This document shows, piece after piece, positions 1 through 64,000 of a stretch of 64,000 nt of DNA (position 1 is the stretch's first letter; each line of letters begins with the position of its first letter). Made by a program: the position numbers and the translations under genes. The DNA lies in assembly GCF_009914755.1 (NCBI RefSeq), contig NC_060928.1; one strand, written 5' to 3'. The stretch comes from the human T2T-CHM13v2.0 reference genome, Homo sapiens. The notes below the pieces were generated by a model that did no database searches, was not told the DNA's origin, and saw only the letters and a program-made list of their open reading frames with translations.

Positions 1-1545
1 TCATTATTACTTGTTCATTCCTCTTTTTCCACTCTCTTTATCCTCTTTTTTTCTGTCATTCACTTCTTAGTTTCCATAGTTTTATATATCATCTAAAAGT
101 TGTTGACTGTCAATTTGTATCTGCATTCTTCATTTTAATAAAAATGTTACTCTGCTGTCTTCTCATTTGCTTTTGTCTCTGATATGAAATCTGGTGTCAT
201 TGTTAAATTCGTTCTTTAGTAGGTACTCTATATATTTTCTATGGCTGTGTTTAGATTGTTCTTTATTACTGGTTTTAACCAATTTGATTATAATGTATCT
301 AGGTATAGTTTTCTTCATGTTTCTTGTGATTGAGTTTATTGAATTCTCAGGTATATAGGTTTTCATGCAATTTGGAAACATTTTTCCATGACTTTTCCTA
401 ATATTCTTTCTGTTCTACTCTCTTTAGGAGACTTCAATTAAAGGCAAATTAGACCACTTGAAGTCATTCCACAGCTCACTAATCCTTTCATTATTTCTTA
501 CTCCTTTTCTTCTTTTGCATAGTTTCTATTGCTATGGCTGTAAGTTCACTAATGTTTTCTTCCATAATGTGTAATCTGCTATTAATCCCATGCAGCACTA
601 TTTTTTTTTTAAATTTCTCACATTGTAATTATCACCTCAACAAGTTTGTTTTTCCCTCAAATTTTCTCTCTATTTAACCTTTTGAACATATGGAATACAG
701 TTTTAAAAAACTGTTTTAACATCCTTGTCTTCTAATTCTAACATCTGTATCTGTCTGAATTTAGACAGGTAATATTGATTATATTGATTGCTGATGGGTC
801 ATTGTAAATTTTAACTTGTTGAGGGTTGGACACATTTTTGTTTCCTGCAAGTATTCTTGAGCTTAGTTCTGGGATATACTCAGTTACTTAGTTCTTGCAA
901 ACAGTTTGATCTTTTCAAATCTTGCTTTGAAGATTTGCTAAATGAGACAAGACAAGTGCTCAGTCCAGGGTTTATTAATCCCCACTACTGAGGGAAGGCC
1001 TTTTGTGTACTCTACCCATTGCCTATAAACAATGAAGTTTTTATTCCGGCTGGTTGGGACAGGCACTATTTCTGGTCCTGTATGAGTTCCAATTATTTTT
1101 CAAGTGGTCCTTTCTCCAGCCTTGGATAATTTCCTCACATACATGAATGGATCTATACTTTGCTAAATACCTGAGGGGAACCCTATGTGGATCTCTGGAA
1201 TTCTCTTTCTGTGTACTCTCTCCTCTCTGCTACTCTGTCCTGTGAACTCCGCCTCCTTGGCCTCCCAGCACTCTCCACTCCATCTCCTCAACTCAGAATC
1301 TTCCAGGCTTTACTTGGGTTCCTCTTTCCTGTGTCAGAGCATGTAAACTCTCTCAAGGAAGTAACCCAGGGCAATTGTACACCTCATCCCATTGGTTTCT
1401 TTCCTCAGTTTCACTGTCCTTTGTTTGCCTGGTGTCAAGTGTCTTAAAAACTGTTGTTTCATATATTTTTTTCGATTTGTTCATTGTTTGAGGTTAGAGG
1501 ATAAGTCCAGCCCCTATTGCTCCATGGTGACTGGAGGGAGGCCAG
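1..1545 (-). mobile_element. Ancient L1M (L1MD/L1ME-type) 5' region with ORF1 remnant
   Basis: ORF 163..381(-) contains KTIPRYIIIKLVKTSNKE, resembling the L1 ORF1p TPRHIIIKL..K motif. Sequence near 1500-1545 resembles the old L1M 5' terminus also seen at ~23460-23505. Confidence 0.7.
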
Positions 1546-1699
1546 TCTCCAATTTTGGCCTTTTTCTTCAACAGCAACTACCCACTCAACATTAAAACTT
1601 GACTGTCTAACATTCTACATTATTGTGCACACAATTGAATTCTTTTTATCTGCAAAAGCTGCTTTTAAATTCTCCACTGTGCTCTGGTCATTCAAGCCA

Positions 1700-2905
1700 A
1701 AATTTATAATCATCCTCTTTTATTTCTCTTTTATGCCCCATAGCCTATCCATCATCGAATACCATGAACTCCACCTTCCAGATACATTCCAAATCCAACG
1801 TCTTTATACCTTAACTGATACCACTTTACTCCAAGAAAACATCAGATTACTGCAATAGCTCAGTGTCAGCCCGGGATCTGGCAGGGTTAAAAGATAGTAC
1901 ACACAAACTGATGAATTAGAGAGAGAAGCTAAGGAGATTATTTGAAAAGGTGAAGGTAGGGTTAGGGAAACCAATAAAGAAATGTTCTATCAATAGGAAG
2001 TGATTTTCACCCAAAACCCTGAAGGGACAAAGGGAGCGAGCAGATACCAAAATTCAGGGAAATTAGGGGCTGACAGCGGCTGTGGCCTTGGTAGGGAGAT
2101 GCAGCCAACCCTCAGCAACCTAGCAGGGAGGGAGCAGGGAGGCTTAACGCACCAGCCACATTCTCTTCTCAGTGTTCTGCTGGCTGCTCCCATGAGCTGA
2201 AGTCAAGGAAACTCGGACATAGCACAGAAAGGTCAGATTCTAGGGACCCAGAGTGGAGACAGGTACAGAGAGGGTCTGGAGGAGCAAACAGAAGTTCCTG
2301 AGCCCAGGCCCCCAAGCAGCCTCCTTATTCTATGCAAGCCTCCTACAGGCTGTTTATAGCAGCCACAGGAACCCTTTGAAGATATAAATCTATTTACATC
2401 ATTCTAGTGCTTAAAACGCTGAAATGGCTTTCCTTGACACTTGGAATAAAATTTAAAATCCTTGCTCTAAAGTTCTTCCATGATCTCATCCTTGGCTACT
2501 TTTCCAGTGCAATCTCTAATTACTCTTCCCATCTCTTATTCTGCTTCAGCTACAATGGCCTTCCTGCTGTTCCTCAATACTCCAAATTCCTGCCTGTCTT
2601 GCACTTGCTGTTCTGGCTAGTGGAAAGCTCTTTCCCATCCCCTCATTTTATTTGAGTTTTTGAGAGGGCTTCTCAGATTGACCCCCCTAAAATAGTAGGT
2701 TTTATTATTCTACAGCTCCTCATCCTTTTTTATTTTATATTTCTTCACTTATGACCACCTGTTTATTATCCCCCTTCCTCCATTAGAATATAAGCTCCAT
2801 GAAAGTAAGAGCTTTGCCTGTATAGTGGCTATTGTGTCCCTGTAGTTACAACAGAGGTTGTCACATTAAAAATATGCAAACATTAATTGAATAAGTAAAG
2901 GAATA
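1700..2905 (+). mobile_element. L2 LINE 3' fragments, interrupted by an old MaLR LTR at ~1864-2290
   Basis: L2-like tracts gcttaaaacgctgaaatggctttcc..gaataaaatttaaaatcctt and 3' end tagaatataagctccatga...attgaataagtaaaggaat. Confidence 0.65.
1864..2290. mobile_element. Old MaLR LTR (MLT1N/M/O-like)
   Basis: ggatctggcagg...cacacaaactg...aaggtgaaggtagggttagggaaaccaataaag resembles recalled old MLT1 consensus. Confidence 0.45.
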
Positions 2906-3023
2906 TCAGGTAATTATCTTCTTTTCCTAATCCAAAGAAACTGTCTTAAAGTCCCTCCTAATTTTTGCATCTTATTGTGTAACACTGTCATTTCATTTCA
3001 TTTCCGTAGGCTTTCAGAGATTG

Positions 3024-3470
3024 TGTATTAGTTTGCTGCGGCTGTTGTAATAAAGTGGCCCCGTCTGAGTGGCTTAAACAACAGAAACTATTTTACCACA
3101 ATTCTGGAGGCTAGAAGCCTGAGAGGAAGGAATCATAAGCATTGGTTCCCTCTGAAGACTGTAAGAAAAAATATGTCCCCTGCCTTTGCCCCAGCTTCTG
3201 GTGGTTTTCTAGAAATCTTTGGTATCTCTTGGCTCTCTCCTTATCTTCAGATGGCACTCTCCTTGTGTGCATGTCTGTCTCCAAATTTCTCCTCTTAACA
3301 AGAACACTAGTCATAGCTGATTAGGGGCCCACCTGATCCAATGTGACCTCATCTTGACTTAACTACTGATATCCTCAATGACTCATTTCCAAATAAAGTC
3401 ACATTCTGAGGTACTGGGGGTTAGGACCTCAGCATATGAATATTGGAAAAATGCAATTCAACTCATAACA
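3024..3470 (-). mobile_element. MaLR solo LTR (MLT1B/C)
   Basis: tgtattagttt...gtggcttaaacaacagaaa...ttctggaggctagaag...aaataaagtcacattctgaggtactgggggttaggac...caattcaactcataaca; TG..CA termini. Confidence 0.85.
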
Positions 3471-3544
3471 ATTAATAAGCTTGTCATATGAATCAAATAA
3501 ATGACAATATGTAAGCATAAATAATTAAAATAATATTTTAAATG

Positions 3545-5040
3545 TTTTAATAATTTATTTTGAAGTAATTTCATAAGTAATTTCATATTTTCTGAAAAGT
3601 TGCAACAACAGAACAAAAAACTCCTGTATCTCTTTCAGTCTTACTCTTCTGTAAACATTTTGTTGTATTCATCACATTTTCTCTCTCTCTTTGTTTCTCC
3701 TTCCTTTTCTTCTCCCTCCCTCCTCCCCCCACCCCCACTCCCCCATATACTATTCCTTTGCTGAACTATTCAAGAGCAAGTTGCAGTGTTAATACCCCAT
3801 TTTCCCTTAAAAACAGCAGTATGTAAATCTCCAAAACAAGGTGTTGAGAGTTGGCAGACACCTACATAACCACACTGCAACCACCCAAATCAGTAAATCA
3901 ATATTAATGCAACAATAACATCTAGTCAATGAAGCATATTAAATTTTTTCCAAGTACCTCAACAAGGTCTCTTTTTCCATTCTGGCTCAAGATTCAGTTC
4001 AGAATCACATATTGCCTTTAGTTGTCATGTGTATTTTATCTCTTTTAATGTGCAACTGTTTCTTCATCTTTCCTTGTCTTTTAGGATCTTGACAGTTTGG
4101 TTCTGTGAGCTGTCCTTCAATTTGTCTGCTGGATTCTTCTTTGTGTCCAGTCTCAAGCTGTGCATTCCTGTAGGAATACCATAGAAATGATGCTGAGCTC
4201 ATCTCAGTGAATCCATATCAGGGCCACATGGAGTTGATCTGTCCCACAGCCGATGATGTTAACGTTGATCACATCCAAGTGGATGTTTGTCAGATTTCTT
4301 CACCTTAAAGTCCCCGTGTTTCCTTTTGTAACTGAAAAGTATTTTGAAGAGAAATACTCCGAGACTATCAACATCCTGCTCCTCATCAAACCTCTAGCTT
4401 CCAGCCTAAGCATCTGTTGGAAGACTACCACCTGGATCAACAACCACTGATGTGGTATACTCTGTTTCCATTATTTCTTCCACCCTTACTATTTGGTATA
4501 CTAATTTAAGGAAAATTCATGTAAATTTCTTTCTTCATTTATTTTTTAAGGCCAGAATATTCTTCGAGATTTCTATCTTATTCAAAGGGCTGCAATCTGT
4601 TTCTATAATTATTTATTTTGATGCTCAAATTTTCCAAAATTTGTCAGTGACAGGCTCTTGCTGGGCTCCTGTGTCCTTCTGACATGTCCCTTTCATTCTT
4701 TGAGCACTTCCTTACATTTTGCCACAAAAAAGATGTTATAGGTGTATCTTGTACTTTCCTTGTCCTAGCCCTGAATCAGCCATTTTTCTGAGGCCTCCTT
4801 GTTTGTTTTAGTGGAAGAAGGTTTCTAGGAGTCATGATCTGGGCCCTCACTATGCTTATTGCTTCTGGAGTTGCTCAGAGGCCCTCTCAGAAACAGAACT
4901 AGAAAATAAATATCTGGGAATATACATAATTATACATGTCACACACATACATGAATGCACACACATTTTTATGTCTACTCCTACCTTTCCCAGATTTGCA
5001 AATCCCTTCTCCAATAGTGAGAAACTCTGCTCTCATCACC
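3545..5040 (-). mobile_element. Ancient L1 (L1MC/L1ME) 3' UTR
   Basis: Typical L1MC/ME 3' motifs, e.g. attttgatgctcaaattttccaaaatttg...ctcctgtgtccttctgacatgtccc and ccctgaatcagccatttt. Confidence 0.7.
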
Positions 5041-6094
5041 CTCCATGCCTCCTCCTCTGCTCAGGGCCCATGTGTGACCCTCCCTGCAGGCCAGCAACTT
5101 TGCCCTGACTCTGCTGCTCTCTCCTCAGCTCCTGGCTTGACACATGTCCTGGGCTGCTGCCACCCCAGCTTCTAGTCATGGAGGTATGGAAAGGGAATAG
5201 AAAGACAAAAAAAGAGGAAGAGCAACAAATAGCATTAGATCTCTGGAAGTGCTGAATAACTCTTGTGTTCACATTCATTTTCTAGCCTTCCTCTTGCTCC
5301 ATCTGTGTTTGACACTTTGTGTATCTTCACTTAACAGGCAGTGAATCAAAACTCACTTCAGTGTGCTGACCAGTAAGTATGTAATGTATTCATCTGCATG
5401 GTACAGGTGGGAGTGAACAAAACACACTTGTTTTCAGACTGTTTACCATTGAGTAAGGAAGATAATACACGTGCCCGAATCTGTTTTGTCAAACAAGTTG
5501 TACTTGTTAGAGTATAATATGAGTGTCATATAAAAGCAGCCTTGTTCCTGTCTCCTTCTCCCTGCTTGATTCTGTGTTGAGGACTCTCCCGTGTAACATG
5601 TTTGCACATTCTGAGAACATCTCTCACTCACTGCCCCGACTGCGTCTGCCATGAGTTAAGCCATGCTGGTCCTCCCACCGGCAATCTCCATTATCGTCTC
5701 ACAACTTCTAGGCTTTTATGTTTCATCTCATTTTAGGGGTCTTTTGCCTCTCAAGTCATTCTTGAGTGGGATTCTTTTTAAAACAAACTCAGTTTTGATG
5801 GACTCAAGACCTTTCACAAAGCCCGCTTCTGGTGTTGGGAAGGCACCCACCTTTGCCCTGCCGTCTGTGCATGTGATGCACTCATTCTCAACTTGGCTCT
5901 GTTAAGTCTGTGCTCAGGAAGGAGCAGCTTCCATCACACCTCCAGCCCGAGCTTCTTTAGGGCTTACTACATGCCAGTTGTGATGTCACTTAAACTCCAG
6001 GGGCCTATATCAAGCTCACGTGGCTCTCTGAGGCCCCTCTAGCTTAATTTCAGATGAGATCAAAGCAACCTCCTTTGATCTCTCAGCACACTAA

Positions 6095-6245
6095 TACTAA
6101 GGGGTGCATTTGGGGTAATAGTGACACTTTTTCTTAATCTGGATAATGGTTCCTTAGTATGTCCGTTTTTGGGATAATTCATTGAGCTGCATATTCATGA
6201 TGTGTGCAGATTTCACTATGTGGGCTCTACTTCATTAAAGAGCAA
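6095..6245 (+). mobile_element. L1ME 3' end fragment
   Basis: ttcttaatctggataatggt...aattcattgagctgcatatt...tacttcattaaag. Confidence 0.55.
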
Positions 6246-6434
6246 TTATTACAAATGTATTCAGAAGATAAGTTGAATAATTTACATTTTGAATTGGTAT
6301 AGATTCCCCTCCTACTTTTTAATTATAGCTGAATAAGGGCACCTCATCAAATTCAACATTCCATCCAAATTTGGACTGAGTGTCCACTTACCCTTCTAGT
6401 ACCTCCAGGTTCATTCTTGGCATGCCTAGCTCCA

Positions 6435-7289
<855 letters not shown>

Positions 7290-7614
7290 TAATCCTGGAG
7301 GTTCTTGGGAACTGTGTGCAAAACTGAGCATAACACACTCAGCAAGTGTTTATTGTTGATGATGGTGATCAACATAATAGGATGATGAACATATTCAAGG
7401 AGTTTACATTTTCTGAAAGAGAAAATAAAATATAGGAAATACATGAATGGAGTATAAAATACATTTTCACTTGAGCTTTTCAGGAAATTTTTTACCCTTG
7501 CTAGATGGAAAATATTTACATAATATCAATAAGCATTCTTCGACTGCCCAGGAGTTTGGGGGCAGCGTTCCCTTCCAATTTCTCATTGGACTGTATTTCA
7601 TTTTCAAGTTCAGC

Positions 7615-7725
7615 TCTTTATTGAATACCTATGACATGCAAGATGCTTATGATAGATTATTTTTAATCCTCACAACAGTTTTGCAAGTTAAGTATTATTA
7701 TGCACATTTTATAGATGAGTAAACT
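7615..7725 (-). mobile_element. MIR fragment
   Basis: ttaatcctcacaac...tattattatgcacattttatagatgagtaaact (MIR core). Confidence 0.7.
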
Positions 7726-7829
7726 CTATTTGTTATCTATTGCTGTGTTACAAATTACTACAAAACTTAGTGGCTTAAAACAAAAAACATCTATTACCTC
7801 ATAGTCAAGACAAGACAAGGCAAGAGATA

Positions 7830-8155
7830 ATGCAATGCTGGCCTCGTCTGGAAGTGGCAAACTCAAGATATATTTTGCAGGTAGTATGAGCAAGACTTTT
7901 TGAGAAAGATTAGAAATGGGATGGGTATGAAAGAGAAAGAGATAAAATATAATTCGTAAGTCTGCCCTTAACAACTAGGTGCCATTTACTAAAATGGAGA
8001 AGAATGAGATAAAAATAGGTTGGGTGGAGAGAAGGAGAGTTTTATTTTGGACATATTAAGTTTGAAGCACCTGTAAGACACCAAATGGAGACATCAAGGA
8101 TGAAATAGGCCTTACAGTTGTGGAGTTCAGAGGAGAGACCTCTTCTAGACATCAC
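7830..8155 (-). mobile_element. L2 fragment
   Basis: ttttggacatattaagtttgaagcacctgtaagacaccaaatggag...ggagttcagaggagag. Confidence 0.7.
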
Positions 8156-11100
8156 CCTAGGTGAAATAGTAAAGTAATTAGTGGCTAAGGCTTGAGTCCT
8201 CAATCTCAATGCAATTTGATAGTGAGCTAATCTAGATACGGGCAGAAGACTAGCAAGAGACAAGAGAAAGGGCAGGCTGGAAAGTTTCCTCCCAATGTCT
8301 AGTTCAGAGCTGGCTCAATTTCTTGTCTTAGGCTTTATTAGTATCATCATCATTATTGTTTGTGGAGGATGGTGCAGGAGGAATGCATCTCTGAGGTGGT
8401 GAGAAATTAACAGAATGCATCCAGAGAGAAGAGCACCCAGATTCCAAGAACTGTCCATCTGAGGGCTTCAGAGAGCATCAGGACAAGGTTTACTTTGAAA
8501 TACAGTGATGGAAATTATTCCCAAGAAGAACAACTATGAGGCCTTGCAGCATAGGAGACGGAATTTATAGAGAGAGCAAAGGAAAGAAAGACTGTCTTTT
8601 CCCCCAATTCCATGCTATTGATCTTTGAGCATCTTTCTCCACATAGTGAAAGCCTCCAGCCACTAATACTGTCCCTAGCGAAAAAGCATCCTTTATTCTG
8701 AGCAATTCAGGGCAGGATTCATCCTTCTTGTGACTGGAGAGAACAGGGAGACAAGCCTTGCATTTCCCTTTCCTTGAGGTCCTTTGAGTCTGTGGGCTGG
8801 CTGAGAATATCCAGCTTGTTCTGGTCAGAGAGGGGCAGTCCAGCCTCGTCTGACCACAAGCCCCCAGGGAAGGGAAGGAAGGAGCAGGCATTTATGACAC
8901 AGGTCCCTGAGGGCCAGCTCCCAGTGACCACCTGTGTTCTAGAAAACATTTCATTTTCTATCAGCCTAGATCCTGGCTGTGAACTTCTCTAATTCACTAT
9001 CCCGGCTTGAACTTCATGCAGTTACAATTGCTAAATGCCCTTTCTTAACTACAGTAGCACTCATACTATGACAAAATGAAGACTGCTAAGGCATTTGAGG
9101 CTTGGTTGCTTTTAGATTTCAATCAGCTCTAGCTGTCTTTCCTCAGTGGCACTTGAGCTTAGATTTTTTTAAAAAGACACAGTAGAGAATGTGGTTTTTA
9201 TGTACTACGAAGGAGTAAAATTGCATAAAACTACAAATGCAGTTTCAAGCTTACCCCCTTCCATTCGTTTAAAATGAAGGAGAGGGGGATGTTAATTGAA
9301 CCCTGTTGATGCTGATTACATCTTCACACATACTAATTTTTTTCTTTTGCAAAGAAATGACTTTCTAAAATTGAAGTACAGCTTCAGTTAAACTAGTAGA
9401 CTGTGAATTATATTTATAAGCATGGTCAGTGAGGTCAGCATGTTCATCTCACTAAGAATCCAAGAACCAGAGATCCTACAAACATGGCCAGCACGTATCA
9501 AAAACTGCTCTGGCTATTAGTTGACAGTGATAAAACCTCTCCAGGCAGGGCTTTTTTTTGTCACCATCTTGCGTCTCACTCCTTCTTTTACCCTGATGAA
9601 TGTTGTAATTGTATCATTTCATCATCTCTTGACATTTTGCATCTTTTTCCATTCCTGGCCAGTGCACTAATCAAATTCAGCCTTGAAATTGCCCTGCTGT
9701 TGGCATAGAGCTCCCACAAACTAGTTGCTTGTATTTTAATTTAGTTTTGAAGTGACTATAGGTGTCTATTTTACTGGTAAAACTATTCAAAAATAATACC
9801 GGCTGTTTTTGTCTTGCTAATTCTTTTCTTCAAAGTTTGGTGTGTGTCTTTAAGTTCCCTGAGAGGCCCCTTTGGTTACAGCACTTTTCTCCTAAGAAAG
9901 GCAAGATTTAGGCCATCATCATGGTTCAGATTTAAAAAATCTCAATCTGGTCGTGTACTTTGATTTACTTCTTCCGTCTGGACTCACACTCTGTTCTCAC
10001 CAGATACCCTGAACAGTCTTTCAAATTCATCAACAGCTTTTCCCATTGAGTGGTTCTTTATATAGCCTTTTATGGGACCAGAGCTGTCAATGTTTCTCTG
10101 GAATATTTGCTTTGCAAAGATTTTTTCAAAGATTACCTGCTGGATATCCTTGAAGTGGTTTACTGATGAGGGAAAGTAATGGCAGCAGATTGTCCAATCC
10201 CCATGGTGTCCTCCATAATCAAAGTTGGCAGTGCAAATACAGGGCCTGTCTGTTTTTCCACTTGTGAGAAACCTTTTACAGACAGGCTGTAAACAGCTTG
10301 GGCGGTATTGGCATGACACTGTCTAACTTTTCTGCCTACTCTTTTTAGATTTTCTGCTCGTTACTTTGCTCACGTGTAGTCGTGTGTCTAAATATGTTAC
10401 CCAAGGCCTTGGAAGATGGTATTTATTCAACTTTTACGTCGTGAGTTTCAAAAATTTAGGTAAAATTTGCATGCAGAGAAATATACATATCTTCGATGTA
10501 TAATTCAATGAACTTTGACAAATTAAACACCTTAGTCAAGATATAAAACAATTTCATTACCCCAGATAGTTTCCACTATTTTTATCCAATAACTCCCCAC
10601 ACCTCATAAGCTACTCCTGTTTTGATTTTTATCTTCATATTCTTGAACTTTACATAAGTCTAATCAAACAGCATGTAATCTTTTATGTTTGGCTTCCTTT
10701 GGTCATGACAGTTTTGAGATTCACTGATATTATTTGGTATACTAGTGGTTTATTCTTTTCTTATTGTTGAGAAGCATTCCTTTGTGTGGATATGCCATAA
10801 TTGGCATAATGGATAATTATTTATCCATTGTCCTATGATGGACTTTGGGTTGTTTCCAGTTTGGGGCTATTACAAACAAAGTTATTTCAAGTTTTCTTGT
10901 GGAAGACTCTTTTGGATTTTTGTTTTAAATTCTATTGGGTAAATAAATAAGAGTGTAATTGTTGGGTTGCAGGGTAAGTATATATTTAACTTTTATAATA
11001 AACTGCCAAAGAGTTTTCCAAAGAAATTATAGCATTTATTATTCCTGCCAGCAATGTCTGAGAGGTCCAGTTTGTCCATATTCTCACTAACATTCTGTAT

Positions 11101-11463
11101 CATCTGTCTCACATTTTACCATTTGGAGCAGGTGTGCAGAATGTGATTCTAGTAGATTTTCATTTGCATTTCCCTAATGATGCTGAGAAAATTTTTGTGT
11201 ACTTTTTCACCATTTGTATATTTTCTTTTGCAAAGTGTCTAAGTCTTTTGCCCATTTTTTTTCTGTTTTTCTTCTTCATTTCTATTTGTAGAAATTATTT
11301 GAATATTCTAGATATAAGTACTTTCTCAGACCTATATATGTATTCCCGGTCTGCGGCTTGCCTATTTACTTTCTTAATGGTGTCTTTTGATGAGCTAACG
11401 TTTTACATTTTAATGAAGCTTAATTTATCATTTTTTCTTTTATGCTATTGCTTTTCTTCATAA

Positions 11464-11817
<354 letters not shown>

Positions 11818-11958
11818 GCCTAAAACTTCTTTTTCAGAAGGTTTATAGATTTAGATTTTATTTTAAAATAAATATAACAAAAACAATAAACAAAAACAAA
11901 TCAAAAACAAAATTTGAAAACCCCTTAAATTATGTGAACCCACTGAATTCCTTTAAAA

Positions 11959-12238
11959 ATTTTTAATTATTATAGATACATAAAAGTTGTACATGTCTAT
12001 GGGGCACATGTGATATTTTGATACAAGCATACAATGTGCAATGATCAAATCAGGGTAATTGGGGTATCCATCACCTCAAGCATTTGTCATTTCTTTGTGT
12101 TAGGGATGGTTAATGGGTACAAATTACAGTTAGATAGAAGGAATAAGATCTAATGTTCAGTAGCACAATAGGGCAACTATAGTTAATTATTTATTGTATA
12201 TTTTAAAATAATGAAAAGACTGGAATTAGAATGTTCCT
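11959..12238 (-). mobile_element. Short L1MA 3' UTR insertion with 5' inversion
   Basis: 11959-12104 is the reverse complement of the L1MA 3' terminus; 12103-12238 is the upstream 3' UTR segment in forward orientation. Confidence 0.85.
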
Positions 12239-13050
12239 GAGTTCCCTCTTGAATTAATTATTGGTTATGGTGAAAGGTATGATTTGTGTTTTCCATATGC
12301 TTTATTCATTTTAAAACACCATTTATTAAAAAAACTTATATCCTCATTGGCACCTTTATAAAGGTAGAATTTACTGTAAATCCGTGGGTCTATTTTTGAA
12401 GTCTCTTTACAGTTCCACTAATATATTAGCCTTCCTGTACATCAATACTATACTGTCTTGGTTACTATTACTTTAGAATATATCTTGAAATAAGGCAGTA
12501 TTAATCCCTTAACTTTGCTCTTTTTCAAATTTGTCTTGGCTATTCTAGGATCTTTGAATTTCTATACACATATTAGAATTGGCTTTCAACTCTCTTTAAT
12601 TTAAAAAAATAAAAAGCCTGCTAGGATTTTAATTTTAAAAATAAAACATGGGTATTGGATTTTGTCTAATATTTTTCTGCATCTATCTGAGATGATAATA
12701 TTTTTCCCTCCATTTTGTAAATGCAGCATATTACACTGATTGTTTCAAAGGTTAAACCAACCTTGCATTTTTAGGATTAACCTCACTTATGATTTATTAT
12801 TCTCTTTATATATTGCTGGAATCAATCAATTTGCTGATAATTAGTTTACCAATATTTCTAAGAGATTTTAACCTGCAATTTTCTTTACTTATAATGTTTC
12901 TGTCAGGTTTTGGTATCACAGGTATGCTGGCCTCATTTAAACTAGTTGGAAAATAATCTTTGTTCTAATTTTTGAAAAAATGTGTATCAGAATGGTATTG
13001 TTTCTTGCCTGAGGATTTGATATAACTCACTAATGAAAACATTTATGCTG

Positions 13051-13075
13051 GTGTGTGTGTGTGTGTGTGTGTGTG
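13051..13075. repeat. (GT)12 microsatellite
   Basis: Seen directly. Confidence 0.95.
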
Positions 13076-13734
13076 CATAAAGACATTTGATTAGAAATCT
13101 AATTTCTTTAGTAGTTACAAAACATCTAATTTTCAATATCCTGTATTTTAAATTCTAGTTTATTTAGAAGTGTGGCGTGAATTTCCAGATAGTTGGGCCT
13201 TTATAGAGATGTTAATGTTATTGATATGCAATTGAATTCTACCCTTATCAGACACCATACTGTATGATTTTAATATGTTTAGTTTATTGAGACTAGTTTT
13301 ATGGCCCAGGATATGGCCTATGGAGTATCTTGGTGAATATTTCATGTGTACTTAAAAATAATGTTCTTTCTTTTATTTTGGGGTAGGGTGTTTCATGAAT
13401 GTTAATAAAGTCAAGGCGGTTCACAGTGTTGTTCAAATCTTCTGTAGCCTTGCTGATTTGTATCTACTTGTTCTATCAATTATCGAGAAAAGAGTAGTAA
13501 AATTCCTAACAACGTGTGTTTATTTCTCCCTTTAGTTTCATCAGTTTTTGGTTTTGTATTTAGTGTATGCACATTTATAATATTATGTCTTCCTAAGGAG
13601 GCAACTCTTATCATTTTGAAATGTCTCTCTTTATTTCTTGTAACATACTTTGTCTTGATGCCTGTTATTAACATACCCACATCATCTTCCTTATTCTTGC
13701 TGTTTGTGTTGTATACCTTTTTTGAACTGCATTT

Positions 13735-14099
13735 TGTTATGGGGTGGCATAACATAGATTCAATGTCTTAAACAACAGAAATTTATTTTCTTCAAAATTC
13801 TGGAGGCTGAAAGTCCTAGATCAAGACCTGGCAGAGTTCGTTTTTTGGTAAGGAGGTCTTTTTCTCTGCAGATGGCCTCTTTTTTGCTGTATGCTTACAT
13901 GGTAGGGGGAGATAGATCTCTGATGTCTTTTTCCCTTTATAAGGATACCAGTTCTATTGAATAAGCGCTCTATCCTTATTACCTCATTTAACCTTAGTTA
14001 CCTCCTTAAACACTCTCTTTCCAATATAGTCACATGGTGGGGGAGGGGTTAAGGCTTCAACATATGAATTTTGTGGGGCACACAATTCAGTCCATTGCA
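13735..14099 (-). mobile_element. MaLR solo LTR (MLT1A-like)
   Basis: cttaaacaacagaaatttatt...ttctggaggctgaaagtcc...aggcttcaacatatgaattt...cacaattcagtccattgca. Confidence 0.85.
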
Positions 14100-14692
14100 C
14101 CAACCTTTTATTTTCAACCTATTTATATCTTTATATGTAAAGCATGTAGTTTGCACGTAACATTTGATTGAGTCTTGATCTTTATGCAGTCTGGCAGACT
14201 TTGCTTTTTGAGTGTTTAGTCCAACTATAATAAAATTATTGATATGGCTAGACTTATTTCTACTATGTTTCTAGTTGCTTTCCAATTTTCTAATCTATTT
14301 TCTTTTCCATTTTGTTCTACTCCTGAGATTTAGTTTATGTACATAAAAGATTATTTAGTGGTCTATTTTGATTCCTCTTTTGGCTTTCTAAAGATATGAC
14401 TGTATTTTTTTAGTGATTGCTCTGGAAATTACAATACACATTATTTTTTTCATGTGTTTATTGATTATTTGTATATCTTCTTTTTTTATTATACTTTAAG
14501 TTTTAGGGTACATGTGCACAATGTGCAGGTTTGTTACATATGTGTACATGTGTCATGTTGGTGTACTGCACCCGTTAACTCATCATTTAACATTAGGTAT
14601 GTCTCCTAATGCTATCCCTCCCACCTCCCCCCACCCCACAACAGGCCCCAGTGTGTGATGTTCCCCTTCCTGTGTCCATGTGTTCTCATTGT

Positions 14693-18533
<3,841 letters not shown>

Positions 18534-18581
18534 TTATTTTGCTCGTTAGTTGATGCAGTTTCTTCCTAGCCTCGATGGTCT

Positions 18582-19593
18582 TTACAATTTGGCATGTTTT
18601 TGCAGTGGCTGGTACCAGTTGTTCCTTTCCATGTTTAGTGCTTCCTTCAGGAGCTCTTGTAAGGCAGGCCTGGTGGTGACAAAATCTCTCAGCATTTGCT
18701 TGTCTGTAAAGGATTTTATTTCTCCTTCACTTATGAATCTTAGTTTGGCTGGATATGAAATTCTGGGTTGAAACTTCTTTTTTTTAAGAATGTTGAATAT
18801 TGGCCCCCACTCTCTTCTGGCTTGTAGAGTTTCTGCCGAGAGATCAGCTGTTAGTCTGATGGGCTTCCCTTTGTGGGTAACCCGACCTTTCTCTCTGGCT
18901 GCCCTTAACATTTTTTTCCTTCATTTCAACTTTGGTGAATCTGACTATTGTGTGTCTTGGAGATGCTCTTCTCGAGGAGTATCTTTGTGGCATTCTCTGT
19001 ATTTCCTGAATTTGAATGTTGCCCTGCCTTTCTAGATTGGGGAAGTTCTCCTGGATAATATCCTGCAGAGTGTTTTCCAACTTGGTTCCATTCTCCCCGT
19101 CACTTTCAGGTACACCAATCAGACGTAGATTTGGTCTTTTCACATAGTCCCTTATGTCTTGGAGGCTTCATTCATTTCTTTTTATTCTTTTTTCTCTAAA
19201 CTTCTCTTCTTGCTTCATTTCATTCATTTAATCTTCCATCATGGATACCCTTTCTTCCAGTTGATCGAATCGGCTACTGAAGCTTGTGCATTCATCACAT
19301 AGTTCTCGTGGCATGTTTTTCAGCTCCATCAGGTCCTTTAAGGACTTCTCTGCATTGGTTATTCTAGTTAGCCATTCATGTAATTTGTTTTCAAGGTTTT
19401 TAACTTCTTTGCCATGGGTTCGAACTTCCTCCTTTAGCTCAGAGTAGTTTGATCTTCTGAAGCCTTCTTCTCTCAGCTTGTCAAAGTCATTCCAGCTTTG
19501 TTCCATTGCTGATGAGGAGCTGTGTTCCTTTGGAGGAGGAGAGGCACTCTGATTTTTAGAGTTTCCAGTTTTTCTGCTCTGTTTTTTCCCCAT
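18582..19593 (-). pseudogene. L1 ORF1p, disrupted
   Basis: Fragments 19228..19593 (MGKKQSRKTGNSK), 18844..19143, 18582..18911 (..YQPLQKHAKL). Confidence 0.95.
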
Positions 19594-19718
19594 CTTTGTG
19601 GTTTTATCTACTTATGGTCTTTGATGATGGTGATGGACAGATGGGGTTTCGGTGTGGATGTCCTTTCTGTTAGTTTTCCTTCTAACAGTCAGGACCCTCA
19701 GCTGCAGGTCTGTTGGAG

Positions 19719-19846
19719 TTTGCTGGAGGTCCACTCCAGACCCTGTTTTCCTGGGTATCAGCAGCGGAGGCTGCAGAACAGTGGGTATTGGTGAACAGCA
19801 AATGTTGCTGCCTGATCGCTCCTCTGGAACTTTTGTCTCAGAGGAG
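19719..19846 (-). promoter_or_regulatory. ~129-bp L1 5' UTR segment containing the ZNF93 binding region (absent from younger L1PA)
   Basis: Extra block between (-strand) ..ggccgggta and ctccaacagacctgcagc; total element length ~6.14 kb fits the undeleted form. Confidence 0.75.
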
Positions 19847-20164
19847 TACCCGGCCATGTGAGGTGTCAGTCCACCCCTACTGGGGGGTGCCTCCCAGTTA
19901 GGCTACTTGGGGGTCAGGGACCCACCTGAAGAGGCAGTTTGTCAGTTCTCAGATCTCCAGCTGCGTGCTGGGAGAACCACTGCTCTCTTCAAAGCTGTCA
20001 GACAGGGACATTTAAGTCTGCAGAGATTTCTGCTGCCTTTTGTTTGGCTATGCCCTTCCCCCAGAGGTGGAGTCTACAGAGGCAGGCAGGCCTCCTTGAG
20101 CTGCAGTGGGCTCCACCCAGTTCGAGCTTCCTCGCCCCTTTGTTTACCTACTCAAGCCTTGGCA

Positions 20165-20428
20165 ATGGCAGATGCCCCTCCCCCAGCCTCACTGCCACCT
20201 TGCAGTTTGATCTCAGACTGCTGTGCTAGCAATAAGCTAGGCTTCATGGGCATAGGACCCTCCAAGCCATGTGCGGGATATAATCTCCTGGTGTGCCATT
20301 TGCTAAGACCATTGGAAAAGCACAGTATTAGGGTGGGAGTGACCCGATTTTCCAGGTGCCATCTGTCACCCCTTTCTTTGACTAGGAATGGGAGTTCCCT
20401 GACCCCTTGCACTTCCTGGATGAGGTGA
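20165..20428 (+). CDS. L1 antisense ORF0 homolog (87 aa, open)
   Basis: ATG at 20165 gives MADAPPPASLPPCSLISDCCASN...IRVGVTRFSRC, matching recalled primate ORF0. Confidence 0.7.
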   Translation: MADAPPPASLPPCSLISDCCASNKLGFMGIGPSKPCAGYNLLVCHLLRPLEKHSIRVGVTRFSRCHLSPLSLTRNGSSLTPCTSWMR

Positions 20429-20821
20429 TGCCTCGCCCTGCTTCGGCTCACGCTCGCTGTGCTGCACCCACTGTTCTGAATCCTCTGTCCGTCACTCCCC
20501 AGTGAGATGAACCCAGTACCTCAGTTGGAAATGCGGAAATCACCCGTCTTCTGCATCGCTCACGCTGGGAGTTGTAAACTGGAGCTGTTCCTATTCGGCC
20601 ATCTTGGCTCCACCCCCGGCAATATACATTCTTATCACAGTTTTCCTATAGTTAACATTGCGATTTTAATATTCACATAAAATGTAAGAATCTCTCAACA
20701 ATATAATTTCATTTACTTTTTTCCATCCTTCATGCTCCTGTTGTTATATATGTAACTACAATATTTATTATAATCTCTATAATGAAATGTTATTATTATT
20801 ACATTTTTTGCTCTAAAAAAG

Positions 20822-21045
20822 AAGGTCATCAAACTTCCCTTAAGTGCCAGGTAGTAAATATTTTAGGCTTTGATGTCCATATATGTCCTGAATGCATATT
20901 ATTATTTTTGGTTGTTGTTTTTGATTCATTCTTATATTTTGCTTTTGTAATCCTTTAAAAATTAAAAAAATTCTTAGTATCAGGCCATACAGATACAAGC
21001 CAAGAGCTGGATTTGGCCCATGGCCTATAGTGTGTTTGGCACTAT
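20822..21045. mobile_element. MER58-family hAT-Charlie MITE
   Basis: caaactt...gccaggtagtaaatattttaggcttt ... ggatttggcccatggcctatag. Confidence 0.75.
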
Positions 21046-21498
21046 TCCAAAAAGCCAGTTGTCTTTTAAAGAAATTATTGTAAGAAAAAATATAGGTTTT
21101 TATATCTGACCACATATTTACCATATTTAATTTTCTTTGTTTCTTCCTGCAGATGTGAATTTAGTCTGGCATCATTTCCCTGCAGCCTGAACAACTTCTT
21201 TTAACATTTATTATAGTGCAATCTCATGAATTTTCTCTGATTTTAGTTACATAAAAATGTTTTTTAAATTTTATCTCATAAATTCATAAGGCTATATTAA
21301 TATTATTATCTAAGAATTATGATTTTAATATATTCTTATTAAAGGATGTATTGCTGGATATGTAATTTAGGGTTGGCAGTTTTTTGTTTTCTTTCTTTCT
21401 GTCTTAAAGGTACTTTTTTATTGTCTACTGTCATATATTTTTTCCTATAAGAAATCAGTCATAATTATTTACCTTTAAACAAGGTTTCTTTTCTCACT

Positions 21499-22112
21499 TG
21501 TGGCATGCAGAGTACTAAAATTCTTCCTTGCCCCTGAAATTTGCCATATTTATTCTCAGGACTGTGAATATGATGAGATATCATGCCCTGACTTTGTTAC
21601 ATTACAGGGCAAAAGATATTAGTAATCTTGATGATGGTTACTAATCAGTTGACCTTAAGTTAATCAATCTGGGGATTGTCTGGGTAAGCCAAATGTAAAC
21701 ATGTGGAAGAGGAAGTCAGAGAGATTCAGTGTGAGAAGGAGTTGATGTGCCATTGTTGGTATTGACTATGGAAGGGACCACATGAAAAGAAATAGTGGTA
21801 ATTTCTAGGATCAGAGAGCAGCCTCTGAATGACAGGCCAAAAGGAAACAAGAATCTCAGACATGCAACCACAAGGGACTGGATTCTGCCAAAAACCTGAA
21901 TAAACTTGGAACAGAATTATTCCCCAAGAACTTCCAGATAAAATCTCAGTTCTGCCAATAACTTGATTTTGACCTCTTGAGACCGTCAGTAGTGAACCCA
22001 GCTGAGCCCACCCAGACTTCCAACCTAAAAAACTGTGAGATAATAAATGAGTATTGTTTTTAGGTTCCCATGTTTGTTGTAATTTGTTACATAGCAATAG
22101 AAAACTAATACA
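21499..22112 (+). mobile_element. MaLR solo LTR (MLT1E-like)
   Basis: tgtggcatgcag...ggactgtgaatatgatgagatatcatgcc...aactgtgagataataaat...gcaatagaaaactaataca. Confidence 0.85.
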
Positions 22113-23679
22113 GTCTATCAAGGCATTTCTCTTTATAATTGGTTTTGAGGAATTGGACTATGATGGCTCAAATGTGGTTTTCTTTTTGAGGCTTCACTAA
22201 ACATTTTGAATCTGTAGTTTTTGTTTTGTTAAAATTTGTGAAACTGTTAGCCATTATTTTTTTTAATCATTTTTTTTCCACCAGACTCCTCCTCTTCTCT
22301 TTGTAGGACTCCAGTTGTATGTATACTAGACTGCTTGATGCTTCACGGATACATAAGGCTTTTTTCTTTGTTCAGGCTTTTTCCTTTGTACTTTTCAGAT
22401 TTTAATATTTTTATTAGTCTCTTCAAATTTACTAATCATCTCTTCTGCTATCTGTAATCTATTGTTAATCCCATTCAATATTTTTTTTTATTTCAGATAT
22501 TGTACTTTGTAGTTATAGAATTTCCTTTTGGCTTTTTAACATTCTTTTACATTTATCTGTGGAGATTCCTCATTTGTTCACTCATTGTGTCCATATTTTT
22601 CTTTAAATCCTTGGACAAGTTTGTTAAAGATTTTTTCTGCAAATTTTAACTTCTGAGCCATCTTGTAGCCTGTTTGCATTGGCTTTTTCGTTGATTATGC
22701 ATCTCAATTTTCTCCTTTTTAAGCTGCATAATCTTTTAAAAAATTTATATTGTTTATTGTTAAAGATGCAGATTCTGGATTATTCTGTCTTCTTAAAGAA
22801 CATTCCATTTTATTCTGGAAGACAGTTAAATTATTGTTAGATTCTTTAGAGCTTCTCAGGCTAGGCTTATTGTTTGTTAAGATGGGATTCTTTAGGTTTT
22901 ATCCTTAGTTCTTAGTCCTAGAGTATGGCCCTTACTCAAAGGTGTGGTTTTTACTTGTAAGCATGGCTTTTCTGGGATATAAACTGAATGAAGAAAGATC
23001 TCAGTATAGTTTACTGTGGTTTGGCTGGAGCACCAGTATCTCTTAGGTTTGCATTATCTGTGCTAACTCTTCTATCCATTATAGCTCTGCTATCCCTGTT
23101 CAGCTCTCAGACTCACAGAAGCTACTTTCTATGAGGCCTCAGATTGTCTAGGCTTGTGTATGCACAGCCAAGCCATTGGCCAAAACCCATAGAGATGCCT
23201 CACAGGGATTTGGGCCACCCTTTGCATAGCTCCCTACATTCTGGTACCCTGCCCCACACTATGGCACTTCATTATGTCTGAACTCTGATCATTGCTCCAC
23301 CCTTCTTTCTTTATACTACCCCTCCAGAAATTACTCTCAAGCAAAAATGCCAGAAAATATGGAGCTCAGTTCATGTGGTTTCCTTCTCTAAAGCATTACA
23401 GTCTTGGGCTGCCAATTTCATATAGTTTTTCTAGTGATATAGTTACTTTTGGTGGGGAGGCAAGTCTGGTACCAGTTACCACATCATGATTAGAAGCAGA
23501 AATTCTAATATTTGTTTCAATGGGATTTTAACCTTCTCAGAACATTGCATTATTTTCCCTATAAACAAAGGAGTATCCAAGATATAGGTCATGGAGTTAC
23601 ACAGCTATTAAACAGCATCTGTAAATAAATATGTATACCAAGAGTTATTGAGTGACCAAATAAATAAAATTTCTCACTC

Positions 23680-24012
23680 ATTTGTCAGGTGTCTTCAGTA
23701 TGAAGCTACTCTTTTCCCCTCCTTACCATTCTGTACTCTGGAAAGAAATCAGTATATGCAGCCCACACTTAAGGAGTGTGGAGTTATGCTTCACCTTCTT
23801 GGGGGTGGTTTATCTACATAAATTATTCAGTCATTCTGCATGGGAAATTTGTCTCTTCTCCTACATTTAATTTTATATTAAATCATTTATTAATATGAAT
23901 GTAGATTCATGGATATTTAAGTTTGGATTATAATATAATATATTTTATTTTATTGCTCAATTTGCTTCATCTTTGGCCATTAGCAGTTCCTTCAGTTGGC
24001 TTCTCTGTTCCA

Positions 24013-24051
<39 letters not shown>

Positions 24052-25140
24052 TGTTTTTAGTACTTTCTTATTTTCTGACACTAAAAGATGCAATGCTCCA
24101 GGCTCAACTTGCTCCAGCTTTGGCCATTGGAACTCTTTCAGTTGGCTCCTGTCTCCCAGCATTGAATGTGTGTGTGTGATGAGTTCTTACTTTCTGACTT
24201 CTGACTTCTTACTACAATATGCTCTAGGCTCATCTTATATATTCCCTTCCCTAGTACTACAGTTAGCTATTTCTCAAAGAAGATCTTTTTATTGGAGAAT
24301 GGTATTAGAAACCAAAATCTGGGCTCTAAGTGTGCTCATTGCTACTGTATTGTTTCCAGACCATCTTACCTGACAGAAAAAGAAAATATACGTGTGTACA
24401 CTAACACTTGTATAAATGTACATGTATAAATACTTCTATATGCAACCATATGTGTGTATATTAAACTAAAAATGATTTCATATTGATATCTTCAACTCTA
24501 ATTTATTGCCACATGGATCATTCTCCCTCTTCCCCTTGCCTATCTGTAAATTTCCCCCCACAGTAAGATACCTGGTTCCCACTACCTGCCATTTACATAA
24601 TTGTTCAATTTCATTGTACATGTATAGCAGTAGTAGAATGGTTAACCCATACTTCCAAGCCAAACAACTTTTTAAACTGGAATATTGTGCTTACATACAG
24701 TTTTTCTTGTCTTCAGTTTTATACATTCGTCTTATTTCCAAAGTTATTTTGATCAGCACTTTCTCACCTATTTCCTCCAGAGTGGTTGTTTCATACATTT
24801 GTAATAAAGTTAGATGTTCTGTCACATTCTCAGATCACTCCACCTCTTAAATTATTTTTCAATTACATACATTAATTCACTATTTGTGGGGTGAAATTCT
24901 ATAGTACTTGCCTTGTGCCAAGTACTCACCATTATAGCATCATAATAGTTTCACAGCCCCGCAAAATCCCCTGCGCTTCACCTATTCAGCCTTCCTTCTC
25001 TCTCCCTAAATACCTGGTAACCATTGATCTTTCTATAGCCTCCATAATTTTGCCCTTTCCAGGATGTATATAAATAGAATCATATAATATGGAGCCTCTC
25101 ACTTAGCAACATGTATTTAAAATTCTACATGTTTTATTAT
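23680..25140 (-). mobile_element. Ancient L1MC 3' region
   Basis: cagcccacacttaaggagtg..gagttatgct and ttttattggagaatggtattagaaaccaa are L1MC 3' UTR motifs. Confidence 0.75.
24015..24050. repeat. (TG)18 microsatellite
   Basis: Seen directly. Confidence 0.95.
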
Positions 25141-25836
25141 ATCACCCATTTTTAATGTATGTAGGTATAATAGACCATTGAAACGCAAATTTAGTTTAAA
25201 ATGTGCCTGAATTTGTTGTGGGTTTTAAAAATATTTGTAATCAGTGAATACTAAAAGTTTAACTACTATCATGTAGTGATCAATATTTTTTTAAATATTT
25301 ACTTTAAAATAAGGCCTTTATATTTGAAAAGGCTGAAGAACATGGCTATAGTACATCAGCAGCTGTTGTTTCTTTCCCTAGTTAGTTAAGGCCTAATTTA
25401 TTAACTAGATTTCTGAGGAATTTTCAAATTTAAGATGCAAGCAATCAACTGTAGCAGTTATGACAATATGGGTTTTATGATATTATTTCCTGGTTTTTGT
25501 AGATTATCCATTTTTGCATTTTCCACCGGCCCAATACAGTGGAAGTCATATGGCTCTGGATCTAACAGTTCCCAGTTGTGTGGTCTTTAAAGAAGGCAAT
25601 TACTCATTCTTAGCATCAGTTTTCTCACTAAATAATAACAAAGCAGGTATTATCAGAGCACATAAAAGGTAATGGGAGGGAGTCAGAATAAACTAACAAC
25701 TGACACACAAAGAACAAATATAGATGAAGAGGTGAGTATCAGCAACAGGTGTGTTTGAGAAAGCTTGAAACAAGGGTGGCAGGAATTCAGAGGATTGGCG
25801 CAAATGCAGCTTGTGATTCTCCAACAATCTCTTATA

Positions 25837-25910
25837 TTAGGTTGGTGCAAAAGTGATTGTGGTTTGCTATTCAGTTGGCAAAAACCAAAATTACTTTTGC
25901 ACCAAACTAA
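25837..25910. mobile_element. MADE1 (Hsmar1-derived mariner MITE)
   Basis: ttaggttggtgcaaaagtgatt...aattacttttgcaccaaactaa inverted repeats flanked by TA on both sides. Confidence 0.92.
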
Positions 25911-27039
25911 TAGTTTGAAGTTCAGTTTTAACTGGATGTTGCTTAAGTATGAAATCCTTCAAAACATTCTTATCTCTATATTGGTGCTCACTACTCAGGA
26001 GTTAGTTGATGTTTTTTGTTTGAGAAACACATGATGTAAACAAAGGGACACTGGGCATGTACTCATTTCTTGATTGAGTCCTTGCCTTCCCATATAATTG
26101 TTCTGTGGCTTATTCAGTTTCTTTCATGTCATTAATGTTCAATTTTTTCATCAGTGAATTGGGAATAATATCTACTTCATAGGGTATCATAAAGTTAAGA
26201 GAGAACTGGGGAAAAGACTTTTGTGAACTCTAAAGAATCTAGCATTTTTATCTACCTGCTTTCCCTCTAGGTAAAGGGGAAGTGGAATGGTTTGAGGAAA
26301 TAGTATTTGAAAAGGGAGAGTGATAACTACATACAGGCAAATATCCAGGTAAGAGTAACAGATTAAATTATTGAGATATGTGCATGTGGGTGGGTATGTG
26401 TGGATTGTGGGTGATGTCTGTAATGAGAATTTATACAATTAGAAAAATCTAGATCATTGATTTAATTTTTACTGTTCAAAATTTTGGCACTGCCCACAGT
26501 AGAAGTCAGAGAGATAATTTAGTATCATTCATCAAATTAAAGATGACTATTAATTTATCTCTCAGCCCATCATTTATTAAACCATAACAATTACCACTTA
26601 TTTTAACCTTTTACCATATATTTCATATTGAAATTCTTTGATATTTCTATAAGACTTCCCAGTTTTATGAATTCCTCCAATCATTTGGAATCTTAAATTA
26701 GCTTGTCTCATAGTCTATTAAAAAGAAGATGTGTTCATTGATAATGGTATATGCAGTTGGGATTTAAAATGATTGTAAACAGCTGAAATGCATTTTATTT
26801 TGGAAAAAGTTATGAAACTAGTCAGTCCAACACTGTTGATCAGTTTTGATTAAAATAGAAAATAGGATGAGAAATTAAGATGTTCTAAATTATCTTTTTG
26901 AAGGATAATAAAATGTTTTGAACAATTATGTCTCAGAGGGTTATCCTGGTAAAGAGTAAAAACACAGGACTTTGAGATAAAGAGATGAGTGCTTCCCTGG
27001 TATCTGAGCAAGAAAGGCCCCTGCTGTAGGCCTCCATAT

Positions 27040-27518
27040 TTTGCAAGCTCCAACTCTAACCTTACTCTCTCTATCTATGGTTAGTTGTCTTCAGGGCCAG
27101 TGGTGTGTGTCCATCCAGAGGCAGCACCCATCTCACTCACCACTACCACTAGACCATTCTCTGGGTAATGGGTATCTTGAAATACACTTAAGAAATACAC
27201 TTAAGAGTCATGAATCAGCTTGTTGACCTGGGAAGACCTCTTTCCTGGACCTAGGAGCCCAAAGGGTGGCCAAGAGAGTGAGGGAAGTAGAGAGATGGGA
27301 CTCAGACATGCCTAGACTGCTAGCTGCATTGTCTACACGTATGTCTGTGAGGCCTAGAGTGGAATGAGTTGGAGCCAGGGGTGGAAAAATATGGTAGGCT
27401 GCAGAGCAGAGGCTGGGTACCAGGGGCTGGCTCTCTGCATGCACTTTAAGGAGTCTAAAGACTTGCTTCAAACCTAGCCTTCCACATCATAATGATGTAT
27501 GTTTGTCAAAGTAGGAGT
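27040..27518 (-). mobile_element. hAT-Tip100 DNA transposon (MER115/Zaphod-like), left part
   Basis: ctagccttccacatcataatgatgtatgtttgtcaaagtaggag continues after the ERV as acagaacatattttatttaacag. Left boundary uncertain. Confidence 0.6.
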
Positions 27519-28484
<966 letters not shown>

Positions 28485-28488
28485 AAAA

Positions 28489-28506
28489 TGGTGACTCAGA
28501 TGGCAT
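28489..28506 (+). promoter_or_regulatory. Primer binding site, tRNA-Arg-like
   Basis: TGGTGACTCAGATGGCAT just after the LTR; 14/18 match to TGGCGACCCAGATGGGAC, the complement of the recalled tRNA-Arg(CCG) 3' end. Confidence 0.65.
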
Positions 28507-29366
28507 CCAAAGTAGGCCCTTTCCTTTGACTCCTGTTGCTTCGTTAATCAGCACCTGGTACCTGCAGAACTGTTTCTGTCCAACTGTCTTTCACCAGAGT
28601 TTATGGGAGCTCTTGGTGGAGCCCCTCTCTGGTTTTTAATGTCCCTGGCTTAGGTGAGATCCAGACTTCATTCAAGCAACCTGATTCTATGCTCAACAGG
28701 GCTGGAATTGAAGCTCTACTGCTTTAAGAAAGGAATTTTGTTTGTTATTTCTCTGGAGATGCTGCTGTTAGCAGGTTTGTGGTTTCAGTTTTCTTTGAGG
28801 TTAAGATTTTGTTCACTTTACTTGCTAAAATTTGCAACATTTTCTTTCTTTCAAAACCTGGTTAAAGATAAAGCTGTTTCTCTTTAGTAGGAGGGAATAA
28901 ATGTCTCTGGCATAAGCAAGAATGAAAGTTTCAAACTAGCCAGGTTTTGAAGCTTGGTTCAACTTGGCATATTTAAATTCTTCTTTTGAGTGACTGAAAA
29001 TCTATTTAAAAAAAAAACCTTTATGAGAATGTGATAAGTGCCAAAGATGAAAGGACAGTGATTCTCCTGGGCAGAAAACACCTTAGGTGACTAAGGTCTT
29101 GTGAGAGTGTCAGAGTTTATAGCTCCTGACAAGCATTGGTCCCCTAGGGAATCCCCGAAGAAGGACATATAGGAAGATACTCCACAAAAAGGGCTAATCT
29201 CCCAGTGCTTTTAGTGCCCAGAATTCCTGGGTTTCAACACAACATATAGGAGGGGAGAATCAACCCAAGGGTGACACTTTGGAGAGCTATTCCCAAAAGC
29301 GGTACATTTAATGCAAAATATCTTTCCCTTTCAGCTTTGTGGTCACTTAAAAAGAGAATACAAATT

Positions 29367-30445
29367 ACAGGCAATCAGCCATCTAAAGCCAAGTCTTCCT
29401 TAACAAGAGATCTGCCTTTGCAAACTCCAGCTAGATTCATATGCAATACTTATGATGTCACCTCTTGTAATTATTTTTTAAAATGGTCTCATATAACCTG
29501 TGATGAACCTAAATTACAATAGCCAAGTTGAGGTACCTTTGAAATACCTAAAGTATTAATAACTTACTTGCATGCTTAATTAGAAAAAGCTGGCTCTAAG
29601 ATAAAACAAAATAATTGTGAGAGTTATTTCCAATGGTATTTGGAAGCATCCAAAGAAGGTTCTAATAAAGTTACTTCTTTGTGGAGGAAAAATGAAAGAT
29701 TGTTTAAAACAATTTCTGCACTTTAAAAGTTTCTGGAAGCTTCTACTCCTCCCTTAGAAGCTTCCCCTCCCCATCCTCACTTCCCCTTTCTCTTTACCCT
29801 TTACCATCTGAATTACTTTACCCTCAACAGCCTTCCTTTCGTCCTCCCCTGCCTCTGCTGTTCTGGCTCAGTTTCATGAACAGCCAATGCCTGGTAGTGG
29901 GGCAAGAAGGGACCTGCCTTACTTTATCAACCATGGTCAAAGGTAGAATTTGAAGGCATAGTTAAGGAATTTCCTGACATTCATCAGGATTCTATTGGCT
30001 TTGCTAAACAATTTTAACTAAGTATTCAAGCTTATGATCCTGACTATTTGAATTTATATCAACTAGTTCACATGTTAGTTTTAGAAAGTAAGACTAAAGA
30101 TTGGACAGATAAGGCCCCCTGGAGAAATCTCCTAGAAGATTTCCATAAATGTTCAGAAGAATACCACAGGAGTGCTTGTGAAACTGCAAAGGTTTTGCTT
30201 ACAGCCCTGCCTTTAGTCTTCTAAAAGGTAGTTGACTGGCATAAAATACAACAATGTTGACAAAATCCAGATGAGTTGGTAATGTCATATTTTGAAAGCT
30301 TTGAAAAGGTGTTTACACAATATTCAGGCTTATCTGAGGCAAGTTATGCTAATCGTCAGAATGATTAACTCCTCAATTCTAGCTTTATAAATGAGCTAGA
30401 TGAAGAATTAGCACTAATAATAAAGAGAAAATGAACTACTTGAGC
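29367..30445 (+). pseudogene. gag: ERV gag remnant (MA-CA), truncated
   Basis: GNQPSK...TPARFICNTY...KWSHIT, proline-rich spacer, PWSK.E..GIVKEFPD...LYQLVHMLV; many stops. Confidence 0.75.
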
Positions 30446-30446
30446 C

Positions 30447-32684
<2,238 letters not shown>

Positions 32685-32749
32685 TTAGAAAGCTGACATC
32701 AGGGTCAGCTTTCCCAAGGCCCTGAATTAGACCTGTATTTAAAAGAATG

Positions 32750-34145
32750 CTTAATGGTATCAATTGATAATAGATGGGAAAGGTTCTCTTTTACAAGCTC
32801 CCGCTAAACTTCTTTCTTTTCATCCTAGTTGTTATGTCTTGGTACTACCATCACTAGCTGTTTTCCATAAAGCAAACCTCTTTTGTAGTGGGTTCAAGAC
32901 TATACTAGTAGATTACAAAAGGATGCTTGGTGGGTCTGCAGCCTCATGCCCCTGTCCAGTAATTCTGGCCTTCTATGGTAGGTATCTCCTTTCCAAGGAT
33001 GAGATTGGATAGAATATCAGAAATATATTTGTGTTTCTCAAAAAGTCATTGGTGCTTAACACTAGTATGGCTAAAGATAATGTACATCACAGGCCTATAA
33101 ATAATACAGAATAAAGTGCATGGGAAGAGTTTCTCAGTAGAAGATATAGTTTATTAGCTTTAACACTGATGCTTCCCCAGTTGAGAAATAAGATAACTCA
33201 ATGTCAAGATGGTATAACACAAATTTGGGATGTTTTTATCTGGCTTACCCTCTCCTTTGGTCAGCATAAGTCAACTAACCTCTTAATGTTGGGAAAAAAG
33301 AAATCATACCAAAGATACCTGGTCCAATTGCACCAGAGATATAGATCCCCAAAACATGGTGTATCCACACCATTATATTACAAAGTACTGATTGACATGC
33401 CACTGAAAGGACACAATGACTATTTACTGATTAGTTCCAAGTGAAACATCTTGGCTGTGTGGCAGTAACCTATGGCCAAGATTACTCTCAGATGGTTTAG
33501 AGGATGTTCCTTGGGTTATGCTTGGGCACAAAGTTGACATACACTATAAAAACTTGCAAATTTTCCTCATTTACAATCTTGTTGGGTTCATTCTGTGTTC
33601 CATTGCTATGATTTTTAGCTTCCATTTTTGTACCACAACTGGATTTTGATTATGTCATTTGGCATGGAGAGGTCTTAACCAATTATACACAAAACCCTAA
33701 ATGATGGGCACATGGGTATTTCATTATTAAACAGGGAAGTTATTCTTATGAGAAAGGCTGTATTACAGAACTGTATGGCTTTAGACATAGTCACTGCAGC
33801 CCAAGAGGGAACTTGCCTTATCATAAAAACTGAACTTTATGTCTATATCCCAGATAAATCAAATAATACCACTAAATTAATGACTGGTATGAAAACCCAA
33901 ATAACCAAACTTTCATACCTAAAATCTTCTCTAAACACTCCCTAGGTCGCTAAATTGGATCCTAAGGAAATTGGTGGCAAAATCTGTTACTTATTCTAGG
34001 AATTATAATTGCATGTTGTGTTTTGGCCTGTTTGTGTCAACACTGTTGTTACAGCATTTGTTTACAATGGAACCAATGCATGACTGAAAAGACTAAAATA
34101 ATGGTTTCCCAAAGAATTGCATTCATTGAATATATAGCTGTTTAG
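32750..34145 (+). pseudogene. env: ERV env remnant (gamma-type TM)
   Basis: ORF 33712..33945 contains the ISD LQNCMALDIVTAAQEGTC and a degenerate CX6CC (CLIIKTELYVYIPD); hydrophobic anchor LLLILGIIIACCVLACLC at ~33985-34040. Confidence 0.85.
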
Positions 34146-34366
34146 CCTCACTCAGGCCACAGAGTTACTTCCTTCATGTTGCTTTAAATTCAGCCTAAAG
34201 TCCATCAGCTTCATATCTTGTCCAGTCATCTCTTGCCATGGGACATGATATCCTAGCAATGAGGCTTCCTAGTAAAGTGAGACTCAAATTCTGAACATAA
34301 AAGAAGTCAAACCATTGAATTCATCTACGATAGTCTCTTCAAAAGATCTTGATGAATGGGAAAAAC

Positions 34367-35768
34367 TGTGAAAATAAGTAATTTGAACATCAAAACTGTT
34401 GGAACTTTAAAATATTTTGAGCCTTAAGGGAATGTGATTATGGGACCTGGGTCATGTAAACTGGCAGCTGTAACCGAGACAGTGACAGTCTTTATTTTTC
34501 TGATTACAGATTAGCCTTCTTCCTTACCTACATTATTGTGTAAATGTCATAAATGACTAAAGGGTACCAGGGAAGACCACTTCCCTCTTAAATGTCAATC
34601 TTTATTATAGATCAGCTACTCTTTCCTCTCTCACACAAAGACTTCATGACTATCACATTGTTTAGGATGGAATGTTAAATACACTCTTAAATTAGAAAGA
34701 AAAAGAAAACAAGCTGTAAAAAAAGGAGAGAAAATAAACTGGACAGAAAAGAAAACAAACTTTAATTATATTGTTGTTAGTCATCGACCAGCCTCGTATA
34801 AACTATGTTATATCCTTCTAAGTGTCTTTGTTTTCTGCCTACAGTAGTAAGAACTTAACTTTTTATTATTATTATTATTATTATACTTCAAGTTTTAGGG
34901 TACATGTGCACAACGTATAGGTTTGTTACATATGTATACATGTGCCATGTTGGTGTGCTGCACCCATTAACTTGTCATTTAGCATTAGATATATCTCCTA
35001 ATGCTATCCCTCCCCCCTCCCACCACCCCACAGCAGTCCCTGGTGTGTGATGTTCCCCTTCTTGTGTCCATGTGTTCTCATTGTTCAATTCCCACCTATG
35101 AGTGAGAACATGTGGTGTTTGGTTTTTTGTCCTTGCGATAGTTTGCTGAGGATGATAGTTTCCGGCTTCATCCATGTCCCCATAAAGGACATGAACTCAT
35201 CATTTTTTATGGCTGCATAGTATTCCATGGTGTATATGTGCCACATTTTCTTAATCCTGTCTATCATTGTTGGACATTTGGCTTGGTTCCAAGTCTTTGC
35301 TATTGTGAATAGTGCTGCAATAAACATATGTGTGCATGTGTCTTTATAGCAGCATGATTTATAATCCTTTGGGTATATACCCAGTAATGGGATGGATGGG
35401 TAAAATGGTATTTCTAGTTCTAGATCCCTGAGGAATTGTCACACTGACTTCCACAATGGTTGAACTAGTTTACAGTCCCACCAACAGTGTAAAAGTGTTC
35501 CTATTTCTCCACATCCTCTCCAGCACCTGTTGTTTCCTGACTTTTTAATGATCACCATTCTAACTGGTGTGAGATGGTATCTCATTGTGGTTTTGATTTG
35601 CATTTCTCTGATGGCCAGTGATGATGAGCAGAACTTAACTTTTTAACTTTGGAGCACTGACCCCATTTCTGTGGAGTCCATGCTTCCCAAATCGCTATTC
35701 CCAGCTTTTCGCTTGAATTAAATTCTTTAAAACTAGATTCCGATCCTTTCGATGATTTCAGGTTGACA
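34367..35768 (+). mobile_element. 3' LTR (contains an L1PA fragment), preceded by a degenerate PPT
   Basis: tgtgaaaataag...ggttgaca; gaatgggaaaaa lies just upstream. Confidence 0.9.
34865..35629 (-). mobile_element. 5'-truncated L1PA3-like (~0.77 kb) inserted in the 3' LTR
   Basis: ORF2 C-terminus (..FSLIGGN) and 3' UTR, (TTA)n tail; perfect 16-bp repeat agaacttaacttttta at 34850-34865 and 35630-35645. Confidence 0.96.
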
Positions 35769-35772
35769 AAGT

Positions 35773-35895
35773 ACAGAACATATTTTATTTAACAGTTTGT
35801 TAGTTTGATTGATAACTTTTAAGTATTTAGACATATGGTATGTGAGTTTCCATATGTATTCTTGCCTTGAGTCTAGAATATATTAGGGATAACCT
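35773..35895 (-). mobile_element. hAT-Tip100 (MER115/Zaphod-like), right part
   Basis: acatattttatttaacagtttgttag...tatttagacatatggtatgtg...ttcttgcc matches the recalled terminus. Confidence 0.65.
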
Positions 35896-38583
35896 GGAAG
35901 TGACCCAAGCTTTAGTTCTGGCCCTTCCACCAACCAGCCCATAAACTTGGAAAAATGACTTGAAATCCTCAGGTTCTAACTTTTTATGTTTGTAGAATAA
36001 AGTGGCTGATGTAGTTTCAATGCTATTTCTGTCACTTTGAGCACATTGCCTAAAATTCCCGGTCTTAGTCTTAAATCTATGAAATTTAAGGTTTAGATTA
36101 GGTGACTATTTGATAGGCTGTTTTAGTTCTATTCTATGAAGACTTATTTTTTTATTAGACTAGTCGCAGACACTTGGTGAGAAGAAGGAAACATATTATT
36201 AGAGTAATGGCTAAGGTTAATAAAAGTTAACCTGCTTTGAATTGAGTTCCTTCTTTCCTGCAGTACCCTCTTTGCGGGTTCATAGACATCTGATAGCTCA
36301 GTTTTGTTCTAACTTAAGTTAAAATTATGACTGAAAAATGTGGTTGAAGGTTAAAAATCAATTAAATGGTAATTACAGTTATTTGTTTTAAAAGTTCAGG
36401 TAATATTTTATACCATGAATCTGTTGGATGACAGTTGATATGGATTAATCAGCAACCTGCTTTCTCTTTGATCATGATTCACATCTGCTCTGGACAGGAG
36501 TGACAATAAGGAAATAATTATGAGCCATTCCCTTGGAGTGGTGCACTTGGAGCCGTTTGGATAAAATCCTCTCTCAGTGCATAGTGGAGCTCTTGTTGTT
36601 GTTATGCAGGAAAATCAGATTAATTGTCCCAGTTCATTTCCTAGAGCACAGAGGGCAGCTCCTAGTCAGTCACATCAATTCTTCTTTGCCCTTTGCTATA
36701 TGTCGATTGCCCATGAGGCAAAGGTTGATACGTTACCTTTTGTTTTACAAGGCATGGGGATAGCCAGTGATGTTTCTTGGTCTATGAGTTGCGCTGGAAA
36801 CTGTTCTTCTGAACACAGTAGATAGAGAGCCTAAAGAAAAACTCACTCACTGGGCAGTACTGTTTTCTGAAACTGCGTGTTTTTCAGCTATTGATAGCAA
36901 CTTCAAATTTTCTCTATACCATTTATTTCACCTTTAAAGCGAGGATTTACTTCTACTTCACGGAAAAATTGTGATGCATAAGCATGATTAACAGCAACAT
37001 TTTCCTTAGTATTACCACTTACATAAAAGCTATCAGATGAGACTGCTTGTCTCTAATGAAGAGGTTGCCCTCCCCCTCCCATTTTGGACCTCAAAACCAG
37101 ATAGAAAACATCATTCAAAAAATTAGACATTTGATTAATAAATATTGGTAACTAGAATGTCACAGTAAATAAATTCTATGTGACTTCTTTGTAACATCTA
37201 TAATTCTGATTTAAAAGAAGGGAAAACAATTACAATGATATATGTTACTCAAGGTCAATCCTTAAAATATTACTTTATCACAACGCCAGAAGCAAAGAAT
37301 TATAACTTTAATTGTACCAGTAGAGAAAATGCCCACACATCCATATTTAAAAACTAATGAGAACGTTGTTCACCTCATTGCTTGGCCAGAGCTTTAGTGG
37401 GGGATGGGAGTAGACTTGAATTAAATAGAGTGTTCATTTGAAGGTAAATTGAGAGATTTTTCAGCCTACTCAAGTTTAATTAAAAATAAATGTGGAAAAT
37501 TGTTTTAAAAGATTGTACACAGTGATTATCTCAAATTGCCATGGGAAATACAGAAATGCCTCATTAAAAAACACATTTAGACATTTTTTAAATATATAAA
37601 CTCCATCATTTATATTCTAGTTTAGAAAAACCTCCTCACTTCTAAAAAAAAATACAAGCCAAAATATGTCATCATCATTTTTATGTATCCCAGAATATTA
37701 TGTGTATGTGTTAAGATGATTTTGGTGCACAACATCACAAAAATCATTTTAAAGGGAAACTGCAGTGCTTTTGCAAAAATAAAACAAGATCACAGAACAA
37801 ATAAAGGATTACTGAATTATCTATAGAAGTGAAACCAGCAATAAAATGGAGTCAAACCTGGGAAACTTCCAAAAATTAGGCTGGGTAAGAGGCATGACGC
37901 TGCTCAACTCTGTAATTTCTTGGCATCAGGCAGAGGTTATATTCCATCTTAGAGTCCTAAACTGTGTTTATGTGATACTTAGGTAACTTGATTTTTTTTA
38001 ACTTCAGTGATATTTGATTGAAAAAGACAAATTTTGCTGATATTTCTGTCATTCAGTTGAATAATAGTTTTGTGTTGTACAACCATATCACAAAATGACA
38101 CAAATTCAGACTTTTCTTAAAAGTCATAAAGAAATGCCTAGTTACCTTCTGCTTTTTCCTTTCTGATCCTGAAGAGACATGAGCGCCTCCTGTTTGTTGC
38201 TGATGGTTAAAGATGTAAGCAAAGGGTTATGGAGTGAGCATCATGTGGAAAAGATAAAAAAATTCTATCAATATTTTAAGACCTGGAGTAATTTGGTCAA
38301 CATTTTCAAAAATGTAAACGTATTCTGTGGGTTTAGAAAGAAAAGATATCGATATTATTAATGTTGTTAATATCTTTAGAACCAAGCATGAATAATCATC
38401 AGTGCAGAGAAAATACAGGTACTATACAACCAAATTATTATTAATAATTATATTGCTTCTTTTTAGTTGTGTTTTTGGTGATGGTTACGTTTTATGAGCC
38501 AGACATTTTACCTATGACATATTTCCTTCTTGAAATTCTCAAAATTGTCACAGTATATGATGAATATAATATGCATACACATG

Positions 38584-39280
38584 TGCTATGATTTTAATGT
38601 TTGCCCTCTCCAAAACGCCCATTGAAATTAAGTGCCATTCTGATGGTATTAAAAGGTGGGAGCTTTAAGAGGTGATTAGACAAAGAGAGCTTTACTCTTA
38701 TGGGTGGTTTAATGCTTTTAAAAAGAGGCTTTCAGGGCACGATGGCTCACGCCTGTAATCCCAGCACTTTGGGAGGCTGAGGCAGGGAGAGCACCTGAGG
38801 TCGGGAGTTCAAGACCAATCTGACCAACATGGAGAAACCCCATCTCTACTAAAAATACAAAAAATTAGCTGGGTGTTGTGGCACATGTCTGTAATCCCAG
38901 CTACTCAGGAGGCTGAGGCAGGAGAATCGCTTGTACCCAGGAGGGGAAGGTTGCAGTGATCCGAGATCGCGCCACTGCACAACCTGGGCAACAAAAGTGA
39001 AACTCAGTCTCCAGAAAAAAAGGAGGCTTTCAGGAGTGGGCTCTCTCTTTTTGCCATTCCACTCTTGCCTTGTGAGGAGCAGTGTTTCTGTCCTCTGGAA
39101 GATGCAGCGTTCAAAGTGCCATCTTGGAAGTGGGCATTGGATCCTCACCAGACACCAAATCCGTCAGTGCCTTGATCTCGGACTTCCTAGCCTCCAGAAC
39201 AGTGAGAAATCAATTTCCATTCTTTATAAATTTCCTAGTCTCAAGTACTCTATTATAGCAGCACAAAACAGATTAAAGCA
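38584..39280 (+). mobile_element. MaLR solo LTR (MSTC/D-like) split by an Alu
   Basis: tgctatgattttaatgtttg...tcaccagacaccaaat...cctagcctccagaacagtgaga...gcagcacaaaacagattaaagca. Confidence 0.85.
38735..39021 (+). mobile_element. AluSp
   Basis: Sp diagnostics gtcgggagttc, ctgaccaacatggagaaacc; TSD core gaggctttcagg at 38725 and 39023. Confidence 0.92.
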
Positions 39281-40149
39281 TGAAACCGAGAAGTATTAAT
39301 CACTAAAAAGAGACTTTCTTCTTGGGTAGAACTATGTGTAGACAATTTGATCACTAGCATGGCATTTACAAGCAATTATTCTCTTCTGTATCATTATGTG
39401 TTAAGGTTTAGTGCAACTCCAAAGCAGTAGAAAATTTTGGAAACTAGCAAAATATATTATTTCATTTTTGATCCTGGGAATTCTATGGTAGGGGTTATAT
39501 TGGTCCTGGAGTATTATTTGTGTAGCCAACTTAGACTCCTCAGGCAAGTTGTCTGCTCCGTGAAGTTTACCTGAGGCAAATTTTGCTTTCAAGTATTTAT
39601 AGATAGTTAGCACCTGCCAGTCCTAGTTAACTACTTGGCTAACATCTTATAGTGCTTCAGTGAACTCAAGACTTTCTAAAGGCTAAAGCCTAAAAGGTAG
39701 AATTGAAATTGAAGTATCTCCTTATGTTATCTATGGTGGAGAATGTTTTAGCACAGTAAGATTTGCTGTGATTGGGGTGTTACTTTGAGCTAAAGTGACA
39801 ACTGCTGGGCCCAGTATATCATATTTGGAGGCAGAGCTGGAGGATGGACAAAAGAGAAGTGACTGTGAATCATCAGGAATGCATTCCCCTCTCCAAACAT
39901 GTGGCTTTCTCCTTCAACCAAATCATCTACAAAATATGCATTCACTAAAAAGAATAAAAGGAAAAGGAAATATTTTTTAAAATATTTAAAAGGCATAAGA
40001 AAACTAGCCAAAGAAGATCTGAATAAATACCCACTTATCAGGAGTTTTTAATTGGGGAATATCCAAACCATCAGACAGCAAGGGCCTCTTTGCACATCCC
40101 AGCTCTTCCTGAATCAATGATTCATGGTACACTATGGGCTGACTTTGGA

Positions 40150-40675
40150 AAACATTAAAAATAAAATCTGACAATACCAGGTGCTGATGAGGATGTGAAT
40201 CAACTGATTTCTCATACACTATTGGCAGGATTGCAAAGAGGTAGAACCACATTGGATAGTAGTATACAAAAGAAAATATAATGAAAGCATTTTACATGTC
40301 TTACTATGTATACGTTAATAATAAAGTGAACTTGAAGATGGATTTGAGCAAGAATTGTGAGATAATCATGTGTGTGGGAGATGAGCAGAAAGTCTTTAAG
40401 AGAGCGAAATCTTCATCTTTTATATGATGAAGAAAAGTTACAGACATTCTCGGAAAATTGAAAAATAAAAATAAGAGTATATAAGCATGTTATTCAGAAA
40501 TATGAAGGAAAATAGAAAAGCTGAATGTGGCTTTTTCCAGAAACTAGGGATGAAGCTTTGGAAGATTTGGGGGCAGGGAACTGATGTTTTTTAACTCGAA
40601 GACTTGCAGGATTGTTTGACTTTCGGAGTTATGTGCATGTGTAATTTTGATAATAGTAAAAATAATGATTTTAAG
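40150..40675 (+). mobile_element. Ancient L1ME fragments (ORF2 end / 3' UTR)
   Basis: ctgacaataccaggtgctgatgaggatgtg..caactg..ttctcatacact; tgtgcatgtgtaattttgataa. Confidence 0.55.
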
Positions 40676-41899
40676 GGAAGCAAAGTTGTGAATTAATATG
40701 ATTGAATTCTAAAGCCTTCCACTAGAATATTGGTTCTCCAGTAAAAAGGATCATGATGTTTTCTAAGTTTCAATTAGAAAGATTAAAGAAACATAAAAGT
40801 AAATAAGCAGCTAAAGAAATAATACGGAGTGAAACCAGGAGGCCAGTCTAGGAAATCTTCAGTAACAAAATGACTGCATCACTTAGCAGTTCATTTGGCT
40901 CAGGATTTGCTCTCAGGATCCTGGTGAAAGGGATCAGGGGCCTTTTCCCCTTCATCAGGAAGCAGAGAGAACTGTCACACTGTGTGACCTTCTCAGAGTT
41001 CAGAATAGTGAAGCAGACATTTGGGCACATTTTGTGGGTAGAAATACCCTTCTTCAGGGCATGTGTGATGGAACAAAATCCCAAGGAAAGCTCAAAGGTT
41101 CTTTTAACAGAATTGGCAGACATGAACAAACACAGCAAATATGGAGCACTTCATTTTATAAAGTAATGGTTAGTCACTTCTCAGAAGTCTCTAATGAAAC
41201 CTTGATGAGTGGCTATTGCGTTCTGTGGCTGACAAATATGGAGACAGAAAAAAGTACATGGGAAGAAGAACATTTTTTACCCATTGGATGCTGCATATAT
41301 CCATGCCTTAGGACTAAGCACAATCAAAGACTCCCAAAGGAATACAAAATGGAAAGCTGGAGAACCTCCAGAATCTGAGAAAAGGATAGAGGAGTCACAG
41401 GAGAGAAGAGAAGGGGAAGAGGAGAGCAGATGGAAGGAGATAATGATTTAGACCTGCAACAGGTCTCTTGAGGTCCTTGAGAAAGTTTTGGGAAGTATCT
41501 AAAAATAACGTGCAGTTCTTTTTGGATAATATCAGACAGTACCTGAGGGAGCTAGGAGGCAGCAGAAATGGGATTTGTGTGATGTTGCTTCCAGAGGCTG
41601 CTACCTTAGGAAGAATTGACTAATATCTATGAATGATTCTTTGTGAAACACACACATCACCTTGCGTTTGGAATGTTAGAGAAGACAACTCATTCTTCCA
41701 TGCCAGGCTTGGGCTTTAAATAAGACAATTCTGCTTTGTTCTGCAATAAAATAAGCCTCTAATGACTTTGAGATGACAAAATAATATATGACAATGCTTC
41801 GCTGAATGAATGGCAACATGGGAAAAAGAGAAAACAAATGACTCCTAACACTTCTGCCTCCCAGCAGGTCCTTATTTCTCCCACCTCTTTCCTCCTTCT

Positions 41900-42400
41900 A
41901 GCATTAGAGCTGTTTCTAAAAAAGGCAATATTAATCCCTGCTTTGAAACCCTTGATTTTACAACTAAATGGAAACTCCATAGCAATGCAGTACTGCCTCA
42001 TTCCCCCTTCCCAGCATTGTATCAATTTCCCCCACAGCTTGCATTCTAGATGTTCTTAACTTGGCATCATGGGACCAGCCCACTTTCCATGTAAGATATC
42101 ATTTGTACTTTTGTTTTAAAGCCAAGTTCAATACCACCTCTTTTCTGGTGCTTTTCTTTACTTCCTCAGGCAGAGTTCATTACTTTTGGTGCAATGTCCC
42201 TGTAGATGACTTAATACCATTACATGTATATAATTGCATTGTGATTATCTATTTATGCATATATTTCTCCCACTAATTTGAGTTCCTCAAAGATAGAAAA
42301 CATATTTGATTTATTAATTTTTTGGTCCCCAGTATATTCCACAGTCCCTGACGGCAGCAAGATGGCTCATATAAGTTTGCTGAAGTTATTAATGAATGCA
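41900..42400 (+). mobile_element. L2 3' fragment
   Basis: tctcccactaatttgagttcctcaaagatag...gtccccagt...gctcatataagtttgctgaa..aatgaatg. Confidence 0.65.
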
Positions 42401-44694
42401 TGAGAAATGGAGATTTTTCACATCAAAGGATAAGAAGGATGCTACAAGGTATTCTAAGTGCTTGACTGTAAATCATAGTCAATCTGGAAAAAGTTCTCAT
42501 TTTGTTCTGCTGCTTTTAGTCCCAATTCATTAGATATTTGTCTTTGTGTCTGTCCCAGTCATTCTTGTGGCTGAATGTCCTTTGTTTCTACTACAACCAT
42601 ATTGTGTTTGATGGGTAACAGGCAAACATTTCCAACTGTGCTTTTCAGAGAGGGATAAGGAAGCCCAGTCCTGAAGAACAGAACAAAATAAGGGAGAGTG
42701 GGAGAAGATAGAATTAAACCAAATACAAAGAAAATTGCCATTGTGAGCATTTTATATTAACCTTTTAAAATGATGGATTATCCATTCTGAGCACAAATAT
42801 ATCAATCAGGGGAAATTATAGAGGCAAGGGATATGACAGCAGCTGTGTGGTTTGCGTAATGATTCTGGACTCCCAACATTTCTCAGCTTGGTAGTACAGA
42901 GGATGAGGACTAGGAATTATGTGTGGTTGTGAGAAGCATACAAATGTCTCACATACCAAGGAAAAAGAAAGAACCTAAAGATGAAGTCTTCAAAAAGTTG
43001 CTGGTAAAATGGCTTCTTCCGGATTACTGAAAGAGTTATTTACACTACATCATGACATTTCAATATCTGAGGCATTCCAAATTTGGGACTTTATTATCCC
43101 ATTATTCAAAAAATACACAAATTAGCTATTCTTTGTTCTTAGACAAAGAATATATACATATATGTTATATATGTACGTATGTATATATGTATACATTTAT
43201 TGAATACACATGCTAATATTTAAGGTGTGACAAAGCACTGCAATTGAACACCAAAGAGAACTGAGAACTGACTATTGTTAAATGCTTAGAAAACCTTCTG
43301 TCTACAATTACATACCCTCATTTCCATCTAGCACAATGCTTGGTGTGTATCTGGTTTTCCACAAATGTTGAAATTAATCTGTGGTATTTAGACAGAGGAG
43401 TAAGCATAAAAAATAAGCTCCTAAATTCATATCTGCTGTTTTGAGACCTCCAAATTTGTTTTTCCACCTTTTTAAAAAACAAACTTGGAATATGTTTGGT
43501 AAGAAAATCTGCAATTAAAAAGTAATGCAGAACTTGCAGTTAAGTCCCAGGCTGATGACAAGGGCGGGCCGCAGGTGAGACCATCAAAGGAGCTGGAAGG
43601 CAGTGTGATCACACCCATGAGGCAGTACTTTATATTTTGGTTAATCTTCAAGTGTAATAGCAGGAAAATCTCAAAGAACAGAGAGATAAATAAAGCAAGA
43701 ATTGTTTTTCTCCCTTAGTAGTTAACTATTGGTAATATGCACACAATATATAGTTGCATTCTGATCTAAGTGATTATTAGTCATTCATTCCATGGGCAAT
43801 TTCTGAGCATCTTTTAGCCAGGACTTGCTGCTCTAGATGCATGGAATACATCAGCAAATAAAACAAATATCTATGCCTTCAAAGAACTTACAATGTCATG
43901 GAAAATATAATTTCTAGAGAGTTAGATCTTTGCAATACCCAGAATATTAAAAAATGCTCTTTTAAAAAAATTACATTGTATTCCCCCCTTCTCAATTACC
44001 AGTCCACCTATTTTTTTGAAGTTAAAAGCTCAAAAATGCCAGAGACCACATGAAATGTACATTTATCGTTAAGTTAAAATATGTATTTTTTAATTTTAAA
44101 CATGACAGTAACCTCTCCCATCAAAGGGTGCAATCTTCTGCTAAACCTGTATTTCTGTCAGATCCCAATCACTCTTTAAGGTGGGAGAACAACTGTAATA
44201 ATTTACTTATATTTTTGTATTGAGAAAATTGCCTGTTCAGGAAGAATTTTCTTTACTCTTATTGGTCACAGAGCATAGGACCATTACAAGCTTACTCCTC
44301 TTCTAGAGAGACAAAAATTCGATGAACTATTATTTGTGGTTAATACTGTATTAACTTGTTCAAGGACGAAAAAATGAAAACATCACAGCATAGAAAAATA
44401 AACGACTGTCCATTGTAATGTCACTACGCAAAGGCTAGATATTTGGCTGAGACATGTGGCTTGTCATACAAAAGCTTTGCATTGATTAATTAGTGGAGAT
44501 AATATAGAACAAACAGCCTTTAAATATTTGACTTTTTTTAAACACTCATCACTGAAAACCTTTTAAGGTCAGGAAGTCTAGGATTATTTTCATGGGTCTT
44601 TCTCCATAAAATTTTAGCACTCAAGAGTTTGTGCAGGCAGAGTATATATAGGTTTCAGAATAGATCCTTATTGTAGAGTTTTGAAAATATTAGC

Positions 44695-45200
<506 letters not shown>

Positions 45201-45285
45201 AAGCTGATTGTCAAGCCAAGAGCGTACATAAATTTTTAAGGGACTGGAAGACTTACTAGGGTTTCAAGTATTTTCAATATATTTT

Positions 45286-45432
45286 ATATGTGTGTGTATG
45301 TATGTATGTGTGTGAATGTATATATATATATCTCCTGTGTTAACATATATATTTGTGTAAACAAATATGTGTATGTATATCCTGTGTTAACAAATACATA
45401 TATATGTATATATATCCTGTGTTAACACAGGA
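45286..45432. repeat. TA/TG-rich low-complexity array with three tcctgtgttaaca copies
   Basis: Copies at 45333, 45380 and 45415. Confidence 0.85.
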
Positions 45433-45605
45433 AAGCAAATATAACATACATTCAGTATATTCTGTGTAAAAGACTATATTGTGGCCAGCAGATCATAAAT
45501 AAGAGTACAAAAATATAAATTCATATGAACGCTTAATAAAGTATTTTGTGAAATAAATTCATTTCAGAGCAAAGAAAGCTAAACTGCTCTAAAGTTGAAC
45601 CCATT

Positions 45606-45939
<334 letters not shown>

Positions 45940-47859
45940 TTATACCTTTAAAACTAATATTGTTTGGCTTTATAGTGTGCATACAATAAATGGAAGGTAG
46001 AGGGTTTGGCAAAAAAGATATGAACAGGCATGCATTTCTGGGCTACATGATTTTGTGCTTGATGGTTTAGGTTTCTACTGTATATTTCCTTTAAAGAAAA
46101 TCTTATTTTCTAACATAAAACCTCAGCAGGCCTGCACTTAGCTAACAAGGGGAAAACTCTGTCCCAGTTTTCCATAATACATTCACGAAGGGATTTGAAA
46201 CAACCAACAGTTATTGCAGAGAAAAATGAAAGAATGTTGTTTGCTGGCATTTTTTAAAATAAACACAAAAGTTCAAGCACTATAGCTATTAAGCTCTTTG
46301 TAGGCAACATAAACACTGGCTTATTTCTGACCCCCTATAATCCTAAAATCAAGCCCAGCCTTCATTTTCTGTTGTAATTTTTCCTGCAGTACCCCAGACA
46401 CCAGGAGCTCATGAGTCAGGATCACCAGCCTTGAGTCTCAGCTAGATTCCTGCAGTAGCAATATTGGGGCTAAGGCTTCATTTTATCTCTCTTGGTTGAG
46501 AAATATTATATAATATCTACCTTCTTTTCTACTCTGCTTAGTCTAAAGAGAGGTCCTTTTCTTTGGGGGAAAAAGTGTCATTTCTTCTTAGGTTCTTTTT
46601 TTCTCAGAAAAGGAAAGAGCATATCAGGGGAGGATGTGGTTGACATATTTGTCTTCCATGTGAACAAGGGGAAGGAAATACTTTTCAAGTCATAGTTTTA
46701 TTTATCCAAGGTCTCCTGGGATATTATAACAGAGCATGTGATCATTGTGCTCAAAGGAACCTCAAGGGAGCCATCTACTCCCTGCCTCTCAACAGGCTAC
46801 TTATAAACCACCGCACAGAAAGGTGCAAATGGAGCTGTATAATGGTTCTGGGGATGAAGTTTTCACTTCTCTTGGTCCTCCTCGGTCAAGATATTTGCCT
46901 TGTTTTGCCTGAAATCCTTCCTGCCATCATCAAATAACTTAAAATAAAAATCTGCTCTCAATAGAGAGACGAAAACAACCAACCTCTATCATCTGAGTAA
47001 TATCCTCTCTGGTTATTTTTAAATACTATAATAGCACAATGAACCTGAGGCACCAGGAAGAGGCAATTTCCTAAATGGATATGGAAGCCTTGAAGAGGAT
47101 GATGTATTGGCGAATGTTACTCTACTAGGTCCATTTACGCAGTTACAACAGGCCCCATAATCACGAGTGACCAGTGCAAACTCACAGCTGAACACAAGGC
47201 CAGAGAGGCTTTACTCCCACCTAAGGTCTTGAGCCAACAATGAAGGCGCACAACAGATGCTCAGTACTAACAAAGGCTATCAACCCCAGTGATACTGAGG
47301 CTCATTTATAGAGAGATAGATATTGGTAGGGCGGGTGGGAAGGAAGGCAAAGCTAACCTGAAACATCTATGAGCAAACATCATGAGGCAAGGGTTATTTT
47401 TTATGTTTTGAGTTTTACTTGTGGGTGCTTAATACCTATTAAATAAGTAATGATAATTAATACTTACCTACACCACAGTGGTGATTTGCACCTTAATTGA
47501 GTGATTTGCACCTTTGTAGAGCTCTATAGATGAAAGCTGAAGTGCATAGGACATGCAAAGCACTTTTTTTGAAATATAATTTTAATTAGTTAAAATTTAA
47601 GATTTAGTTTCTCTTGATAAGAATAATTTTAGGAGTGTGGCTAAAGCACTTAATCTTTAATCTGGACCTTAGTTTTTCCATATGTAATGCAAGAAGGTTG
47701 AAATAGATGATCTCTAAGGTCCCTTTTAGCTCTAACATTCTGTGATTCTAATTAACTGTACAGATGGAGACTGATAGAATTTTGGATCTGGAAGAGATTC
47801 TAGAGTGGATTATATAAAATTGTTCTTCTGACAATCACGGAGGCATTTAAAAAATGATT

Positions 47860-48070
47860 TCATTTATTGAATGTTTATTATGTGCCAGGCATGATAAAAA
47901 CCACCTTCAAATATTCTCTCATATGCATCTCTGTAAAGTTCTGTGAGGTAGGCACAGGAAACTGAGGCTCAGGAAAACTAAGTAAGTTGCATAAGAACAG
48001 ACAGAAAATGACAGAACAGAAGCTCAAACCCAGTTCTCTCTGACTCCAAAATCTATGCTCTGTACCATGA
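47860..48070 (-). mobile_element. MIR
   Basis: catttattgaatgtttattatgtgccaggca...ggaaactgaggctcag...tctgactccaaa. Confidence 0.8.
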
Positions 48071-49395
48071 TTAAGCTGTCTTTGGCATGGCTTCTCCATA
48101 ATCTCTGTGCCTGGGGAAACTCTAAACTTGCCCTAACACACCACCTAGTCACCTCAGGCCTTTCCTGCTTTCCCTCAGCTCAGAGCCAGGATTCTTTTCT
48201 TTTCAGAGAACCTACGCTCTTATAAGTGAGAAAGGAGAGCCTTATTTTTTCTTAGTGTTTATGCACCAATATCTGTGCAGGCAGAATAAGACAAGTGACT
48301 AGTTGTAACACGATAGATTTTTCTTTGGAGCTTTAGCTGGGTTAACATGGTATTCTAAATTCCTGCTTCCTTGCAGGAGCCCAGTAGCTTTACATAAGCC
48401 ACTGAGGTGTAGGGCATTCTCCTTCACTGTGGACTGACTAGCAAGGATCTCTCCAACAGGCACTTGCCTCTCTTTCTCTCCTCCTCCCTTTGTTCCTTTG
48501 CCCACTATGTAAGCAATTAGTACAATTGAATCCTTAATAAGCCAATTTAGTCCAGCCCACGTAGCTATTTTGCTCCTAATAAATCAATTAATTCAGCTCA
48601 CATTGAGGGGACTGTCATGTTTACAATATCACAGTCAGCGTCTATATATTTGTGCAAGAAATAAGATGGTAAGGAGTATTTTTAGAATAAAATTTCATTT
48701 TTCTCTTTGTGGTGGAGGGGCTGTGTGTTGTGCTGTTGATGCTTCTGCTGCTAGGACTTCTTTGTCTTAACCAAAGGCTTGAGAAAATGACATAGCAGAC
48801 ATTTATGAGACGTGTTTCATGGAGTTGGAGTGAACATGCAAAAAAGTCCATAGAGCTTTGTTTATATTGGGTGCCAGAGATTTGAACAAGGATGGAACAA
48901 CCCTTTTGTGGTAGCAGCTCTCAGTGCTTTCTCCACAATCCTATAGGGCTAGGTGGATCCCATTAAAGGTCCTAATAGCTAAAACTTATCTTCAAATTAC
49001 CTTTAGTTGGTAGGAATTATGACTACATACTCAGTCTTTTGATTTCTCCAACCATGTTAGCAAGGTGAAGTTTCATCTTACTAAGTTAAGATTTGAAAGC
49101 TTTGGTGTCAAATATTCCCTTGGCACTACCCTATAATGAAGAAGGTTTAGGAGTCACACATACAAAGTGGACTTAAAGAGTTTCCTTGATAAGTAGCACT
49201 AATGGATCAATAGTGGGGTGTGGTTGCTGACACAGCCCATTGGTCAAATACCTAGAGTGAAAGGCTTAAGGCATACATTTCTCTGCATTTTCTAGATAAT
49301 TAGGCTCAGTACAGGGAGCCCAGAGACTCCTATTTTAAGGAAAATAATGTTAAACCTTAGTGTATTCTGGGGAGAGTATCAAAATGGTGGATGAA

Positions 49396-50006
<611 letters not shown>

Positions 50007-51389
50007 GTGAGTAGATTAGAAATTCTACCAAATGAGTAGTTGTGGAAGGATAGTGACTGATTTGTTTAGAAAGAGGAAGGTTTGTTTGGGGCAGAGTCCT
50101 TGCCCTGGGAAAGGTGAAGCAATATTGAATGACTTCAAGTATTTCAGCCCTTTCATGTGGAAGAGGGATCAAACTCATTCAGTGTGACCCTAGAGATAAA
50201 ACTAGGGTCAATGAGTGTAAATAAGAGACAGCCAGATTACAGTGACGTATAATGATATGCTTTCTAATAGCTCCAGCTGTACAGACACAGGAGATGCTAA
50301 GTTCTCCAACTCTAGAGACGAGTAAGCAGAGACCGAGTGTCCAGGCTGCAGGAATATTATAGGGTTAGGTTTGGTGGGAAGGGGTGGGAAACTACTCATA
50401 TTTAGTTTTCTTTCTATGAAAGAAGGGTCACAATTCTATAGTTTATCTCCTCACTAGAAATATAAGCCATAGTTGTTTGAATTCCCTGAAAAACAGCTTG
50501 AGCTTAATAAAAAAGAATGAGAAATCCAAGGGCTGCCACAGTGGCAAGCCCAGGCTTTGATTGCTGCTGCAGGAACCTGCCCTCCATGCTGATCTCTGCA
50601 CTGTGGCTGTCAATTTCCCCTCATTTGGTGAAAGTCTAAAAACCAGGGCCTGGTATAGCATGGCATGGTACCAAATATTGGACTACTCTTTGTCTCTTGA
50701 AGAGTCATTTTGCCAGATACTACTCAGAAAATTTGCATTCAGGCTGCCAAACTGGGTAAGGCAATAGCATTGGGTAAGTTTGGGTCACTTGTTAGAAAAG
50801 ACAGTCATGTGGGAGTACCATGGAATAGCTGTTTTTTCATAACCTCTTCAACTAATTCAAAAGTTAGAGTAAGGCTCTATTACTAGGTAGAACAAAGCAC
50901 ATGGTACAAATTTATAAAAGACACACCCAACATTATGCATCCAGAATGAGAAGGTTTTTCCCTTTTGAGAATTCTAATGATTTTATTTTGCCTTCCTTTA
51001 GTTTTGAACCACTATCCTTGGCTAAAAGGTGAATTAAATTGCCCCAGTGTTCAACTGTTTGTTCATGCAAATAAATGAAATCTCTCTGTGAATTCTATTG
51101 TTAACATAAAAACCTAATGTTGAATTCTTAGTTACATTTAACATCTTACCACAGATAACATCACAACTATTAATTAGTCGTATTCCTTTTATATTTCAAT
51201 TGAAATAAAGATAAAAATTGCAGATTACAAAAAGGAATTTGTGATCTTGGAAATGTTAAGAAGGTTTTCCCTGGAAGCTAAGTTTAATAAAGATCTGTGG
51301 CTTTTTGCATTGTAAGTAGAATAACATGATTGCAACCTAAATCCTATTTTTTTTTCAAATTGAGAAAATTTTTGCCTCTTTGAAATAGG

Positions 51390-51700
51390 TTGTATTATTT
51401 ACCTATGCCAAGTTATGCTGCAGTAATGAATGACTCCAAAACATCTGTCACTTAAAACAACAAATGTTTATTGCTTATCCCCATTACCCATTCCCTGTGG
51501 GGTAGCCCATCTGGAAGGTCTCTGCTCCAGCTCCTACTTATTCAGTGATGCAGGTGGATTGAGGAACGGCAATATGGGACCGCAGAACTCATGACAAAGC
51601 ATTGTCACTTCCATTCATATTCCATTGTCACCAAGTCATTGGTGTGAGGTCAGTGAGTGGGGTAGGAAGGGGGCTAGAAGCATCAAAGGGAGACTTAAAA
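51390..51700 (-). mobile_element. Old MaLR LTR (MLT1J/K/L-like)
   Basis: gttatgctgcagtaatgaa..ctccaaaacatct..cttaaaacaacaaatgtttatt...gtcacttccattcatattccattg. Confidence 0.6.
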
Positions 51701-53389
51701 TGTGCCAAAAGTCATTGTGATCAAATACATCCTGGAAACATTTTGCTTCATCTGCTTTGCTCTTTCTCAACTACTTGACTGATATGATCAATTGCATGAT
51801 TTTGCCAAGCCACCAATATTTCATCATTTGTTACTGTGTCCTCAGCCTTTGGTAACCTCAGATTATTGGCCTGCAAAATGGCGGTTTAATAAGCTTTCAC
51901 TGTGAATAACTAGGGAATGTGGTACTGTGCAAGGTTTTCTCTTTTCCCTAAAGTACAAAAACACAGTACTACACAAAGCCCCTACATGTATTTTTCTTAT
52001 TAATACTTCATAGTAAATGGATATTAATTCAGGTTACTATAAATTACAGTGAAGCATTTAAACTACTATGGAATTACACCTCGTAGCCACCTGAATACCT
52101 GGAGGGTTGCTGGAGAGTAATGTGATTATCACAAGCAACACCAGAGGAAATAATGTAATTTGTTGCCTACTACAAAATGCTATCCCATTTTTCTAAGAAC
52201 CTTGGCAGGTTGAAAGAAGTTCTTTTAAAGTTAGTTTATTCAATTAAAAAAATTATCTCACCATTTCCCCCTTTCCTTCCTCACCCTTAAGACCTTTAAC
52301 AAGCAGGTGTAAAATTCAGCAAGTAAGCTTGTTGAGGACTTTCTTGAAGAGAAAGCTTTTAGAATTAGCTAGGATAGCTATATTCTGGAGAGCATTTATA
52401 AGATTCCTGTCCAAGAATTTGTGATTGCTTACTTTGAAGTAATTTAGTTTGAAATTTAAATTAAGATAGATAGAGAGATAGATAAATGAAAAGAGGGCAG
52501 AAGGGAGGGAGGGATGAAGGAAGAAAAAGAGAAGGAAAGGGAGAGTGGGATCGAGAGAGTGAGACCATGTGATCAGAGAGCTACAAGATTATCTTTCCTG
52601 GTAACATAGATTTATCAAAGCACAGAAGATTATAGGAGTGCCAGGTGCTGTATGAAATGGATTATTTTCTTCCATTAGAAAGTAACACCAGTTGACAGGT
52701 TTTACTTAAGTAAAAAATTAAGTAGCTCTTACTTAATTTCTCACTATAATCCCTGAAGTGGGAATGGTCTGTTCTCTTCTTTGGCCATCCCACTAACCTG
52801 AAAACATTGGAATGGTATATAAGTAGGTATGCGGGTTGCTGAGGGATCTCATGTTGGTGGTTGCTAGTTTGTTCTCTGGGTTCTTATTCTTTGCCTGAAT
52901 GCCTAGAATAGAATCTTAGCTCCCTTTGAAACAATTTGTCCCTCAGGAGCCATAGCATTCATATAGTATCTCCTTTTTCAAATTTCAAGGCACCACTGTG
53001 CATTTTCTACCACCTACCTGTTTGCATATAATATTCACCCAAAAATGCTCTTTTGAATTAAAACATAATGAAACAAAAATTAGGGAAATGGCTCAATATG
53101 AAAAAGCAAGCCAATACATTCATGGTCTCACCACTGAATTACAATTTCACAATTTTAAATGCAATTTGTGATTTCTTTCCATATCCAATCACTAAAATAC
53201 CCTCAGGAGTTAGGAGAACAGAGAAAATACATATATATATCATCATTACTGTCTTTTAGTTTCTTACCTGAAAATTCAGATGCCTCCTTGGAACTTCTCT
53301 ATTGCTGAAACATTTCACATATTCAGCCTCTCAACGGTTAATAATTCTATTATCAGCTGCATGCCAGTAATTTAATTCAAGACACACAC

Positions 53390-54230
53390 TGAAGGGAGAG
53401 TAGATGGAACTTGCTGGCAGATTTGTACACAGAATGTTAGAGAAAGCAAAGAGTCAAGGATGGCTCCAAGGTTGCCTGGCATATGGCTGAACAGTGGTAT
53501 CTTTACTTAAATGGGGACATTGTGGAGAAGCTGGGTGTGGGGTAAAGGAATATCAATAATTCATTTTTGGACATGTTAAGTTTAAGATGTTGAATGGGCA
53601 ATTGGACATGCAAGTCAGAAACTCACAGAAGAGGCTGGGGTTAGAGCTCCACCAGAATAAAGATGTTACTCACTGGGATGAGACTGGATGGCTTTACATA
53701 GGAGAGGGTGTAGAATTGAATAAAGGAGGTCTTTGGACCAAAGGAATGAACAGTCAACAAAAGAGACAGGAAAGGAGAATTTTGGTAGATAGGGAAGAAT
53801 GGCTTGAAAAAAGAAGGAGACAATGTAAATATGTCTTCCAAGAAGTTTTGTCAAAAGTGGGCCAGTGAAATGGGAGAAGCTGGAAGGAAAACCTGGTGTT
53901 ATGGGAGAGGCTGTTTTTTAAGATGAGAGATATTATATAATGTTTACATGCTGATGAAATCATCCAATAGAAGAAACTAAAAATAAAGGAGAAATCAGGA
54001 TTGAATGTGGGAGCAAAGATTTTGCATATTTAAGAGGTGATGGAAATCCAATGACAGGTGAAAGGATTGGTCTTAATAGAAGAGACACTTCACCCATTGT
54101 GATAGGAAGAAGACAGAGTATGTGGTGAGAGACGCTGGGGGAATGGGGAAGATGAGGATATAGACTTCTGGTTGCTTTTAGTTTCTAAGTAAATGATTAA
54201 ACATGTTTTATCAGCTGAGACTAGACTGAA
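53390..54230 (-). mobile_element. L2 fragment
   Basis: gagtcaaggatggctccaaggtt...ttttggacatgttaagttt...gggcaattggacatgcaagtc. Confidence 0.75.
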
Positions 54231-54333
54231 GATTGGGGTGGAGAGCCAAGATGGCCGAATAGGAACAGCTCTGGTCTACAGCTCCCAGCATGAGCGACGC
54301 AGAAGATGGGTGATTTCTGAATTTCCATCTGAG

Positions 54334-55282
54334 GAACGCAGTCCCTCACCAGCAACGGAACAAAGCTGGATGGAGAATGACTGACGAGTTGAGAGAAGAA
54401 GGCTTCAGACGATCAAACTACTCTGAGCTACAGGAGGAAATTCAAACCAAAGGCAAAGAAGTTAAAAACTTTGAAAAAAATTTAGACGAATATATAACCA
54501 GAATAACCAATACAGAGAAGTGCTTAAAGGAGCTGATGGAGCTGAAAGCCAAGGCTCGAGAACTACGTGAAGAATGCAGAAGCCTCAGGAGCTGATGCAA
54601 TCAACTGGAAGAAAGGGTATCAGTGATGGAAGATGAAATGAATGAAATGAAGTGAGAAGGGAAGTTTAGAGAAAAAAGAATAAAAAGAAACGAACAAAGC
54701 CTCCAAGAAATATGGGACTATGTGAAAAGACCAAATCTACGTCTGATTGGTGTACCTGAAAGTGACGGGGAGAACGGAACCCAGTTGGAAAACACTCTGC
54801 AGGATATTATCCAGGAGAACTTCCCCAATCTAGCAAGGCAGGCCAACGTTCAGATTCAGGAAATACAAAGAACGCCACAAAGATACTCCTCGAGAAGAGC
54901 AACTCCAAGACACATAATTGTCAGATTCACCAAAGTTGAAATGAAGGAAAAAATGTTAAGGGCAGCCAGAGAGAAAGGTCAGGTTACCCACAAAGGGAAG
55001 CCCATCAGACTAACAGCTGATCTCTCGGCAGAAACTCTACAAGCCAGAAGAGAGTGGGGGCCAATATTCAACACTCTTAAAGAAAAGAATTTTCAACCTA
55101 GAATTTCATATCCAGCCAAACTAAGCTTCATAAGTGAAGGAGAAATAAAATCCTTTACAGACAAGCAAATGCTGAGAGATTTTGTCACCACCAGGCCTGC
55201 CTTACAAGAGCTCCTGAAGGAAGCACTAAACATGGAAAGGAACAACTGGTACCAGCCACTGCAAAATCATGCCAAATTGTAA
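54334..55282 (+). pseudogene. L1 ORF1p lacking its N-terminus, disrupted
   Basis: Fragments 54377..54595 and 54722..55282; MGKKQ start absent. Confidence 0.93.
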
Positions 55283-55345
55283 AGACCATCGAGGCTAAGA
55301 AGAAACTGCATCAACTAACGAGCAAAATAACCAGCTAACATCATA

Positions 55346-59658
<4,313 letters not shown>

Positions 59659-59956
59659 GTGACTGTATTTGAAGATAAAGATTTTAAAGAGATAATAAAA
59701 ATAAAATGAGGTATATAGTCTAACTGGTATCCTTATAAGAAGAGGAAATGTGGAGCCACAAAGAGACATTGAGACATTAGAAAAGTGGTCAACGCAGAGA
59801 AAAGACCACGTGACAACACAGCAGGAAGCTGGACATCTGCAAACCAAGGAGAGAGATCTCAGAAGAAACCTCCAGAACTATGAGAAAATAAATTTCTCTT
59901 GTTTAAACAACTTAATATGTGCTATTTTGTTATGAAAATCCTGGGAAACTAATACA
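59659..59956 (+). mobile_element. MLT1A/B LTR, 3' part only
   Basis: gtgactgtatttgaagata...ccttataagaagaggaaat...cctccagaactatgagaaaataaatt...aaactaataca. Confidence 0.8.
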
Positions 59957-59995
59957 GCCTCTGTCTTCACTACTAGCCTTCAGGATAAGAACTAA

Positions 59996-60292
<297 letters not shown>

Positions 60293-61092
60293 TAGCATAA
60301 GAACTAATCTTATTTTCCTTTTTAGACCTTAGGACTCTTATTCAGCATACCCCCCCAACCTCCATATAATTTTTTCATCTGACTAATGTTACAAATGTCT
60401 AGGATTCTTTACCAGAAGAATGAAAGAACAGGTGAGAATAAATGTTTGCACACAGGTATAAATTATGTTTCTCCCCAGTGTGGATTGGACTACATTTAAA
60501 ATTCCAAGGTCAAAAGTTAGTTACTTTGTATCATTTATTTATTTTCACCATCCAAATCTCTTTCTTCACACGTTTTTGGGGATAATTGTTGGGTGGTAAG
60601 AAATTTGGCAGTGCTTGTAGCAAAAAAGTAGAACTCTAGTGACTTAATTGGCAAAAGATAAAAACTGATGTCCAAACTGATTGACTGAGGGCTTCAAAGT
60701 TATCATGTTTGAACATGCTCCTTTCAGAGTGACACTGACAAAGGCATCATTATACTTTCAATTTAGGTGTAATCAGAAGTTGAGCTCCTTCCTCAGGTTT
60801 CTGAGTGTGGCCAGGACTGGCGCTCTCTTTTCCCTCTCAAATTCCTCCTTTTCTTAAGGAAAATAAATGTGTTTACATGGGCAGACACTTTCAAGTTTTC
60901 TCAGTTCTAGTTAAAACATTTCAATTTAATGTTGCCATACTTTAGCAAACAACAACATAGCTAGGCAGGATGTGATGAATGAAGCCACCTAAATATTTTC
61001 TGTCAACTACCTTTACAGCATGATGCGCATTAAAGGGATCCCATGCCTTGCAAACAGAACTGTAATTTCAATTGACTTACATTTTGTGGTTA

Positions 61093-61380
<288 letters not shown>

Positions 61381-64000
61381 TCAGCTTCTAGAATAGCCTC
61401 AGTTCCTAGCTAGTGAGGAAAACAATAATCTCACTTTTGCACCTTGTAGGCTGACACATCTTACTAAACCCTGAGGACCTTTAACAGACTTGAATTGGAT
61501 TTGAACCACTTTTGTCATTACATGGTGAGAGGTTACCATTTGCCATAACTTTATTTTTCTTTAATTTTTTATCTAAAGTCACAGGACTGTTTCTTCACCA
61601 GGAAATTTCTGAGGGGTTTGATAAATGTAGAGTGACCTGAAATAGCTCAATAAACATACTTTTTGTAATGACTAAAGGAGATTTTGACTCCCCGCCCCCC
61701 AGGGGATTGAGTTAGGGTTAGAAAGAAGAGTATGCTGATGCAGGAAAACCTTTTCTGTCCCAATAAGCCATTAGTGTTCACTTCCAAGCCTCCCAGGGCA
61801 GCCAAGCACTAACAAGCAATGACAACCTTAAGACCCTCTTGCCTCCCGATTTATTTTCAGCAAATCCTTCTACACACTCTGCCTTTTATTTTCTGGTCTT
61901 CTATTAAAGAATTCTATACAAATCTTTATACTGCAATGTTATTTCCAACTGTAAAAAATGTTTATTAGAGAGTCACAATTCCATATGCATCAGAGTCTAA
62001 TTCCCCATATTCCCAATTCCACTCTAGACACTTCCTTTCTCCTGGATTTGTGGGCTTTACTTCTCTCGACTCCTTCTCCTCCCTTTCTTTCTGCCACCTC
62101 TTCCCTGTTCCCTATCCAGTGGGAGAGTAACAGGGATCCTATGAGAGAAGGACTCATAAGGCCAGGAGACTGAGCGAGTCTAATGATAGAAAGTTGCGTG
62201 GTATCATGGCTCCTCCATGTTTCAGTCTTCAAATAACCTCAAAGCTATTATTCTGATTTAGAATACACTATATTTAGAATTAGTTTTATTTCTGGAAACT
62301 ATGCAAACCAAGACATTCCATTTTTATGGCGATATTCTAGCCTTCTTTTTTATGTTTATACAGAATCTTGGTAAATTTTGCCAAAGTGTCCCTATAGCCC
62401 CTTTATGTCTTAAAGGGTGCCAAAGAGAAGGAAAAAGAGATTTGATTTGTTACCTATTTACTTGTTACCCAAGAGGCAGATCTAGGACCACAGTGAGAAT
62501 ATTATTGAAAAGATTTGACTTAATTTGAATCCAGGGAGGGGAAGGCCCAAGGATAAGCTATGGACTGTCAATATATTTCACTTGTGACATACCATTTTTT
62601 GAATGTGTCCTTTTCTGAAAGTTCTCAGCTCTTCCTGAAATAAGCCAATTTTGTAAGAACAAGATGAGTTTCTCAGATTTTTGATAGTTTCAACTCTTCG
62701 GTGAAAACTGAGCAACATATGAACAATTCCATCTTTTCAACTATTTGATAGGCAATGCAGGCCCCAAAATATTCAGAAAAGAGGAAGGGCACACCCAACA
62801 AAAGAAACACTCCTTCCCTGCTAAGATCAGAATTGGCTGGAGAGTGAAACCACAATGATTGCTGTTACAATGCCATATGGATTCAAGTCTGGTCTATATT
62901 ATAAATGCTGAGGGAGTCTTAACCTCCTCCTAAGCCCCCCAGCCTTCTGTCCTTGACTGGAAGCCAAGGTTTTGCTGTACATTTTGAAGCATCGTCCAAG
63001 TATTCTCCTGCTCTCTTGCCTGTAAAGAACAGAGGCTGTCTTGGATAACGTGTCCATGAGAGAGTCCACCCTCACACACTGTACAGTCCAAGAAAGATAT
63101 GTCACTATGTATATCCACAGCTCTTACAAAACCACACAGTCATGCTGTATGCAACACTCTTCTGCAGGACAAAAGGTACTGGAACTTTCCATGTGGGAAG
63201 ACATGGTCCTGCTGTTGTAGAGATGGCTCAGGGGGATAAGGGAGGTACCAGAGGTGAGGATATGAGGCTATGAGAAAATACCTCTAAAGAGAGAGGCCAG
63301 AACTGAGATGTGTGACGCTTTGGCCCCATTTTATGCACAGCTGTGTTATAAATGTGATGAACTAGCATTTCTTGGATCATGTTCAGCCTGGGCCATGGGA
63401 CAGCAAAGGTGGGAATAAAAACAATGTTACCTTAGGCCTGCCCTCCCCCAGGATGTGTATATCTAAGAGCTGAAAATTGCTGAGATCTGTCTTCACAGCT
63501 GCAAGGGCTTAGGATTGTATGAATATAATATGTATTTTGTAACTCCAAGTTCCTAGTTGTCCATAATTTAGAAGGAGAGGATCTCTCTGAGTCCCTATCT
63601 GTCTGTCTGTCTCTGTCTCTCACATCTATTTTAGGACTTGTTAGAGAAGAAAGTCCTTAAGCCAGTTTAGATGTCCTCTTGAGATCATGAGGGTAAGAGG
63701 GTGGTGGTGATTTTTGGTGGTGACTTTGTCATAGGCCATTCATCCATTCACTCTAACAATCATCAAATAATTGGCCTTATATTTGGGTGAATCTCTGAGT
63801 AAACTGCAGTCAAACAGTTCTCGGATTGCAAGAGGCTCTATGGGCATTCCTGCTCCACTGGAGAACTATGTTTGAAATTAACAAAATATATAGGCATCTT
63901 CTAAAATGTCTGCCTGCCCTGTATCCCCGATATTAATTCTCTCTCTGTATCTATATGCCTTCCTTGTTAGATCATAACTCTACAGAAATTATTTTATTTT

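What the first reader, a model, noticed from the sequence alone, without database searches (positions are those of the whole stretch)
54235..54360. Spliced L1 RNA integrated into the genome (SpIRE97/976-type junction)
Seen: after ~98 nt of 5' UTR the element reads TTTCCATCTGAG|GAACGCAGT (junction 54333/54334). The unspliced L1 in this window has ..CTGAG|GTAC at the equivalent 5' point and ..CCTCCAAAG|GAAC at the 3' point, so the missing 992-nt block (19528-20519 in that copy) is bounded exactly by GT...AG. Established: this matches the donor near nt 97 and the ORF1 acceptor near nt 976 described for spliced integrated retrotransposed elements. Inference: most of the sense promoter, the antisense promoter/ORF0 and the ORF1 AUG were lost before insertion, so ORF1p was probably supplied in trans or in truncated form.
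Basis: partly seen in the sequence, partly recalled or inferred. Interest (0 to 1): 0.8.

Follow-up and report, generated by a model that had tools for sequence, protein, structure and literature searches.

The report
Known spliced L1 insertion, SpIRE(97/976)-7
This is a dead copy of a human L1 retrotransposon made from a spliced L1 RNA; the exact locus is already listed in the 2018 catalogue of such elements, so the finding is correct but not new.

Summary
At 54333/54334 an L1 5'UTR (98 nt, 54236-54333) joins directly to ORF1 codon 23. The unspliced L1 in the same window has a 992-nt block there (20519 down to 19528, minus strand), bounded by GT...AG.

The locus is already published. Larson et al. 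2018 (PMC5860796, S1 Table and S1 Data) list it as SpIRE(97/976)-7, hg38 chr4:149128280-149132829. Their printed filled-site sequence is the window sequence.

- The L1 stops at 58305, about 1.1 kb short of its 3' end and without poly(A). It abuts a 5'-truncated MaLR-type LTR with a 2-nt GG overlap.
- The published 8-bp TSD (one mismatch) is no better than chance, and its 3' copy lies inside that older repeat.
- A tree places the copy at the L1PA4/L1PA3 boundary, the young end of the published "PA4-PA6".
- Both ORFs are broken.
- T2T-CHM13 holds at least 30 loci with this junction. Nineteen are not among the 11 catalogued.

Verdict: real, ordinary, already known.

The parts
54228..54235 (+). 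Published 5' 'TSD' GAAGATTG (Larson S1 Data). I judge it not significant.
   Evidence: an 8-nt match with 1 mismatch is equalled or beaten in 130 of 181 random 600-nt pieces of the window.
54236..54333 (+). L1 5'UTR 'exon 1' (98 nt), from the L1 5' end (GGGTGGAGAGCCAAGATGG...) to the splice donor position.
   Evidence: aligns to FL L1 20616-20520 at 88%.
54329..54338 (+). Splice junction CTGAG|GAACG (54333/54334).
54334..55282 (+). ORF1 from codon 23 to its stop, now broken. The ORF1 frame from the junction reaches a TGA at 54382-54384, directly after a site where this copy reads GACTGACGAG and other copies read GACTTTGACGAG. Further stops follow at 54593-54595 and before 54656.
   Evidence: other copies. 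Pfam: L1 trimerization, RBD-like and dsRBD-like domains in 54656-55279 (E 1e-13 to 6e-63).
55331..58305 (+). ORF2, with endonuclease and reverse transcriptase parts. It has a frame change within 55881-55960 and a stop at 57432-57434. It is cut off at 58305, equivalent to FL 15564 and about 1.13 kb before the L1 3' end. There is no 3'UTR and no poly(A).
   Evidence: Exo_endo_phos E 5.5e-16, RVT_1 E 7.7e-31; no remaining L1 3' part in 15.7 kb downstream or 14 kb upstream.
58304..58305 (+). GG shared by the L1 (..TTCAGG) and the LTR (..CCTGG|TGGGAGG). This is the microhomology at the L1/LTR breakpoint.
58306..58649 (+). 3' 344 nt of an older LTR, lacking about 80 nt at its 5' end. The name MaLR, MST/THE1-like, is recalled and not tool-derived.
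   Evidence: 8401 first-look candidates, of which 40 were scored. Those copies are 74-80% identical, and 3 of the 39 non-self matches end at query position 344, as solo LTRs would; other copies share about 80 nt more upstream.
58650..58657 (+). Published 3' 'TSD' GAAAATTG. It is the first 8 nt of the internal part of the older LTR element, directly after the LTR end CTAATACA.
   Evidence: 36 of 39 other copies run straight across this point.
58650..59659 (+). Internal region and a short remnant of the 3' LTR (ends ...CCTAATACA at 59659) of the same older element.
   Evidence: homology to query position 495; read by eye.
14431..20616 (-). Unspliced full-length L1 used as comparator. The intron-equivalent block is 19528-20519.
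   Evidence: The 3' limit of 14431 is taken from the hub's mask list and was not checked here.

Best explanation
An L1 transcript of the L1PA4/L1PA3 transition was spliced from the 5'UTR donor (G98U99 in L1.3 numbering) to the acceptor inside ORF1 (A974G975). This removed most of the 5'UTR and the first 22 codons of ORF1. The spliced RNA could not make working ORF1p, so it was reverse-transcribed and integrated using L1 proteins with ORF1p supplied in trans.

The result is the element at 54236-58305, catalogued as SpIRE(97/976)-7. It arrived with a crippled promoter and no ORF1 start, and has since decayed with frameshifts and stops in both ORFs.

Its 3' 1.1 kb, poly(A) tail and 3' target-site duplication are gone. 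Most likely a later genomic deletion joined ORF2 to a neighbouring old LTR across a 2-nt overlap.

Shown here: the junction, the GT...AG boundaries, identity with the catalogue entry, recurrence of the junction at other loci, the 3' truncation and the broken ORFs. Inferred: the timing of the splicing (before insertion), trans-complementation (from the paper's L1.3 assays) and the cause of the 3' truncation.
For: The junction and GT...AG block are shown.

The same junction is present at 29 other loci of this genome:
- 20 of 20 fetched loci carry it, with 20 different 5' flanks.
- the catalogued chr15 locus also carries it.
- 8 of 11 further pattern hits carry it.

In the tree these copies are spread along a ladder-like L1PA tree with long end branches, as expected for repeated independent events. 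Splicing at these sites and the need for ORF1p in trans are reported experimentally in PMC5860796 (sections 13 and 15). The L1 identity of the coding parts is confirmed by Pfam.
Against: The usual proof of retrotransposition at this locus is missing. There is no poly(A). The only proposed TSD is at chance level and its 3' copy lies inside an older repeat.

No orthologous or empty allele could be examined, so 'spliced before insertion' rests on recurrence and on published experiments, not on this locus alone.

AGG is shared at both ends of the block, so a DNA-level microhomology deletion cannot be formally excluded from this one copy.
Confidence: 0.95

Rival explanations
1. A full-length L1 inserted here and later lost 992 bp through a genomic deletion between the short AGG overlaps. 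On this reading the resemblance to a splice is coincidental.
For: There is a 3-nt overlap at the breakpoints. The same element clearly suffered at least one other rearrangement at its 3' end.
Against: The breakpoints are exactly the published donor and acceptor. 29 other loci carry the identical junction; the 20 whose 5' flanks were printed all differ. A random deletion would have to hit the same two bases each time.
Confidence: 0.02
2. The internal deletion arose during reverse transcription, by a template jump of the reverse transcriptase between similar short sequences on an unspliced L1 RNA, not by the spliceosome.
For: The first bases of the intron resemble the first bases of the downstream exon. 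This is why the junction pattern at 3 mismatches also hits several dozen unspliced L1s reading GGTAC(A/C)CAG(C/T)TCATC.
Against: All junction copies keep the exon form (GA.. then ..CTCCTCA) immediately after the AG|G, so any switch would be confined to the 3-nt overlap. The boundaries are canonical GT...AG with a pyrimidine tract. PMC5860796 cites earlier work as having identified this splicing event.
Confidence: 0.02
3. On the 3' end only: the spliced RNA was not inserted by normal endonuclease-dependent priming. Instead it was captured at a chromosome break (endonuclease-independent insertion), primed inside ORF2 on a 2-nt overlap. The missing 3' end, missing TSD and lost target DNA would then date from the insertion itself.
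For: The element has no poly(A), no credible TSD, a 3' truncation and a GG microhomology. About 80 nt of the neighbouring LTR is absent and is not found upstream of the L1. The hallmarks of this pathway are recalled from the literature, not read here.
Against: A later deletion gives the same picture and needs no rare pathway. PMC5860796 reports four prematurely 3'-truncated SpIREs among those it curated and could not determine the cause.
Confidence: 0.25

Closest known systems
SpIRE97/976, the 5'UTR/ORF1 spliced integrated retrotransposed elements (Larson et al. 2018, PMC5860796; first noted by Belancio et al. 2006 and 2008, cited there; those two papers are not held and were not read)
   Same: It is the same locus as catalogue entry SpIRE(97/976)-7. 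It has the same donor and acceptor, the same loss of the ORF1 start, and the same 'dead on arrival' reading.
   Different: I do not accept the published 8-bp TSD and TTTC/A cleavage site for this entry. I place the copy at the PA4/PA3 boundary rather than anywhere in PA4-PA6. It is one of the minority that lack the 3' end.
SpIRE97/622 and SpIRE97/790 (intra-5'UTR SpIREs)
   Same: They use the same donor at nt 97 and are also retrotransposed spliced L1 RNA.
   Different: Their acceptors lie inside the 5'UTR, so ORF1 stays intact. Here the acceptor is in ORF1.
Endonuclease-independent L1 insertions (recalled: Morrish et al. 2002; Sen et al. 2007; not read here)
   Same: Shared features are 3' truncation, no poly(A), no TSD, junction microhomology and loss of target DNA.
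   Different: Those features can also be produced by a later deletion, and nothing here dates the truncation.

Membership tests
SpIRE97/976 | L1 5'UTR beginning at or near nt 1 and running to the donor at about nt 97 | tested here: met
   54236-54333 (98 nt) aligns to the first 97-98 nt of the unspliced L1 in the window.
SpIRE97/976 | Direct junction of the donor exon to the ORF1 acceptor exon (A974G975 in L1.3 numbering), with the missing block GT...AG in unspliced copies | tested here: met
   One search shows the GT at 20519-20518 and the AG at 19529-19528 of the comparator. The junction text is identical in form to the catalogued members.
SpIRE97/976 | Listed in the published catalogue | tested here: met
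   S1 Table row SpIRE(97/976)-7 gives chr4 149128280, length 4058. The S1 Data filled-site text equals the window sequence.
SpIRE97/976 | Hallmarks of target-primed reverse transcription: poly(A) tail, flanking TSD, endonuclease-type target site | tested here: not met
   The L1 ends at 58305 without a 3'UTR or poly(A). The proposed TSD is at chance level (130 of 181 controls as good or better), and its 3' copy is internal to an older repeat (36 of 39 copies continuous across it). No other TSD was found in 15.7 kb downstream. These hallmarks are supporting evidence rather than the definition of the class; the paper itself notes four 3'-truncated SpIREs.
SpIRE97/976 | Junction present in orthologous copies (splicing preceded insertion) | not testable with these tools
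   No primate genomes are held.
Endonuclease-independent L1 insertion | Truncation and target-site loss dating from the insertion event, shown by comparison with an empty allele | not testable with these tools
   Only the human filled allele is available.

The most novel reading that the evidence does not exclude
This copy may be a spliced, ORF1-defective L1 RNA that was used to patch a chromosome break (endonuclease-independent insertion). It would have been primed inside ORF2 on a GG overlap and copied to the capped 5' end, with loss of target DNA including the first ~80 nt of the neighbouring LTR. That would explain in one event the absent poly(A), the absent TSD and the 3' truncation that the catalogue's authors left unexplained.
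Probability: 0.2. Interest if true: 0.3.

Novelty: already known. Interest (0 to 1): 0.12.

Why it matters
It matters little for this locus. It is a correct re-discovery of a catalogued element in a gene-free region.

Three points are of modest use to people who curate L1 insertions:
- The published TSD and cleavage-site call for this entry looks wrong.
- The entry can be placed at the PA4/PA3 boundary.
- The 97/976 class appears to be almost three times larger in a complete genome than the 11 catalogued copies. It also reaches into much older L1 copies, so splicing into ORF1 followed by trans-complemented insertion has recurred over a long span of primate L1 history.

Tried and rejected
- **Inversion idea.** I asked whether the missing L1 3' end is the minus-strand L1 fragment at 34860-35630. 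Rejected: that fragment has its own poly(A) and a 13-nt TSD, AAAAGTTAAGTTC, on both sides.
- **L1 3' remainder nearby.** There was no hit to the comparator's last 1264 nt in 58306 to window end plus 10 kb beyond, nor in 40000-54235.
- **Insertion into the LTR with both halves kept.** The ~80-nt LTR 5' part of 8 other copies gives only chance-level hits elsewhere in the window (all with E above 0.01). None lies in the 200 nt before 54236.
- **Chimeric retrocopy with a distant poly(A) plus TSD.** The longest exact match of the 40-nt 5' flank in 15.7 kb downstream is 11 nt. It lies 14 kb away, next to an A-run, but maps 26 nt before the L1 start, so it is not a TSD.
- **Splicing as the cause of the 3' break.** By eye, the L1 side lacks a GT after the break and the LTR side lacks an AG before it.
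- **AU test of 'candidate plus the four PA4-labelled rows as one clade'** (p 1.6e-6). This is uninformative, because those four rows are not a clade on the ladder-like tree anyway.
- **Identity threshold as the reason for omission.** A proxy probe taken from the PA2 copy L001 gave no clean split: uncatalogued C6:84.07M scores 96/100, while catalogued PA4 copies score 92-93.
- **Sources that gave nothing.** The search of earlier findings was not open. The Belancio 2006 and 2008 papers are not held.

Full report
**1. Observation**

The window reads ...GAATTTCCATCTGAG|GAACGCAGTCCCTCACC... with the break between 54333 and 54334. The window also holds a full-length L1 on the minus strand. In sense orientation it reads ...TTTCCAACTGAG|GTACTGGGTT... 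and ...GCCTCTCCTCCTCCAAAG|GAACACAGCTCC....

From the ruler, the first base of the block absent from the candidate is 20519 and the last is 19528. The block is therefore 992 nt, starts with GT, ends with AG, and has a pyrimidine-rich run before the AG.

A gapped local alignment and BLAST agree. 54235-54334 matches comparator 20616-20519 (88%), and 54332-58305 matches 19529-15564 (94.3% over 3979 columns).

AG before the break and G after it are shared by both ends, so the break can be drawn in four registers, and only one gives GT...AG. This overlap is what the splice-site consensus itself produces, so it is not evidence against splicing.

**2. It is a published element**

Larson et al. 2018 (PLoS Biol 16:e2003067, PMC5860796) define SpIREs. 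I read sections 7, 8, 13, 15, 21 and 22, the first part of section 39, and passages found by term. I also searched supplements S1 Table and S1 Data.

Sheet 4 of S1 Table lists 11 SpIRE(97/976) rows. Row 7 reads: PA4-PA6, chromosome 4, start 149128280, length 4058, cleavage site TTTC/A, TSD 8, '5' 1 mismatch'.

S1 Data gives 'Clone 7; L1PA4-L1PA6; SpIRE(97/976)-7: Filled site spans chr4:149128280-149132829'. Its filled-site text begins TTCTGGTTGCTTTTAGTTTCTAAG... and runs through ...CCATCTGAGGAACGCAGTCCCTCACC.... That is the window sequence from 54168 on, as far as the supplement text is shown before it is cut. The length of 4058 fits the 4070 nt of 54236-58305. The finding is therefore a correct re-discovery.

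**3. Mechanism, and what is shown versus inferred**

The paper states the following (abstract):
- The 97/976 event deletes 66 nt of ORF1, including the start codon.
- An L1.3 construct with this deletion makes about 33 and 27 kDa N-terminally truncated ORF1p.
- It does not retrotranspose in cis even with a CMV promoter.
- It is mobilised at low level only when wild-type ORF1p is supplied in trans.
- SpIREs of both classes have reduced promoter activity.

For this locus, 'spliced before insertion' remains an inference. The local support is recurrence:
- A 100-nt probe across the junction found 20 further places in the same assembly that cover the junction (only 40 of 1530 first-look candidates were scored).
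- All 20 fetched loci carry the 5'UTR-to-ORF1 junction at the same base. Nineteen read CTGAG|GA and one reads CTAAG|GA. All have different 5' flanks.
- A 28-nt degenerate junction pattern with up to 3 mismatches gave 67 hits against 0 for the reversed control. Most 3-mismatch hits are unspliced L1s whose intron start (GGTAC.CAG.TCATC) resembles the exon after the acceptor.
- Of 11 further hits that I fetched, 8 carry the true junction. Seven of these have 85 nt or more of 5'UTR, and one is 5'-truncated 13 nt before the junction. The other 3 are unspliced L1s reading GA in place of the donor GT.

Counting the catalogued chr15 copy, this gives 30 junction-bearing loci in the assembly.

**4. Anatomy and state**

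- 54236-54333: 5'UTR exon.
- 54334 onward: ORF1 from codon 23. The codon number follows the paper's statement that the acceptor AG is in positions 2-3 of lysine 22.

In the ORF1 frame from the junction, the first downstream ATG (54370-54372) is followed four codons later by TGA at 54382-54384. At that point this copy reads GACTGACGAG where other copies read GACTTTGACGAG. ORF1 then continues in another frame, with a stop at 54593-54595 and another before 54656.

Pfam finds the L1 ORF1p trimerization, RBD-like and dsRBD-like domains in 54656-55279. It finds the endonuclease domain in 55331-55957, and reverse transcriptase in 55881-57431 and 57435-58304.

ORF2 has a frame change in 55881-55960 and a stop at 57432-57434. 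The element is coding-dead.

**5. The 3' end**

L1 homology stops at 58305, equivalent to comparator 15564. That is about 1.13 kb before the comparator's 3' end, and there is no poly(A).

The next sequence, 58306-58800, belongs to a very abundant older repeat: 8401 first-look candidates, and the 39 other copies scored are 74-80% identical. Three of the 39 end at query position 344, as solo LTRs would. The other 36 continue across it into what is then the internal region.

I recognise this as a MaLR LTR of the MST/THE1 kind. That name is recalled and comes from no call.

Eight copies fetched with upstream sequence share about 80 nt more with each other before the point where the window copy begins. 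The window LTR is therefore truncated exactly at the L1 boundary. The L1 (...TTCAGG) and the LTR (...CCTGG|TGGGAGG) share GG at the break.

The missing LTR piece is not upstream of the L1. The missing L1 3' part is not within 15.7 kb downstream or 14 kb upstream.

The paper says four SpIREs are prematurely 3'-truncated for unknown reasons. I presume this is one of them, but did not see it named.

**6. The published TSD**

S1 Data pairs GAAGATTG (54228-54235) with GAAAATTG (58650-58657), an 8-nt match with one mismatch lying 345 nt beyond the end of the L1.

In my control, an end-anchored match at least as good was found in 130 of 181 random 600-nt pieces of the window. Draws starting between 54000 and 59000 were dropped, and one draw probably overlapped the flank itself.

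GAAAATTG is also the first 8 nt after the LTR end (CTAATACA) of the older element, and 36 of 39 other copies are continuous across it. The published empty site would require the L1 to have carried in the LTR piece and set it down exactly in front of its own natural continuation.

I therefore regard the TSD and the TTTC/A cleavage site for this entry as unsupported. The true 3' junction is lost.

Two readings of the 3' end remain:
- A later deletion joining ORF2 to the LTR. I favour this, at roughly 0.6.
- An endonuclease-independent insertion at a break, at roughly 0.2-0.25.

Only an ortholog or an empty allele can decide between them.

**7. Subfamily and age**

I aligned 54334-58305 with the matching stretch of 21 other junction-bearing copies and the unspliced comparator. 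Ten rows carry the paper's subfamily labels. The locus-to-row assignment rests on chromosome and rough position, checked by sequence for this locus, cat4 and cat5. For L043 only the first contiguous 1059 nt were used. The eight copies were not included.

The careful IQ-TREE tree (23 rows, 3973 columns, GTR+F+G4) is ladder-like:
- The candidate falls in a clade with all four PA3-labelled and both PA2-labelled copies plus C23:56.9M (support 100/99, bootstrap/SH-aLRT).
- It lies outside the PA3+PA2 clade (100/97).
- All four PA4-labelled copies lie outside the clade holding the candidate.

Holding cat9_PA4, C23:56.9M and the PA3 and PA2 rows together without the candidate costs 64.2 log-likelihood units (AU p 1.3e-5). 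That group was named after seeing the tree, so the p-value is only indicative.

The candidate's end branch is 0.020, against 0.021-0.026 for PA3-labelled rows and 0.025-0.033 for PA4-labelled rows. It also shares the CCATCTGAG form of the donor exon with the PA2 and PA3 copies and C23:56.9M, where the other 13 of the 20 loci have an A at that position (12 of them CCAACTGAG).

The copy therefore sits at the PA4/PA3 transition, the young end of the published range. With recalled L1 rates this is roughly 10-20 million years.

**8. Rivals for the junction**

- A chance genomic deletion, or a reverse-transcriptase template jump at the AGG overlap, cannot be excluded from this copy alone.
- Either would have to recur at the same bases in 30 loci.
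- No copy shows a shifted break.

**9. Verdict**

The feature is real, correctly interpreted and already catalogued. The corrections (TSD, subfamily, 3' anatomy) and the wider count of junction-bearing loci are incremental.

Searches for a later, wider SpIRE catalogue and a look into one 2025 preprint found none. Those searches cover only the held open-access library. The two Belancio papers could not be read, so some of the 19 'uncatalogued' loci may be in print there.

Noticed in passing
G000 loci L005, L007, L009, L010, L011, L013, L014, L016, L017, L019, L020 and L052-L059: Nineteen further loci in T2T-CHM13 carry the same 5'UTR-to-ORF1 junction but match none of the 11 rows of the 2018 SpIRE(97/976) table by chromosome and position. 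The 11 loci all have different 5' flanks; flanks of the 8 loci were not compared. In the tree most sit deeper than the PA4-labelled copies. Two (C5:87.68M, C7:96.06M) are only about 75% identical to the window copy, so they are much older. TSDs and poly(A) tails were not examined.
   Followed up: partly
G000 loci L060, L061, L062 (C7:144.39M, C4:55.58M, C18:8.81M): These are unspliced older L1 copies in which the 5'UTR donor reads GA instead of GT. They surfaced only because the start of the intron resembles the exon after the ORF1 acceptor, in roughly 10-12 of 16 positions across copies.
   Followed up: no
window 34860-35630 (-): A 5'-truncated L1 3' end (about 770 nt, 93.9% identical to the full-length copy) with a short A-rich tail and a perfect 13-nt target-site duplication, AAAAGTTAAGTTC. 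It is an independent insertion.
   Followed up: yes
window 14431-20616 (-), RefSeq enhancer 20287-21486: The hub's RefSeq 'enhancer' feature overlaps the 5'UTR (about 20287-20616) of the unspliced full-length L1, so part of that functional-element call is L1 promoter sequence.
   Followed up: no
window 59985-60310: An Alu in minus orientation (poly-T at 60000-60014) is flanked by a direct repeat, ATAAGAACTAATC, on both sides. Read by eye.
   Followed up: no
window 54236-54341: NCBI's repeat mask starts at 54342, so the 98-nt L1 5'UTR exon and the junction itself are unmasked although they are L1 sequence.
   Followed up: no
window 58306-59659: An old LTR element (MaLR-like by recall) has a 5'-truncated 5' LTR, about 950 nt of internal sequence, and only about 50 nt of its 3' LTR left (ends CCTAATACA at 59659).
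   Followed up: partly
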